A stretch of DNA of 64,000 nucleotides, taken from Promethearchaeota archaeon. Lineage in GTDB: Archaea; Asgardarchaeota; Lokiarchaeia; Sigyniarchaeales; SOKP01. Position numbers and translations under genes: made by a program. The notes beneath the pieces were generated by a model. That model made no database searches, had not been told where the DNA came from, and saw only the letters and a list, made by a program, of their open reading frames with translations. This document shows, one piece after another, positions 1-64,000 of this stretch (positions are counted from its first letter, which is position 1; every line of letters begins with the position of its first letter). Location: contig JAEOUA010000003.1 in the NCBI GenBank assembly GCA_016839555.1, positions 451,610 to 515,609 of the forward strand, written 5' to 3'.

Positions 1-50
1 AAAAAATAAAATAAATAATTATAATTAATAAATTTGGGTTGAGATTTTAA

Positions 51-317
51 ATGGGTGATTATATAGCCTTAATTGACATTATTCCAGAAGAAATGGATGT
101 TGATTTTGATGAGTTGGTGGAAAAATTAAAAAGTGTGCTTCCGGAGACATCTAAGATCGAACATTTTGATATTTTACCAGTGGCATTTGGCTTGGAAAAG
201 GTAAGATTAAGGGTTAGATATCCCGAACAATGGGGAGGCACTGATAGACTCGAAGAGCTTTTTTCCAAAGTGAAAGGAATTCAGGGAATAGAAGCGTTGG
301 CATTTTCTAAGGCATAA
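51..317 (+). CDS. ef1b: Archaeal translation elongation factor 1-beta
   Basis: 88 aa; IIPEEMDVDFDEL, PVAFGL and GGTDRLEE motifs typical of aEF-1beta. Confidence 0.92.
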   Translation: MGDYIALIDIIPEEMDVDFDELVEKLKSVLPETSKIEHFDILPVAFGLEKVRLRVRYPEQWGGTDRLEELFSKVKGIQGIEALAFSKA

Positions 318-473
318 TTTTAAAAATATTAAGAATCTTTAATAAGAATCTATTTTTCTTTTCCTATTGTTTATAAAATAAATTATAAAAAAAATCAATA
401 AATTTGGTTTCGGCTTAATAAAAAAATAAAAATATAGATATAACTTAATTTTTTGATTTTCTAATTAGAGATT

Positions 474-1268
474 TTACCCCTTAAATCGTTTTTGTAAAGT
501 TTTTCCGTGTAAGAAGAACGCTAAAAATAGAAATAAGAATCCAAAGAGTAAGAGGAATATAAAATCTATTAAAAGCCCATATTCACCAAAACCACTTGAT
601 ATTCCCAATCCTATATTAATCAAATCAATAAAATATGATAAGGGTGAAATTAAAACTATTGGATCTGAGCTTATAGGCATAAATAAGGGACTAATGAATA
701 TCAACGGGAATTTAATTAAAATAGTTAAAATCATTGTATTTGCTGGAGTATCTGTTGGAGGGACTGAAAGAATTAAGCTAAAAGATGAGAATGCAAAAGA
801 TGCTATAAATATAGCTGGAATAATGATTAAGATATTTATAGAAGTCCATAATCCATAAACAACTATCCCTAAAATTAAAGGGACAATAGAAAAAAGGGAA
901 CCAAAAAGAAAGGAACTCCATACGTTTCCTAATAAGATCGTTTTAATAGAAATTGGACAAGTTATAAGCCTTTCTAAAGTTTTTTGACGAGTTTCCCAAG
1001 GAAATACCACGGGTCCAATTGATGTTGATGTGAGAAAAAGTACCATACACATTAATCCAGAAACAATATAAACAGGAATGATATCTCTACCAACTGTAAA
1101 TGCTAAAAATAGCACAATTGGAAATAAGATTCCTTGAATCACTACTGGTCCCTTATTGTAATATATTCTTAAATCCTTTTTAGCGATAGCAAAGGAGCGT
1201 CTAAGTTGATCAATTAAACGTTCAATTTTGGATTTTTCATAAATAAATTCTTCTTTAATTATTCTCAC
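474..1268 (-). CDS. ABC-2 type exporter permease
   Basis: About 6 hydrophobic segments; ExxxxTLERLxxxP motif; SPLSY near C-terminus; overlaps the ATPase gene. Confidence 0.88.
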   Translation of the reverse strand: MRIIKEEFIYEKSKIERLIDQLRRSFAIAKKDLRIYYNKGPVVIQGILFPIVLFLAFTVGRDIIPVYIVSGLMCMVLFLTSTSIGPVVFPWETRQKTLERLITCPISIKTILLGNVWSSFLFGSLFSIVPLILGIVVYGLWTSINILIIIPAIFIASFAFSSFSLILSVPPTDTPANTMILTILIKFPLIFISPLFMPISSDPIVLISPLSYFIDLINIGLGISSGFGEYGLLIDFIFLLLFGFLFLFLAFFLHGKTLQKRFKG

Positions 1269-2193
1269 CTCGATTAATGATTTTTACAAAAACCTCTTCT
1301 AGAGTTGGCTCCGGTGTGTTTAACTTTTTTATTTTAATATTTTTCAATTTGGTATAGTTTATTATTTGAGACATCGCTTCATGTAAATCATCGACAATGA
1401 TATGATAATAGTTTTTAATTTGCTTTACTTTATCAATTCCAGCTAATTTCTCTAGCTCAGATATATTAAGTTGTTCCGAAGGATATAAATCGATTGCTTG
1501 ATATTTTTTCTCAATTGCTCGTAAATTTTCTGGCGTATCCAATCGAATAAGATTGCCTTTATTAATGATAGCAATTCTATCGCATAATTCATTCGCGACA
1601 TCCATATTATGAGTGGTTAAGAATATGGTCATTCCTTCTTGATTGTATTGTTTAATTAGATTTTTAATAATAATACTTGATTGAACATCTAATCCAGATG
1701 TTGGTTCATCTAAAAATAAAATTTTAGGATTACTCATTAAAGCCATACATAATAAGAGTCTCTGTTTCATCCCTTTGGAATATTTTTTCGCAAGATCATC
1801 TTTTCTTTTAAATAGTTCAAATTTTTTCAAGAGTTCAAAAGCCCTTTTTTTTCTTTCACTCTTAGAAACTCCATAGATTTCTCCTATAAAGGTTAAATTT
1901 TGAAAGCCAGTTAAATCCATATATGCATTAGACATCTCCGGAACATTTCCCATTATTTGTTTAATTGCAATCTGGTTTTTCCATGCATCCTTCCCATAGA
2001 TAAAAATTTTTCCGGCTGTAGGTTTTAAAACCCCCGTTAACATTCGGATAGTGGTGGTTTTTCCTGCTCCATTTGGGCCAAGAAACCCAAATATCTCCCT
2101 TTCTTTTACTGAAAATGTAATATCATCGACTGCTTTCACAAGGTCGAAGTGTTTTGAGAGATTTTGAACTTCTATTATATTTTGTTGGGACAT
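1255..2193 (-). CDS. ABC exporter ATP-binding subunit (DrrA-like)
   Basis: Walker A GPNGAGKTT, signature YSKGMKQR, Walker B LFLDEPT, TTH switch, C-terminal PTLEEVF. Confidence 0.95.
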   Translation of the reverse strand: MSQQNIIEVQNLSKHFDLVKAVDDITFSVKEREIFGFLGPNGAGKTTTIRMLTGVLKPTAGKIFIYGKDAWKNQIAIKQIMGNVPEMSNAYMDLTGFQNLTFIGEIYGVSKSERKKRAFELLKKFELFKRKDDLAKKYSKGMKQRLLLCMALMSNPKILFLDEPTSGLDVQSSIIIKNLIKQYNQEGMTIFLTTHNMDVANELCDRIAIINKGNLIRLDTPENLRAIEKKYQAIDLYPSEQLNISELEKLAGIDKVKQIKNYYHIIVDDLHEAMSQIINYTKLKNIKIKKLNTPEPTLEEVFVKIINRGENN

Positions 2194-2274
2194 TTTTTTT
2201 TAAAAAATACTCCTTTTTTATTAATTCTATTGATTGAGTTTTTTAAAAATTTTAAAAAAAAATTTGATTTTTTA

Positions 2275-2430
2275 TTATTTTTCCTCTTCTAATTGAATAT
2301 GCTTAAGCAACTCATTAATTGATTGATCACCATGACATTTAATTATTTGATTCAATGAGCATCCTTCAGGAAAATTTTCTTTAATCTCCGGTTTATCACA
2401 AGCGCATTCCTCAGGCTTTTTTAATTTCAT
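2275..2430 (-). CDS. Small Cys/His-rich protein, 51 aa (not in ORF track)
   Basis: Manual translation MKLKKPEECACDKPEIKENFPEGCSLNQIIKCHGDQSINELLKHIQLEEEK; AGGAGG Shine-Dalgarno at 2439-2444, 8 nt before the ATG; co-oriented with the ABC genes. Confidence 0.8.
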   Translation of the reverse strand: MKLKKPEECACDKPEIKENFPEGCSLNQIIKCHGDQSINELLKHIQLEEEK

Positions 2431-2607
2431 ATTAGTTTCCTCCTTTTATGTTTAGTTTTAAATTTTATATAGGTTTTTTAATTAACTTTTTTATTAAAAT
2501 ATCTATTCTCTTTTTGATTTTTCAACTTCTTCATTGTTAGAGCATACATTTTTAGTTTTATTATAATAGCATTATTTAAAACCTAAAATGAACTATAATA
2601 ATACCAG

Positions 2608-2648
2608 TTAAGTCTAATATTCACTTAAGCCTATGACTTAATTAAGTC
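2608..2648. promoter_or_regulatory. Array of TTAAGTC/GACTTAA half-sites, putative ArsR-family operator
   Basis: TTAAGTC 2608, CACTTAA 2622, TTAAGCC 2625, GACTTAA 2635, TTAAGTC 2642; includes perfect palindrome GACTTAATTAAGTC; lies in a divergent promoter region. Confidence 0.55.
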
Positions 2649-2715
2649 TTATATTTAATTATATTTAAATATTTCTTTTTTTTTAATTATTTATAAGATT
2701 ATTCAAAATTATATC

Positions 2716-3084
2716 ATGACCAAAGAAATCGATTTAGATGATATAGGGGATTACATTAAAGCACTTCATTGTCCTATTAGATGGGATATAATTAAAATCC
2801 TAAAAGAGAAGCCAAAAACATCAGATCAAATCTTTTTTACTTTAAAAAAAGCTAATAAGTTAGAAAAAGCTTCAACCATACAAAACGAAACAAAAAGGTT
2901 TAGAGGATTATGTTTTCATGCTAATCATAGAAATCTTAAGAAACCAACATTATATTATCATTTAAGGGAATTAGAAAATGCTGGAATAATTAAGGGAAAA
3001 AAATTAATTGATGAGGAAGGAAATAAATTGAAGGAGAAGGAATGGAAATTAACTGTAAAAACTCTTACCATTAACCTTAAATAA
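2716..3084 (+). CDS. ArsR-like winged-helix transcription regulator
   Basis: KALHCPIRWDIIKIL ... PTLYYHLRELENAGII; inserted CFHxxH segment. Confidence 0.8.
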   Translation: MTKEIDLDDIGDYIKALHCPIRWDIIKILKEKPKTSDQIFFTLKKANKLEKASTIQNETKRFRGLCFHANHRNLKKPTLYYHLRELENAGIIKGKKLIDEEGNKLKEKEWKLTVKTLTINLK

Positions 3085-3174
3085 ATCTACCATGATATAA
3101 TAAGTAATTTTTAAATTGAGAATTCATATATAAAAAGTTTGTTTATTTATATTGAATCTATTTTATAATGATTT

Positions 3175-3834
3175 TTAATTCTTTGAAAGATTTTCTTTTG
3201 GATTAATTTTTTGTTGTTCGGCTAAAGAACCAATATTTTGTGGATCTGGAACATTTTTTGCTAATTCGATTGCGCGATCAAAAAATTCATTAGCTTTTTT
3301 TTTGTTTCCAATTCTGCGATTTATTTCTCCTCTAAGATAAATAAATAGTAATATTTCTTTTTCTGGAATTTGTTTTTTCTTAAATGCTTCAGCAAAATAT
3401 CCAAGCACAATTTTTCCAAACTTTTTTTGACTTTCTAGAGGTTTTGCCCACCAAAATGCATTAATCCAATTATTTGCTAGCTCAAACTCATTTATATTTA
3501 TAATATTGTATTCATTCATTGCTTCTAAACAACGCATTGCTCTTTCTATTCTGGATGATATTTCTTTATCATAAGAATCATACTTCAAAGGTTCCATATT
3601 ATTTATTTTTTCCTTAAAGTCCATATTATCTATTTTACTTTTAAAAAAGGGTGATGTAGAGCAAAAACCACAATTTGGACAACTATGATAAAAAAAGGGT
3701 ACAGGATTGAGTCCCCAATAATTAGGACGGAAATCTGTCCGTTTTGATGCATATCCACAGCTTGCTATGCTCGTACTTTCAAATTTTGTTTCACATACCG
3801 GACAAGATAATTGGATCGGAGAAGTAGTTGTCAT
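3175..3834 (-). CDS. DUF2225-like Zn-ribbon plus TPR protein
   Basis: CPVC ... TDFRP ... CPNCGF; C-terminal YLRGEINRRIG TPR-like helices. Confidence 0.75.
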   Translation of the reverse strand: MTTTSPIQLSCPVCETKFESTSIASCGYASKRTDFRPNYWGLNPVPFFYHSCPNCGFCSTSPFFKSKIDNMDFKEKINNMEPLKYDSYDKEISSRIERAMRCLEAMNEYNIININEFELANNWINAFWWAKPLESQKKFGKIVLGYFAEAFKKKQIPEKEILLFIYLRGEINRRIGNKKKANEFFDRAIELAKNVPDPQNIGSLAEQQKINPKENLSKN

Positions 3835-3981
3835 TAGAATCTATGCTTTTTATATAGTTCTAGATACTTTAACATTTATTAAAAAAGTTGAGTATAAATA
3901 TTTAATTCTTTACTTCTTAATTTATTTTATTGGATTTAATAACTTATTTTAATTTTAAATATCATCAAGTATTCAGAATCT

Positions 3982-4932
3982 ATGAATCTGACTAAATATG
4001 CGCCGAATTTAAGTATAATTGAGAATATACAAAAAGGACTGGAGATTGGTAATAGAATGGCTAATGTAATAATTAAAAAAAGACCTTTTGCAGTTAATTA
4101 TGATATTACTTGGCAATGTAACTTAAGGTGTAATCATTGTTATTTTTATTCATCTGCCGCAGAATTGGAATTAGGTGAAATAAATACTAGAAAGGAATTA
4201 TCTGATGAGCAATGGATAAATGTTTTTAGGTACCATAGAAGTCTTGGAGTTTATAGTGCTTCAATAACTGGAGGGGAGCCCACATTACGGATGTATCTTT
4301 TACATGAAGCAGTAAATATTTTTCCTTCAGTGCAAATTGCAACAAATGGTACGATAAAGATTCCTTATTTTAAAGCGAAAAAACAACCTATTCTTTGGGT
4401 AAGTTTGGATGGTCCAAAGGATCTGCATAATAAAATCCGCGGAGCTTCTATCTTTGATAAAGTAATCAAAAATATTCAAGATGATAAGCGTGTATTTATT
4501 TCATGTACGGTGAGTTCTCAAAATTATAAAGAAATTGAAAAAGTCGTAGAAATTGCTTATGATGCTGACGTTTCGGGAATATTTTTTTTATGGTATACTG
4601 GATATGATAATGATCCTCTCTTACTGAAAGGAGAAAAATCTAAAATAGCAGTTGGAAAAATATTAAATGTTATGAAAGAGTATGAAGATTTTATTATTTT
4701 TTCAAAAAAAATGCTTGAGCTTTATATATCTAAAGAATTTGTACCTCACTGTTTTTTCAGGAAAAAAAACCGAATTCATAGTTATTATCCTAATGGGCAA
4801 CAAAAATTCTGTGTTATGGGGAATTCTCCTAAATTATGTAAAAATTGTGGGTGTATTGTACCTGTAGCTGTGTATGCTTTAAGAAAATTTGATAGAGAAA
4901 CAATTAATAAGCTGAGAAGATTTCCTTTTTAG
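3982..4932 (+). CDS. Radical SAM protein with Cys-rich C-terminus (SPASM/twitch-like), copy 1
   Basis: CNLRCNHC, TGGEP, TNG, VSLDG, H..IRG; C-terminal C...FCVMGNSPKLCKNCGC. Confidence 0.9.
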   Translation: MNLTKYAPNLSIIENIQKGLEIGNRMANVIIKKRPFAVNYDITWQCNLRCNHCYFYSSAAELELGEINTRKELSDEQWINVFRYHRSLGVYSASITGGEPTLRMYLLHEAVNIFPSVQIATNGTIKIPYFKAKKQPILWVSLDGPKDLHNKIRGASIFDKVIKNIQDDKRVFISCTVSSQNYKEIEKVVEIAYDADVSGIFFLWYTGYDNDPLLLKGEKSKIAVGKILNVMKEYEDFIIFSKKMLELYISKEFVPHCFFRKKNRIHSYYPNGQQKFCVMGNSPKLCKNCGCIVPVAVYALRKFDRETINKLRRFPF

Positions 4933-4951
4933 GTTTTATCAATATTTTATT

Positions 4952-4999
4952 TTAACAAGTTCGTTTAAATAGTTTATCTAATTCTTTAAATGAGATAAA
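4952..4999 (-). pseudogene. mutL: Remnant of a mutL 3' end (FISFKELDKLFKRTC*)
   Basis: 42/48 nt identical to 6292-6339, the end of the intact mutL (FISFNELDKLFKRTG*); offset about 1340 nt, matching the radical SAM pair. Confidence 0.85.
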
Positions 5000-5320
5000 T
5001 TCTAACTATTAGTTTTACATAAATACTATTAACCTTACATAAATATACTATGTTATAGTAATTTTCAAATTAATTTTTTTATGCAGACTTTAAATTCGAG
5101 CTGAAAGCAACGCATATTTTAAACTAATTAGAATATGAATTCGTAGCATCAGTCCAATATTCATATGCAAACTCCTTATGGGATATTCATTTAATTATTG
5201 TGAGATTTGAATCTTATTTTTCTAATAATTCATTTTTCAAACTAAAATCTGAATATTAATTAAATAACTTAGATTTAGTAGATATATTTTCTCATAAAAA
5301 ATATCGATGTCATTTAAAAT

Positions 5321-6271
5321 ATGAAATTACCTAAAATTAGTTTAAATCTAATTAAATTTGAAAATATATTAGGAGCAGTAGGTGTAGCTAAGAGATTATT
5401 TAATATACAATTCAAAAAAGTGCCTTTTGCGGTTAACTATGACATTACGTGGGAATGTAATTTAAGATGTAAGCATTGTTATTTTTTTTCTTCTGCGGCA
5501 GAATTGGAATTTGGTGGGAAAAATACTAGAAAAGAATTATCAGATCAAGAATGGATAAATATTTTTAGATATCATAGAGAACTTGGGATTTCTAGTGCTA
5601 CGATTACAGGAGGGGAACCAACCTTACGTATGAATCTTCTACATAAAGCAGTAAAAATCTTTCCCTCTGTGCAAATTGTTACAAATGGTATAATCAAAAT
5701 TCCATATTTCAAAGTGAAAAATCAACCAATACTTTGGGTAAGTTTAGATGGAAATAAGGAAATGCATAATAATATAAGAGGTGCTCCTATTTTTGATAAA
5801 GTAATTAAAAATATCCAAAATGACAAACGAGTTTATATTTCTTGCACAATAAGCTCTCAAAATTATAACCAAATTGAAAATATAGTTGAAATTGCATATA
5901 ATAACGGGGTTTCTGGGATCTTTTTTTTATGGTACACGGGATATGATAATGATCCTCTTTTATTGAAAGGAGACCCCTCCAAAACTGCGATTCAAAAGAT
6001 ATTAAAGGTCATGAAGGAATATGGGGACTTTATTATTTTTTCAAAAAAAATGCTTGAATATTATATAACTAAAGAATTTGTGCCTCATTGTTGTTTTAGG
6101 AAAAAGAATAGGATTTTTAGTTATTATCCAAATGGAGAACTAAAATTTTGTGTCATGGGAAATTCCCCAAAATTATGTGAAAATTGTGGGTGTATTGTAC
6201 CTGTTGCTGTGTATGCTTTAAGAAATTTTGATTCAGAAACAATTGATAAGCTAAAAAAATTTCCTTTTTAG
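5321..6271 (+). CDS. Radical SAM protein with Cys-rich C-terminus, copy 2
   Basis: CNLRCKHC; same 316-aa length and highly similar to 3982..4932 apart from the N-terminal ~35 aa. Confidence 0.9.
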   Translation: MKLPKISLNLIKFENILGAVGVAKRLFNIQFKKVPFAVNYDITWECNLRCKHCYFFSSAAELEFGGKNTRKELSDQEWINIFRYHRELGISSATITGGEPTLRMNLLHKAVKIFPSVQIVTNGIIKIPYFKVKNQPILWVSLDGNKEMHNNIRGAPIFDKVIKNIQNDKRVYISCTISSQNYNQIENIVEIAYNNGVSGIFFLWYTGYDNDPLLLKGDPSKTAIQKILKVMKEYGDFIIFSKKMLEYYITKEFVPHCCFRKKNRIFSYYPNGELKFCVMGNSPKLCENCGCIVPVAVYALRNFDSETIDKLKKFPF

Positions 6272-6291
6272 ATCTTTCTGAGTTACAAACT

Positions 6292-8199
6292 TTAACCGGT
6301 CCGTTTAAATAGTTTATCTAACTCATTAAAGGAGATAAATCGAATTGTGGGTCGTCCATGAGCGCAATGAAAAGGGTCTTTGCACTGTGCTAATTCTATT
6401 AATAACTTTCGTATATCTTTTAATGATAAATCATCTCCGCCTCGAATACTTTTGTGGCAGGCGAGATAATTAATGATTTCTTCTTCAACTTCTGAGAAGC
6501 TTTTATCCTTTCCAATTTCCGTGATATCTGATATAATATCTTTAATTGACTCAATATTAATTGCTTTATTGAATATAGTTGGAATTTCTCTTAAGACAAA
6601 TGTATTTCCTCCAAATGATTCAAAGGTAAACCCTAATTCTTTGATTTTATCTAAATTCTCCTCTAGATATGATTTTTCACTGGGAGATAGTTCAATTTTC
6701 AATGGAGAAATGAGTTTTTGTTTTATTTTTTTTGATGATCTATAAATCTCATACAAAAATTCTTTATTGATTCTCTCAGATGCCGCATGTTGATCCAAAA
6801 TAAATAATCCTTGCTCATTTTCTTGGTTTATCCCTTCAAGCACTATGTAAATATTATTACTTAATTGTCCCGTATAGGAAATTAAGCGTAGCTTCGGAAA
6901 GTTTTCAGCAATTAAATATTTTTTTCTTAGAAATGTGTCTGAAACTTTTGCTTTTTGGCTTTTAATCATATTATCTTCCAGGTTTAATTGAACTGAATTA
7001 ATATCAATTTGAGCTTCATTATCTAAATTTCGTGTCATATTGTTTAAATCTTGTGAGAAATTTTGGATTTCTTGTGTTTGACTGCTTAATTCTTGTTGTC
7101 TATCTTCTGATAATCTATACTTATCGCTTACTTCCACATTGTTTATTTGACTTGAAGCATAATTTTGCAGATCTGTTTCAAGATATTTTGTTTCTCCTTT
7201 AACAAAGGAATCTTCTAAAAAACTCCTGATAACGTGATAAATTTTGTTATAGACAAAATCTTCATCTTCAAAACGTATTTCCAACTTTTTAGGATGAACA
7301 TTAAAATCAATGACAGAAGGATCCAGTTCAAAATGAATTATGAAAAAAGGAACTCTATTGATCATCAATATTCCTTTGTATGCTTCAGAAATTGCATCAA
7401 AAAGCAGATTACTCTTTATATAACGATTATTTAGAAAAATACTTGAACCACTTCTTCCTTTTTTGGAAATTTGGGGGTGTCCTAACAAACCATACACATT
7501 AAATAAATAATCTTGTTCTTGGTAAGAAATTTCAGCCATGTATTTAGCTATACTTTTTCCATAAATATGAAAAGTGGTGGTTTTCAAATCATTATTGGCA
7601 GGACAATTAAGTAATATTAGATCATTGTGTCTATAAATAAAATGTAATTCGGGATAGCACAAAGCATGTCTTTGTATAATGTCTGAGATGTGTCCCAGTT
7701 CAGTTGCATCTGATTTAAGGAATTTTTTACGAGCTGGAATATTGTAAAAAAGATTTTTTACGGTAATATTAGTTCCTATAGGAGCAGAAACTTCTTTTTT
7801 TTCGATGATTTTTCCCCCCTCAATAATTAGCTGTGTTCCAAAAGTCTCTTCTTCTGCCCTGGAAACAATATTTATCTTGCTGATTGCTGCTATACTAGCT
7901 AATGCTTCCCCTCGAAATCCCAGCGTATGAAGCTGTTCTAAATCTTTTATGCTTCGTATTTTATTACTAGTATGTCTCTGAAAGGCAAGTTCTAATTCCT
8001 CAGATAGGATTCCAACCCCATCATCAATAACTTGGATATAAATTTTCCCCGCTTTTTTCACAATAATCTTTATCTCTTTTGCGCCTGCATCAATGCTGTT
8101 TTCAATTAATTCTTTCACAATATTTGCAGGCCGTTCAATTACCTCACCAGCAGCGATCTTATCAGGATTTAAAATTTTTTTAATCTTTTTTCGTTTCAT
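6292..8199 (-). CDS. mutL: DNA mismatch repair endonuclease MutL
   Basis: IAAGEVIERP, KELIENSIDAG, GFRGEAL, DFNVHPKK; endonuclease motif DQHAASERINKE; ACH and CAHGRP. Confidence 0.97.
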   Translation of the reverse strand: MKRKKIKKILNPDKIAAGEVIERPANIVKELIENSIDAGAKEIKIIVKKAGKIYIQVIDDGVGILSEELELAFQRHTSNKIRSIKDLEQLHTLGFRGEALASIAAISKINIVSRAEEETFGTQLIIEGGKIIEKKEVSAPIGTNITVKNLFYNIPARKKFLKSDATELGHISDIIQRHALCYPELHFIYRHNDLILLNCPANNDLKTTTFHIYGKSIAKYMAEISYQEQDYLFNVYGLLGHPQISKKGRSGSSIFLNNRYIKSNLLFDAISEAYKGILMINRVPFFIIHFELDPSVIDFNVHPKKLEIRFEDEDFVYNKIYHVIRSFLEDSFVKGETKYLETDLQNYASSQINNVEVSDKYRLSEDRQQELSSQTQEIQNFSQDLNNMTRNLDNEAQIDINSVQLNLEDNMIKSQKAKVSDTFLRKKYLIAENFPKLRLISYTGQLSNNIYIVLEGINQENEQGLFILDQHAASERINKEFLYEIYRSSKKIKQKLISPLKIELSPSEKSYLEENLDKIKELGFTFESFGGNTFVLREIPTIFNKAINIESIKDIISDITEIGKDKSFSEVEEEIINYLACHKSIRGGDDLSLKDIRKLLIELAQCKDPFHCAHGRPTIRFISFNELDKLFKRTG

Positions 8200-8388
8200 T
8201 ATACTTTAAGAATAACTAAACCATTCTTAGATTGATTAAATTCCATAACAATTAAATGGATACACCTTTAAAATTTAATTATTTGTACAAAAATATCTTC
8301 TTCTATAATAGAATAGAAGTTAAGTATAAAGATTAAAGTTCTTGTTAAATCTAACAAATATTTAAAAAGAAAAAATTTTGATTATAAG

Positions 8389-9477
8389 TTATTTTCTAAA
8401 TTTAATCAGAAAAAAGATAAATAATATAATTCCTATAAACGGCATACTTAAAAATAAACCTATATAGATTAAATAACCAACAAAAATAAGTAGAAAGCAA
8501 ATCATAGAAAGAATAATTGATAATCCCCATGTTAAATAAATAAATTTTGGCCTTATTATTATATCAGAAAAATCTTGCTCAATCTGCTTATTAAGTTTAA
8601 TATCATTTTTATTATCTTTTTCTTCTGAATTCGTTATGTACAAGACTAATAGAAAGAAAACAATGAATAGGAAATAAATTATCAGCCCTAACCAATTTCC
8701 GAACCTATCTGGAAAAATGAACAAAGAGGTTTTGGTATAAAGGATTATTAAATAGAAAATTATTATAAAAAATCCAATATAATTAAAATTAAGTAGCCTT
8801 ATATTGAGAGTATTTCTTTTATTAACGTTTTTCAATATTAATACCACAAGTAATATTAGAGCTACTGACCCCCCAATACAAAGAGGAGCAATTAAAGGAT
8901 TAAATTCAGTTGATGCCGAAATATTTAAAGAGCCCCAAATTGTTAGAAAAATTAAAACTATTTTAGGTCCTTTTGAATTTTTTAACATTGGGAGGTGGGA
9001 TAATTCTATGGATTCTTTCGATCCAGTAAATGAAAAGATAAAAATTTCAGTTATTAGGACCGGGAGCATAAAAGAAAAAATCGGATGCCAGAAAAATACT
9101 AACGTTAGAAATTCATATATAGCAAGTATTCCATTAAATCCAAACATAGCCCCTTCAGAGTCAAGATAACCATACCATAACACTTTTGTTATAGGCCCCT
9201 CATATAAGGCAAATAAACAACCCCATAAATATAAATGTAATAATGATATTCGTTTCCATTTAAAGGCACAATTAAGATAAAAAAGGCTATGGAACATATA
9301 AAGAGGAAACGTTAATAATAAACCCCATAATTCGAGAAACCATAATTGAGAGGCGCCCGAAAAGACTTCGGCATAAAACATGCTGAGCAATCCTAATAAA
9401 AGACTCAATCCAATTTTGGATAAAATGTCATCATTTTTTTCAGCAGCATAATCTGTTTCTTTATTATTTTTAATCAT
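8389..9477 (-). CDS. Polytopic membrane protein of unknown function
   Basis: 362 aa with about 9-10 hydrophobic segments; YEG and FFWHP motifs. Confidence 0.7.
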   Translation of the reverse strand: MIKNNKETDYAAEKNDDILSKIGLSLLLGLLSMFYAEVFSGASQLWFLELWGLLLTFPLYMFHSLFYLNCAFKWKRISLLHLYLWGCLFALYEGPITKVLWYGYLDSEGAMFGFNGILAIYEFLTLVFFWHPIFSFMLPVLITEIFIFSFTGSKESIELSHLPMLKNSKGPKIVLIFLTIWGSLNISASTEFNPLIAPLCIGGSVALILLVVLILKNVNKRNTLNIRLLNFNYIGFFIIIFYLIILYTKTSLFIFPDRFGNWLGLIIYFLFIVFFLLVLYITNSEEKDNKNDIKLNKQIEQDFSDIIIRPKFIYLTWGLSIILSMICFLLIFVGYLIYIGLFLSMPFIGIILFIFFLIKFRK

Positions 9478-9736
9478 TATAAGTCTGAAAAATAATTTTT
9501 TTGAATATATTCATAATTAAATTAATTATATATATATTTTTCATAAAAAATTCCAGTATTATTATAAAAATCTGAGTAGGATTTAATGAATTTTTGAGTA
9601 CTTTTCTCCTAAATGAGCAAAAAATCTACCCGCTTTTTACTTATAATCTACAAATTAATATTTTTCTTTTAAAATTTTTGAATGATGAAAATTAAAGGAT
9701 AAATCACTAACTTAATAGCCATCAAATTATTAGCTT

Positions 9737-10642
9737 TTAATCAAGTTTTTGATTTATTGCTTCTAAATATTGAATTGATTTTACAATTTCCTCATCCAAA
9801 TCATATTGAGGGGGTAAATTTCCTATATCAATAGCAATATATCCACTAAATTTATGTTTTTTTAATGCTTTCAATGTTCCATCCCAATCAATAGTACCTC
9901 TTCCAACTCCTAAATGTTGATTATCCCTTCCATCGTTATCAGAAGCATGGACAAAAAAAATCTTCTCTGCTAATTTTTCGACTGATAAAGGTATTAATTC
10001 TTTTTGAGCATGGAGGTGGCCGCAATCTAATACCGCTCCAAAATTGTCTGAGTTCACCCAATCAAATAATCTTAATATAGCATCAGTATTTGGGATTGAT
10101 TCATGAACTCTTGGCTCTAAGCACAGCTTTAAACCTCTATTATACGCTATTTCATCACATTCTTTAATACTCTCAACCATTATGATCCAATGGCGAGTCC
10201 AATCAAAGCTCTCTTCGACCCTAATTTTTATGGGGACATTGAATTTAATAGTATCCTCATACGGTTTTTCTGAAATATAATGTAGAGGTGGCATATGAGA
10301 GTCTAATTGAATAGTTTCGCACCCAAGAAAGTTTGCTAAATCAGCAGATTGTTCGAAAAGGTCTAAATATTTCTTCCAATCTCTACTCATTAGCTCGGGA
10401 AACACCACACACAAATTATTTACTTTTAGATCGAGTGAATTTAGGGTTTCTTTAATTAAATGTTTATTTTCTAATTCCTCTATTAAATTCTTTTTTCTCA
10501 TCGCTTCCAGCTCCGTTGTATCAAATCCAAGCTTTTTAATCTGCTTTAATGCTTCTAAAATATTTTTAATATCGAAACTCTCGCCATATTTTTGAAACTT
10601 TGAGATCGCATAGAGCCAGGCGCAACAAAATTTTAGTTCCAT
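9737..10642 (-). CDS. Sugar phosphate isomerase/epimerase (xylose isomerase-like TIM barrel)
   Basis: LCLEP, LDCGH, HASDNDG..QHLGVGRGTIDW motifs. Confidence 0.85.
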   Translation of the reverse strand: MELKFCCAWLYAISKFQKYGESFDIKNILEALKQIKKLGFDTTELEAMRKKNLIEELENKHLIKETLNSLDLKVNNLCVVFPELMSRDWKKYLDLFEQSADLANFLGCETIQLDSHMPPLHYISEKPYEDTIKFNVPIKIRVEESFDWTRHWIIMVESIKECDEIAYNRGLKLCLEPRVHESIPNTDAILRLFDWVNSDNFGAVLDCGHLHAQKELIPLSVEKLAEKIFFVHASDNDGRDNQHLGVGRGTIDWDGTLKALKKHKFSGYIAIDIGNLPPQYDLDEEIVKSIQYLEAINQKLD

Positions 10643-10820
10643 ATTAATTCACATTGATTTTGTTTCTAGTGATCTGAATTGAATTAGAAATATAAGATTT
10701 TTTTCAAATATTAAAATTCAAGGTTTTCTTTTTTATTTTGTAAATGGATTAAATTTTATCATATATTTCATTTATAAATTCAAGAAAAAATCTTTTGAAT
10801 CAAAATAGAAGTGAGTAAAA

Positions 10821-11258
10821 ATGGCAGAAGAAATAATTGATTTAACCGAGGAGGAATTCAAATCACTCTCTGAAAAAGATAAATGGGAATTGCTAAAGTC
10901 GATCAAAAAAATTGTTCAAGATTTAAAAATTAGGGCAGATAAAAATTGTGAAGAATGCGAGAAGACCTTTTTAACTCCAGAGGATATCAATATTGATTTA
11001 TTCTTTCAGGATTGGAGGGAATGCGCTGAGCGTTGCGATGAATGTGGCGAAGAAGAGAAAAGAAATATGTGCCAACTCCAGTTCGAGCTAATGAATCATA
11101 TTGCTAATAGTCTTTTAGATGTACAGAAGCGTCAGAATTTACTCACCCAGCTCGTGCTCAAAAGAGATCAAGTGGGTTCAAAGTTATTAAAAGAATTTAT
11201 GAAAAAAACAGAAGAACTCAAAAAGAAGGATAAAAGTGTTGACGATATGTATCGTTAA
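10821..11258 (+). CDS. Hypothetical Cys-containing coiled-coil protein
   Basis: 145 aa; CEEC and CAERCDEC...C motifs; amphipathic helices. Confidence 0.7.
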   Translation: MAEEIIDLTEEEFKSLSEKDKWELLKSIKKIVQDLKIRADKNCEECEKTFLTPEDINIDLFFQDWRECAERCDECGEEEKRNMCQLQFELMNHIANSLLDVQKRQNLLTQLVLKRDQVGSKLLKEFMKKTEELKKKDKSVDDMYR

Positions 11259-11315
11259 CTGGTAATCGAAACTAATTTATTAACTAATGCTTACTAATTG
11301 CTGCATACATTCATA

Positions 11316-14225
11316 TTAATTCTCAAGTTCCTCTTTAAGTGTTATTAACTTTTTCATTGCTTCTACGGGAGTGATAGAATTTATATCTATATCTTTAATA
11401 AGATTTAGAATCTCTTTTATTTTATCATCAACAACTCGTTCTTTTTTCACAATCGGTTTAAAAAAAGTGGTTTGTACCATTTTTGTTTCCTTTTCTCCTT
11501 TTTTTGAAGGAATAACAGAGGTTTTTTGAGCTTTTAATTCATCAATTTTAGCCTCTAATTGCTTAATCTGATTTTGTGTTACTTTTAAGTGTTTTTGTTT
11601 GTCTTCTAATGTTTCCACGCTCTTTCTCAATTCCTTTTGTTTGGCTTCTAACTCATCGGTAATATTTTCTAATTGTTTCTTCTTAGTATTAATTATTTTT
11701 TCATGAAATTTTCCTGGTTCCCCATGATTTTTATGATTATTCTTTTTAATGGTTGCTTTTAGAGGATCTTCTTCTTCAATCTGTTCTAAGATTTGGAAAG
11801 CCTTAATAATGACATCATCAGGTATTCCTGCTAACCGTGCTACGTGAATTCCATATGATTTATCTGTGCTTCCCAGTTTTAATGTGCGAACGAAATTGAT
11901 GGAGCCATCTTCATTTTCGATAATATCAAGATGATAATTTTTCACGCGTGGTAAATCAATTTCAGTAAGCTGGTGATAATGTGTACTGAATAAAGTCTTC
12001 ACCCTAATTTCATGGAGTTTTTCCAAAGTTGCGATCGCTATACTCTGCCCATCGCTGGTACTTGTGCCCCTTCCCAATTCATCAATTATGACGAGACTTT
12101 TGGGAGTAGCATAATTTAAAATTTTAGCTGTTTCCGTCATCTCAATCATAAATGTCGATAACTTTCTCGCTAAATCATCGGAAGCACCTATTCGTGTAAA
12201 AATTTGATCAATGATACCCAAGGTTGCGGATTTAGCGGGCACAAAACATCCCATCTGGGCAATCAAACATATCAATGCAACTTGCCTTAGAAATGTTGAT
12301 TTTCCAGACATATTTGGTCCAGTAATTATAAGAATCTGCTCATTTTCTGTATCTATATAGCAATCATTTGGAATAAAACATTCAGTAATATACATCTGTT
12401 CAATTACCGGATGTCTCCCCTCTTTTATTACGATTTTATCGTCGTCTGTAATCTGAGGTCTGCAGTAATTATATTGTTCCGCTATTTCTGCAAAACAAGA
12501 ATACACATCTATGTATGCAATATTTTTTGCTGTTTCTAAGATATATTGCACTTCCTCTTCTACTTTTGCTCTGATTTCACGAAATAGCTCATATTCTAAA
12601 TCATAAATCTTTTCTTCAGCAGAGACTATTTTTTGCTCCAATTCTTTCAATTCTTTGGTAGTATATCGCTTGGAATTCTTAAGAGTCTGACGTTCCACAT
12701 AACTGCTTGGGAGTTCCTTTATGGATTTCAAAGTATTTTTTGTGATTTGAATATAATACCCTAGAATATTGTTATGCCCCACTTTTAGTCCAGAAGTCGA
12801 ATTAAATTGTGATTTTTGGGCTTGTTCGTATTCTAAGATATATTTTCTCCCATTTCTAAGGATATCTCTTAACTCATCTATTTTAGGGCTATATCCATCC
12901 TTAATAATATTCCCTTCTTTAATGGTAGTGGGGGGATCTTCCTTTATAGAATCTGAGATAAGTGCTCTTATAGAGCTAAAATCATTGATTTGTTCTAAAT
13001 ATTTGGATATTTCGGGAATATCTGCTTTTGTCAATAATTCTCTAATTTTCGGAATCTTTTCAAGGGAATTTCTAATATTAATCAAATCTCTAGCATTTGT
13101 TCGATTTTCATAGGTAATACGATTGACATATCTTTCTAAATCCCCAATAATCCCTAATTTTTCTCTTAAATCAGACCTTAGAAAAATATCATCTTTAAAT
13201 TTCTGAACAATATTTAATCTATGGTTGATTTCTTCAATATCAGTAAGAGGCTGCAGAATTAATTTTTTTAATAGACGTGCCCCCATTGGAGTTCCCGTAT
13301 GATTAAACACAGAATATAATGTGGCGTCCTTACCTTTTCCCCATAATGATGATATTAATTCTAAATTTCTCTGTGTAGTAAAATCTAAATGCAAAACACC
13401 CTCTTCTTTAAGCAGATTAATTTTGAATATATTGGGAATTACGTCTCGCTGAGTCTCTTTTAAAAAGGCAAGTAATCCTCCTGCTGCTTGAGTGGCCATT
13501 TTCGAACCTTCTAACCCAAATCCTTTTAAGTTTGAGATATTAAAATGTCTTTTAATAATGGTATAGGCTTCATCATAATCAAAATAATAGTCATCATAAG
13601 TTTTAATTAGTGCTTGGGTAATATCTGTAAGAAAAATAAATAATCTCTCATTTTGTTTTAACTCTGAAGGAACGATCAACTCAACCGGACTATATCTCGC
13701 AAAGAGACTTAATAATTTCTCCATTGGATCTTTTTGATTTTCATAATATTCCGCTACGACAAATTCTCCCGTAGAAATGTCGGTAAAAGCACATCCATAT
13801 CCCTTGTTCTCCTTAACTAAAGAAGCTATATAGTTATTTTCATTTGATTTCAACATATCTGATTCTATTATGGTTCCAGGAGATAAGATTCTAACAACTC
13901 CTCGTTTCACTATTCTCCCTTTTACATCTGAAGGGTCTTCTAATTGTTCGACAATTACCACCGTCTCCCCTTTTTTTACCAGATTTTTCAAATAGTTCCC
14001 AGAATGATGTGGTATTCCTGCTAAAGGATATTCATCATCTCCTACTTTTCTCTTGGTTAAGGTTATACCTAAAACTTTAGATACTTTTATCGCATCATCA
14101 TAGAAGAATTCATAAAAATCCCCCATTCTATAGGCAACGAGATGATCTGTGTATTTCTTTTTTACACTATACCAATGTCGCATCATTGGGGTTAAATCTT
14201 TTATATTAATCTGCTCTAAAGACAT
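11316..14225 (-). CDS. mutS: DNA mismatch repair protein MutS (MutS1 type)
   Basis: TPMM..Y, mismatch-binding RMGDFYEFF, Walker A GPNMSGKST, DELGRGTS, STHY, SYGIHVARLAG. Confidence 0.97.
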   Translation of the reverse strand: MSLEQINIKDLTPMMRHWYSVKKKYTDHLVAYRMGDFYEFFYDDAIKVSKVLGITLTKRKVGDDEYPLAGIPHHSGNYLKNLVKKGETVVIVEQLEDPSDVKGRIVKRGVVRILSPGTIIESDMLKSNENNYIASLVKENKGYGCAFTDISTGEFVVAEYYENQKDPMEKLLSLFARYSPVELIVPSELKQNERLFIFLTDITQALIKTYDDYYFDYDEAYTIIKRHFNISNLKGFGLEGSKMATQAAGGLLAFLKETQRDVIPNIFKINLLKEEGVLHLDFTTQRNLELISSLWGKGKDATLYSVFNHTGTPMGARLLKKLILQPLTDIEEINHRLNIVQKFKDDIFLRSDLREKLGIIGDLERYVNRITYENRTNARDLINIRNSLEKIPKIRELLTKADIPEISKYLEQINDFSSIRALISDSIKEDPPTTIKEGNIIKDGYSPKIDELRDILRNGRKYILEYEQAQKSQFNSTSGLKVGHNNILGYYIQITKNTLKSIKELPSSYVERQTLKNSKRYTTKELKELEQKIVSAEEKIYDLEYELFREIRAKVEEEVQYILETAKNIAYIDVYSCFAEIAEQYNYCRPQITDDDKIVIKEGRHPVIEQMYITECFIPNDCYIDTENEQILIITGPNMSGKSTFLRQVALICLIAQMGCFVPAKSATLGIIDQIFTRIGASDDLARKLSTFMIEMTETAKILNYATPKSLVIIDELGRGTSTSDGQSIAIATLEKLHEIRVKTLFSTHYHQLTEIDLPRVKNYHLDIIENEDGSINFVRTLKLGSTDKSYGIHVARLAGIPDDVIIKAFQILEQIEEEDPLKATIKKNNHKNHGEPGKFHEKIINTKKKQLENITDELEAKQKELRKSVETLEDKQKHLKVTQNQIKQLEAKIDELKAQKTSVIPSKKGEKETKMVQTTFFKPIVKKERVVDDKIKEILNLIKDIDINSITPVEAMKKLITLKEELEN

Positions 14226-14399
14226 TATTCAATACATTAATAATTTCTATAGCTATTTAAAATTCTTTAATAAAGCTATAACAAATTAGTATTTATAAAT
14301 AAAAAGACTGAAAGAAATTTTAATTTTCATTAATGTTTGAAGATCTTATGAGTAAAAATGATATTTTATATGAAAATAAAGGAAGAATTAATTTTATCT

Positions 14400-16574
14400 T
14401 TAAGGATTTCTAATTGGTTCGAAAATATATATATATGGTATTCTTGAATTTATGATTAAGGAAATTAAATTAATATTAAGATGTACATATCTGATTTGAA
14501 AAATTTTTTTGAAATGAATTGTATCATTAAGCATTAAATTACATAACTTTGGATTTGCAAAATTATCAATTATTATATAATCCACGCGTTTAGTATAGCG
14601 TAAATAATTATACTTATACGTTGCTTGTTTATAGTAAATGATTTTTGTCGTATTATACACAAAATCTAAAAAATCTTGATATCCTGAGTTATTCACTTTA
14701 TATCTGAAATCATCATAATAAGGAGTTATTTGATTTAAATCAATACACCTCAATTTATATAAATATGTATGAGTTATCTTCCACGAGAAAGATGGATCAA
14801 TCATATAAGTCTGATAATCTATTGCATAAGTATTTAATAAACTTAAAGTAATATAATATGATTTATATGCTAAATCTTCAAAAGAATCACGATAATATCT
14901 TTCTTGATAATTAGGTATTGCTCTGATTACACAATAAAATAATAATATTAAAATAATAATCGCATTAGCGAGTTTTGAAAAAGTAATATAATTGTGTAAT
15001 TCTATCCTTTTTCTTTTTAAAAAATGATTTATTTTTTTATAAAAACTTAAGACGTTTAAATCAAAACGCTTTAGATAATTATTAATAAATAATAATTTCT
15101 TTTTTGCATAGAATTCTTTTTTATTGAGAAACTTAGTTTTCTTGAAAATTATCGAGAATAAGACTGGTACTAAAATTAATAAGCTTATATCTAAATATAC
15201 AATTAATCGAAATTCACAATAGAAAGTATTTATAATATTATACCAGAATTCATAATCCATTAGATAGATGGTAAGATATAAATTTAAGATGAAAAAGAAT
15301 AAGACTAAATATTTTACTCTCTTAATTTTTTTGCTCTTAAATAAATAAAAAATTCCAATTAAAATACCAATATTAAAGACAAGACCAATAGTTAATTTTT
15401 GCCAGACATATAATGTGGGTAAAAATGAAACATCATATGAATTAGAAATATTACTATAGCTATTAATTGAATCTATAATATAGGAAGAGTTTAATATAAT
15501 TAAAAATAAAGATGAGATTATTATAATTTCGATTCCAAAAAGGAATATCCATCGCTTTTTTTTGATATATATAATTATTTTATTTTTTTTTTCATAATAA
15601 TTATGAAATAAACTAGTTGGATCAAATATCCAATTTAATAATAATGTTAAAATTAATGGGATTGAAAGAATAAACAAAATTGATGTGATATGGATGAATA
15701 TTATAAAGATAAAAAGCAATAACTCAATAAATAATGATTTATAGTTTTCATTAAATAAAAAAATCAATAAAATTAGAAATGGAACTATAGTAAAATTGGT
15801 AGGCAAAAAATAAGTGAAAAAGGAAGGAAACATCATAGTGGCAGCGCAGACGAAAAAAATAATAATTATATTAAATTTTGAATCAAATTTATATAAAATA
15901 ATAAAAATTAATGTAAAAATCATGTAAAATTGTAATTTTGTGAGAAGGATCCCTGAAATATATAACCATCCTGAGGGGGCTATTGAATAGAACGGTATAA
16001 GAGTAAAGATAAATATTCTTGATGCATAAATTTCATCTACAACAAAAAGATCAAATAAGATATTAGATCCATAATAATACCAACCATGTTTTATATAATC
16101 TAACGCAAAACGCGAATGATTATAAAGGTCAACAAATTCTAATTCAATAACAAAACTGTTAATATATATATCAAGGAGGACAATTCCAATAAAAAAGAAG
16201 AAAAATTTTCTAAAATAGTGCCAAGATCTTTTTGATTTTTCTTTATTTCTAAGTCCTTTATACGCTCTCCAATAAAAAAATCCTTTGAAAGATCCCTTAT
16301 TTATAAGAAGAATCACAATTAAAAATATAAAATTACATAAAAGGAATAGGGTAAAATCGAAAGGACCGATATAAATAACTATAAAAGTGAAGAGCGTATT
16401 AATTATAAGCCCTAACATTAAACTAAAAACAAAATGTTCTAATAAATTGAACCGATCAATTCTTCTTTTAAAGATTATTCTGTCAAGTTGAAGTATAGAA
16501 TCCCCAATTAGTTCATATAAAAGAAGAATTAAAAGAAATATGATGATCATTAATATTTTCTCAGTCTTTACCAA
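14400..16574 (-). CDS. Large polytopic membrane protein, possibly a GT-C glycosyltransferase-like protein
   Basis: 724 aa, more than 12 hydrophobic segments, DLYNH in first loop, soluble C-terminal domain; TTG start. Confidence 0.55.
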   Translation of the reverse strand: MVKTEKILMIIIFLLILLLYELIGDSILQLDRIIFKRRIDRFNLLEHFVFSLMLGLIINTLFTFIVIYIGPFDFTLFLLCNFIFLIVILLINKGSFKGFFYWRAYKGLRNKEKSKRSWHYFRKFFFFFIGIVLLDIYINSFVIELEFVDLYNHSRFALDYIKHGWYYYGSNILFDLFVVDEIYASRIFIFTLIPFYSIAPSGWLYISGILLTKLQFYMIFTLIFIILYKFDSKFNIIIIFFVCAATMMFPSFFTYFLPTNFTIVPFLILLIFLFNENYKSLFIELLLFIFIIFIHITSILFILSIPLILTLLLNWIFDPTSLFHNYYEKKNKIIIYIKKKRWIFLFGIEIIIISSLFLIILNSSYIIDSINSYSNISNSYDVSFLPTLYVWQKLTIGLVFNIGILIGIFYLFKSKKIKRVKYLVLFFFILNLYLTIYLMDYEFWYNIINTFYCEFRLIVYLDISLLILVPVLFSIIFKKTKFLNKKEFYAKKKLLFINNYLKRFDLNVLSFYKKINHFLKRKRIELHNYITFSKLANAIIILILLFYCVIRAIPNYQERYYRDSFEDLAYKSYYITLSLLNTYAIDYQTYMIDPSFSWKITHTYLYKLRCIDLNQITPYYDDFRYKVNNSGYQDFLDFVYNTTKIIYYKQATYKYNYLRYTKRVDYIIIDNFANPKLCNLMLNDTIHFKKIFQIRYVHLNINLISLIINSRIPYIYIFEPIRNP

Positions 16575-17011
16575 CTATTTATGAAGATTTAAAACGATTG
16601 ATATAATATTAGAAAATTCCTTTATTAATTTTTATAAAATATAAATTCTTGAACGTATTAATCGCACATAAATTTTCTGTTCTTCTTAAAACAATTTCTT
16701 AGTTATTTTTATCATCATATTTTTTTTAATTATCTTGGTTTTTTATCATCAAAATAAAATACAACTTCTATATTTTGGAGATCAAAATAATCTTATGTAG
16801 TGAACCTACTATAAAGAAAGAGTCTAAAAAAAAAATATTTAAAATTAGGATTGGAATAAAATTAGAAGAATATTTTAAAAGTATAATATATTATTTAGAA
16901 AAATACTCACTTTTTTTAAAAAAAATAATGTAAAATTTATATTTTTTAGTAAATTTGCTATAGAAACGAATAATTATTTAAACATATTTTTATTTAAATT
17001 CTCAGTTCTTT

Positions 17012-17614
17012 ATGTCAGTTAGTCATAACCAAAACAGCGTAATTAATATTGCGATTCATGCTCGAGGCGGACAAGGGGCAGTCACGGCTTCACAAATAAT
17101 AGTAGAGGCGGCCTTCTTAGGCGGTAATATGGTTGATGCTCACGCATATCCATCATTTGGAGCTGAAAGAAGAGGTGCCCCAATTCAAGCCTATGCTAAA
17201 TTATCAACCAAAGAAAAAATTTGGGATCGCTCCTTTATCGAACATCCCACTATTCTTTTAATTTTTGATGAAAGTGTTCTTAATCAAGATATAGCTTCTT
17301 CCTTAAAAGAAAATGGTATTCTTATTATTAATTCTGATAAAGAGCCCGATTATTTTGTAAATAAATTTAATTTGAGCGATAAAATTGAAATAATAGTAGC
17401 TAACATTACTAAATTAGCGATAGAAAATAATTTAGTAATTGATGGAAATCCAATTATCAATACTCCTATTTTAGGTCTATTAGCTAAAGCATTACCAGAA
17501 TTAACGCTTCAGAATTTGGAGAGAATAATAAAAAAACGGATGAATAAGGAGTTAAGTGAATTGAATATAAAACTCATAAAAGAAGGCTATGAGCTTGCAA
17601 AAATATTACATTAA
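17012..17614 (+). CDS. porC: 2-oxoacid (pyruvate):ferredoxin oxidoreductase gamma subunit
   Basis: HARGGQGAVTA, PSFGAERRGAP, PIINTPILG. Confidence 0.93.
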   Translation: MSVSHNQNSVINIAIHARGGQGAVTASQIIVEAAFLGGNMVDAHAYPSFGAERRGAPIQAYAKLSTKEKIWDRSFIEHPTILLIFDESVLNQDIASSLKENGILIINSDKEPDYFVNKFNLSDKIEIIVANITKLAIENNLVIDGNPIINTPILGLLAKALPELTLQNLERIIKKRMNKELSELNIKLIKEGYELAKILH

Positions 17615-17730
17615 ATTCAATACTTATTATTCTAAAGTAAAAAATTTAATTTTAAAGAAAATTAGTTCATAATTAGCCAATATTGGTTAATTTATCAATT
17701 TATAAGAGAAATATAGAAAGGTTATATAAA

Positions 17731-18030
17731 ATGCCCGATTCAAAAAAGGATTATCAAAAGATTTTGGCTTCAATTCAAACACCAGTAGAAGGAGAAGCTG
17801 GAGAAACTGGGACTTGGAGTAATATTAAACCCATAATCAACATAAATAAATGTACCCCTGCTAAATCCGGAAAATATACTTGCTTTAGATGCTGGTTATT
17901 TTGTCCCGAAGGAGTTATTTCCCGAACAATACCACCTGAAATAAATCTAAAATATTGCAAAGGATGTGGTATTTGTATGGAAGAATGCCCTGTTGAAGCG
18001 ATCAGAATGGAAGTGATGAATCAAAAATGA
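17731..18030 (+). CDS. porD: 2-oxoacid:ferredoxin oxidoreductase delta subunit
   Basis: TGTW, CFRCWLFCPE and YCKGCGICMEECP 4Fe-4S motifs; ATG at 17731 preferred over TTG at 17683. Confidence 0.92.
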   Translation: MPDSKKDYQKILASIQTPVEGEAGETGTWSNIKPIININKCTPAKSGKYTCFRCWLFCPEGVISRTIPPEINLKYCKGCGICMEECPVEAIRMEVMNQK

Positions 18031-19307
18031 CTCAACCATTGCAAAAGCATAAATATAACAATAAAAAAGTAAAAATATTAACGGGAAACCATGCCGCTGC
18101 TCATGCATTCAGACAAGCTAAAGTAGGAGTGATTTCTGCTTATCCAATAACACCACAAAGCCCTGTGGTGGAGAAGATATCTCAATTTACCGAAGAAGGA
18201 AAAATGAATGCAAAATTTGTTAAAGTCGAATCCGAACATTCTGCCCTCGCAGTGTGTTGCGCTGCTTCCGCAACAGGATCTCGCGTGGGAACTGCAACTT
18301 CGGCCCATGGGTTAGAATTTATGTATGAGATGCTCCCATGGGCATCGGGCAATAGGTTGCCTATTGTTATTAACCTTGCCACAAGAGCTCTTGGAGGGCC
18401 ATGGTCCGTTTGGACAGATCATCAAGATTTTATAACCATTCGTGATGTTGGGTGGATCCAACTGTTTTGTGAAGATAATCAAGAAATTTATGATACAAAC
18501 TTACAAGCATTCAAAATTGCGGAGGATCCAAGAGTATTTTTACCCGCAATAGTAGGATATGACGGCTATATCTTATCACATACTATGATGCCTGTTTTAT
18601 TGGAGGAACAGAAAGAGATTGATGAGTTTTTGCCTCCTATTCAACATCATATTAATTTATCGGATATCTCCCAAGTGAAGGGTGTAGATCCTGTGACAAC
18701 CCCTAATGTCATTAAAAGGAAGGAAGGAACTGCACCAGGTTATTATGAATATAGATATGCATTACAAAAAGCCCTTGAAAATTCTATAGATATTGTAAAA
18801 GAGGTTCACGATGAATTTGCTAAAAAATTTGGAAGAAGCTATGGAAATGGAATATATAAAACCTTTCTCACAGAAGATGCCGAAACAATTATTTTTGCGA
18901 TGGGCTCCGTTGCTTCTCAAGCAAGACATGCAATCAATAAATTACGAAATGAGGGATTAAAAATAGGATTAGTCAGTTTAAAACTTTTTAGACCGTTTCC
19001 TACCGATGATTTACGAGATTATATGAAGCAATTTAAAAATGTGATAGTATTTGATAGGGATATTGGCTATGGATATGAAGGTGTTTTATGTTATGAATTA
19101 AAATCAGCTCTCTATGGGGTGGATAATCCTCCATTTATTAAAGGTTTTATTGTAGGACTTGGAGGAAGAGATGTTACTGATAAGCATCTAATAAAAGGAG
19201 TTAAAAAAGGGCTTGAATATTCTAAAAAAAAGGAATATTTAAATAGAACTGAATTTATAGGATTAAAATTAAAACAATTAGACTTTTTACATGATGGTGA
19301 AGAGTAA
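18027..19307 (+). CDS. porA: 2-oxoacid:ferredoxin oxidoreductase alpha subunit
   Basis: GNHAAA, AYPITPQS, ESEHSA, TATSAHGL, GLGGRD. Confidence 0.95.
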   Translation: MTQPLQKHKYNNKKVKILTGNHAAAHAFRQAKVGVISAYPITPQSPVVEKISQFTEEGKMNAKFVKVESEHSALAVCCAASATGSRVGTATSAHGLEFMYEMLPWASGNRLPIVINLATRALGGPWSVWTDHQDFITIRDVGWIQLFCEDNQEIYDTNLQAFKIAEDPRVFLPAIVGYDGYILSHTMMPVLLEEQKEIDEFLPPIQHHINLSDISQVKGVDPVTTPNVIKRKEGTAPGYYEYRYALQKALENSIDIVKEVHDEFAKKFGRSYGNGIYKTFLTEDAETIIFAMGSVASQARHAINKLRNEGLKIGLVSLKLFRPFPTDDLRDYMKQFKNVIVFDRDIGYGYEGVLCYELKSALYGVDNPPFIKGFIVGLGGRDVTDKHLIKGVKKGLEYSKKKEYLNRTEFIGLKLKQLDFLHDGEE

Positions 19308-20202
19308 AATGGTAAACGTAATGGATCTTCCAGAAGAGGAGCTTATTTACCCCGGCACGCGTGCATGTGCTGGTTGTGCGATGGCCTTAATTTATCGAAT
19401 AGCCTTAAAAGCTCTGGGTCCTAAAACAATTTCAACCGTCCCCGCTTCTTGCCTCACAGTCCTTCATGGAATGCAAGGGTTCTGTTCAACAAAAATTTCT
19501 GTACTTCATACTCCTTTCGCAACCACTGCAGCATCCGCTTCTGGTATCGTTGCTTCCTTAGAGGAAAAAGGATTAGCTGAGGATATTTGTGTAATTGCTT
19601 TTGCTGGAGATGGAGGTACCACCGATATTGGAATTCAGAGCTTAAGCGGTGCTGTAGAGAGAGGTACTAATTTCATCTATGCATGTTATGATAATGAGGC
19701 TTATATGAATACAGGGGTTCAGAGAAGCGGTTCCACACCATTGGGAGCAAAAACAACTACAACTCCTTTTGGAAAGATTGGGCATAAGAAAAACATGCCA
19801 AAAATATTAGAAGCTCATGATATACCTTATGTGGCAACGGCAAATGCTTCATATCCATTCGATTTATATGAAAAATTTCAAAAAGCGAGAAAAATACAAG
19901 GTCCAAAATATATCCATATTTTAGCTCCATGCCCGCCGGGATGGGGATATGATCCAAAACACACTATCAAAATTGGAAGATTAGCTAACGAAACCGGATT
20001 CTGGCCATTATATGAAGTAATAGACGGAAAATTTAAATTATCTCAGAAAAGTAAAAAGTATTTAGATCCAAATAAACGAAAACCTATAGAGGAATATCTT
20101 GAGGTACAGAATAGATTTGATAGGATAACTCCTAATGAGATTAAATTATATAAAGATTACATAGAGAAAATTTGGAACGATATTAAAAAAAGAATGAATT
20201 AA
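19291..20202 (+). CDS. porB: 2-oxoacid:ferredoxin oxidoreductase beta subunit
   Basis: ACAGC, TPP-binding GDGG...DNEAYMNTGVQRS, PCPPGW; start could be the ATG at 19309. Confidence 0.95.
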   Translation: MMVKSKMVNVMDLPEEELIYPGTRACAGCAMALIYRIALKALGPKTISTVPASCLTVLHGMQGFCSTKISVLHTPFATTAASASGIVASLEEKGLAEDICVIAFAGDGGTTDIGIQSLSGAVERGTNFIYACYDNEAYMNTGVQRSGSTPLGAKTTTTPFGKIGHKKNMPKILEAHDIPYVATANASYPFDLYEKFQKARKIQGPKYIHILAPCPPGWGYDPKHTIKIGRLANETGFWPLYEVIDGKFKLSQKSKKYLDPNKRKPIEEYLEVQNRFDRITPNEIKLYKDYIEKIWNDIKKRMN

Positions 20203-20271
20203 TTACTATTTTTTAATTACCTCTAAATAATAATTGCTAAATTATAATTAAACTTTATTTTAATCTATTTC

Positions 20272-21093
20272 ATGTTGAAAATTTTTATATATGATCAAAT
20301 AAAAGATACTTGGATTGAAGAAACTCAAATCCTCTTATTCCACGATTTAGCTGCGATATTTGACGAGGATTCTAAACAAATATTTGTATGGCAAGGTAAT
20401 AACATAAAAAAATCGAAAATAAAGAACGGTTTGGAGTGTTTAGAGGATTTACTTTCAAAAACAAGTAATTACAATTGGAAAATCATTACAAAAGAAAATA
20501 ATTTTCCCGATATAATTCATCAAACAATAGATTCAATGCTTAAAGCCACTAAAGAGCGAAAGCAAGAAGAAAAACTAAAATATAATCATTTCCTTACTAT
20601 TAGGCTTTCTTTTATACTTTTAATTGGAATTTTAGTATTTATCGTTCTATCTTGTATTAATTTAATAATTCCTTTATTTAGTTCAGTTATTAATAAAGCG
20701 TATCAAATTTCAGCTTCTAAGTACAATTTATGGTTGAATCTTTATCAAATTTTTACGATATTTACATTAATTTTTTTAGCATGCAATTTTATTATTAGCA
20801 TCTATGAGCAAGAAATCGAAATGTTTATTTTTTCTCTAATTGGGATTATTATTGATATTGGAATATTACTTTACTTAAGGCAAGGAATTTTTTTATTTAT
20901 CCATCAACCAGGCTCTACTTATTCCCTTTATTTGATTTCAATTGATGATCTTACAACTTTTATATTATTAAACTTGTCTTCAATTTTAATTATTTTGTGT
21001 TCTACTTTCTATAAACTTTATAAATTTGCTTTAACATATTGGAAATATATCTTAATTTCAAGTAGAAATGATATAAATCTTGGAAGCCGCTAG
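20272..21093 (+). CDS. Gelsolin-like N-terminal domain fused to four transmembrane helices
   Basis: DLAAIFDEDSKQIFVWQG resembles the gelsolin D.hhhD....hhhW.G signature; four hydrophobic segments from about aa 108. Confidence 0.6.
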   Translation: MLKIFIYDQIKDTWIEETQILLFHDLAAIFDEDSKQIFVWQGNNIKKSKIKNGLECLEDLLSKTSNYNWKIITKENNFPDIIHQTIDSMLKATKERKQEEKLKYNHFLTIRLSFILLIGILVFIVLSCINLIIPLFSSVINKAYQISASKYNLWLNLYQIFTIFTLIFLACNFIISIYEQEIEMFIFSLIGIIIDIGILLYLRQGIFLFIHQPGSTYSLYLISIDDLTTFILLNLSSILIILCSTFYKLYKFALTYWKYILISSRNDINLGSR

Positions 21094-21958
21094 ACTCTTA
21101 AAAAACCTTGAAAAAGAAGATCTCAGAATTTTAATGGCAATTGAAATTGGGATGAAAAGATCTGATTATGTAGCGATAGAAAACGTGCGTTTTTATTCAC
21201 GATATCCAATGGAAGAGACTTTATATCGGCTTAAAAAAGTGCATAAATACGGATTAACGATTAGAAATTCTGCCGAATATCAAATTTCTTATAAATTAAA
21301 TTCTATTGGATATGATGTATTAGCACTCCACGCTCTAGTAGAGAAAAACGTAATTAGTCAATTAGGGCCAGCAATCGGGAAAGGAAAAGAATCTGACGTT
21401 TATAGTTGTATGGATAATGAGGAGAATATCTATGCGTTAAAGATTTATCGGATGGGACGCACTTCCTTTAAAAATATTAAAAAATATAGAAGTCTTATTG
21501 GAAATCGAAGTCATTTATCTTGGCTTTATGTTAATCGCCTTGCCGCAAAAAAAGAATATAAAGCCTTAAAAAAGATATATCAACTTGATTTAAACATTCC
21601 AAAACCAATTGGATATAACAGACATATAATTGTTATGGAATATCTACGAGGAAAAGAATTGGCATATTATAAAGATATTAATATTCCTCAATATATTTTT
21701 AATGAGATTATTGATCAAATGAAATTGGTCTATCAAAAAGTGGGATTAATACATGGTGATTTAGGAGAATGGAATGTGATATGTGATGAATCTGGGAATA
21801 TTTTAATTATAGATTGGTTGCAATCTGTTTCTGCAGATCATCCTAATGCTAAGATGCTTTTAAAAAGAGATATTCGAAATATCTGTTCTTATTTTCGAAA
21901 AAAATATAGAATTGAGTGTAATACTAAAAAAATTTTGAAAGAATTTTTAGAAGAATAG
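21080..21958 (+). CDS. rio2: RIO2-type serine/threonine kinase
   Basis: N-terminal wHTH (LRILMAIEIGMK, GYDVLAL), IGKGKESDVY, GRTSF, IHGDL, IIDW. Confidence 0.93.
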   Translation: MEAARLLKNLEKEDLRILMAIEIGMKRSDYVAIENVRFYSRYPMEETLYRLKKVHKYGLTIRNSAEYQISYKLNSIGYDVLALHALVEKNVISQLGPAIGKGKESDVYSCMDNEENIYALKIYRMGRTSFKNIKKYRSLIGNRSHLSWLYVNRLAAKKEYKALKKIYQLDLNIPKPIGYNRHIIVMEYLRGKELAYYKDINIPQYIFNEIIDQMKLVYQKVGLIHGDLGEWNVICDESGNILIIDWLQSVSADHPNAKMLLKRDIRNICSYFRKKYRIECNTKKILKEFLEE

Positions 21959-21966
21959 AATATTTA

Positions 21967-22581
21967 TTATTTTATTAGATGTGCCTTAATAATAAGATCC
22001 TCAAGTGTTTTTTCTTTATCTTCAATAAGCTCTACTCCTTGAAAGTACTTTTTCATATTCTTTAGAAAATTAATCTTATCTAACTTTTTTTTAAGTATAG
22101 ATATGATAAAGGAGGCATGATTTCTTGCAACTCTTATGGTTTCATTTAAACCTTTTGTGAGATCTGGTAAATTTTGATAAGAAGTAACAGATATTGCTAT
22201 ATTAAAAATATTAGATCTGAAGGGAAGATTTTCCAAATCAGCCATAATTAGATGAATATTCTGAAATATTTTAGAATTTTGATTTAGTAGCTTTTCTTTA
22301 AATTTTTCAATCATTTTTAAGGAAATATCTATTCCCACAAAAGAAAAAAAAGAGTAAGAAATTGTTTCCTTTTTGTTTTTTAATACATACTCAAAAAATA
22401 ACCCAGTACCACATCCCGCGTCTAAAATAATTTTATTAGCTAATATCAAATCTTTTAATATTAAAGCAAATTTCTCATATTGTATTTTTTTATATCTTTT
22501 ATCATAAATATGGGACGAAGAATCATAGCTCTCCATAATCCTCTTTTTTTTAATAGGTGGAGAATTCTTCTTATTATTCAT
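21967..22581 (-). CDS. Class I SAM-dependent methyltransferase
   Basis: ILDAGCGTG, VGIDIS, ADLENLPF. Confidence 0.88.
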   Translation of the reverse strand: MNNKKNSPPIKKKRIMESYDSSSHIYDKRYKKIQYEKFALILKDLILANKIILDAGCGTGLFFEYVLKNKKETISYSFFSFVGIDISLKMIEKFKEKLLNQNSKIFQNIHLIMADLENLPFRSNIFNIAISVTSYQNLPDLTKGLNETIRVARNHASFIISILKKKLDKINFLKNMKKYFQGVELIEDKEKTLEDLIIKAHLIK

Positions 22582-22699
22582 AATTTTAACCCATAAGTTT
22601 TAATTTCAGTAATTTTTACTTTTTGTAAATAGATTAAATTAAAATTTTACATTAAATTATTTCTATTTACTAATTAAATATTGAAGGTTAATTTAATAT

Positions 22700-22948
22700 A
22701 TGTCGAATATAAAATCTAAGAATCCCTTGACGATTCTTCAAGATGCGCAAAATTCTGAAATTCTCTTACGATTAAAGGATGGGACTGAATATAGGGGTTT
22801 ACTAAAAGAAATTGATGCTTATATGAATATGATTCTTGAGGAAGCTACAGAAATTCTTGATGGAAGCCCTGTTGCTAAATATAGCGAAATCTTTATTAGA
22901 GGTAATAATCTCTTATTCATTAAGCCTGATGCATCAGAAATTTTATAA
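22700..22948 (+). CDS. Sm-like archaeal protein (Lsm/SmAP)
   Basis: Sm1 LKDG.EY.G.L...D.YMNMILEEA.E and Sm2 IFIRGNN. Confidence 0.95.
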   Translation: MSNIKSKNPLTILQDAQNSEILLRLKDGTEYRGLLKEIDAYMNMILEEATEILDGSPVAKYSEIFIRGNNLLFIKPDASEIL

Positions 22949-23054
22949 TTTAATTCAATCAGAATTATTGTTATTTCGTCTTTGTTGTTCCACTATTTAG
23001 AGATATTCAAATAATTCTTAAATCCACAGATAATTTTATTTAGATTTCTTATTT

Positions 23055-23483
23055 ATGGCACAAAATAAATACAGCATAGTAGGATATGGAACTTTTATCA
23101 CGCGCGGATACTGGAAAAATAAATCTAATGTAAAAATATGTAAAGTTACTGGTTTTAGAAGAATATTACCGAAAGGGAATTGGTTTCCTTTCGTCCTCCC
23201 AGATGAAAATTCCTCTTTTTGGGCATTGAAATTTGATGTGAATGAGGAAGAATTAAACCAATTAGATTATTATGAGGGGGTAGCTGCGGGTTTATATAAA
23301 AGAATTAAAATTGATATTCAATTGAAAAATGGAATTAAAAAAGAAGCCTTTATTTATGTTCCTACTCAAAAAACGATTCAGCAACAAAATCTTTTATTGG
23401 AGATGGATAAAATAGATAAATGGAAAGAAGAAATAAGGAAAGATTCAAATTTACTTCGAAAATTTCCTGAACTTTTATATTAA
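23055..23483 (+). CDS. Gamma-glutamylcyclotransferase (AIG2-like) family protein
   Basis: GYGT, LDYYEGV..GLY.R, AFIY motifs. Confidence 0.85.
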   Translation: MAQNKYSIVGYGTFITRGYWKNKSNVKICKVTGFRRILPKGNWFPFVLPDENSSFWALKFDVNEEELNQLDYYEGVAAGLYKRIKIDIQLKNGIKKEAFIYVPTQKTIQQQNLLLEMDKIDKWKEEIRKDSNLLRKFPELLY

Positions 23484-23510
23484 AAAGAACTGTTTTTACC
23501 TTGGAATTTT

Positions 23511-24407
23511 TCACCCAATAAGTTCTCCAGAAACAGTTTTATTTTTAATAACTGCATATGAAGCGGGATTTGGATAATAATCCCCTCTATAATTTTCTGA
23601 AGAGAAGATAGATAAAAGCTTATGATCAAAAAACCATCGATATCCTTCGGGAAAGACCTCATGGGCGCGTATACAATATTTTAAATTATACTTTTCCATA
23701 AATTCATTAAACACTTCGTACCCGTAATATTTGATACCTGGGCCTCTAAAATTATCCATAAACCCGGTTAATCCTTCCTTTGGGTCATTCCACATTATTT
23801 GAAATATTGCATATTCCACGGATTCTGGAATCGTCTCATCTAATTGTTTTTTATCCAAAGTCTTAAATTCGTTTAAAATTTCAAAATTTTCTGGGATACC
23901 CCCATGAAGGCATAAGATGGAATCATTAACAACTATACAAATCGGAAGCTTATTATAAAGAGAAATTATTTCATCAAATTGGCTATATTGATTAAATTCC
24001 ATCATATAAACATCATAAAAGCCATAATATTTATTCATCTCTAATGTTTCGTGATTCCCTTTTAAGATAAAATACTTATTAGGATATAGAATTTTAAGCG
24101 ATAATACAATAATGAGGCATTCTAACTGAAATTGACCTCGGTCCACAATATCTCCTAAAAATATTACATACTTAGGATCTTTCTTTTTGATTAAATCATA
24201 TATTTTTATTAATGATTCCAAATTTCCATGAATGTCGCCGATAACAAAGATTTCTTCGTCCTTATCTGCATTTAACTCTATCAAAAGTTTTTCCTCTTCG
24301 AAGATCTCTTGAGCTTGTGTAATTATATCAGATACCTCACTGAAATCTAAATTCGAAATTTTCTTAGGTTTATTTATTAAAGATTTTAAAATGGAATCAT
24401 TAATCAT
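23511..24407 (-). CDS. Serine/threonine protein phosphatase, PPP family
   Basis: GDIHG, GDIVDRG, KGNHE, HGG, WNDP, RGPG, RAHE, FSSENY. Confidence 0.93.
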   Translation of the reverse strand: MINDSILKSLINKPKKISNLDFSEVSDIITQAQEIFEEEKLLIELNADKDEEIFVIGDIHGNLESLIKIYDLIKKKDPKYVIFLGDIVDRGQFQLECLIIVLSLKILYPNKYFILKGNHETLEMNKYYGFYDVYMMEFNQYSQFDEIISLYNKLPICIVVNDSILCLHGGIPENFEILNEFKTLDKKQLDETIPESVEYAIFQIMWNDPKEGLTGFMDNFRGPGIKYYGYEVFNEFMEKYNLKYCIRAHEVFPEGYRWFFDHKLLSIFSSENYRGDYYPNPASYAVIKNKTVSGELIG

Positions 24408-24545
24408 ATTCTATTCTTTTTAATTTTTATATACACATATTAATTTATTTAATAGTGATTTATTTTTCTTATCTATTTCAGATTAGAAATAAAGCATTAT
24501 ATTAAAGTAAATTTACAATAAGAATTATAATTTTAGGAGATCAAA

Positions 24546-26615
24546 ATTAAACCAAAGAAAATTATAACTCAATTAAAATCTTACATTGAACATTTCGAAT
24601 ATAATAAGGTCAAAAATTCTTATAAAGGACAAGAATTTGGAATAACTTACACTCCAGACAAGATAGTTAATTATATGGTGAGAGATACATTCTCATTTTA
24701 TTTCAGCAGCTTACTACAATCGAAAGAATTAGGGGAAATAATTTTTAATATTGATAAAATCGATACATTATTCTTAAAACATCCATATTTAGAACCATTT
24801 CTGAAAAAACATTTAGAAAATATATATATATTAGATCCGTGCTGTGGTTCGGGGAGGTTTTTGGTTGGTATTGCTGAATTTCTATTTGATTTATATAAAA
24901 AATTAAATATTAACTCTAATAATTATGAAATAAAAAAGAGGATCATTGAAAAAAATATTTATGGAATAGAGAGAGAAAAACAAGCATGTATAGTCTCAAA
25001 ATTAAAGTTATATCTCTGGCTTATATCTGGAAAGGAAAATTCTATTTTTTTAAATAAAGAATCATCAAATTTACAAGGATCTTTCAATCCAGATCTATTT
25101 TTAGAAAAAATAAAAGTGAAATTTAATATTATTAACAAAGAATTTCTTTTAGAATATACACCAGAGAAAAATTTTGATATTATCATTGGTAATCCCCCCT
25201 ATATTGAAAATAAGAAAATTAAAGACAGAGAATATAAAGAAAAGCTTTATAGTACATATGAGACTGCGTTTAAGCTATTTGATCTTTCGATTTTATTCGT
25301 AGAAAAATCTCTTGCTATTTTAAGAAGAAATTATGGTTTTTTGTCTTTCATAATCACTAATAAATTTTTATCTGCTGATTTTGGGTTAAAAATAAGAACT
25401 ATGCTAATTCGTGATTCTAAAATAATGAAAATCCTCAATATTTCTTCTCTACCAATTTTTAAAAATAGATCCTCATATCCTATCATAATATTTATAATAA
25501 ATAAAAAGCCACCTGAATCACATCAAATTGAAATTAGAAAATATGACAGTATAAAGAATATATTGAACCAGATTAATGGTTATAAGGAATATATTCCTCA
25601 GGATACATTGTTATCACTTCCTAAGCATGTTATTCCAATTAGAAAAGATATAACACTTCTTCAAAAGATTTTTAAATATTATAAGACCATGAAAGTAGCA
25701 TTTAAAGATTTAAAAATCATTTATCGTCCATATTCTTTCACTAATTATACAAAATATTATGATTCCATAGTAACAGAAGCTGATAACGAAGAAAACCTTG
25801 GTTTATTAATTGGGACTGGAAATGTAGGGAAATTTCATATAAAATTTAATAAACGGATTAAAATTGCTAAAAGAAACTTAAATATATCCTATTTTAATTT
25901 TCCATCCGATTCCGAGAAAAAAAGACAGATTAATGCAGAAAAGTTAATTTTTAGAGAAATTGCAAAAGAATTAACATGTGTGTATGACCCAGGCATCTTT
26001 ACCAATATAACTGGTCTTTATTTCATACGAATTCCCTCTCTTTCCTCAGAAGAATTATTCAGCCTAATGACTATTTTGAACTCTAATTTTATGGATATTA
26101 TTTTTAAAAATTTATATGAAACACTTCATATGAGCGGAGGATATTTACGATTTAATGGAAGCTTTGTAGAGACATTGCCCATGCCCCAGAAATTGCCTAG
26201 AACTCTATCTCAATTAGGAAAAATTTTGCAGTTTCTTACTCAATTTTATTATGATTATAATCATAATGAAGCGTTTGATAATATTAAATCGAAATGTTAT
26301 TTTAAAGAAATTAAAAATTCTTTAATTTTTTTAAGATCCCTTTCCGAAGGGTTAACAAAATTACTATATTTATCTGGAATTAATAATCAATATCAAAGTG
26401 ATTTTCATGAATTATATCAATTGTTTAACTCTAAAGATCTATATAATTTTAAAGAGTATAAGTATACTTTTCCTTATTTTAATTTTTCTAAATTTAGACT
26501 GTTTTCTGAAAATGAAATTATTTCAAATTTAAAAAATATAGACTTGATTATGAATAAGTTTAAAAAAGATAAAGTCTTGCTACAACAAATAGATGAAATT
26601 TTGATAAAGATATAA
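24546..26615 (+). CDS. Orphan amino-DNA methyltransferase (Eco57I/TaqI-like, probably N6-adenine) with target recognition domain
   Basis: GITYTP upstream of the first ATG, ILDPCCGSGRF, FDIIIGNPPY, TaqI-C-like C-terminus; start placed at ATT 24546 (ORF track starts at 24675). Confidence 0.85.
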   Translation: MKPKKIITQLKSYIEHFEYNKVKNSYKGQEFGITYTPDKIVNYMVRDTFSFYFSSLLQSKELGEIIFNIDKIDTLFLKHPYLEPFLKKHLENIYILDPCCGSGRFLVGIAEFLFDLYKKLNINSNNYEIKKRIIEKNIYGIEREKQACIVSKLKLYLWLISGKENSIFLNKESSNLQGSFNPDLFLEKIKVKFNIINKEFLLEYTPEKNFDIIIGNPPYIENKKIKDREYKEKLYSTYETAFKLFDLSILFVEKSLAILRRNYGFLSFIITNKFLSADFGLKIRTMLIRDSKIMKILNISSLPIFKNRSSYPIIIFIINKKPPESHQIEIRKYDSIKNILNQINGYKEYIPQDTLLSLPKHVIPIRKDITLLQKIFKYYKTMKVAFKDLKIIYRPYSFTNYTKYYDSIVTEADNEENLGLLIGTGNVGKFHIKFNKRIKIAKRNLNISYFNFPSDSEKKRQINAEKLIFREIAKELTCVYDPGIFTNITGLYFIRIPSLSSEELFSLMTILNSNFMDIIFKNLYETLHMSGGYLRFNGSFVETLPMPQKLPRTLSQLGKILQFLTQFYYDYNHNEAFDNIKSKCYFKEIKNSLIFLRSLSEGLTKLLYLSGINNQYQSDFHELYQLFNSKDLYNFKEYKYTFPYFNFSKFRLFSENEIISNLKNIDLIMNKFKKDKVLLQQIDEILIKI

Positions 26616-26766
26616 TTTTTGATAAATATTAGACCTCTAGCATTCCAATTGATTATAATTAACTTTAAGAGAAATTATATTTTTTTGAATTAATTATATT
26701 AATTATATATTCTTTATTATACTATATTATAAAATAAATATATAAATTAGAGCTTTTATATTTAAA

Positions 26767-27726
26767 ATGACCCTCAAAAAAAAGTATAAAAGAAGTATAA
26801 TAAAATTAGGAAATTCTAAAGCAATTACATTCCCGCAAGAATGGACTAAGGGGGCAGATTTACAAGAAAAGTCGGAAATAACCCTTTACCCGCTGGATAA
26901 TAACACATTAATAATTCGGTCTCTGGAAAAAGGAAAGGAAAAAAGAGTATATCGTATGGATGGAATGAAAATTCCTATAAAATTAATCCGCCAAGCGATC
27001 ATATCGGCTTTTAAATTAAATGTAGATGATATTTATTTAAAGTATAATTCCCAGAAAAAGGAAGAATTATACGAGCTGCTTATAGAATTAAGAAGGGAAA
27101 TAATTGGTATAGATTTTAAGGATTTACCGGAAACAAATGAATTTTATATTAATTTCCTCTTAGATGCTTCAAAAACGAATTTTTATGAAGTTATCGAAGA
27201 CTTAGTGACTGTTTTTAATGCAATTATGAAAAACATTCTTGATGGCAATCATAATAAAACAAGCGATTTGTTAATAGAAGAAATAGATAGAAAATATTCT
27301 TTAGGTACAAGAATTCTTATTACAGGCCTTGCTGAATATCCAATCTCTCAATATGAATTACCCATAATTAGGTTTTTGGGGGATAGGGTTATTCTTCTCT
27401 ATATTCGAGACTTTATTAATGAGACTCTTATTAATTTTGAAAATGTAGAAACAACTATTATTAGCAAATATTCTAATCTTCTAATAAAGATACCAAAGTT
27501 ATTAGAAAACTTGATTAAAAATTATAATAAAATCAATATTGAAACTTTATCTCAATTTCAAGAATATTTATTCACGCTGGAAGAGGAATTAAATAAAATA
27601 GAGGATGTCTCAGATCAAAAGACTTGCAATGTTAGGAATGTTATAAAATATTATCTTAGAGGTTTCCAAGTATTTTTAGATATAGCTACGACCAGAATGA
27701 TTGAGAATGAAGTTGGATTAGTTTAA
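26767..27726 (+). CDS. AbrB/PhoU-type regulator (phosphate uptake regulator-like)
   Basis: N-terminal AbrB motif RSIIKLGNSKAITFPQEW followed by helical PhoU-like region (EEIDRKY). Confidence 0.78.
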   Translation: MTLKKKYKRSIIKLGNSKAITFPQEWTKGADLQEKSEITLYPLDNNTLIIRSLEKGKEKRVYRMDGMKIPIKLIRQAIISAFKLNVDDIYLKYNSQKKEELYELLIELRREIIGIDFKDLPETNEFYINFLLDASKTNFYEVIEDLVTVFNAIMKNILDGNHNKTSDLLIEEIDRKYSLGTRILITGLAEYPISQYELPIIRFLGDRVILLYIRDFINETLINFENVETTIISKYSNLLIKIPKLLENLIKNYNKINIETLSQFQEYLFTLEEELNKIEDVSDQKTCNVRNVIKYYLRGFQVFLDIATTRMIENEVGLV

Positions 27727-27841
27727 TAGTTCCTGCTTTAATCTATTAATCAAGATTTTCTTGTAAGTTAAAAATTCATAATATGTATTCCAAGTATTTG
27801 TTAATTGATATTTTTTTAAATTATTACATATATAATTATTT

Positions 27842-29128
27842 ATGGAAAGGGAAGAGCCTTTATTATTCAAATTTTATCCAAAATTACAGAATAAAGTACC
27901 TTGGATCCGCCTCCTAACCACAGTACCTACTCCTGTTCAAAAACTTGATGAATTAGAACGGAAATTTAATATTTCTTCTTCCGGAGGAATATATATTAAG
28001 CGAGATGATTTAGATCATCAAATTTATGGAGGAAATAAGCTTAGAAAGTTTGAATTCATCTTTGGAAAAATATTGGCTAAAAAACGGAAAGGAGTAATGA
28101 CATTTGGGGGCATTGGTACGAATCATGGATTAGCTTGTGCTATAGTAACACAAGAATTAGGATTAAAATGTGATTTATTTCTTGCTTATCAACCTTTAAC
28201 TTGGCATGTGCAGAGATCTTTACTTTTATATGATTATTTTAATGCAAATCTTCATTATGCTAAATCATATACAGCAATATTGCTAAAAGGATTAGGTTTT
28301 CGGTTAATTCATCCTAATTATTATGTGATGCTTCCCGGAGGCTCTACATTGCTTGGGCTTGGATCATCAAATGGTACATTAGGATTTATTAATGCAATGT
28401 TTGAATTAAAAGAACAGATCGATAAAAACCTATTTCCAGAACCAGATATTATTTTTGTAGCTTGTGGATCTGCAGGAACTGCCGCAGGGCTCATAGCGGG
28501 ATGCAAATTATTAAATCTAAAAACTAAAGTTCATGCAGTTCAAGTAAGTTCAGAACCATTTGCGAGTGAATCTTCAGTTATTACAAATACCAAGAAAGCT
28601 TTAAAATATTTGCACAAGAATGATAAATCTGTGCCTTTAATTAATATAACTAAAGATGATTTTACTTTTGTAGAGGGTTATTTGGGATCTGATTATGGAG
28701 TAAAAACTAAGCGAGGACAAAATGCCATAGATTTAGTTATGGAATTAGAAGGAAAGAAAAAAGGTTTTAAATTAGAAACAACGTATACCGGAAAAGCTAT
28801 GGCTGCTTTACTTGACTATATTGATGAAAAAGAAAATAAAGGAAAAAATGTTTTATTCTGGAATACGTATAATTCCGCTGATTTAGAGAGTTATATGAAA
28901 GAAATCAATTTTGATTATAAAAAATTACCAAAGGAATTTCATAAATTTTATGAAGAAACGCAATTTCAATGCTGGCACTATAAAGATTGTCCACAAAATA
29001 GAGAATGTGATGCATATCTAAGTCATGAGTATCGTTGCTGGAAAGGTAAAAATTGCCCAGAAGATGTTCGTAAAATATGTGAAGCTTATGAAAAATTGAG
29101 TAAAATAATAGAATTAGAAGATGCTTAA
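27842..29128 (+). CDS. D-cysteine desulfhydrase/ACC deaminase family PLP enzyme with C-terminal Cys-rich repeats
   Basis: PTP, IKRDD, YGGNKLRK (PLP lysine), GSAGTAAG, ETTYTGKA. Confidence 0.9.
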   Translation: MEREEPLLFKFYPKLQNKVPWIRLLTTVPTPVQKLDELERKFNISSSGGIYIKRDDLDHQIYGGNKLRKFEFIFGKILAKKRKGVMTFGGIGTNHGLACAIVTQELGLKCDLFLAYQPLTWHVQRSLLLYDYFNANLHYAKSYTAILLKGLGFRLIHPNYYVMLPGGSTLLGLGSSNGTLGFINAMFELKEQIDKNLFPEPDIIFVACGSAGTAAGLIAGCKLLNLKTKVHAVQVSSEPFASESSVITNTKKALKYLHKNDKSVPLINITKDDFTFVEGYLGSDYGVKTKRGQNAIDLVMELEGKKKGFKLETTYTGKAMAALLDYIDEKENKGKNVLFWNTYNSADLESYMKEINFDYKKLPKEFHKFYEETQFQCWHYKDCPQNRECDAYLSHEYRCWKGKNCPEDVRKICEAYEKLSKIIELEDA

Positions 29129-29266
29129 TTTAGTTATTTTTTTAATTTTTTCTTTTAGGTTTATAAGGTATTAGAATATATTTTTTATATAGGAAAAATC
29201 TAAATTTCACAAATCATTATAATTTTATAATAATTTGAAATTTTTGTTAAAAAGGAGAAGAGGGAA

Positions 29267-29575
29267 ATGACAAAAAAGAAAAAAGAAGAAATTGAGGAGG
29301 TTCCAGAGGGTAAAATTGATGAGGATGGGGATGAAATAATCGATCTCTATGATGAAGAGGATGATCTTGAGGAAGAGAGCGAAGAAAATATATATGAAAT
29401 CGAAGATGAAATGTTAGCTGATACAACTGAAGAGGAAGAATTGGGTCCAACGCGAGACGAACAATTGCAAATGCTCCGTGATATTTATTGTGATCCATGC
29501 AAGGGAAGCTCAACAAAACGGAATTGTAAAGTTCGAGACGATTTTGGGTGTCCTCCTGATAAAGCAAAGAAATAA
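29267..29575 (+). CDS. Highly acidic small protein with C-terminal four-Cys motif
   Basis: D/E-rich aa 7-58, then CDPC...C...C; purine-rich SD-like GGAGAAGAGGG upstream. Confidence 0.75.
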   Translation: MTKKKKEEIEEVPEGKIDEDGDEIIDLYDEEDDLEEESEENIYEIEDEMLADTTEEEELGPTRDEQLQMLRDIYCDPCKGSSTKRNCKVRDDFGCPPDKAKK

Positions 29576-29864
29576 TAATGTTTTTATCTTTACTTTTTAA
29601 AAATTTCTAAGAATCAATGCAAGAATTTAATTTAAAGAATATTTTATAATCTTTTGTCTTAAAATCTCTGTTAAATACGTTTAAAATTTCATTGATTCAT
29701 AAATTTTTATTCAAACCTATTTTTTTATATTAATTATATTCAAAATTTAGTTATCTATGATATATAAGTGAGCAATTTTTAAAGAGAATTTTATAAGTTG
29801 TTTTAATTTAACTATGATGAATTAATTCTATTAATAAAAACAGAAATGAAATTAAAATCGATAG

Positions 29865-30872
29865 TTGAAATATTTGATTAAAGATTGGATAAAGCGTTTT
29901 ATTATTATAGCAATAGGAATAATTGTAAGCATCTATATCTGGCACATCAATAGAAATATTTTCCATAATGTCTATAGGAGATGTCTTATTCTCTCAATTA
30001 CTACATTTTTAATAATTTACGTCCCATTTGAAATTTATTTTTCAGTTAAGACACTTTGGTATGATAGATGGAGCAATATTAAATTAAATAATGTAGAGAC
30101 AATTAAGATAAAAATACCTATTGAACAAGATTCCAAATATGGTTATATTACCGCACATTTAATAACATCTCGAGATAAACAACTAATAGACTCAAAAAAC
30201 ACAATTATTATAATCAGCCATGGATATTCCGATACAAAGGAAACCCTCCAATATCTCTACTTGCCTTTAGCACTTCAGGGCTATACTATTTTAACATATG
30301 ACGCGCGGGGTTCAGGAGAATCAAGAAAATTGGGAAAAAGATATCAATTTCTAAAAAGAATCGAAGATTATAAAAAGATCATTGATTGGATCCAAAACAG
30401 AGAGGAATTAAATGATTTTGAGGTTTGCTCAATCGGATTTAGCATCGGAGCACTCATTCCAATAGCGGCGGTATTTACTAATGAAAAAGTTAAAAAAATT
30501 ATCGCAATCTCATTAATTTCTCAATATAAAAAAAATGTGCCCCGAGCAAACCCTTTAATTTTAATAAGCTATCTGGTCAAAGGTATCAAACTTTTTCCCA
30601 CTCAAGAAGAAATAGAAAAATTATCTCCTTATTTAATGTTTAAAAGCTACAAGAAAAACGTATCTGAAGAAAAATGGAATCAAATCACTAAAAAAGTTTA
30701 TTTAATTCATTCCAAAAATGATAGTGTAATTAAATTTAGCAATTTTCAAGAGAATCAGTCAATCTTAGAATTGCCTCCAAAGAATACATTAATTTTTAAA
30801 AAAGGAGGTCATATCATGAAAAAAAATGAGCTTGCGTTAGTTGGAGGAATAATGCAATTTCTAAAGAATTAA
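29865..30872 (+). CDS. Membrane-anchored alpha/beta hydrolase
   Basis: Two N-terminal TM segments, SHGY, YDARGSGES, nucleophile GFSIG, HSKND, GGH. Confidence 0.85.
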   Translation: MKYLIKDWIKRFIIIAIGIIVSIYIWHINRNIFHNVYRRCLILSITTFLIIYVPFEIYFSVKTLWYDRWSNIKLNNVETIKIKIPIEQDSKYGYITAHLITSRDKQLIDSKNTIIIISHGYSDTKETLQYLYLPLALQGYTILTYDARGSGESRKLGKRYQFLKRIEDYKKIIDWIQNREELNDFEVCSIGFSIGALIPIAAVFTNEKVKKIIAISLISQYKKNVPRANPLILISYLVKGIKLFPTQEEIEKLSPYLMFKSYKKNVSEEKWNQITKKVYLIHSKNDSVIKFSNFQENQSILELPPKNTLIFKKGGHIMKKNELALVGGIMQFLKN

Positions 30873-31005
30873 ATCACTAGAAATTTTAAAAAATTTTCGT
30901 TGAATCAATTGATTTTTACCGATTTATTATAATAATTAAGTTTTTGTAAGGTTTTAAATTGAAATAAATTATATTAGATTCATATTAAATAGTAAGGTCA
31001 ATAAA

Positions 31006-32115
31006 GTGTCAAACCAGAAAAACGATATTTATAAACAGTTACAAGCACATTTTGAGGAAATGCCAATAGGAATGCCCCCTGTGAAATCAGGATCAGGTCT
31101 AAGATTGTTAAAAACTCTTTTTACTCCTGAAGAAGCAGAAATTGCAATGTTTTTGCGATTTGGGTGGCAGAGAGATCTTGAACCTTTGGAAAAAATTTAC
31201 GAAAGGGCAAAGGCAATCGGCATTTCTATTGAAAAATTGGAAGAGATTTTGGATCAAATGGTTAAAAAAGGGCTAATCATGTATAAAAGAGAAAATAATA
31301 ATAAACATTATGGGAATGCATTACTAATGGTAGGCATGTTTGAATTTCAAGTTAACAAATTAAAACATGAATTTATTGAAGACTTTCATCAGTATTTTGA
31401 TGAGGGCTGGCTCCCTGAGGCATTAAAACTAAAAGCTGCTCAATTGCGTACAATCCCTGTCGAACAAAGTATTGAACATGATATAACTGTAAGTAAATTT
31501 GATGACTTGGCACGCTTAATAGAAACAACAGATGGGCCCTATTCTGTAGCAAATTGTGTCTGCCGACAATTAAAGGATATGGAAGGTGAACCATGTAAAT
31601 CAACCTCACGTAGAGAAATTTGCTTACAATTTGGTTTTGCTGCTGAAATGTATATAGAGCAGGGTAATGGGCGTGAAATAACTAAAGAGGAGGCTCTGGA
31701 CATACTCAGGAAAAGTGAAGAAGAGGGGCTAGTTTTGGAACCAGATAATTCTCAAGAATTAAATTTTATCTGCTCCTGTTGCGGATGCTGCTGCGAAAAT
31801 TTAACAAGGATGAAAAAGTTCCCAAACCCTGGAGATTTTACCGTCACAAACTATTATGCCAAAGTTGATAAAGATCTATGCGTAGGATGCGGAACTTGCG
31901 TGGATATATGCCCAATGGATGCGATTGAACTCGAAGATGATATTTCTTCGATTAGTAAGCGGCGTTGTATTGGATGCGGAAATTGTGCCGCAAAATGTCC
32001 TCAGGATGCAATAAGTCTCGAAAAAAGAGAACGACAATTTACACCATTTCCCACGATGGATGACTTATTTGATAAGTTACTTGAACGTAAGAAAAGATTT
32101 AGGAATAGAAATTAA
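31006..32115 (+). CDS. 4Fe-4S dicluster protein with N-terminal helical/wHTH region
   Basis: CVCR, C..C, ICSCCGCCC, CVGCGTCVDICP, CIGCGNCAAKCP. Confidence 0.85.
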   Translation: MSNQKNDIYKQLQAHFEEMPIGMPPVKSGSGLRLLKTLFTPEEAEIAMFLRFGWQRDLEPLEKIYERAKAIGISIEKLEEILDQMVKKGLIMYKRENNNKHYGNALLMVGMFEFQVNKLKHEFIEDFHQYFDEGWLPEALKLKAAQLRTIPVEQSIEHDITVSKFDDLARLIETTDGPYSVANCVCRQLKDMEGEPCKSTSRREICLQFGFAAEMYIEQGNGREITKEEALDILRKSEEEGLVLEPDNSQELNFICSCCGCCCENLTRMKKFPNPGDFTVTNYYAKVDKDLCVGCGTCVDICPMDAIELEDDISSISKRRCIGCGNCAAKCPQDAISLEKRERQFTPFPTMDDLFDKLLERKKRFRNRN

Positions 32116-32186
32116 AAAGAATAAAAAACTAAAACAGTCCTTATCTTTTAATCTCTTATGAAATCTTTTAATTATTCTAGATTTGT

Positions 32187-33347
32187 TTAAGTCAGCTTAA
32201 TCATTTCTTTAATAGATTCTAATGCGAGCTTTTCGGCTGTATTAATTTTTAATAATTTTTTTTCAAAATAATGTGGATTTCTCTTCGACATCTCTAGTTC
32301 TTTATCTAAATTGAAGAAATGTTTTTCCGATTCAAGCTCCATAGTATATATATGTTCGCGACAGCTTGCATCACTCATTTTTACAAAGCATCCATGATCA
32401 TGAAACTTATGCGATACTGCCGGAAAATAGGTATCCCAGAGTAAGTCATTTAATTTTTTATAGACCTTTTTTGCTAGACGTTTACAATAAGGTTTACTTT
32501 TTTCACTATAACAGAAGAAAAAAGATAACTTATCCTTGTTCTTGGCGTAGAAATCCTCTAATTTTTCATTCACCGTTTCTAGTTGTTTCATCGACAAATT
32601 AATATGGCTATGATCGGCCGAGGGAGTACATTTGTAAAATAAAGGCTTTCTATAATAAGGAATTTCATAAAGTTTAATAATATTAAAAAGGATCCCTTCC
32701 TTTAACCAATGATCAAACTTATATGTAATGGATTTTTCATCGAGATTATTAATTAAATCCTTTTGATATCTCTCAAAAAGGGAGGTTTCATGGAAATCCA
32801 AAAGTAAAATTTTAATAGCTTGATTATTCCAGTATTTTTTTAAAACCGATTTTACAAATTTTGCATGAGCAGGGAGAGGATATCCTAAGCTGTCATCTTT
32901 ACTAAGCGGTGATTCTGGGGCGAATGTTCTCCGCCAATACCTATTAAGATTAGTTCCATTTTTTAAATAATAACCAGATTTATTATTTCTGCTCGGATTA
33001 AGAAAGCCGTAGGGATTCATGAGCGGAAAAAAGATAATATCTTGGTTTGCTTGTAAAATAGTTTCAATGGGAATACTTTCATCAATTAGATGTTCAAAAA
33101 ATTTTAACGTACCAAAAAGGCCATTATATTCATTATGCTGAGCTCCAATAAAGACCTTAAGAAATTTCACTTTTTCAAAATTATCATTTCTACATATAAT
33201 ACAAGGTAAAGAACCTTCTGGGGTTTGGAATAGTTTATATTCCACATTATCTAATTTGGAAAAAGATTCAATCTTTTTTAAAAGATTAATAAACAATTGC
33301 TTCCGTTGCGAAATATTTAACAACGATTTTAAAGTTTGTAATTCCAT
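32187..33347 (-). CDS. M14-family zinc carboxypeptidase/deacylase-like protein
   Basis: GAQHNE, PLMNPYG, NLNRYW, LDFHE, TMELE; ATG at 33347 preferred over TTG at 33383. Confidence 0.78.
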   Translation of the reverse strand: MELQTLKSLLNISQRKQLFINLLKKIESFSKLDNVEYKLFQTPEGSLPCIICRNDNFEKVKFLKVFIGAQHNEYNGLFGTLKFFEHLIDESIPIETILQANQDIIFFPLMNPYGFLNPSRNNKSGYYLKNGTNLNRYWRRTFAPESPLSKDDSLGYPLPAHAKFVKSVLKKYWNNQAIKILLLDFHETSLFERYQKDLINNLDEKSITYKFDHWLKEGILFNIIKLYEIPYYRKPLFYKCTPSADHSHINLSMKQLETVNEKLEDFYAKNKDKLSFFFCYSEKSKPYCKRLAKKVYKKLNDLLWDTYFPAVSHKFHDHGCFVKMSDASCREHIYTMELESEKHFFNLDKELEMSKRNPHYFEKKLLKINTAEKLALESIKEMIKLT

Positions 33348-33360
33348 TTTTATTAAAATT

Positions 33361-34827
33361 TTAATATTGCATATTTTGACCAATAAATTGATCCCAATGA
33401 GAAAAGTTTATGATTTTTTGATAGTTTTCTGCTATACTCTTAAATATGATACATGAATTACAGAATATATCCACGAAATGATCTATTTCAAGGTTTAATA
33501 TTTCCGATGCTTTTTCTGACAGTCCTAATCCTCTCTCGACTTCAATTTTACCATCATATCCCGAGAGATTAACGACGAATTCTTCTTTTTTTATACCATT
33601 AACATAAATACCTCGGGCAATTCTTGCTAACCCTCCAATTGGAATTATTTTTCTCTCAATTTGAGAAAGGTAAATTCTTAAATCATAGGTTCGTTTACCG
33701 CCATTCCAATCTATCAAGGAAAAAGCTGCCATTTCCTGAAGCGTGTATGGATAAGGATTTCTATTTTTCATAAATTTAGCATAAAATTCCTCATTACTTT
33801 GAGAAATTATCCTTTTAATTTTTTTCGGATCTTGTTTTATCTGATCAGGAAAAATAGGCATCACTCCGGCGCCTCCTGAACCAGCATGAGGTTTGATTAC
33901 AAAAGGTTTATCAAATTGATCAATTGCTAATCGAATTTTGTCTATAAGATCTTTTTCATTAAAAGCTCTCGTAAAGAGAAACTTTCCAATTTTATATTGT
34001 TCTAATATGTCATTAACATAATGTTTTGCCAAATAAGATAATGCTTTATCATCTGTAATCAAATAAACAGGATTAATAATTATAGTATTAATTTTTGCAA
34101 AATCTTCTTGTATTAATTTATTAAACTTAGGATCTTCAATACGTCGAGCGATCCCATCACCTATCAATACATCAACTTTATCTTTCTGAAATTTCACCCA
34201 ATTATTTTCAAATGAGAGTGTTAAAAACAATTGCTTATAATCGGCGATTAGAAAAGCTATATCACATTTAAACTCCGATTTATAAGTATAGATGTTAAAA
34301 ATTTTTGCTTTTAATCCATTTTGTTTAATTCTTTCCCTTAAATAATTTATGAGAATCGCTTTTTCATGAATCAAGCCATCATTAATTGGGACCCCTACAA
34401 GAATAAGTATTTTATTGCCCTTTTGTTCGCTTTTTTGAATAGCTTGTCTTATAGCTCCGAAATACCCCTCATATACCAGTTTTTGTTGATCTTTTGTTAA
34501 AATGGATAATCCTCGATTGCTCGCCCCATTAGTCTCCAATAAAAAATAATCTAAATGATCATTATGAGGTCGTACCATAAAATCAATACTTCCTGAGTAG
34601 AAGGTTTTATTATCGCCCATTCTGTTTTGGTTTTGGAATTCCATTAATTTTAGTGCTTTCTCTCGGATTTCAGCTGTAAAAACTTCTTCTTGAGAAGCCC
34701 ATAATCTTGAAAGCGGTTCTAAGTTTAATCCTAATGAATTACCTAATGTTACTAAATCTAAATCTGAATTAGTTAATGGATCTTTTTGCATTAATTGTAC
34801 GAATTTTTTAAGTAACTCTTTAGTCAT
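33361..34827 (-). CDS. Circularly permuted ATP-grasp peptide ligase
   Basis: IDFMV...FLLETNG at the N-terminus; INP...DDKA, FVIKP.AGSGGAGV, YTLQE, YDLRIY, GGLARIA and VVNLS follow. Confidence 0.82.
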   Translation of the reverse strand: MTKELLKKFVQLMQKDPLTNSDLDLVTLGNSLGLNLEPLSRLWASQEEVFTAEIREKALKLMEFQNQNRMGDNKTFYSGSIDFMVRPHNDHLDYFLLETNGASNRGLSILTKDQQKLVYEGYFGAIRQAIQKSEQKGNKILILVGVPINDGLIHEKAILINYLRERIKQNGLKAKIFNIYTYKSEFKCDIAFLIADYKQLFLTLSFENNWVKFQKDKVDVLIGDGIARRIEDPKFNKLIQEDFAKINTIIINPVYLITDDKALSYLAKHYVNDILEQYKIGKFLFTRAFNEKDLIDKIRLAIDQFDKPFVIKPHAGSGGAGVMPIFPDQIKQDPKKIKRIISQSNEEFYAKFMKNRNPYPYTLQEMAAFSLIDWNGGKRTYDLRIYLSQIERKIIPIGGLARIARGIYVNGIKKEEFVVNLSGYDGKIEVERGLGLSEKASEILNLEIDHFVDIFCNSCIIFKSIAENYQKIINFSHWDQFIGQNMQY

Positions 34828-35161
34828 GGGTTCTATGAGTTTTTGTTAAAGTTTTTCATATGATCTAAGTTGCTTTAATTAAAAATAAGCAATAATAAGC
34901 TATATTTGATAAATTTCTAATAAATTATGAATTTTATTAAAATAGTAGAGAAAATATTTATATAATAATATCCAAGGGATAGAACCTTTTTTCTAAATAA
35001 CTAATTGAATTTTTATTAATAAAAATAGGATTTTAACTTATTTTCTTGTTGTTCTAATTCTATTAAATTTTAAATAATCTTGTAAAAATCTAAATATTTA
35101 AATATCCTATTATATTAAAGTAATCCATAAATATATCTTATAATAATCAATTTGTTATGGA

Positions 35162-35806
35162 GTGGAATTATTCTTGGAAGGCTTAAAAAAAGCAATAGTT
35201 GAAGGAGATATAAATTTAGCTGAAGAGTTAGCCAAAAAAGCATTGGAATCTGGTGCCAGTAGTTTAAAAACAATAGATAATGATGTGGTTCCGGGCATTC
35301 TTGAGGCTGGAGAACTATGGAAACAAGGTGAATACTTCATACCCGATGTTATAATGAGCGCTGAAGCATTTAAAGCAGCAATGGCTGTTCTTGAAGAGAA
35401 ACAACCTGGTGTTTATAAGGGAACAAAAGGCAAATATCTCATATGCACAGTAGAAGGCGATATTCATGACCTTGGAAAAAGTATCGTTGTAACTATGTTA
35501 AAGGCTGCAGGGTTTGAAGTAATTGATCTTGGAGTAGATATCCCCATATCTACCTTCATTGCGAAAGTGAAGGAAGAAAGACCAAATATCGTTGGTCTGG
35601 GGGCGTATATGAGCACAACAGCTACAACTATGAAGGACTATATAGAAGCTCTTGTTAATGAGGAATTACGAGGTAGTGTAAAAGTCATGATTGGTGGAGT
35701 CAGGACTAGTGATAAGTATGCTAAAGAGCTTGGTGCTGATTCTTGGGGTCTAGACGGTGTTGATACTGCGGAAAAAGCATTGAAATTAGTGGAGGTGCAG
35801 CAATGA
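35162..35806 (+). CDS. Corrinoid (cobalamin-binding) methyl-acceptor protein, MtaC/MtoC-like
   Basis: Cap domain GEYFIPDVIMSA; B12 motif GDIHDLGK; DLGVD; MIGG. Confidence 0.93.
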   Translation: MELFLEGLKKAIVEGDINLAEELAKKALESGASSLKTIDNDVVPGILEAGELWKQGEYFIPDVIMSAEAFKAAMAVLEEKQPGVYKGTKGKYLICTVEGDIHDLGKSIVVTMLKAAGFEVIDLGVDIPISTFIAKVKEERPNIVGLGAYMSTTATTMKDYIEALVNEELRGSVKVMIGGVRTSDKYAKELGADSWGLDGVDTAEKALKLVEVQQ

Positions 35807-37092
35807 GTTTTGTACCTCCCTCAACATGGCAAACAATAAAAGGCCTTCTTTATAGCAAAGGCCTACGAATCTTTAAGCTTGATCCTAATAGTAGAAATAT
35901 TGCAGCATTACTTGGCAAACCTGATCGTATTCCGCCATCTGCCGGTCAAATTCATGTTCATTCAATGACAGTGGCTAAGGCGGATCCTCAACGATTTATT
36001 CATACTGATGGAAAATATTGTGCCGACGTTCAATTCTATGTTCAAAGATGGTATGATCTGGAACAACCCTTGGTTATACCTCCGGAGACCTATAATTTTG
36101 AAATCGAGGCTCTCGGAGGGAGTTTATTAAAAACTAAAAAACATATGTCGTCAATAGATCAAAATAATCCATTGATTAAGAAAGAAGAGGACATCGATAA
36201 AATTAAATTACCAATAGATAAAGAGTGGGGAAGGGTTCAGTATGTTATAGATTGCCTAAATGAGTTCAAGGAATGTTTGGGTAGTATTTCAACTGGAGTT
36301 TTCTGTGGTCCCTTCAGTTTCATATGCGGAATTCATTCATATGTTGGTGTAATCCGAGATATAAGAAATAACCCGGATTTCATTCACAGACTTCTCAAGT
36401 GGTCCATCGATGAAGTGGCAATACCCTATCTTCAACTCCTTAAACAAGAAACTGGTTTCGATGCTTATATCGGTGCTGATGCATGGTCGGCTATTCCTAA
36501 TACAAATAAAAAAATAGCTGAAGAATTCGTTTTTCCATATAATACTTATTTAAGGGAAGAAGCTAAGAAAATAGGAATTACAGCTAATGTTGGGGGAAGT
36601 GTCGATTATTGCGTAGAAGACCCTAAGAGGTTTGATCCGGAACTTATGAAATGGGCTTGGTATCATATGGGTGTGGAACTTATGGGTAAACCATTCTTAA
36701 TGATGGGGATGGGGAGACCAGAACTCTGGCCAATAGATGTTATGCAGGATTTCATAAAGGAAAATAAAAGTAGATTTTGGACGCCTCCGGTCTTGGCAAG
36801 TTGTAGTGCAAGATTCATAAGAGACTCAACTCCACAAGAAATTGTGGACTATTTGAAAAGAATTATAGATGGATTGGCAAGAGATGGTCATATGATGTTC
36901 TTTTTTGTCCAGATTCCAGCTGATACACCACCTGTAAATGTCCATACTGCGGTACAGGCTATCAAAACCTTTGGTAAGTACCCAATAGCTGAAAACTTGG
37001 ATAACGTCCCATTTGAGATTCCTAAAATTGAACCATATCATGAATGGCTTAAGCGTGAAATTGCTGAAGGAAGAGCGATTGATTACGAATAA
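35803..37092 (+). CDS. UroD-superfamily corrinoid-dependent methyltransferase (MtaA/CmuA/MtoB-like)
   Basis: GKPDRIP, EIEALGG, CGPFS, EEFVFPY, TPQEI, IPADTPPVNV; overlaps the corrinoid gene (ATGA). Confidence 0.8.
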   Translation: MSFVPPSTWQTIKGLLYSKGLRIFKLDPNSRNIAALLGKPDRIPPSAGQIHVHSMTVAKADPQRFIHTDGKYCADVQFYVQRWYDLEQPLVIPPETYNFEIEALGGSLLKTKKHMSSIDQNNPLIKKEEDIDKIKLPIDKEWGRVQYVIDCLNEFKECLGSISTGVFCGPFSFICGIHSYVGVIRDIRNNPDFIHRLLKWSIDEVAIPYLQLLKQETGFDAYIGADAWSAIPNTNKKIAEEFVFPYNTYLREEAKKIGITANVGGSVDYCVEDPKRFDPELMKWAWYHMGVELMGKPFLMMGMGRPELWPIDVMQDFIKENKSRFWTPPVLASCSARFIRDSTPQEIVDYLKRIIDGLARDGHMMFFFVQIPADTPPVNVHTAVQAIKTFGKYPIAENLDNVPFEIPKIEPYHEWLKREIAEGRAIDYE

Positions 37093-37103
37093 AATAATCA
37101 CAT

Positions 37104-38024
37104 ATGTTTGAGTTTAAAACCAATCAGAAGATTTTCAAGATATCTGAAATTATGATTGGAGGCCAGCCTGGGCAGCTACCAACAGTCATGATAGGGAGTA
37201 TTTTCCATAGAGGACATGGAATAGTGAAAAACCATCGCACTGGAAATTTTGATAGACAAAAAGCGCAACACCTTATTCGACAACAAGAGGAGTTGTCTGA
37301 AAGGATGGGGATTCCTTGCATGCTTGATGTCTATGGAGAGAACATAGAATCGCTTCAAAAGTACGTAGACTATATATCCGATATTACTGATGCCCCAATC
37401 TTACTGAATGCTCCTACAGCATCATTGCGAGTCCAAGGAGTAAGCTACACAAGAGATATAGGTCTTATAGATAGAATTATCTACAATTCTATCAATTACA
37501 CAATTAATGAACAGGAGATAGAAGGCATTAAGGAGACTGGTGTTAAAACGGCTCTTATTCAATCAATGAATCCGCGAAATATCAAACTTGAAGGTATGGT
37601 GAAAATTATAAAGAAGGATTCTGAGACGGGACTCCTTATTGATTCCTTAAAAGCAGGAATTGAGAAACCTCTTTTACTTGCTCCTGTGTATGATGTTCCA
37701 AGTATGGGACTTGGATTAAAAGGAGTTCAAATATTGAAGAATGAGTTCGGATTCCCGACAGGTATTCCACCAATTGGAATTGTTGGTGTCTGGGATAAGA
37801 TTGAGAAACTCGGAATAAATGTGAAAAAGACCTGTCGAGGAAGTGTTCTGGCGTTATCTCAATACTCTGGTTCAGATTTTATCATCTATGGCTCAATCGC
37901 GAAAGCACCTGATTTATTTCCAGTATGTGCAATGGTAGACATTATTGTCGCTTATATCACAAAACAAGTATATGGTACGAAGTTATTGACTGAAAATCAT
38001 CCATTCTATAAAATACTCAGATAG
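37104..38024 (+). CDS. mtrH: MtrH-like pterin methyltransferase, divergent copy
   Basis: GGQPGQLPTVMIGSIFH.GH, IYNSI, DFIIYG; several conserved acidic and HN residues replaced. Confidence 0.85.
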   Translation: MFEFKTNQKIFKISEIMIGGQPGQLPTVMIGSIFHRGHGIVKNHRTGNFDRQKAQHLIRQQEELSERMGIPCMLDVYGENIESLQKYVDYISDITDAPILLNAPTASLRVQGVSYTRDIGLIDRIIYNSINYTINEQEIEGIKETGVKTALIQSMNPRNIKLEGMVKIIKKDSETGLLIDSLKAGIEKPLLLAPVYDVPSMGLGLKGVQILKNEFGFPTGIPPIGIVGVWDKIEKLGINVKKTCRGSVLALSQYSGSDFIIYGSIAKAPDLFPVCAMVDIIVAYITKQVYGTKLLTENHPFYKILR

Positions 38025-38033
38025 GTGAAAAAA

Positions 38034-38978
38034 ATGTTTAAATATGAAAAAGAGCAAAAAATCTATGAAATAAATGGTTTGAAATTAGGAGGACAACCTG
38101 GAGAATTACCAACAGTAATGATCGGAAGTATATTTTATGAAGGTCATAAGATCCTAAAGGATGCAAAGAAAGGTGAGTTCAAGAAAGAGAAAGCACAACA
38201 ACTAATCAAGATTGAAGAGGAGTTATCTGATCAGACTGGAAACCCGATGCTTCTAGATATATGCTGTGCTTGGCCAGAGGCTTTTGAGAAGTTGATTGAT
38301 TTTGTAGCTAGTAATACCGATAGTCCATTTGCGATTGATGGTACTACTGCTGAAGTGAAGATGGTAGGAGCTAAATATGTTAAAGAGACGGGTTTATCTT
38401 CAAGAGTCGTGTATAATTCGATAATGCCTCAAGCTAAGGATGATGAACTTGTTGCAATCAAAGAGTCAGGAATCGAGTCTGCAATTTTACTCACTCTAAA
38501 CACGAAAAATCCCACACTTGCAGGTAGGATCGAGATAATGGATGACTTACAAAATTTGGCCCAAAAAGCAGGAATCACAAAACCACTTATCGACACCACA
38601 GTGATTGACAAACCAGATATAGGCCCTATCAGTAAAGCTATCTTTATGGTTAAGGACCAATATGGAATACCTTCAGGAGCAGGTGTTCACAATGCAATTG
38701 CTAGATGGTCTGAAATGAGTGAATTATCTTCCGAGAAACTTATGCTTGCTAATGCAGTAGCAAACTCGTTTCCAATAGCCATGGGAGCAGATTTCTTACT
38801 ATATGGACCAATTGAAAATGCTCCAGAGGCTTATTTTGTTTCATCTCTAGCTGATACTTATGTGGCTTATAATGCAAGACAGGAATTCAGAATACGCCCA
38901 TTAACTAATAATCATCCTTTGATGAGAATCTTTAGGAAAAACAATAATATAAAAGAAATTAAGAAAAAATTATTATAG
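38034..38978 (+). CDS. mtrH: MtrH-like methylcorrinoid:tetrahydropterin methyltransferase (MtgA/MtoA-like)
   Basis: GGQPGELPTVMIGSIFY.GH, PFAIDG, YNSI, LIDT, GVHNA, DFLLYGPIE; AGGTGA SD before the ATG at 38034. Confidence 0.9.
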   Translation: MFKYEKEQKIYEINGLKLGGQPGELPTVMIGSIFYEGHKILKDAKKGEFKKEKAQQLIKIEEELSDQTGNPMLLDICCAWPEAFEKLIDFVASNTDSPFAIDGTTAEVKMVGAKYVKETGLSSRVVYNSIMPQAKDDELVAIKESGIESAILLTLNTKNPTLAGRIEIMDDLQNLAQKAGITKPLIDTTVIDKPDIGPISKAIFMVKDQYGIPSGAGVHNAIARWSEMSELSSEKLMLANAVANSFPIAMGADFLLYGPIENAPEAYFVSSLADTYVAYNARQEFRIRPLTNNHPLMRIFRKNNNIKEIKKKLL

Positions 38979-39065
38979 ATTACCGCATTCACATTCAGTT
39001 TTTATATTAATAAGAAGCATGAGATCATTTAAAAATTTAATAAAGAATCTTGTATTGAGAGATTT

Positions 39066-39096
39066 CAAATCAAGATTTGGCAAAATCAAGATTTTG
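39066..39096. repeat. Two tandem short inverted repeats
   Basis: CAAATC-AA-GATTTG followed by CAAAATC-AA-GATTTTG in a convergent intergenic region. Confidence 0.6.
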
Positions 39097-39314
39097 AGAA
39101 CATAATTAGCAGATAGAGCTGAGAATTTTCCAAATCGATGATGATTGATATAGAAAAAGGCAAAAGATCAAAAATTTTATCTTTATTTATTTTATAAATA
39201 AATATTTTTTATACTTTTATGAGAAAAAAATTAAACAAAAATCAAATTAAAACCTTAAATGAAATTTTTATTTTAGATATTTGGGTAAGATTTTTAAAGT
39301 ATGAGAAGTATGGA

Positions 39315-40544
39315 CTAAAGATATAAATATCCTTGGTGATTGCCCTTAGTACTTAATCGTAAACTCCCTATAAGTACTTTTTTAATCTCTAATTGTTCCG
39401 TATATTTCAAATCTGAGAAGATTAAGAAGTATTCCTTCTCTAAATCAATGGAAAACAAAAGTCCAATATTAATCATTTTAGAATTTTCATCTAAAAGCGA
39501 AATAAGAACGTAATGGTATGGTAATGTGATAAGATTTTCTAAATCAATTTCTCTCTCAATAATTTTATTTTTTTCTTTATCATATTCATTTTTTACAAAT
39601 TTAATATCATCTAAGGGAATAGTAATTTTCTGAAAATCTGCTAAAACCTTAGAAAAGCGGCTCTGTCTTAAGAATCTTCGATCTTCTTTATCTTTATCAT
39701 AATAATATTCGTTTTCTTTTTTAATTAAAAACAATTCTTTTTGTTTTTCGGACTTTACCTTTTTCTCAATAAGCTTTAATTCTTCTATATCATCATCATG
39801 AAACGCAATAACTATATCTGGGTCTACTGTTTTTATGAAGAACGTTTTATAAATGACTCCGGCCTCTGATTTAATCCAGCCATCTGTATCAATTAAAATG
39901 AAATTGCTTTCTTGATACTTTTCTATAAAATCTTTTATTAAATTTTTAGTAGCATGAGAGACTATAAATTTGAGATTTTCTTTAGGATAGGTTGCACCAA
40001 TAAATTTCGTGAATTCTGGTTTAATATCCTCTCCTGAAATAATCGAACTCCCAATAGATCCAATATTAATTGTGGTAGGAATATACATTATTTGTTGACC
40101 CAGATCGGAATCAAGATATCCTCCATTTAATCCTTCTCTTTTTAGATTATTTGCGAGATATTTTATAAGAGTTGTTTTTCCATGACTGAGGCCAAGTACC
40201 ATTATTTTTATAGGATGATTTTCCTTATACTTTTCAATATATTTCAAAATTTCATCCTTAATTTCAATCCATTCTTTTGGTATCGAATTTTCCTCGATTA
40301 ATTTTAGATTTTCTTCGGGATTATTCGTATATATATCTAATTTAGAATCTTCTAATGCATAAACAGGATATTGATTCGCACTTGGTATTATTAATTCTAA
40401 ATCTTTCGAATCCTCACCTTTAGTGGTTTCGACTTGATTAGATGTTATGAGTTTTCCAAAAACTTCAACTTGTCCTTCTAAGAGACTTAACCTTGTGGGG
40501 CCTCTAACTATTAGTGTGTTTCCCTTCTTTAATTCTTTAATCAT
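39315..40544 (-). CDS. Clp1/Nol9/Grc3-family polynucleotide 5'-kinase
   Basis: N-terminal beta region (VRGP..L.LLEG.VEVFG), P-loop GLSHGKTT, DSDLGQ, IDTDGW, RRFLR lid. Confidence 0.88.
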   Translation of the reverse strand: MIKELKKGNTLIVRGPTRLSLLEGQVEVFGKLITSNQVETTKGEDSKDLELIIPSANQYPVYALEDSKLDIYTNNPEENLKLIEENSIPKEWIEIKDEILKYIEKYKENHPIKIMVLGLSHGKTTLIKYLANNLKREGLNGGYLDSDLGQQIMYIPTTINIGSIGSSIISGEDIKPEFTKFIGATYPKENLKFIVSHATKNLIKDFIEKYQESNFILIDTDGWIKSEAGVIYKTFFIKTVDPDIVIAFHDDDIEELKLIEKKVKSEKQKELFLIKKENEYYYDKDKEDRRFLRQSRFSKVLADFQKITIPLDDIKFVKNEYDKEKNKIIEREIDLENLITLPYHYVLISLLDENSKMINIGLLFSIDLEKEYFLIFSDLKYTEQLEIKKVLIGSLRLSTKGNHQGYLYL

Positions 40545-40604
40545 ATAATTACCGTCCTTAGTATAATATTATAAATTACTTTTATTTATTTGTCTCATAA
40601 AATC

Positions 40605-41048
40605 TTAAATTTTCATACTCCAAACCTCATATAATGGTTTGAATCCAACTTTAGTGAATAATTTTTCTGCTGCTTTATTTATATCGGACTTTAACGCTAA
40701 TCGTATAGATTCGATATGATTTCTTTTAAAATAATCTATAGCATGATGTATTAATGCTTCTCCAATTCCGGAACGTCTTTTTTCTTCTCTCACTATTAAA
40801 TTAGATAAATATCCAAACCGCTGCCCATTGTCAGATTTCTCTATAGAACAATTCGCCATACCCAGAACTTGATTATCATTTTTATCTAATGCGACCATTA
40901 CTTCGCTATTTGTATTTTTTCTCATATGATTTTCTAAACTACTTCTCCATCTATCCTCATCAAAGATTTGACTTTTTATTTTACAGAGATTTTTCATTAG
41001 CTGAGTAATTTCCTCAATGTCGCGCTCTGTAAATTCACGTATAATCAT
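40605..41048 (-). CDS. GNAT acetyltransferase
   Basis: LIVREEKRRSGIGEALI (motif A), A.KLF.K.GF. Confidence 0.88.
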   Translation of the reverse strand: MIIREFTERDIEEITQLMKNLCKIKSQIFDEDRWRSSLENHMRKNTNSEVMVALDKNDNQVLGMANCSIEKSDNGQRFGYLSNLIVREEKRRSGIGEALIHHAIDYFKRNHIESIRLALKSDINKAAEKLFTKVGFKPLYEVWSMKI

Positions 41049-41213
41049 AGCTAGATATAATTAACTTTACTTATTATTAATTTAAATTAAAGAATTAATA
41101 AATATTTATGTGAATATGATTGGGAATTATAGTTATTTTTATTATTTTGAACCCGTTTATACCTTCTCATCATCTAATTATTGATATTTTAATCGTCCGA
41201 TAAATGTTTTATT

Positions 41214-41969
41214 TTAGAGAATATCATTTAGAAAGTTTATTAATTCTTGAATAATTACGTCATGGTCTGGACTTTTTAAAATAGGATGATCTTGGTGTTT
41301 TAACCACACTTTCCGTTTTATTGTAGAATTAACACTTTCTAGGATAGTATCCATACTAGAGGGTTTAATGACTGCATCCAATCGCCCTTGAAATGCAATT
41401 ATAGGGCATTTTATCTTAGGGAGAGCTTGGTTCATCTCTTCTATTAAATTCTTTATTTTGGGAGCAATATTTAATGGAATTTTATCGTAGCCTACCCATT
41501 GGCCGTCAGTATCCTCTTTAAATTGTTCAGAATCGACTGGATAATATTTTAGAAATATTTTAAAAAGCGGTACCAATTTATGGGCAAAACCTTTAAGCCC
41601 AGTTGGTGTGCTTATGGTAAAAATGGAATCAAATTTATGCTGCGCTGCTAAGATTAATGTTAAAACGCCACCCATTGAATGTCCTCCAACAATTATCTTC
41701 TCACATTTATTTTTTAACTCTGCTATTTCTTTTTCTAAAAAAGATTTCCATTCATCTATTGAAGTGGTTCTTAAATCTTCTGGTGAGGTTCCATAGCCTG
41801 GTAATAGAGGCACTTTTACAGTGAATCCTTCTCTTTGGTGTATTTCTTTTGCTAATGGTTTTAGATCCGCTGCTGTTCCCCCTCCCCCTCCATGAATTGC
41901 AAGGATGCCAATTTTATTACCCTCAAAATAAAATGGGCCTGCTCCTACCATAATTTTTGAATGATTCAT
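41214..41969 (-). CDS. Carboxylesterase (alpha/beta hydrolase)
   Basis: IHG, PLLPGYGT, GHSMGG, QGRLD, catalytic His region. Confidence 0.88.
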   Translation of the reverse strand: MNHSKIMVGAGPFYFEGNKIGILAIHGGGGGTAADLKPLAKEIHQREGFTVKVPLLPGYGTSPEDLRTTSIDEWKSFLEKEIAELKNKCEKIIVGGHSMGGVLTLILAAQHKFDSIFTISTPTGLKGFAHKLVPLFKIFLKYYPVDSEQFKEDTDGQWVGYDKIPLNIAPKIKNLIEEMNQALPKIKCPIIAFQGRLDAVIKPSSMDTILESVNSTIKRKVWLKHQDHPILKSPDHDVIIQELINFLNDIL

Positions 41970-42082
41970 ATTTTCAACCTATATAAAATGATATAATATA
42001 TTCAAAGTCAAAATCAATTACTTTACATTATTTATTAGATTTTCTATTATAAAATTAACTTATTGACACGAGAAGAAAGTAA

Positions 42083-42850
42083 ATGAGTAAATGGAAACAA
42101 ATTTACACCAATTTAAATAAATATTTACTTCTGGCAACCTATCCAGTAGGAATAAAACTTTTAGAAAATAAAAGTGAATTTAAACAATTTAAATACTTAA
42201 AACGTCCAGAAGAAGAAATAGCTTTATGTCAGATTTTTAGTTATTCGCGATATTATGGTTGGACTATGGGATGCACAAAGGACGAAAATTTATGCCCTTT
42301 AGCAAATATAGCATTAGGATTTGAAAAACCATTTCCATTATTTAAAGAAGGTGCGTTTTTTGTGGGAAGATATAATGAGACGAAGGAAGCGGCGAAAAAA
42401 ACCACCGCCTCTATGCCTTTAATAGAAGATCACCCATATTCCGCGATAGTTTCTGGTGCCCTTCATCGAATTGATTATGATCCCGATATTATAATGATCT
42501 GGGGAAATTCTGCTCAAATTATGAGATTGATTCAAGCCTCATTATGGAAAGAAGGGGGAAGATTTTCTATGTCTACATTTTGTGATGGAGTATGTGCTGA
42601 CATCATTTCAGCGGTATATTTGACTAAGAACATGCAGGTTGCGTTTCCATGCCTTGGAGATCGACGATTCGGTCTTGCAAAGGATTCTGATTTAATAGCT
42701 TCCATTCCTAAAGATCTTATTGGAGAGATTTTGGAAGGTTTAGAAAAAACTCATAAAGCAGGCACAAGATTTCCGATCCCCTATCAATTATGTACTCCAA
42801 AATTCTTCGTGAAACTTAAAAAGCAGTTGGATAAAGTAAAGCAAAAATAA
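42083..42850 (+). CDS. DUF169-family protein
   Basis: PVGIK, CQ, C..A...LG, PDII, C.G.C, PCLGDR pattern. Confidence 0.8.
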   Translation: MSKWKQIYTNLNKYLLLATYPVGIKLLENKSEFKQFKYLKRPEEEIALCQIFSYSRYYGWTMGCTKDENLCPLANIALGFEKPFPLFKEGAFFVGRYNETKEAAKKTTASMPLIEDHPYSAIVSGALHRIDYDPDIIMIWGNSAQIMRLIQASLWKEGGRFSMSTFCDGVCADIISAVYLTKNMQVAFPCLGDRRFGLAKDSDLIASIPKDLIGEILEGLEKTHKAGTRFPIPYQLCTPKFFVKLKKQLDKVKQK

Positions 42851-43006
42851 ATTTTTACTATTTATTTCTTAAAAATATAATTATAAAAATTTGGACCCCT
42901 ACGCCTTCGATCCTCTTAGCTTTGGATATACTAGTGGATATTGATATAGATTAATTGTTTAATAATATAAGATTGCCAAATTTTTTTAAAAATTTTGATT
43001 CTAAAT

Positions 43007-43540
43007 TTACGATTTTTGAAGTTCTTCATAACAAGGAATGCATACTTGCTTTCCATCGAATTTTTTAATTCTCATACTCATTGTAGGATCTCCGCAATTC
43101 TCACAAATTATAGACTCATGAATTTGTGCTCTTTCTGGTGGGTTAAATTCTACATTCTCAATTTTAAATATGTCTTCCGGATTTGAATTCAATAATTTTT
43201 CTATTCGCTCTTCTCTGGTAAACTTATTATGACTATACGGTTCTATTTTCAAAGAAAGTTTAACCGCTTTTTTTCTATCTCTGTTATAAAAGGTATAATT
43301 ATTTTTTCCATAATCCTTGAAAACCAGATTTCCTTTTCCAAATGTGGTTCCCAAGAGTGCTTGAAGACCATCAATGCTACAATTATCATTTTCCACGACT
43401 GCCACCAGTTCTTCATCTATAGAAAAATCGTTTCCATGCTCTAGAATATATTTAGATACTAATACGCCCAAAGCTACTCCAGGACAAGTATGTCCATGAA
43501 ATTTAACTGCTTTTTCCATCAATTCTTTTGTTTGGACCAT
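43007..43540 (-). CDS. fmdE: FmdE-family protein (formylmethanofuran dehydrogenase subunit E-like)
   Basis: FHGHTCPG, ENDNCSIDGLQ...TFGKGNL, C-terminal CENCGD...CIPC Zn finger. Confidence 0.9.
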   Translation of the reverse strand: MVQTKELMEKAVKFHGHTCPGVALGVLVSKYILEHGNDFSIDEELVAVVENDNCSIDGLQALLGTTFGKGNLVFKDYGKNNYTFYNRDRKKAVKLSLKIEPYSHNKFTREERIEKLLNSNPEDIFKIENVEFNPPERAQIHESIICENCGDPTMSMRIKKFDGKQVCIPCYEELQKS

Positions 43541-43828
43541 CTTAAGTATTATTTCTAACTATTTTTTAAATATTTTTTCCCTTAAAATTATTAATATACC
43601 TTTTATAATTGAATGACTAAACCAAAATAAGATTCAAATTGATTTCTAAGAGTAAAAAGATATTAATTTCTCTGTTGTGAGAGAGAATTCTTTTTCTCTT
43701 ATCTAGCAAGGAAATACAAAAGACTATATATCCAAAAAAATATATTTCTGAAAAAATTAAGACAAAAGGAATATTTTATTAAATTGAAATAACTTAGATT
43801 ATTCCAAAAAAAACAAAATTCAATCATA

Positions 43829-44368
43829 ATGGCTGAAAAAAAATATTTATTTCTCACCGATGCAATGCTAGGAAAATTAACGGTATTATTACGAATATTT
43901 GGCTATGATACCGTGTATGCGAATGATTTATATGGATTAGATTTACCTGCATCTAATATTTTCCCAAATCCTCTTCCTGATCCTATTCCAGATGAAATTC
44001 TTCTAAATTATGCTAAGTCAATGAATAGAATCTTGCTAACTAAAGATTACCCTTTTTATAAAAAAAATACAGATCAGATTTTTCTCTTGGAAGGAAAAGG
44101 AGTTTATAATTATTTGAAGCAACTTAAGGAGGAGTTTGGATTAATATACAAATTTGAGATCCAAAAAGCGAGATGTTCTACATGTAATTCATTAATCAAA
44201 AGGGTTTCTGATAAACAAAAAATAAAAAATTATATAAAAGAATCCACCTATAGCAACTACGATAATTTTTTTCAGTGCATTAATCCAAAATGTAAGAAAG
44301 TCTTTTGGAATGGTCCTCATATTAAAGATATTGAGAAGAAATTAAAGAAACATCATCTAGATGTATAA
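43829..44368 (+). CDS. Mut7-C (PIN-like) RNase domain protein
   Basis: FLTDAMLGKL..LLRIFGYDT, RILLTKD, RCSTCN, C..C.KVFW.G.H. Confidence 0.88.
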   Translation: MAEKKYLFLTDAMLGKLTVLLRIFGYDTVYANDLYGLDLPASNIFPNPLPDPIPDEILLNYAKSMNRILLTKDYPFYKKNTDQIFLLEGKGVYNYLKQLKEEFGLIYKFEIQKARCSTCNSLIKRVSDKQKIKNYIKESTYSNYDNFFQCINPKCKKVFWNGPHIKDIEKKLKKHHLDV

Positions 44369-44454
44369 AAGAAATGTTAATTATTGAAAATTTATCTATA
44401 GACCCTATTTAAGTTAAAAATATGAATATGAAATTTGAAAATAGAATAAATCAA

Positions 44455-44688
44455 TTATTCTTTTTTCTTAAAATGAGCTTCTTTTATTTCTGTAAATTGT
44501 TGTTTCGCTTTTTCAGCATCTTCTAAGCAATTTCCCTTAGTGTACATAGAATAAGCTTGATTTAATAATTCGAGTGCTTTACGGTATTCCTTATTAGAAA
44601 TATGATTTTTAGATAATTCCATTAAATTATCTCCCTTCTTTTTATAAAACTCAATCCATTGGCTTGAGGTATCTGTATCTTTACTCAT
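44455..44688 (-). CDS. Small TPR/MIT-like helical protein
   Basis: 77 aa, EYRKALELLNQAYSMY helical repeat pattern. Confidence 0.6.
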   Translation of the reverse strand: MSKDTDTSSQWIEFYKKKGDNLMELSKNHISNKEYRKALELLNQAYSMYTKGNCLEDAEKAKQQFTEIKEAHFKKKE

Positions 44689-44856
44689 AGCATTCTAATT
44701 CTCTTTTAATTTTAGCTTATTTGAAAATAATTTTAACTATATATATTATTTATGATACTCAACATTTTAAAATTAATTGAAATGTAAAAATGATAAAATT
44801 AATATTTTTGAGTAGTGTGCGCATTAAAATTTATTTTTGTGTAAAATAGATATCTT

Positions 44857-46269
44857 TTAAATGTTTTTTTCACGAAATCTTTCCATATCAATGACTTTAT
44901 TAGATACGCGTGCTTTATCTGCGGCAAATGCCATAATATGACTTTCCAAAACTTCTCTCGCATTGGTTAAAGGATTCTTAGATTCTGTAGTGAGATCTTC
45001 GATAAATGCATCTAATAATTGATAATCGCCCCCTCCATGCTGAGCTCCGGATACATCTAATTCTTTTTCATAGATGATTTCTTCTTTTCCATTGAGCGGA
45101 TCCAAAAATGTTAATTTTTCTCCGTATGCCATAAATTCTCCAATAAGAGTCCCCTTTTGACCATCTATTCGTAGTGTCCTTCCCTCATATGGGCTAAATC
45201 CATGTACGCATAAATTGGCGGTACTCCCATTTTCAAATTTGATGTTAACTAACTGATGGTCAACCACATTATTATCAGCCTGATATACGCACCTTCCGTA
45301 GGGGTTTGTTTTTAAGATTCTCCTCTTAGCCTCATCAGAGTAGTCTTCTGGTTCATTCTCATAGAGATAATTGACTGGCCAATCCCTCCAATATCTTAAG
45401 CGTTTTAATAGTGAAATGAATTTCGAAAGAAAGGTTAATAATTTCAAATGGTTTTTTCTGAGGTTTACGATGAATTTATAGAATCCTCTATTACTTTTAT
45501 TAACTATTTGGATTATGGGCTCAATATCAATATATATTCGTGGTGCATAATATAAGCAGGTATCTTCTATGGGACATCCTTCAATGCAATATTTGGGTGC
45601 ACCCTCCGGCGCATTATCTTTGGTGAAATGCATCAAGTCACCAGTAGAGGAAATCTCCTTAGGCAAGGATCCCATAAACCAATATAATAAATCTAAATCA
45701 TGACAACACTTTGCTAATATCATGGGGGATGATTTATCCCTATTTGCCCAGTTTCCTCGCACATATGAATGAGCAAAATGATAATACCCTATATTTTCCC
45801 TATGGCTGAAATTAATTACTTCTCCCAATCTGCCACTCTTTATTGTGTGAAAAATTGTTTGAAAAAAATCTGTATAGCGAAGGACGTGGCAAACACCTAA
45901 TATTCTTCCTGTTTCTTCAACCTTTCGTACAATTTTTATACAATCTTCTAACGTGTGCGCCATTGGCTTTTCTAATAATATATCATAGCCTTTTTCTAAT
46001 GCCATTAAAGTGGGCTCGATATGCATTTGGTCTGGGGTACAAATAACTACAATATCTGCGAACTTTTCTCTGCTTAATACTTCCTTCCAAGAGATATACA
46101 TATTTTCAGAAGAAATATTATGATCCATAGCAAATTGTTCTCTTCTTCTTTGAAATGGTTCTGCTACTGCTATAAAATTAAGTTTTTCAGGATTTTCGAG
46201 CGCATATCCTCCATACGTCACTCCTCTAAAACCGGCTCCAATTAAAATTGCACTTATAGGTTTTTTCAT
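44857..46269 (-). CDS. Gfo/Idh/MocA-family oxidoreductase
   Basis: IGAG.RG, TPD..H, LLEKP, HSYVRGNW, KCCHDLD, HGGGD. Confidence 0.92.
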   Translation of the reverse strand: MKKPISAILIGAGFRGVTYGGYALENPEKLNFIAVAEPFQRRREQFAMDHNISSENMYISWKEVLSREKFADIVVICTPDQMHIEPTLMALEKGYDILLEKPMAHTLEDCIKIVRKVEETGRILGVCHVLRYTDFFQTIFHTIKSGRLGEVINFSHRENIGYYHFAHSYVRGNWANRDKSSPMILAKCCHDLDLLYWFMGSLPKEISSTGDLMHFTKDNAPEGAPKYCIEGCPIEDTCLYYAPRIYIDIEPIIQIVNKSNRGFYKFIVNLRKNHLKLLTFLSKFISLLKRLRYWRDWPVNYLYENEPEDYSDEAKRRILKTNPYGRCVYQADNNVVDHQLVNIKFENGSTANLCVHGFSPYEGRTLRIDGQKGTLIGEFMAYGEKLTFLDPLNGKEEIIYEKELDVSGAQHGGGDYQLLDAFIEDLTTESKNPLTNAREVLESHIMAFAADKARVSNKVIDMERFREKNI

Positions 46270-46331
46270 TGATTATACACCATAGTTATGAATAAGAAAG
46301 ATTAATAATCTTTTTTCAGAATAGATCTATT

Positions 46332-47012
46332 TTAAAAATTATAAAATTTTCCAATATCTTCATACTCAAACTCGCCGAGCTTTCTAGTATTTACCACTCT
46401 TAAGAATCGATTATACATTTTCCAGGTAAACTTTAGATTTTTCTGTGATTGATAAATCTTTAGCCATTCCAATAATTTCTCTTGAAGTTCCTCAGAAATG
46501 TCTATTTCTTTCTGTTTATCCTTCGAATCTTCTTTAAATTTCCCATAAGACGGAATGAAATAGACCCAGAATTTGGCGTCTTTTAAGTTTAACTCTTGAG
46601 CAGCTTTTACAGCAATATCATGAGTTGCTTGATGATCAATATGTCTATTATTATCACTTGGCAGCACAATTACATCTGCGTCCTTAATAAGGGGTTTTAC
46701 TTTTTCAACGGCATCTTTTACATATTTTTGACCCTCTGCATCGTGAAATTCTAATAAAAAGTGTTTTTCTTTTGGGATACCTAAAAATTTCGCAGCTTCT
46801 TTAGCTTCATTAAGTCGCATCTTAGCCACTTCATCTTCAGTCATAGTTTTTGCCTCTTCATCTAACCTATCTTTCACTTCCCGATAGCAAGCCCTTCCGT
46901 CAGTAACTGTTATAATACTAATATCATGGCCTTCCTCAATCCAATCAAATATTATATGTCCAACTCCAAATAATAAATCATCTGGATGAGGTTCAAATAT
47001 TACAATTTTCAT
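46332..47012 (-). CDS. PIG-L/LmbE-family deacetylase
   Basis: PHPDD, VTDG, R..EA..A, H.DH, Y.SQ; start at ATG 47012. Confidence 0.9.
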   Translation of the reverse strand: MKIVIFEPHPDDLLFGVGHIIFDWIEEGHDISIITVTDGRACYREVKDRLDEEAKTMTEDEVAKMRLNEAKEAAKFLGIPKEKHFLLEFHDAEGQKYVKDAVEKVKPLIKDADVIVLPSDNNRHIDHQATHDIAVKAAQELNLKDAKFWVYFIPSYGKFKEDSKDKQKEIDISEELQEKLLEWLKIYQSQKNLKFTWKMYNRFLRVVNTRKLGEFEYEDIGKFYNF

Positions 47013-47125
47013 AATAATTCTATAAATATTATTTTGGTCTAAGAGGTTAAATAAATTTTGCATTAATTCAGAAATTATTTAGAAGAAGTAAACTTAATAT
47101 AAAAATTCCCACAATTTTATCATTA

Positions 47126-48241
47126 TTATGTTTCAGATTGCACCACATCTGGAATTTTTCCCTGGCATAATAGATGATCTAGTAAAGTTACTGCTGTCAT
47201 AGCCTCAACAATGACAATTGCTCGTGGCACTATACAGGGATCATGTCTTCCCGTAAGTTCAAATTCAACGTTATCCATGTTTTCAATATCTACGGTTTTT
47301 TGTCTCTTTCCGATAGAAGCGGTTGGTTTTATTGCTACTTGAAATTCAATGGGCATACCAATCGATATTCCTCCAATTATCCCTCCAGAATCATTTTTGG
47401 CAGTCTTAATTTTTCCATCTTTTAAGATCCAGGGGTCGTTATGTTCAGATCCCTTCATTTTTGCGGCTTGAAATCCCGCCCCAAATTCAATACCTTTAAC
47501 GGCAGGAATGGAAAATATAGCATGGCTAATTGTTGATTCTAGGCTGTCAAATACCGGACCTCCAATCCCTGCAGGAAAGCCTTTTACAATACATTTAATT
47601 ATTCCACCGATAGAATCCTTCTGATCTTTGGTCTTTTCAATTAGATTAATCATTTGAGCGGAGATATCTTTATTTATACACCTTACTACTGATTTCTCTC
47701 TTTTTTCAACTAGTTTTTCAATGACCTCTATTTCATATTTATATTTATCTTCTATATTTCCTATACTTTTGGTATAAGCAAAAATAGATATATTATGCTG
47801 CGCAAGTATTTGTTTAGCTATTGCACCAGCCATTACAAAACCCGCAGTTATTCTGCCCGAGAATCTCCCTGAGCCTCTATAATCCGCAAATCCACCATAT
47901 CTCTTTAAAATTGAATAATCTATGTGGGAAGGGCGCAAATATTTCTTAAACTTTTTGTATTTGGAAGAATCAAAATCTTTGTTCTCAATAATCATACAAA
48001 GAGGAGCCCCCGTAGTTCTTTTATCAAATACTCCCGAAAGAACTTTTAGTTCATCCAATTCTTTTCTAAAAGTGGTTACCTCTGATTGTCCAGGTTTTCG
48101 TTTATCAAGTTCTTTTTGAATAAATTCCCTATCTATTTTTAATCCCGCAGGAACTCCATCAATGATGATTCCAATAATTTCTCCATGACTTTCACCGAAA
48201 GACGTTATCTTAAAGATTCTTCCAAAACTATTTTCTCCCAT
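47126..48241 (-). CDS. aroC: Chorismate synthase
   Basis: FGESHG, RPSHID, GRFSGR.T, SIPAVKGIEFG.GF, KPT.SI, GRHDPC. Confidence 0.97.
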   Translation of the reverse strand: MGENSFGRIFKITSFGESHGEIIGIIIDGVPAGLKIDREFIQKELDKRKPGQSEVTTFRKELDELKVLSGVFDKRTTGAPLCMIIENKDFDSSKYKKFKKYLRPSHIDYSILKRYGGFADYRGSGRFSGRITAGFVMAGAIAKQILAQHNISIFAYTKSIGNIEDKYKYEIEVIEKLVEKREKSVVRCINKDISAQMINLIEKTKDQKDSIGGIIKCIVKGFPAGIGGPVFDSLESTISHAIFSIPAVKGIEFGAGFQAAKMKGSEHNDPWILKDGKIKTAKNDSGGIIGGISIGMPIEFQVAIKPTASIGKRQKTVDIENMDNVEFELTGRHDPCIVPRAIVIVEAMTAVTLLDHLLCQGKIPDVVQSET

Positions 48242-48519
48242 TTATACTCAATTTCAACTAATTTTAAAAAAAATTTAAATTTATTTTAGTAGCAAATTTT
48301 AGTCTTGATAGTTTGATATTAGATTGTTTCAACATAAATAAAATTTTTTTAAATTAGTTGAATTAGTTAAATCTCTTATTCTTAAGATATTGTTATTACC
48401 TAAAATTAAAAGAAGTAAGTTAGCTTTTATTCTAAAGTCTTGATTTTTGAAATTTTACTTGTACTAAGTATTGATTCTCTTACTTAGGAAAAATTTTCAA
48501 AGTTGAAAGGTCGGAAAAT

Positions 48520-50865
48520 TTAATTTTTTGGGATAAAAACTTTTTTATTTATTAAATTGAAGATTGCTTCTATATTCCTTATATTTAATTCTTTATTCGA
48601 TGATATTAAAAATGAGGCAAGGAAATAATCTTGGTTCCTTTCTTTTATAATTTCTAATGCTTTTTTGACTAATTCTTCTTCATTTGAATCAATTTTTATA
48701 TCTTCAGAAATTGCGACTTTTAATGGATAATTTAATGATGTATGTAAATGTTTTTCGATTAAATTTTTAATTCCTTTAAATTGATTTATAGCACCATCAA
48801 AATCTTTAAGATATTCACCGTAACTTTTATCAATGTCATAAGATAAAGTTTTAATTGATTCATGGAAATCTTTTGAAGGATTATCTTTCATTATATTTAT
48901 AATTCGGAATTCCTTATACTCTGACATTAAGATTTTTAAATTTTTATATTCTAATTTTATAGCATGAGATTGCTCTTCGGAGCCAGTTAATTCTATTCCA
49001 AAACTACGAATTCCTTGAAGAAATCCTGCAATTAATGTGGCATCAATAGGTTGGGTTGTTAATAATTGTTCGTAAAAGTTTATACCAGAATTTTTTTCTA
49101 CAATTATTATATAATCAAGATTTAGAGCATCCATAAATTTATTGAATACTTTTTGCCTTTGTTCTGCTATTTTTCTTCTATACCTTTTAATAATTTGATA
49201 TGAGGTTAAACTAGTTGAGACAGTAATAATTGCAGATAATAAGATAATGAAAATTAATTGTGGGGTTACGATAAAACCTGTTATTTCTTCATCATTTCCA
49301 ATAAGTATAGGTGGAATAGCTGAACTAGAAATCTTGAAAGACTGGGATTGAAATCCTCCATCAGTTTCATTATTCCAAAAAATAAAGGCTTTCCATATAC
49401 CCCCGTGAGGATTTGTTGGAATTAAATAATTAAAAGCTACTTCTTCTCCAGGATCATTTTCTATTATTACTTGATATTCTTCAAAACCTAGTGAATTAAT
49501 TAATATAAAGGTAAGATTTCCTTGAGAATTTGGCGAGAAAACTGAAAATTCTAAGTCTTGTCCAGGTCCAAATTCGCTCTCAGGCGCATTTAAAGTAAAA
49601 TCAATGTTTGGAGAGTTTGCAGTTATATTCCAAATAGCCCCTGGTGTTATTGTATTATTTGAAATAATAATATAATCATTTGTAAATTGTATTTGGTCTG
49701 TAATATTAGCCCAACCTGTTCCATTATCTCTAAGGATACTTATTTTATCCCAACTTTTAGGATATTCAAATTTAACTGAATAATTATAAAAATATCTATT
49801 AATGTCGGGTAATAATGTCCATGTGTTATTGGAATCTGCTTTAATTATAATATTTCCTTCTGAAAAAAGAAAATTTTGAATCCTAATATAATAACTTACA
49901 TTTAAAAGCAATTCAATGGATTTATTGTTTTTAATCGGAAGAGATAAATATTCATTATTTGGTGAAAAATTCTTATTTGGTATAGTTAGTGTTCCAGTAT
50001 AAGGTTCTAATCCATTTGTGACATTATAATCCGTTCCACCGAATTCCACAGTCATATTAATCTCTTCTGGATTATAAGATCTATTTATTCTTTGAATTAA
50101 TTTATGTAGAAAAACTTTTTCAACACCATCCTCAACCCATTTACCACCATCATATTTCGATCTATACAAGTCCTTATATTGAGGTTGATCATTATATCTC
50201 CAATAAACCTCTATTCCTTCGTTTTCTAAGTTTGAACCATTAAGTACTAAACAATAATATCCTTCATTAAGTTGTATTTCGCTCTCAAATTCTTGCAAGT
50301 TCCAACTTGGTATCTGAGAAAAATTTAAAGTTTTAGAATTATAAATTGTTCCGTTCGGGATATTCAAACTTGAATTATATCCTTGAATCTGAACTAAGAT
50401 TTCATCATTAGGAGAATTTCCAGCCCAAAATCCATATAAATAAACACCAAAAATAGTAGTTGGTTCTGTAATATTTAATTGAATGCCCCACCCCAATTCA
50501 GTTCTTTTACTAAGTTCTTCGAATTTTACCTTGTCCCCATCCTCAATAGTTTTAACCTCTCGTCCTAGCTTAATACTTGTAAAATTCAACTCAAGATCTG
50601 TAATATTCCAAGTGGAAGATGGTAATGTAATATTTATAGAATCTACTTTATTTTTACTAGCAATATCTTCAGTAGTTTCATGTAATTGAAATTTTCTCGA
50701 ATAGATAAGAGTTTCATTGTTATATTCTATATTAGAACCGAACGGAAAATGATTATAAGATTTTATTTTGAGATGGGAAATACCTCTATTACTTCTTGAA
50801 ACTAGAAAGAAAACCGAAAAAAATAATATAATTATTATTAATATTTTCTTATTTGTTTTCTTCAA
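48520..50865 (-). CDS. Single-pass membrane protein: large extracellular region plus cytoplasmic longin/roadblock-like and wHTH-like tail
   Basis: N-terminal signal; N-x-S/T-rich beta ectodomain; TM followed by KRYRRK; IIIVEKNSGI...DATLIAGFLQGIRSFGIE. Confidence 0.7.
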   Translation of the reverse strand: MKKTNKKILIIIILFFSVFFLVSRSNRGISHLKIKSYNHFPFGSNIEYNNETLIYSRKFQLHETTEDIASKNKVDSINITLPSSTWNITDLELNFTSIKLGREVKTIEDGDKVKFEELSKRTELGWGIQLNITEPTTIFGVYLYGFWAGNSPNDEILVQIQGYNSSLNIPNGTIYNSKTLNFSQIPSWNLQEFESEIQLNEGYYCLVLNGSNLENEGIEVYWRYNDQPQYKDLYRSKYDGGKWVEDGVEKVFLHKLIQRINRSYNPEEINMTVEFGGTDYNVTNGLEPYTGTLTIPNKNFSPNNEYLSLPIKNNKSIELLLNVSYYIRIQNFLFSEGNIIIKADSNNTWTLLPDINRYFYNYSVKFEYPKSWDKISILRDNGTGWANITDQIQFTNDYIIISNNTITPGAIWNITANSPNIDFTLNAPESEFGPGQDLEFSVFSPNSQGNLTFILINSLGFEEYQVIIENDPGEEVAFNYLIPTNPHGGIWKAFIFWNNETDGGFQSQSFKISSSAIPPILIGNDEEITGFIVTPQLIFIILLSAIITVSTSLTSYQIIKRYRRKIAEQRQKVFNKFMDALNLDYIIIVEKNSGINFYEQLLTTQPIDATLIAGFLQGIRSFGIELTGSEEQSHAIKLEYKNLKILMSEYKEFRIINIMKDNPSKDFHESIKTLSYDIDKSYGEYLKDFDGAINQFKGIKNLIEKHLHTSLNYPLKVAISEDIKIDSNEEELVKKALEIIKERNQDYFLASFLISSNKELNIRNIEAIFNLINKKVFIPKN

Positions 50866-51237
50866 AGAATTAAATAAACCCCTATTATTAGCTATTTAAA
50901 GAGAATATATCTATCTAATCTAATAAAAAAACAAGTATTTAAATATAAACAATTTGATATAGTATTTTCTATTAATATTAAATAAAACTGAATAATAGAC
51001 TATAAATAATTAAAATGAAAAAAAAAATTCCCCCAGAATTTTAAAAAATGATTATATTATCATATTAGAATTTTAGTATTAAATCTTTCAATATTAGAAT
51101 TGATGTGAAAACTGAAAAATCATTATCTTAAGTATTTCCTTCAAAAAAACTTAACTTTAAATTTTCCGAGATTTAGAATTTTAGATACTTAAGAAAAGAA
51201 TATAAATTTTATATAATTTAAAAGATTTGAAATTAAA

Positions 51238-52563
51238 TTGGATTTGCAAATAAAGAATACGACTCAATTGAATGGAGAGATTACCCCTCCGGGTTCTAAA
51301 AGTTATTCACATAGAGCTTTTATTTTAGCTGCCCATGCCGATGGGGTTTCTACCCTCAAGAATCCGCTCATATCTGGAGATGTACTTGTAACTTTACAGA
51401 TTTTAAAGAAGTTGGGTATTAAAATCGAGCAACAAAAAGACAATACTTATAAAATATATGGAAAGACCCAATTTCAAGCAAATAGCCTTCAACCAATTGA
51501 TTGTAAAAATTCTGGAACATCAATACGAATTTTTAGTGCCTTGAGTTTGCTGATTGAGGGAGGCTTGACATTTACTGGTAAGTTTCTTGAGAAAAATAGA
51601 CCAATTCTTCCCCTATTGAAAGCATTAACAAATTTAGGAGCACAATACAGTTTAAAAGATCAAAAGCTACATATCCATCGAATATCTCAAGAATGTAAAA
51701 ATATAAAAATTCGGGGGGATATAAGTTCTCAGTTTATTACTGCTCTTTTAATTTTAGGTCCCTTATTGAAATGTAAGCAAAAAGAGCAAATAATAATGAA
51801 AATAACAACTCTATTAGTCTCATATCCTTATATAAAAATTACTCTCAAGGTTTTAAATGCATTTGGTATCAAGATTGAAGAAAAGCAATGGAAAAAAGGA
51901 TTGCTTGAATATAAGTTTAAGCTTGATCAAAAATTAGATCCTCAAAACTACATAATTCCTTCTGATTTTTCTTCAGCTGCCTTTATTATAGCTGCTTCTC
52001 TTCTTTCACTCACAGAGTCTCATGTTATTCTCAAAAATCTTGATTTCAAAGATCCTCAAGGAGATAAACGTATTATTGATATCTTACAGAAAATGGGAGC
52101 AAAAATCGAAGTGAATGAGCATAAAAACCAATTGATTTGCTATGGAAATATTAAAAAGAATAAATTGCAAGGCATTGAGGTAGATTGTAAGGAAATACCC
52201 GATTTATTTCCCATATTATCAGTAATTGGGGCGTATGCCCAAGGAAAGATGGTGCTTTATAATGCAGAAGGGCTTAGGCTAAAGGAAAGTGACAGAGTCT
52301 CCATTATGGCACGAGAATTACAGAAGATGGGGGTAAAGATTAAAGAATATAAAGATAAATTAATCATATATCATTGTAAAAATCTTAAGGGAACAAAAAT
52401 AGACCATGAACACGATCATAGAATTGCCATGGCTTGTACTATAGCTGCTTTATATGCATCTGAAGAATCAGAAATAGATAATATAGAAATAGTAAAAGAC
52501 TCTTATCCTACATTTATTGAGGATCTGATTAAATTAGGGGCAAATATCCAAATAATTTCTTAA
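51238..52563 (+). CDS. aroA: 3-phosphoshikimate 1-carboxyvinyltransferase (EPSP synthase)
   Basis: PGSKSYSHR, NSGTSIR, SSQFITALL, D.SSA, LRLKESDR, DHRIAM, SYPTF. Confidence 0.97.
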   Translation: MDLQIKNTTQLNGEITPPGSKSYSHRAFILAAHADGVSTLKNPLISGDVLVTLQILKKLGIKIEQQKDNTYKIYGKTQFQANSLQPIDCKNSGTSIRIFSALSLLIEGGLTFTGKFLEKNRPILPLLKALTNLGAQYSLKDQKLHIHRISQECKNIKIRGDISSQFITALLILGPLLKCKQKEQIIMKITTLLVSYPYIKITLKVLNAFGIKIEEKQWKKGLLEYKFKLDQKLDPQNYIIPSDFSSAAFIIAASLLSLTESHVILKNLDFKDPQGDKRIIDILQKMGAKIEVNEHKNQLICYGNIKKNKLQGIEVDCKEIPDLFPILSVIGAYAQGKMVLYNAEGLRLKESDRVSIMARELQKMGVKIKEYKDKLIIYHCKNLKGTKIDHEHDHRIAMACTIAALYASEESEIDNIEIVKDSYPTFIEDLIKLGANIQIIS

Positions 52564-52582
52564 TAAATTATTGACCCATTTT

Positions 52583-52993
52583 TTATCGGAAAGATTTCTG
52601 TCGTCTTGCTCGAGCTTTTTTGCCTCCGAATTTTTTAGTTTCGACTCTGCGAGAATCTCCGCTTAAAAGAGAATCATCATAATCCCTAAGTGTTTGTTCT
52701 ATCTGTTTAGTCCCCAAAAAATCATTAATTGCTCGAGCGATAGCAAACCGAACTGCATCGGTCTGCCCATTAATTCCCCCGCCTTTCACAGTAACTTCTA
52801 TATTGCATTTTTCTAATTTTTCGTCTTGTATTACTTTTAAAACTTCTTGAATTCGCATTCGGGATATCTCAGGTCGATAAATTTCTAAAGGTACTTTATT
52901 AATTTTTATTTGACCTTTTGCAGGATATCTTAATACTGCTCTGGCGATAGCTTCTTTTCGTTTACCGCTACTTTGTACTATTTCAGTGGACAT
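52583..52993 (-). CDS. rps9: 30S ribosomal protein S9 (uS9)
   Basis: GKRKEAIARA, V.GGG, D.RRVE.KKFGG.KARARRQKSFR. Confidence 0.97.
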   Translation of the reverse strand: MSTEIVQSSGKRKEAIARAVLRYPAKGQIKINKVPLEIYRPEISRMRIQEVLKVIQDEKLEKCNIEVTVKGGGINGQTDAVRFAIARAINDFLGTKQIEQTLRDYDDSLLSGDSRRVETKKFGGKKARARRQKSFR

Positions 52994-52998
52994 TTTAA

Positions 52999-53472
52999 TT
53001 AGACCTCTATTGTTTCTTTTTTGCTCTGTCCTATCCTATCACAGAGAGTACCGAGCGTAATATATTTATTATAATAAAATAAACGTTCCTTATCACAATT
53101 TGGAAGTTCTTCTTCTTGAAGCTTGGGATATTTATGTTTAAAGCGCTCTGGAATGGAACCAATATATACATGTACTCGTTTAATTGCTTCCTTTCCTCTT
53201 ATTTTTTTGGTAGGAAGCATTTGTTTAATAACCCTCTTTAAAAAAGTATCGGGTCTCCGATTATGAAAAGGTCCCCTTCTAGGATTTGTAGAAGTTCTTA
53301 TTTTAAGCTTATTTAAGTATTTCTCTAAAATATCACGTCTATTTCCACTAATTATTACATCTTTAGCATTAATAACTACCACATTTTGCCCTAGAAGTGC
53401 CTTTTTAGCTACTTGGGATGCAAATCGTCCCATAATTTTATTCGTAGCATCAATCAATATATATTCGCGCAT
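52999..53472 (-). CDS. rpl13: 50S ribosomal protein L13 (uL13)
   Basis: IDA...MGR.AS.VAK, NPRRGPFH.RRPD, MLP. Confidence 0.96.
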   Translation of the reverse strand: MREYILIDATNKIMGRFASQVAKKALLGQNVVVINAKDVIISGNRRDILEKYLNKLKIRTSTNPRRGPFHNRRPDTFLKRVIKQMLPTKKIRGKEAIKRVHVYIGSIPERFKHKYPKLQEEELPNCDKERLFYYNKYITLGTLCDRIGQSKKETIEV

Positions 53473-53493
53473 ATCTGTTCACTAAATTAATTC

Positions 53494-53850
53494 TTAATAA
53501 AATATTTTAATATTTTTTCCTTCAGGATTTTTTTCTACTAATTCTTCAATAGATAAGAGGGTCGAGCCCGAATCTACAATTTTTTCTCGGGCAGATTTAG
53601 AACAAGTTAGACACGCAATAGTAAGTTTATGATTTAAATCTCCGATCCCTAAAACTTTTCCTGGTACTACAATAATATCGCCATCTTTTGTTTTATTATT
53701 TATTCGTTTTAGGTTTGCTTCCACCCTATTACGTCTGGGACCGCTTAATTTTTTAGAAATTGTTCTCCAAATTCTTCTTCTTGTTTTCCATAAATCTCTA
53801 ATTAGCTTTCTATGCTGGAAAGGTTCCGGACCCGTTATTCTGTGGCTCAT
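53494..53850 (-). CDS. rpl18e: 50S ribosomal protein L18e (eL18)
   Basis: IW..I...L..PRR.R..NL.RI, VVPGKVLG.G, S.SA..KI, NP.G. Confidence 0.96.
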   Translation of the reverse strand: MSHRITGPEPFQHRKLIRDLWKTRRRIWRTISKKLSGPRRNRVEANLKRINNKTKDGDIIVVPGKVLGIGDLNHKLTIACLTCSKSAREKIVDSGSTLLSIEELVEKNPEGKNIKIFY

Positions 53851-53919
53851 CCAATCACTTTTTTAATTCTACTAATATGTGTATATATAAAAATTTGATA
53901 ATTTAATAAATTTATTAGA

Positions 53920-54753
53920 TTATTCTTGGATTTCAACCTTTTCCAATTTCTCTAAAAACTCATCAATTTTACCCAGAAATATTTCAAAAGTTTTTTGTAT
54001 GACAACGTTCAAAGGAAGTACACCATCACTTTCAATAGAAAAAATATAAGTATCATTTTCATGAGCTAATTTAACAGCATTTTCAGGGCAATTTTCTTCG
54101 CAAGCTCCACATAAAGTACAGTTTTTCCAATATTCTTTTTTTAATTGGGGAGTTTTATGATCCGAGAAGTCATATAAATTTTCGGGACACATCCTCGAAA
54201 CTATACATTTATCTGGACATTTAGCACATTTAGAATTATCAAATTCAATTTTTGGTAAATATCGATAAAATACATTTGAAACCGCCTGCCATTTAACATG
54301 GTCTTTAGCCCTACCTAAAATCGCATATGCTTCAAAAATTAGGCTGGAATTTTTACCTATTTTGGCAATAGGAATATTTGGATCCACAGGTATAATTTTG
54401 GGATCATTTGACTCTAAATCTCCTGAATAAATAATGAGGTTATCCTTGGAGTCATTAGTAATTTCAAGTGTTAAAGAGACTTGGCAATTAGGGCATCCGA
54501 ATCCACCACAATCGCAATCTTTTGGGAGATTATATGCTTCCAAGTCAGTAGTTAAGGGAATTAGTCCGATTCTATGAGCTAAAATATCATCATAAAGTGG
54601 AGAATCATTTTTAAGAATAATTACCTCATCAACTGCCATACACGGGATCCAAGATAGCATAATCCTGCGTAGAGCATTTACCATCTCAATCGAAATATCT
54701 TTTAAAATGAATTTAAGATTATGCTTGTCCTGTTCTAAGATTTCAAGTTCCAT
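53920..54753 (-). CDS. rpoD: DNA-directed RNA polymerase subunit D (Rpo3)
   Basis: NALRR, ND.S.LYD.ILAHRIGLIPL, H.KW, F.IESDG; CDCGGFGCPNC motif and ferredoxin-like insert. Confidence 0.96.
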   Translation of the reverse strand: MELEILEQDKHNLKFILKDISIEMVNALRRIMLSWIPCMAVDEVIILKNDSPLYDDILAHRIGLIPLTTDLEAYNLPKDCDCGGFGCPNCQVSLTLEITNDSKDNLIIYSGDLESNDPKIIPVDPNIPIAKIGKNSSLIFEAYAILGRAKDHVKWQAVSNVFYRYLPKIEFDNSKCAKCPDKCIVSRMCPENLYDFSDHKTPQLKKEYWKNCTLCGACEENCPENAVKLAHENDTYIFSIESDGVLPLNVVIQKTFEIFLGKIDEFLEKLEKVEIQE

Positions 54754-55245
54754 AATATCAAAAAGAAATATTATTAAGAAAATAAATAGTTAGTATTAAC
54801 TTTGAAAAAGGAACATAAAAGATAAATTTTATTATGAAAAAATAATATATTTCTTTTATTTAATTGTTTGAATATAGAATTCCTCCCAAGTGTGTGGTTA
54901 CTTAAATTTTTACAAAAATATTGTTAAAATCTCGTAAATTAAAATTCATTTTTCTGATTTCTTCATTAAGTATTAATTCTTATATCATAATAGGACAAGC
55001 TATAATGAAAATTAATTAAAAATTAGAATTTACAAGATGTTAAATTAAAACATTTTGGAAATTTTTTGCATTTATCAGTAGTTATTGTTCAAACGCAAAA
55101 TTTTTGAAACTAATCGTTCCAATTTTTAAGGATTAATTGAGAAAAAATCTTTGGAAACTTCAATTGACACCAAAAAACAATAAGCATCTGGATAATCTTT
55201 TCTATTATTTTCAGTAAATCCCGAAGCAACAGCATGAAGAGAGAC

Positions 55246-55650
55246 TTATAATAATCCTATAGCTCCTCCAAAAATCACAAAAATCCCGTCAATTGAAATT
55301 ATTAATAAAAATCCAGAAGATGGAATAATTAAGGTAAAATAGGATCCTATAAGCTGCACATTGAATAGTGATCCTAAGAAAGCTAAAATAATTATTATGA
55401 ATCCAACAACCAGATTTATGCCTCCGCTAAAAGTATCTCCTGGTTCATCAATTTGAAACCATACAGCTAATCCTACAAAAACAATACATGCGAAGGTTAT
55501 AAAAATAGAAATTAACCTAAAAAAAAATTGAGCTAGAGTAATAGTGGTTAAATTCCAACCAGAGAAAATTAATTCGAGCCCAGCAATACACATAAAAATT
55601 GCACCAATTACGGAAATAATACATCCTAAGATGGCTCCTACTTTTGTCAT
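55246..55650 (-). CDS. Four-TM membrane protein
   Basis: Four hydrophobic Gly-rich helices; follows glyA; ATG at 55650 or TTG at 55656. Confidence 0.65.
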   Translation of the reverse strand: MTKVGAILGCIISVIGAIFMCIAGLELIFSGWNLTTITLAQFFFRLISIFITFACIVFVGLAVWFQIDEPGDTFSGGINLVVGFIIIILAFLGSLFNVQLIGSYFTLIIPSSGFLLIISIDGIFVIFGGAIGLL

Positions 55651-55688
55651 ATTCAACTCAGCTTTATCTAATTATAATAAATATCTTT

Positions 55689-57017
55689 CTAATAAAACTT
55701 AATATATTCATATGCCTTATTTGAACTTTGAAAACAATATTTTACTACTTGGAATTGTTTTCGAAACTCTGCAATTTCATTCTTAACTTTTTTGGGATCC
55801 TTTTGTTCAATAATTAATTGTTTAAAAAATTCAGCAATATCAACCATTTCACTTTTTCCCATGCCCAAGCGAGTTACTTCACTTGTGCCAAGACGCAACC
55901 CTCCTGGATTCATATAATGTCTTCCCTCCCGGATATCCCATGGTAACAGATTGCGATTTATGATAATATTAGCACTCTCTAATAGGCGTTCAATATCTCC
56001 TCCCAAACCGATTGTCTTTTCAAAGTTTGAAATGTCTACTACTATTTGGTGAGATTCTGTAAATCCTTTCTCTTCACATAATACGTTAAACCCCCTTTCG
56101 TGTAGTGCTTCAGCAAAAGCTTTCGCATTTTCAATAACTTGTTTATGATATTTCTTCCCAAATTCAAGCATTTCTGCTAATGCTACTGCTAATCCTGCTA
56201 CATTGTGGAGATGATGATTTGAAAATAGCGCTGGAAACGCTGCATGTTTGAGTTCTTTTACTAAATCTTCTCTATTTGAAAGAACAGTCCCATGTTGAGG
56301 GCCTGGTAATGTTTTATGGGTACTTAATGCGACTGCATCAGCTCCTTCTCTGATGGGATCTTGAAAATATCCTGAACCTATTAATCCCGCAACATGTGCA
56401 GCATCATATCCAACATACGCACCAATTTCTTTCGCTACATCACTTAATTCCTTAACAGGATGTGGAAAGAGAAATACTGAGGCGCCAAATAACACTAATT
56501 CTGGTTCAAATTCTCGAATGATCTTTGCAGATTCATCTGGATCAATATTCATAGCCTCTTCATCGAATGCCAGATATTGAATATCTAGTCCACGAACAGT
56601 ACCGGCTGTGCCGAAAATAGGAGTTCCCGAACTAGTAAATTTTGGTGCATGACTAATATGACCTCCCTTAGGGATTGGCATCGCGCACATTCTTCCATTA
56701 TTTCGTGAAGTAAAGGCGTTATAAAGTACCAAATTAGCCATTACCCCTGAGATCGGCCTTACATCAGCAAAAACACAATTGAAATATTCTTTTGCGAGAT
56801 CTTGACATATAATCTCAATTTCATCTATATATTTACATCCCGCATAGACGCGTTGTCCAGGCCACCCCTCAGCATATCTATGGCTAAATTCTGAGGCGCA
56901 TGCTTCATCAACGGCGGGACTTGTAATATTCTCGGAAGCTATAAGTGGTATGGAGTTCTGAAATAATTTTGAATGTTCTTGTAAAATGGAGCGAATATCA
57001 GCTATTTTCCTATTCAA
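55689..57017 (-). CDS. glyA: Serine hydroxymethyltransferase (archaeal type)
   Basis: LIASEN, YAEG.P..R.Y.G, GGH.SH, DAAH, STHKTLPGPQ, G.RLGT. Confidence 0.97.
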   Translation of the reverse strand: MNRKIADIRSILQEHSKLFQNSIPLIASENITSPAVDEACASEFSHRYAEGWPGQRVYAGCKYIDEIEIICQDLAKEYFNCVFADVRPISGVMANLVLYNAFTSRNNGRMCAMPIPKGGHISHAPKFTSSGTPIFGTAGTVRGLDIQYLAFDEEAMNIDPDESAKIIREFEPELVLFGASVFLFPHPVKELSDVAKEIGAYVGYDAAHVAGLIGSGYFQDPIREGADAVALSTHKTLPGPQHGTVLSNREDLVKELKHAAFPALFSNHHLHNVAGLAVALAEMLEFGKKYHKQVIENAKAFAEALHERGFNVLCEEKGFTESHQIVVDISNFEKTIGLGGDIERLLESANIIINRNLLPWDIREGRHYMNPGGLRLGTSEVTRLGMGKSEMVDIAEFFKQLIIEQKDPKKVKNEIAEFRKQFQVVKYCFQSSNKAYEYIKFY

Positions 57018-57334
57018 CTTGTATCAAATTTTTTAAAATTGAAGTTTTCTTTTTATAAGTTATTGGTTAAAGGAAATTAAACAATTAAAATTTTTTTAAC
57101 TCTTACATTAATAAACGCTTATACTTTTTATATAAGGATAAGGATAAATAAAATATGCCTATATCTTATTTAAACTGTAAGCAAAATAGATTATGTTTCA
57201 TTAAAAAATAGCCTTTTATTTAATGTGTTTAGATTTTTAATATAATAGTAGAAATTTCTATTTTTTTATTTAGTAATAATAAGGAGCCTTCCTATCTGAT
57301 TACTCTTTTAATACAATGGGGTTGTGAAAAGTAT

Positions 57335-58222
57335 TTATTTTTTACTTTTTTCCAAGATTAGCCGTGCTTCATAAATATTAAGTTTTTTCCCTGCTTTCTG
57401 TTTTTCTAAAGCAGTTTTTAATTTATTTTCCATAATTTTCTCAATTTTCTTATCTTTTTCCTTCTGTTTTTTAAAGGCAGTTTTATTATATGAACTTCCT
57501 CTATCTCTTCCCCTCGACATAGTTTTACGTAATTTCATGAGTTCCAGAAATTTCTCATGATAATTATCGGCTGATTTTTTATTAGCTATTAATTTTTCTT
57601 CAATTTCACGCTTTTTATCTTTCAATTTATTGACTTGATCATAAATTTCATGCATTCTATTATGATATTTCTGTGATTTATTCGACCACTTGGTGATTTT
57701 TTCATAGATCTTGTCCAGGTTAATTTTAATGATTTCTATCTTCTTTTCGTGTTTCATAATTTCATTATACTCATCTTCTGCGAGGACTTCTTGTTTTCTC
57801 TTCGCTAATTCTCTAATCTGGTCGATAAGCTGATTTTCCTCTGCGAGATCAAGATTTTCTGTCTCAATTCTTCGTTCTAAATTTTCTATTTTATTATCAA
57901 GCTTTTTAGAAGAAACGTATTTCCCTTTATTCTTATCTCTCTGTTTTTTGAGTTGATTACTTTTATTTATTAATTCATAAAATAAATCTTTATATTCTAT
58001 TTTTTTTTCTTTTATTTTTCCTACGCGTTCATTGCATCGGTTCCTGTTTTTTTTATATTTTTTAGCTAGGTCTAGCAAAGTTTTAATTCTCTCTTCTACT
58101 TCTTGAAGGGATTTAATATATTTTTTAGTTTTTTGGTTTAATTTGTCTCTTTTTTCTCTGGCTTTCTCAATATCCGATTGCAAATTTGAAAATGATTTTT
58201 TAATAAGTTTATCTTTGCTCAT
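57335..58222 (-). CDS. Archaeal coiled-coil protein (COG1340-like)
   Basis: Long K/E heptads, LE..IET..L.L.EE, C-terminal K.GKKL..YE; ATG at 58222. Confidence 0.75.
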   Translation of the reverse strand: MSKDKLIKKSFSNLQSDIEKAREKRDKLNQKTKKYIKSLQEVEERIKTLLDLAKKYKKNRNRCNERVGKIKEKKIEYKDLFYELINKSNQLKKQRDKNKGKYVSSKKLDNKIENLERRIETENLDLAEENQLIDQIRELAKRKQEVLAEDEYNEIMKHEKKIEIIKINLDKIYEKITKWSNKSQKYHNRMHEIYDQVNKLKDKKREIEEKLIANKKSADNYHEKFLELMKLRKTMSRGRDRGSSYNKTAFKKQKEKDKKIEKIMENKLKTALEKQKAGKKLNIYEARLILEKSKK

Positions 58223-58256
58223 AACCAAATACTTTAAAATGGTTAATAAATAGGAC

Positions 58257-58274
58257 TATAAGATATATCTTATA
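58257..58274. promoter_or_regulatory. Perfect 18-bp palindrome TATAAGATATATCTTATA
   Basis: Directly visible in the divergent intergenic region about 35 nt upstream of the coiled-coil gene. Confidence 0.35.
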
Positions 58275-58483
58275 TTCAAAAAATAATAGTTAATTATAAA
58301 GTTAATCTTTTTAACTTTTATATTAGTTTAAATAAAGAATATAATTCATATACATTCACTTTAATAGGAATGTGTCATACTTGAATAATAGGACTTAGTA
58401 TACTAAATTTTTATTCAGTTCTTAAATTGTTTGACTACATATTTTTAATTTTATAATTTTTTGATAAATGGAAAAATTTCAAA

Positions 58484-59353
58484 ATGGAATCAAATCTAAA
58501 TAGAATAAATGACGGGGATTTCATTTTTCTTGTTCTAGATCATAAAAGAAGGTGGTTAGTACAAGTAAATGCAGGAAAAGAATTTCATACGCATCGGGGA
58601 ATCATTGAATTCGATGATATTATTGGAAAACCTTATGGTTCATGTGTTTTTTCCAAACCTTTGGAAGTACAAGGATACTTATTTTATGTACTGAAACCTC
58701 TGCCAAGTGATTTTATTCTTCATATGAGCAGAAAGACACAAATTATTTATCCAAAAGATGCGGGCATTATCTTACTTTATACGGGGATAGGTCCAGGAAG
58801 TCAAGTGGTAGAGATAGGGAGTGGTTCTGGTGCTCTAACGTGTATTTTGGGGCATTATGTGAAACCTCATGGACATGTATATTCCTATGATATAAGGAAA
58901 AAATCACTTAAGCAGGCACAAAAAAATATAAAAAATGCTAAGCTGGAAAAGTATGTTTCAGTACAATATGGGAATATCTTTGAAGAGGAAATCTATCATA
59001 AAAATATTGACACAGTAGTTTTGGATATACCAACTCCATGGGATACAATAAAAATAGTAAAAGATTTTCTCAAATTAAGTGGGTCAGTAGTTTCATTTTC
59101 ACCTACTATTGAACAGGCAAAAAAAACAACATTTGCGCTTGAGTCCCATAAGTTTTTTGAGATAAAAACTGTAGAGCTATTAATGAGAACCATGCAAATT
59201 AATAGAAACGCTACTCGTCCGAATAGTCGCATGATTGGACATTCAGGTTACCTCACATTTGGGCGAAAAGTTGAGGAGAAAGAAAATCCATACAGAGGTA
59301 TAAAACCCAAGGAAAAAGAATATGTTGATATGAAAGGAATGCCCTTGAGGTGA
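58484..59353 (+). CDS. trmI: tRNA (adenine-N1)-methyltransferase TrmI/Trm61
   Basis: FHTHRG, RKTQIIYPKD, EIGSGSG, LDIPTPW, FSPTIEQ, RP...MIGHSGYL. Confidence 0.96.
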   Translation: MESNLNRINDGDFIFLVLDHKRRWLVQVNAGKEFHTHRGIIEFDDIIGKPYGSCVFSKPLEVQGYLFYVLKPLPSDFILHMSRKTQIIYPKDAGIILLYTGIGPGSQVVEIGSGSGALTCILGHYVKPHGHVYSYDIRKKSLKQAQKNIKNAKLEKYVSVQYGNIFEEEIYHKNIDTVVLDIPTPWDTIKIVKDFLKLSGSVVSFSPTIEQAKKTTFALESHKFFEIKTVELLMRTMQINRNATRPNSRMIGHSGYLTFGRKVEEKENPYRGIKPKEKEYVDMKGMPLR

Positions 59354-59817
59354 AAAATATAACTCATATAATCTCAAAAGAAATTATATGTTCCATTTGT
59401 CAAAATCACTTTAAGATAATATGGGAAGCTTCAATTAATACATGGCTGGATCCAGAATTAATTAAAAAAATTCTTGATGATGCTTATTATTATGAATGCC
59501 CTAAATGTAATAGTGAGATACATCTTGACACGAAAATCCTCATCAATTGTCCTAAAGGAATGTTTTGGATTTCCACCGCTGAGAATTTAGATGTTAAACA
59601 ACAAATATTAAGGAAATATGAAGTGATTGATGAAAATAATGAAATAATCAGACCAAGTTTTAGAGATCTACCACAAGGAGAACAAACGGTAAGGGGTGGA
59701 TCTAATGCTAGTTCATTTCTTAAAAAAGAATTGGAAAAAATTAAAGAAGAAATCTTAAAGGACGAAAAATTAGATAATCCTTTTAACAATTCTAAAAAAA
59801 AAGATAATAATTTATAA
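59350..59817 (+). CDS. CpXC-like Zn-ribbon protein
   Basis: CSIC..F...IW..SIN..LDPEL...IL....Y.CPKC; start is GTG 59350 or ATA 59359. Confidence 0.72.
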   Translation: MKNITHIISKEIICSICQNHFKIIWEASINTWLDPELIKKILDDAYYYECPKCNSEIHLDTKILINCPKGMFWISTAENLDVKQQILRKYEVIDENNEIIRPSFRDLPQGEQTVRGGSNASSFLKKELEKIKEEILKDEKLDNPFNNSKKKDNNL

Positions 59818-60015
59818 AAAAACATAATTCAGATGATTTTTTTTAGATCTCTTCCCATAGATATTTCGAGTCAGATTATTAAGTGAAAAGTGGATTTATG
59901 TTAATAGGAAAGATGATTATAACTTAACATAATGTTCTTTAAATTCGAAAAAGAAGAACTATTTAAAAGTTATTATTTCTATTTATTTTAGTAATCAAAT
60001 AAAATTTTAATAAAA

Positions 60016-60741
60016 ATGTTAATCGATCCTAAAGTTACAAAATTAATAATTTTTAATTATGGCGGAGGTATCGTTGAAAGAGAAATGAGACTCTCTCTTC
60101 AGAGGGGACCAAATAATTTTCAAATTCAAAATGTCCCAGCGAGTTTTGATCCAAATTCGGCTGATATTAAATTAGAATTTGTTAATCCAGGAGATAAAGA
60201 ATTGTTTACCCTCCAGCAAACCATTGTATCTCTACCTGATATAGAGACTGCTCGACAAATTATCGACCGAGAAAAAGCTGCTGCGAATAATATAATTTCT
60301 TACTCAATTGATTTTACGAGAGAGGTGAGAGAAGATGTAAATCGTCTTTGCGAAGCAAGTAAGTATCGAACCTACGCTGATATGAAAGGAATTTTTGATT
60401 TTATCATCAATGCAAAAAATCAAGGAGAAGTTATAGTAAAAATTCAATATTTTATTACTGACCTACGTATTAGATGGGAAACCACCTTAAATGTTAATGT
60501 TAGTAATGATGATAAAAAAGCAGAACTTGAGGCGTATATAGTAGTAGATAATCAAACAAGTTTTTCCTATGATAATGTTGAACTCGGATTTGCTATATTT
60601 GAACTTCCTTCTTTACCTGCAACTGGTGCGATAGCACCACCAGGTGCTCCAGCTGCAGCTCAGCCAGCATTGAGACAAGAAATGTTAAGTGAATTAAACC
60701 GGATGAAGAAAACGCAGAGAATGCGTAATTTAGCATTATAG
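60016..60741 (+). CDS. N-terminal half of a DUF4140/DUF4139-like protein
   Basis: LIIFN.GGGIVERE.R..L..G.N.F.I.NVP...DP.S; Y...L.W....; V.NQT..SY.NV.L. Confidence 0.68.
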   Translation: MLIDPKVTKLIIFNYGGGIVEREMRLSLQRGPNNFQIQNVPASFDPNSADIKLEFVNPGDKELFTLQQTIVSLPDIETARQIIDREKAAANNIISYSIDFTREVREDVNRLCEASKYRTYADMKGIFDFIINAKNQGEVIVKIQYFITDLRIRWETTLNVNVSNDDKKAELEAYIVVDNQTSFSYDNVELGFAIFELPSLPATGAIAPPGAPAAAQPALRQEMLSELNRMKKTQRMRNLAL

Positions 60742-60747
60742 TAGGAG

Positions 60748-61434
60748 GTGAAAAAAATAAAAGCAAATATCCCATCCCGTAAGAAAATTAAATTAGAATG
60801 GTTTAAATCCCAATCAGAATTTAAAATTGAGCGCAAAACGGAAATTCAATATAATGCCAATTCAGTGACTGAAAATAAGCACAATCATAATGTAAATATA
60901 AAGTATATCCTTACAAAAAAAGGAGATCCTAAAGAGTTACCGAGTGGATCTCCCATAACACTCTATAAAGAAGGTTTACCATTTTTATTCCTTTCCACCT
61001 CAGCGACTATTGGCAATAAGATTATTTCTGAGGAAATAATAGACGCCGATATTACTATCGATGATGATATCGTCGAGATTAAAGAAGGAACACCCGAAAT
61101 TACATTTGAAGACGCCTTGAAGCTAAAAGAACACGTGGAAGTGCGAACGCGTTATGATCAGATAACCAGAAAAATTACTATTGAAAATAAACTGGATAAT
61201 GAAATAGAATTGGAATTGAACTTTAAACAGACCAAAGATGTATCATTTGTGAGTTCTGAACCAGTACCGACTGAAACAAAAGAACCAATTTTTATGTTTA
61301 ATATCACAATTCCCTCGGAAGGAAATAAGAAAATTACCCTTAGATTGCAAGCTAAAATTGTAAAGAGAGTCACTAAGATAAAACCAGAATATGTAAGGGA
61401 AGAAAAACCGCCTAAATTTAGAAAAATTGATTAA
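60748..61434 (+). CDS. C-terminal half of a DUF4139-like protein
   Basis: LP.G.P..LY; KITIENK....IEL; F.I.IP..G.K.ITL; start is GTG 60748 or ATA 60757. Confidence 0.6.
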   Translation: MKKIKANIPSRKKIKLEWFKSQSEFKIERKTEIQYNANSVTENKHNHNVNIKYILTKKGDPKELPSGSPITLYKEGLPFLFLSTSATIGNKIISEEIIDADITIDDDIVEIKEGTPEITFEDALKLKEHVEVRTRYDQITRKITIENKLDNEIELELNFKQTKDVSFVSSEPVPTETKEPIFMFNITIPSEGNKKITLRLQAKIVKRVTKIKPEYVREEKPPKFRKID

Positions 61435-61552
61435 TAACTTTTTTTTAAAATTTTTTTAATTTACTTATTCTTAGAGAGAAATATGAGAAATAGAACAGTA
61501 ATAAGTCCATAATGAGGATTTTTACTACTTCAGAAAAAGCAAAATAACTAAT

Positions 61553-61981
61553 TTAAAAAGCTTTCAACTTACGCCCGCCACTATAGTCTTTTTGTACTGA
61601 AAACCTTTCCGTTCGAAAAAAATGGTTCTTACGTTCAGCATGGATTTCCACATATTTTTGAATCAATTCCTCAATTAAATCTCTACTGGGTTTATCTGTC
61701 ATGATTTTTTCGGGTTGGTTCAAATATATGAGAATTTCCTTATTTTTCGCTTCATTTGGCAGTCCGAGATTTTTAAGGGGGACATGATACGAGTGCAAAA
61801 TCCATCCTTTTTTGTCTTGTTCATGAGCTATTATTTTCACGATATTCGATTCCAATTTGCGGATTTTAATATCTATTAAATCGCTTTTTTTTGCACTTCG
61901 AATTTGTATAGAAATATATTCGGGGATTTCATTCTTTTTATCATGAATCTTTTTTATAAATTCTTTATACTTTTCGCTCAT
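61553..61981 (-). CDS. Hypothetical protein
   Basis: 142-aa ORF with AAGGA SD; no recognisable motif. Confidence 0.6.
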   Translation of the reverse strand: MSEKYKEFIKKIHDKKNEIPEYISIQIRSAKKSDLIDIKIRKLESNIVKIIAHEQDKKGWILHSYHVPLKNLGLPNEAKNKEILIYLNQPEKIMTDKPSRDLIEELIQKYVEIHAERKNHFFRTERFSVQKDYSGGRKLKAF

Positions 61982-62496
61982 TTTCCTTTAATTTCTTTGA
62001 ATTATTTTTTTAATATCTAATAGAATTAATTATGGAAAATACTTATTATTTATTAGTTATTACTATATTCTATCATTTAAGACCTAAATATTATTTTTAC
62101 TTTTTGTTAGTGAATTAGGGATTAATAAATTCTTCAATAAGAATGTCTAAAAAATATGAAAAGAAAAAATTATTCAAATATTAACCTTATGGACTAAGAT
62201 ATTGTTAGAATATATTTTTTAAAATATTAAAACTAACTCTATTGCTTTTTATTAAGTTAATTAGAAGATATGTATATTTCTTCCTAAAAACTTACGAATT
62301 ATTACTTTTATGATTAATATTTTTGCTATAGGTTTATTTTATCGTGAAAATTATTCATATAATTTTTTAAAAACGGGAAAAATAAGGAAGATAGGTGTTT
62401 TATGCAAGTACATTATTAGTTATTGATCATTAAAATTAAGATTTATATAGGATATCATCATTAATTAATATTGAACTCTAAATAAAGTGATAAAAA

Positions 62497-64000
62497 ATGA
62501 CAGAAAAATTAAAGTATTCTCAACGATTTTGGAAAAAAAATTGGGATCCTGGATTAGATGATCTTGATCCAAAGGAATTTGATACGACCTACGTGGAATC
62601 TAGTAAACCCACATTCAAGGATTTTGGCGATAAATTGTGTGTGGAGTTTTTAGGAGTCGAAATAACTTTTAAACAAATCGATGAATATGCAAATCAGTTT
62701 GCCAACATGTTAATAGATAATGGATTTAAAAAGGGAGATGTGGTAGGGTTAAACTTGCCAAATTCTCCTCAATATATTATCGCACTATTAGGTACTTTAA
62801 GAGCAGGATGCATAGTTTCTGGAGTATCACCACTTCTCTCAGCGGTTCAAATTGAATATCAATTAAATGATTTGGGAGGAAAAGGAAAGAAAAAAGTAGC
62901 GCTAATCACACTGGACGCCATTTTTGAAGGAATTATTACTAAAATAGCAGGTAAAATAAAAGATACCAAACTTGTAATTGCTACTAATATCGCGGACTTT
63001 CTTCCCAAAATAAAACAGGTGTTGGGAAAATTATTAAAAAAAGTCCCGAAAGGAAAAGTAACTCCCTTAAGAGGGAAAACGGTATTAAATTTTATAGATG
63101 ACGTGATAAACAAATATCCTCCTGACCCTGTTAAAGTTGCTCTTACACCAGATGATATTGGGTGGATCCAATATACTGGAGGGACAACTGGTCCACCAAA
63201 AGGCGCTATGCTAACTCACAGAAATTGCGTATCCAATATAAAATGTATTATAGAATGGCTTCAATGGGAAAGAGGAAATGGAGTTATGTGTTCAGGATTT
63301 CCAATGTTTCACGCTGCTGGATTGACCGTTGCTGAAGCTTCTTTATATAATGGTTGGAGTCAAATGCTCATCCCAAACCCTCGTGATACGGATCATATCG
63401 TAAATGTGATGAAGAAATACAATGTGACTAATTTGGTAAATGTACCTAGTTTATATCAGCTTTTAATTAAAAATCCTAAATTCGGAGAGATGGATCATTC
63501 TAATTTAGGAACATGCGTATCTGCAGCCGCTCCTTTCCCAAAAGAGTCGCAAGTAGAGCTTGAGAGTATCATAGGGAAGGGTAAATTATTGGAACTTTAT
63601 GGGATGACGGAAACTTCTCCTGTATCTACTATGAATCCTTCCTTAGGAGAAAAGAAATTAGGTACAATAGGTATGCCATTTTTAAATGTGGATTTAAAGA
63701 TCGTCGATCCTGAAACAGATGAAGAGTTACCCGTTGGAGAGCCTGGGGAGATTTGCGTGAAGGGCCCCTTAGTTATGAAAGGGTATTATAATAAGCCAGA
63801 AGAGACTAAAAAGGCCATCGATAAGGATGGGTATATGCATACTGGTGATGTGGGTATGATGGATGAGGACGGGTATATTCGAATTGTAGATCGTACAAAA
63901 GATATGATCATTGTAGGTGGTTATAAAGTCTTCTCTACAAAAGTAGAAGATGTGCTTTCGAAACATCCTGCTATAGGTATGATCGCATTAATTGGAAAAC
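62497..64000 (+). CDS. Long-chain fatty acid--CoA ligase (AMP-binding), truncated at window end; not in ORF track
   Basis: Manual translation MTEKLKYSQRFW...; QYTGGTTGPPKG, ELYGMTE, HTGD, DRTKDMI.VGG. Confidence 0.93.
   Translation, partial: MTEKLKYSQRFWKKNWDPGLDDLDPKEFDTTYVESSKPTFKDFGDKLCVEFLGVEITFKQIDEYANQFANMLIDNGFKKGDVVGLNLPNSPQYIIALLGTLRAGCIVSGVSPLLSAVQIEYQLNDLGGKGKKKVALITLDAIFEGIITKIAGKIKDTKLVIATNIADFLPKIKQVLGKLLKKVPKGKVTPLRGKTVLNFIDDVINKYPPDPVKVALTPDDIGWIQYTGGTTGPPKGAMLTHRNCVSNIKCIIEWLQWERGNGVMCSGFPMFHAAGLTVAEASLYNGWSQMLIPNPRDTDHIVNVMKKYNVTNLVNVPSLYQLLIKNPKFGEMDHSNLGTCVSAAAPFPKESQVELESIIGKGKLLELYGMTETSPVSTMNPSLGEKKLGTIGMPFLNVDLKIVDPETDEELPVGEPGEICVKGPLVMKGYYNKPEETKKAIDKDGYMHTGDVGMMDEDGYIRIVDRTKDMIIVGGYKVFSTKVEDVLSKHPAIGMIALIGK

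Follow-up and report, generated by a model that had tools for sequence, protein, structure and literature searches.

The window analysed here, a 64,000-nucleotide stretch of DNA from a Promethearchaeota archaeon, contains a gene whose product of 273 residues (P0001) is, judged by its sequence and its predicted structure, a Lokiarchaeia integral membrane protein composed of a cytoplasmic N-terminal gelsolin domain, a basic stalk and four transmembrane (TM) helices, with two short loops that are predicted to come together on the outer face as a small sheet of high conservation. What is new is the placing of a gelsolin-homology domain in an integral-membrane architecture; the gelsolin domain superfamily itself is known. 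A membrane protein with an actin-directed gelsolin head is in our judgement the best overall explanation of the data, and we give it a probability of about 0.5; that the head itself binds actin, which we infer from sequence and model, is likewise a matter of about even odds.

Results

The gene and its product

The open reading frame (ORF) 20272-21093 on the forward strand encodes this candidate membrane-anchored gelsolin-domain protein, the parts of which are collected in Table 1. The two motifs on which the earlier note had based its proposal of a gelsolin-like membrane protein are present letter for letter: residues 24-42 read HDLAAIFDEDSKQIFVWQG and residues 69-79 read WKIITKENNFP. Close homologues form 14 clusters when grouped at 90% identity; at 50% there are 64 representatives, and Met1 is the common alignment start for all homologues of the protein.

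The ORF has a G+C content of 26%, like its surroundings, in a genome of 26-30% G+C. Since such a composition favours long hydrophobic or lysine-rich ORFs, and since Pfam and NCBIfam gave no match, it could be argued that the ORF is spurious or that the motif match arose by chance in an AT-rich genome. However, full-length homologues with 35-78% identity are carried by many assemblies, they form two well-separated subfamilies in the tree, the model is very confident (pLDDT 93) and the gelsolin profile matches are significant. The conservation and the fold results have thus already refuted this explanation, whose probability we regard as practically nil.

Table 1. Coordinates of the gene, its parts and its flanking genes in the window, and of other gelsolin-domain ORFs in the same genome (contig and position).
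Feature	Position	Strand	Evidence
Whole gene, 273 aa plus stop	20272..21093	+	ORF and homologues
Gelsolin-homology core, aa 1-78	20272..20505	+	AF2 model, Foldseek, VIA, profile against PDB
Strands of the gelsolin core, aa 2-8, 13-16, 26-31, 36-41, 70-72; long helix, aa 47-63			AF2 model
Second gelsolin-fold helix continuing as K/R-rich stalk into TM1, aa 79-106	20506..20589	+	Helix 80-101 in models
TM helix 1, aa 107-136	20590..20679	+	Hydropathy and full-length model
Short beta-hairpin, predicted outside, aa 137-147	20680..20712	+	Strands 138-140 and 143-147 in model
TM helix 2, conserved YE at cytoplasmic turn, aa 148-179	20713..20808	+	Alignment, hydropathy, model
TM helix 3 (G197 91%, Y201 89%), aa 182-202	20815..20877	+	Model and conservation
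Predicted outward-facing loop 3, QGIFLFxxQxGST, strand 219-223, aa 203-223	20878..20940	+	Conservation, charge, model
TM helix 4, running on into the cytoplasm, aa 224-264	20941..21063	+	Hydropathy and model
Short cytoplasmic tail, pLDDT <60, aa 265-273	21064..21090	+	Full-length model
rio2 (RIO-type kinase), downstream, TTG start	21080..21958	+	Pfam
2-oxoacid:ferredoxin oxidoreductase beta subunit, upstream, 69-nt AT-rich gap	19291..20202	+	
Gelsolin-domain ORF, own genome	C1:409019-409543		PF00626 scan
Gelsolin-domain ORF, own genome	C1:322720-322938		PF00626 scan
Gelsolin-domain ORF, own genome	C5:351529-351735		PF00626 scan
Gelsolin-domain ORF, own genome	C10:292142-292345		PF00626 scan
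Gelsolin-domain ORF, own genome	C4:156451-156609		PF00626 scan
Gelsolin-domain ORF, own genome	C12:3270-3452		PF00626 scan

The N-terminal head

For some 90 residues, profile and fold both bear out the gelsolin-like N-terminal domain that had been proposed from the letters of the DNA. A profile (A4) made from 49 N-terminal domains of the family only was searched against the PDB, and all 35 matches obtained at E<=1 were gelsolin-family chains: villin (2.2e-16) and gelsolin (1.2e-13), each of these values being summed over repeats, the single-domain chains ProGel (6.8e-6), adseverin A3 (1.9e-5) and gelsolin G3 (4e-4), and Loki 2DGel (2.3e-5) were among them, and Sec23 and Sec24 gave no match to this profile in the PDB. 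A profile of 14 full-length sequences also placed villin, ProGel, adseverin and gelsolins on top, at marginal values (9e-4 to 0.4).

The AF2 model of the head (pLDDT 85.7) has the element order of gelsolin, E-E-E-E-H-E-H, with a central beta-sheet lying between the long helix and a second, shorter helix. Foldseek, one of the checks that the earlier note had recommended, led from this model to the gelsolin family: ProGel bound to actin was the best match (7c2f_B, 6.8e-6), followed by adseverin and gelsolin domains, and the matches, among the 50 listed, were gelsolin-family domains or gelsolin segment-1 complexes. VIA, an all-versus-representatives comparison independent of Foldseek, gave ProGel (7c2f_D) a Z score of 10.1 with an rmsd of 2.7 over 84 residues and filled ranks 1-14 with gelsolin-family chains; the gelsolin-like domains of Sec23/24 were found at Z 7.5 and 5.8 with an rmsd of 6.5. 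The signature D...WxG, which corresponds to the DWG motif of PMC7444086 and the WxG of PMC9433394, is kept among the 53 relatives, with D31 conserved in 81%, W40 in 89% (the rest having Tyr) and G42 in 100%. Because of the profile matches, the fold matches and the conservation of D...WxG, the head is, as far as sequence and model can tell, a true but divergent gelsolin-homology domain whose nearest relative is the single-domain Asgard form ProGel, and at the sequence level its likeness to gelsolin lies far beyond chance.

The Pfam model itself behaved otherwise. The earlier note had named PF00626 (Gelsolin) for the gelsolin repeats, and at the gathering cut-off of this model, 21 bits, the domain stays below threshold: the whole protein has no match at E<=1, and the genome-wide PF00626 scan that picked up six other gelsolin ORFs missed this one. 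When 13 family heads were run against Pfam, one gave a match at E 0.13, and MPK1_gelsolin_C appeared in four at E 0.021 or weaker. The miss by PF00626 is a detection limit, not a structural criterion. In hhalign, A4 aligned with the 2DGel of the same genome at a probability of 72% and with a single-domain gelsolin of 165 aa at 6%, both being weak single-sequence templates.

Conservation within the head peaks at E16, H24 and D25, which form a family-specific cluster, and P79 and L90 of the second helix are each conserved in 91%. D25 is invariant and is aligned with the strand Asp of the type-2 Ca2+ site in villin and gelsolin repeats; at positions 43-50 the family has no conserved acidic residue that would correspond to the helix-start Glu of that site, and the type-2 ligand set (strand Asp and helix-start Glu) is incomplete in the family. 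Since this Glu is not conserved, no gelsolin-type calcium switch is to be expected, and any activity of the head would probably be calcium-independent, as in ProGel and 1DGelX. In the long helix, the buried face is conserved (positions 50, 53, 57, 60, 61 and 64); the solvent-facing positions (47-49, 51-52, 55, 58-59 and 62-63) vary among the family members and mostly carry charged residues, and no conserved exposed hydrophobic residue is evident on this helix in the family alignment.

Membrane module and topology

Hydropathy detects four long hydrophobic segments, all of them beyond residue 104, and no hydrophobic or signal-like segment at the N-terminus. The full-length model, built with 53 relatives (pLDDT 93, pTM 0.79), also has four TM helices, so that two methods agree with the number that had been read from the sequence, and in this model TM1 is reached without a break from the second gelsolin helix, whose extension forms the basic stalk. 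Across the 53 relatives, the mean number of lysines and arginines is 5.3 in the stalk, 1.0 in loop 2 (3 residues) and 6.3 in the C-terminus, and 0.4 in the hairpin loop and 0.47 in loop 3, the last two being net negative (loop 3, -1.7). From this distribution, head and C-terminus are both predicted to be cytoplasmic under the positive-inside rule, and the small sheet of loops 1 and 3 to lie outside. A cytoplasmic domain, which the proposal of an actin-directed function had called for, is thus what the topology prediction over the 53 relatives gives.

The most conserved segment of the protein is loop 3 (aa 203-223), with a mean column conservation of 0.53 versus 0.43 for the gelsolin core; F209 is conserved in 94% and I222 in 87%, and the full-length model builds the loop as a short helix and a strand (219-223). 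Since this is the best-conserved stretch, the membrane module is probably more than a passive anchor, and the conservation of the loop may reflect contact with a surface, extracellular or intramembrane partner. In fold searches with the full model, residues 103-262 or so matched generic four-helix bundles only: de novo designs at Z 16 and 14, and cornichon, cytochrome oxidase subunit III and vinculin/talin bundles at Z of about 10-11, scores of this size being in the non-specific range for helical bundles. A claudin-like arrangement of four TM helices plus an outer sheet was considered; no claudin was among the matches listed with the full-length model as query. MscL (E 0.19) and DUF6849 (E 0.83), obtained when the whole protein and aa 100-273 were run against Pfam and NCBIfam, were discarded as noise-level scores. 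The ESM Atlas, queried by features (aa 100-273) and by shape, returned only the protein's own Promethearchaeota cluster.

Distribution and subfamilies

A full-length profile matched 155 of 400 genomes of the phylum at E<=1e-5. Strong full-length matches were confined to one order, in which they occur in 112 of the 134 genomes of the protein's own family and in 14 of 14, 4 of 4 and 1 of 1 genomes of the others; as judged from these sequences, the membrane-gelsolin family is near-universal in its order. The order includes both Ca. Lokiarchaeum ossiferum, whose homologue is UYP46179.1 (NEF87_002464), and Promethearchaeum syntrophicum MK-D1, whose homologue is QEE14692.1 (DSAG12_00505); the two proteins are annotated as 'hypothetical protein'. 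In the phylum's genomes outside the order the family was not found as a membrane protein, and the weak matches there (about 1e-6) were set aside, as they cover head positions only and belong to ORFs of the ProGel-like or 1DGelX-like sort, which are soluble and have no TM segment. The conservation across Asgard genomes that the earlier note had asked about therefore holds nearly throughout one order, and the membrane form was not found among the genomes of the rest of the phylum. The genome studied here (92% complete) has one copy of the gene; some genomes have two to four.

The tree of 53 representatives splits into two subfamilies. The protein belongs to the 'short' clade (28 rows, support 98/95); the other clade includes the proteins of both cultured species and has a charged cytoplasmic C-terminal tail that is absent from the 273-residue protein. 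This tail has a conserved motif of the approximate form [DE][LI]xx[MI]R[LK]x[SA][KR]P[TS]IL[RQ]DK...ELKEIE, carried by L048:3923-4774(-) of Ca. L. ossiferum, by L047:3920-4780(-) of P. syntrophicum and also by P0048, P0055, P0058, P0065 and P0070-P0072. By eye it resembles the WH2-like linker AKTMLKDV of the 2DGel in the genome studied here and the LKDV/LRRV motifs of the literature. A reading of the tail as WH2 was rejected: Pfam had no WH2 or thymosin match, and a tail profile searched against the PDB found nothing relevant.

Two further loci were observed. In a genome of another class (G058), L057:1826-2962(-) is a remnant of the family, extending from the YIWNGP core through the stalk to the start of TM1 and lacking the first 32 or so residues of the head, that continues in frame into an EamA/DMT transporter (PF00892, 2.5e-33); the fusion may stem from a rearrangement, from mis-binning of the contig or from a chimeric assembly. 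P. syntrophicum has a second, divergent paralogue of 235 aa at L056:3884-4591(-) (G143:C1, about 1,375,900-1,376,560). Its head is gelsolin-like (8e-14 with profile A4), and it has a stalk, too, and a hydrophobic region, which is shorter; the cultured species would therefore have membrane-bound gelsolin heads of more than one form.

Actins and soluble gelsolins of the same genome

The Lokiactin gene (P0078; G000:C1:435578-436720, L001:1474-2619) encodes 381 aa, 97% identical across the family, and lies 35 kb upstream of the membrane-gelsolin gene on the same contig; in three other genomes the distance is 17-55 kb. This proximity is regional synteny at most. Further actins with 83% and 39% identity are found on contigs C7 and C10, and weaker actin-family ORFs on contigs C3 and C4. 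The genome also has six soluble gelsolin-domain ORFs (loci L009-L015, G000), one of them a 2DGel whose linker is acidic and whose C-terminal domain is rich in Cys, and the other five with a single domain and long soluble extensions. None of the six, including the 1DGelX-like ones, has a TM segment.

Gene neighbourhood

The overlap of the stop codon with rio2, which the earlier note had taken as a sign of co-expression, is real: the stop codon (21091-21093) and the TTG start of rio2 at 21080 give an overlap of 14 nt, and the downstream ORF is identified as rio2 by Pfam (RIO1 2.3e-54, Rio2_N 5.6e-19). The TTG start, and hence the overlap, is plausible because the frame opens after a TAA at 21074-21076, 4 nt upstream of the TTG (21080-21082), and because the next ATG would remove part of the winged-helix domain Rio2_N. 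Since the two genes overlap and are probably co-translated, the protein could act with Rio2 in small-subunit ribosome maturation or in signalling, and indeed 28 of 30 loci from the protein's own family have the order POR-alpha, POR-beta, gelsolin gene and rio2, usually followed by a convergent methyltransferase, with rio2 directly downstream on the same strand. These 30 loci are not independent, however, as they come from one family, and the spacing between the two genes ranges from overlap to about 150 nt, or 2 kb in one genome (G147). In the sister family (G131, G132) the gene stands beside methyltransferase, LSm and GGACT genes, with rio2 about 3 kb off, and in L. ossiferum and P. syntrophicum POR, rio2 and the other neighbours of the block are absent beside the gelsolin gene. 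Such a pattern is expected of a housekeeping block whose synteny is decaying and, as far as these sequences go, not of a functional operon. We know of no functional link between Rio2 and gelsolin, and a joint role of the two proteins is very improbable. Because the housekeeping block is conserved in one family and rearranged in its sister, the overlap says little on function, and co-translation with rio2 in this genome, plausible as it is, is uninformative in this respect.

Discussion

If the head binds Lokiactin, be it as monomer or at the side or end of a filament, a gelsolin-type actin-binding or capping activity would be placed at the inner face of the membrane; the protein could then tether filaments or control them locally, for example in actin-filled protrusions, and the outer loop might contact a surface or an extracellular partner. 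In favour of this, the profile matches lead to actin-regulating gelsolins and not to Sec23/24, the best structural match is ProGel in its actin-bound form, the head is predicted to be cytoplasmic in an organism rich in Lokiactin, and the genome encodes Lokiactin, further actins and six soluble gelsolins. Against it, the long helix is little conserved on its exposed face, where most residues are charged, the cluster E16/H24/D25 is specific to the family, ProGel itself binds rabbit actin weakly, conservation is highest in the outer loop and not in the head, and the domain stays below the PF00626 threshold.

Gelsolin folds without known actin binding do exist, Sec23/24 being an example, and the fold could have been re-used here in the same manner for a partner other than actin. 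The main function would then lie in the four-helix module and the outer loop, the module acting as a sensor, a scaffold or a subunit of a membrane complex and the head as a cytoplasmic adaptor or regulatory domain. The pre-eminent conservation of loop 3, the variable exposed face of the long helix and the family-specific cluster E16/H24/D25 all suit such a role, and the Sec23/24 domains, at Z 7.5 and 5.8, are indeed among the structural matches of the head. However, the profile matches are exclusively gelsolins, villin, CapG, adseverin and Asgard gelsolins, with none to Sec23/24, actin-bound ProGel ranks structurally clearly above Sec23/24 with their rmsd of 6.5, and the membrane module, matching generic four-helix bundles only, hints at no specific function. 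We consider re-use of the fold a serious contender, at rather less than even odds, and we retain a membrane protein with an actin-directed gelsolin head as the preferred explanation.

More tentatively still, and with the balance of probability somewhat against it, the protein would be a single polypeptide that holds, caps or nucleates Lokiactin filaments on the inner side of the membrane and, by way of its well-conserved outer loop, couples them to some structure at the cell surface; among the archaea closest to eukaryotes it would then be the first actin-binding protein of the integral-membrane kind. If true, it would constitute a primitive transmembrane link between the cytoskeleton and the exterior, of the kind needed for the growth of protrusions, for adhesion and for crawling. 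To our knowledge, no mode of attachment or regulation of Lokiactin at the membrane has been described. Cultured Lokiarchaeia crawl and put out protrusions that are highly dynamic and filled with actin (PMC9834061, PMC13716822), and the presence of the gene in both cultured species, where it is annotated as hypothetical, makes it a concrete candidate for an actin-membrane link. The published co-immunoprecipitation with Lokiactin is, by its authors' own account, biased against transmembrane proteins and under-samples membrane proteins (10.1101/2025.11.30.690169). Were the head to bind Lokiactin, a direct coupling of membrane and cytoskeleton would predate the eukaryotes; were it not to do so, the family would exemplify the early recruitment of a gelsolin fold to another membrane function.

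Our search of the literature found no description of a gelsolin head in an integral-membrane architecture, which agrees with the statement of the earlier note that it knew of no characterised protein of this kind; some Loki '1DGelX' entries of PMC9433394 may be members of the family. Neither of the two Akil papers (PMC7444086, PMC9433394) mentions 'transmembrane' or TM segments, and the accessions of the cultured species (UYP46179.1, QEE14692.1) were found in no searchable paper. The classes of Asgard gelsolins published so far are ProGel, 1DGelX and 2DGel with or without a linker and a Zn domain, single- and double-domain forms of which bind actin (PMC7444086, PMC9433394), and the L. ossiferum study reports GelX, 2DGel and single-GH proteins with disordered regions.

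Comparison with known systems

The family shows both similarities to and differences from the systems already described: (i) ProGel of Thorarchaeota (PDB 7c2f, PMC7444086) is likewise a single domain of the gelsolin/cofilin type of about 90 residues; it shares with the family head the core ...D..K.IYLW.G..., and neither has a complete gelsolin Ca2+ site. However, ProGel is a free soluble protein, whereas in the family protein the second helix is predicted to run into a conserved four-helix membrane module; E16/H24/D25 are specific to the family. The binding of ProGel to actin has been solved, and it binds rabbit actin weakly, with a Kd of about 337 uM (PMC7444086); the family protein is known from sequence and models. 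(ii) The Asgard 1DGelX (Akil et al. 2020; 'GelX' of L. ossiferum) likewise joins one gelsolin domain to a C-terminal part of another kind, and Thor 1DGelX is calcium-independent, the family protein also being without the Ca2+ ligand set. Its domain X, in contrast, is described as a soluble coiled coil or as disordered, where the family protein has four predicted TM helices instead, and the family thus stands outside the soluble ProGel/1DGelX class. (iii) The 2DGel proteins of Loki, Thor and Heimdall and the eukaryotic gelsolin, villin, adseverin and CapG have a repeat homologous to the head (profile values to 2e-16, Z 7.5-9). Unlike the family protein, they comprise two to six repeats, are soluble and Ca2+-regulated and have WH2-like linkers. 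Their association with membranes is at most peripheral, by way of phosphoinositides, and we know of no 2DGel, gelsolin, villin, adseverin or CapG that is an integral membrane protein. (iv) The gelsolin-like domains of Sec23/Sec24 (COPII) have the same fold at lower similarity and show the fold in use at a membrane, but they are parts of soluble coat proteins, stand in another domain context and have no profile match to the family head. (v) With ERM proteins and with talin and vinculin the likeness is one of functional analogy only, namely the coupling of actin to the membrane that is proposed for the family protein; their folds are unrelated, and they are peripheral adaptors on lipids or receptor tails and not a single membrane-spanning polypeptide. 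Taken together, the four conserved helices predicted to cross the membrane after the head therefore point to a distinct architecture within the gelsolin superfamily.
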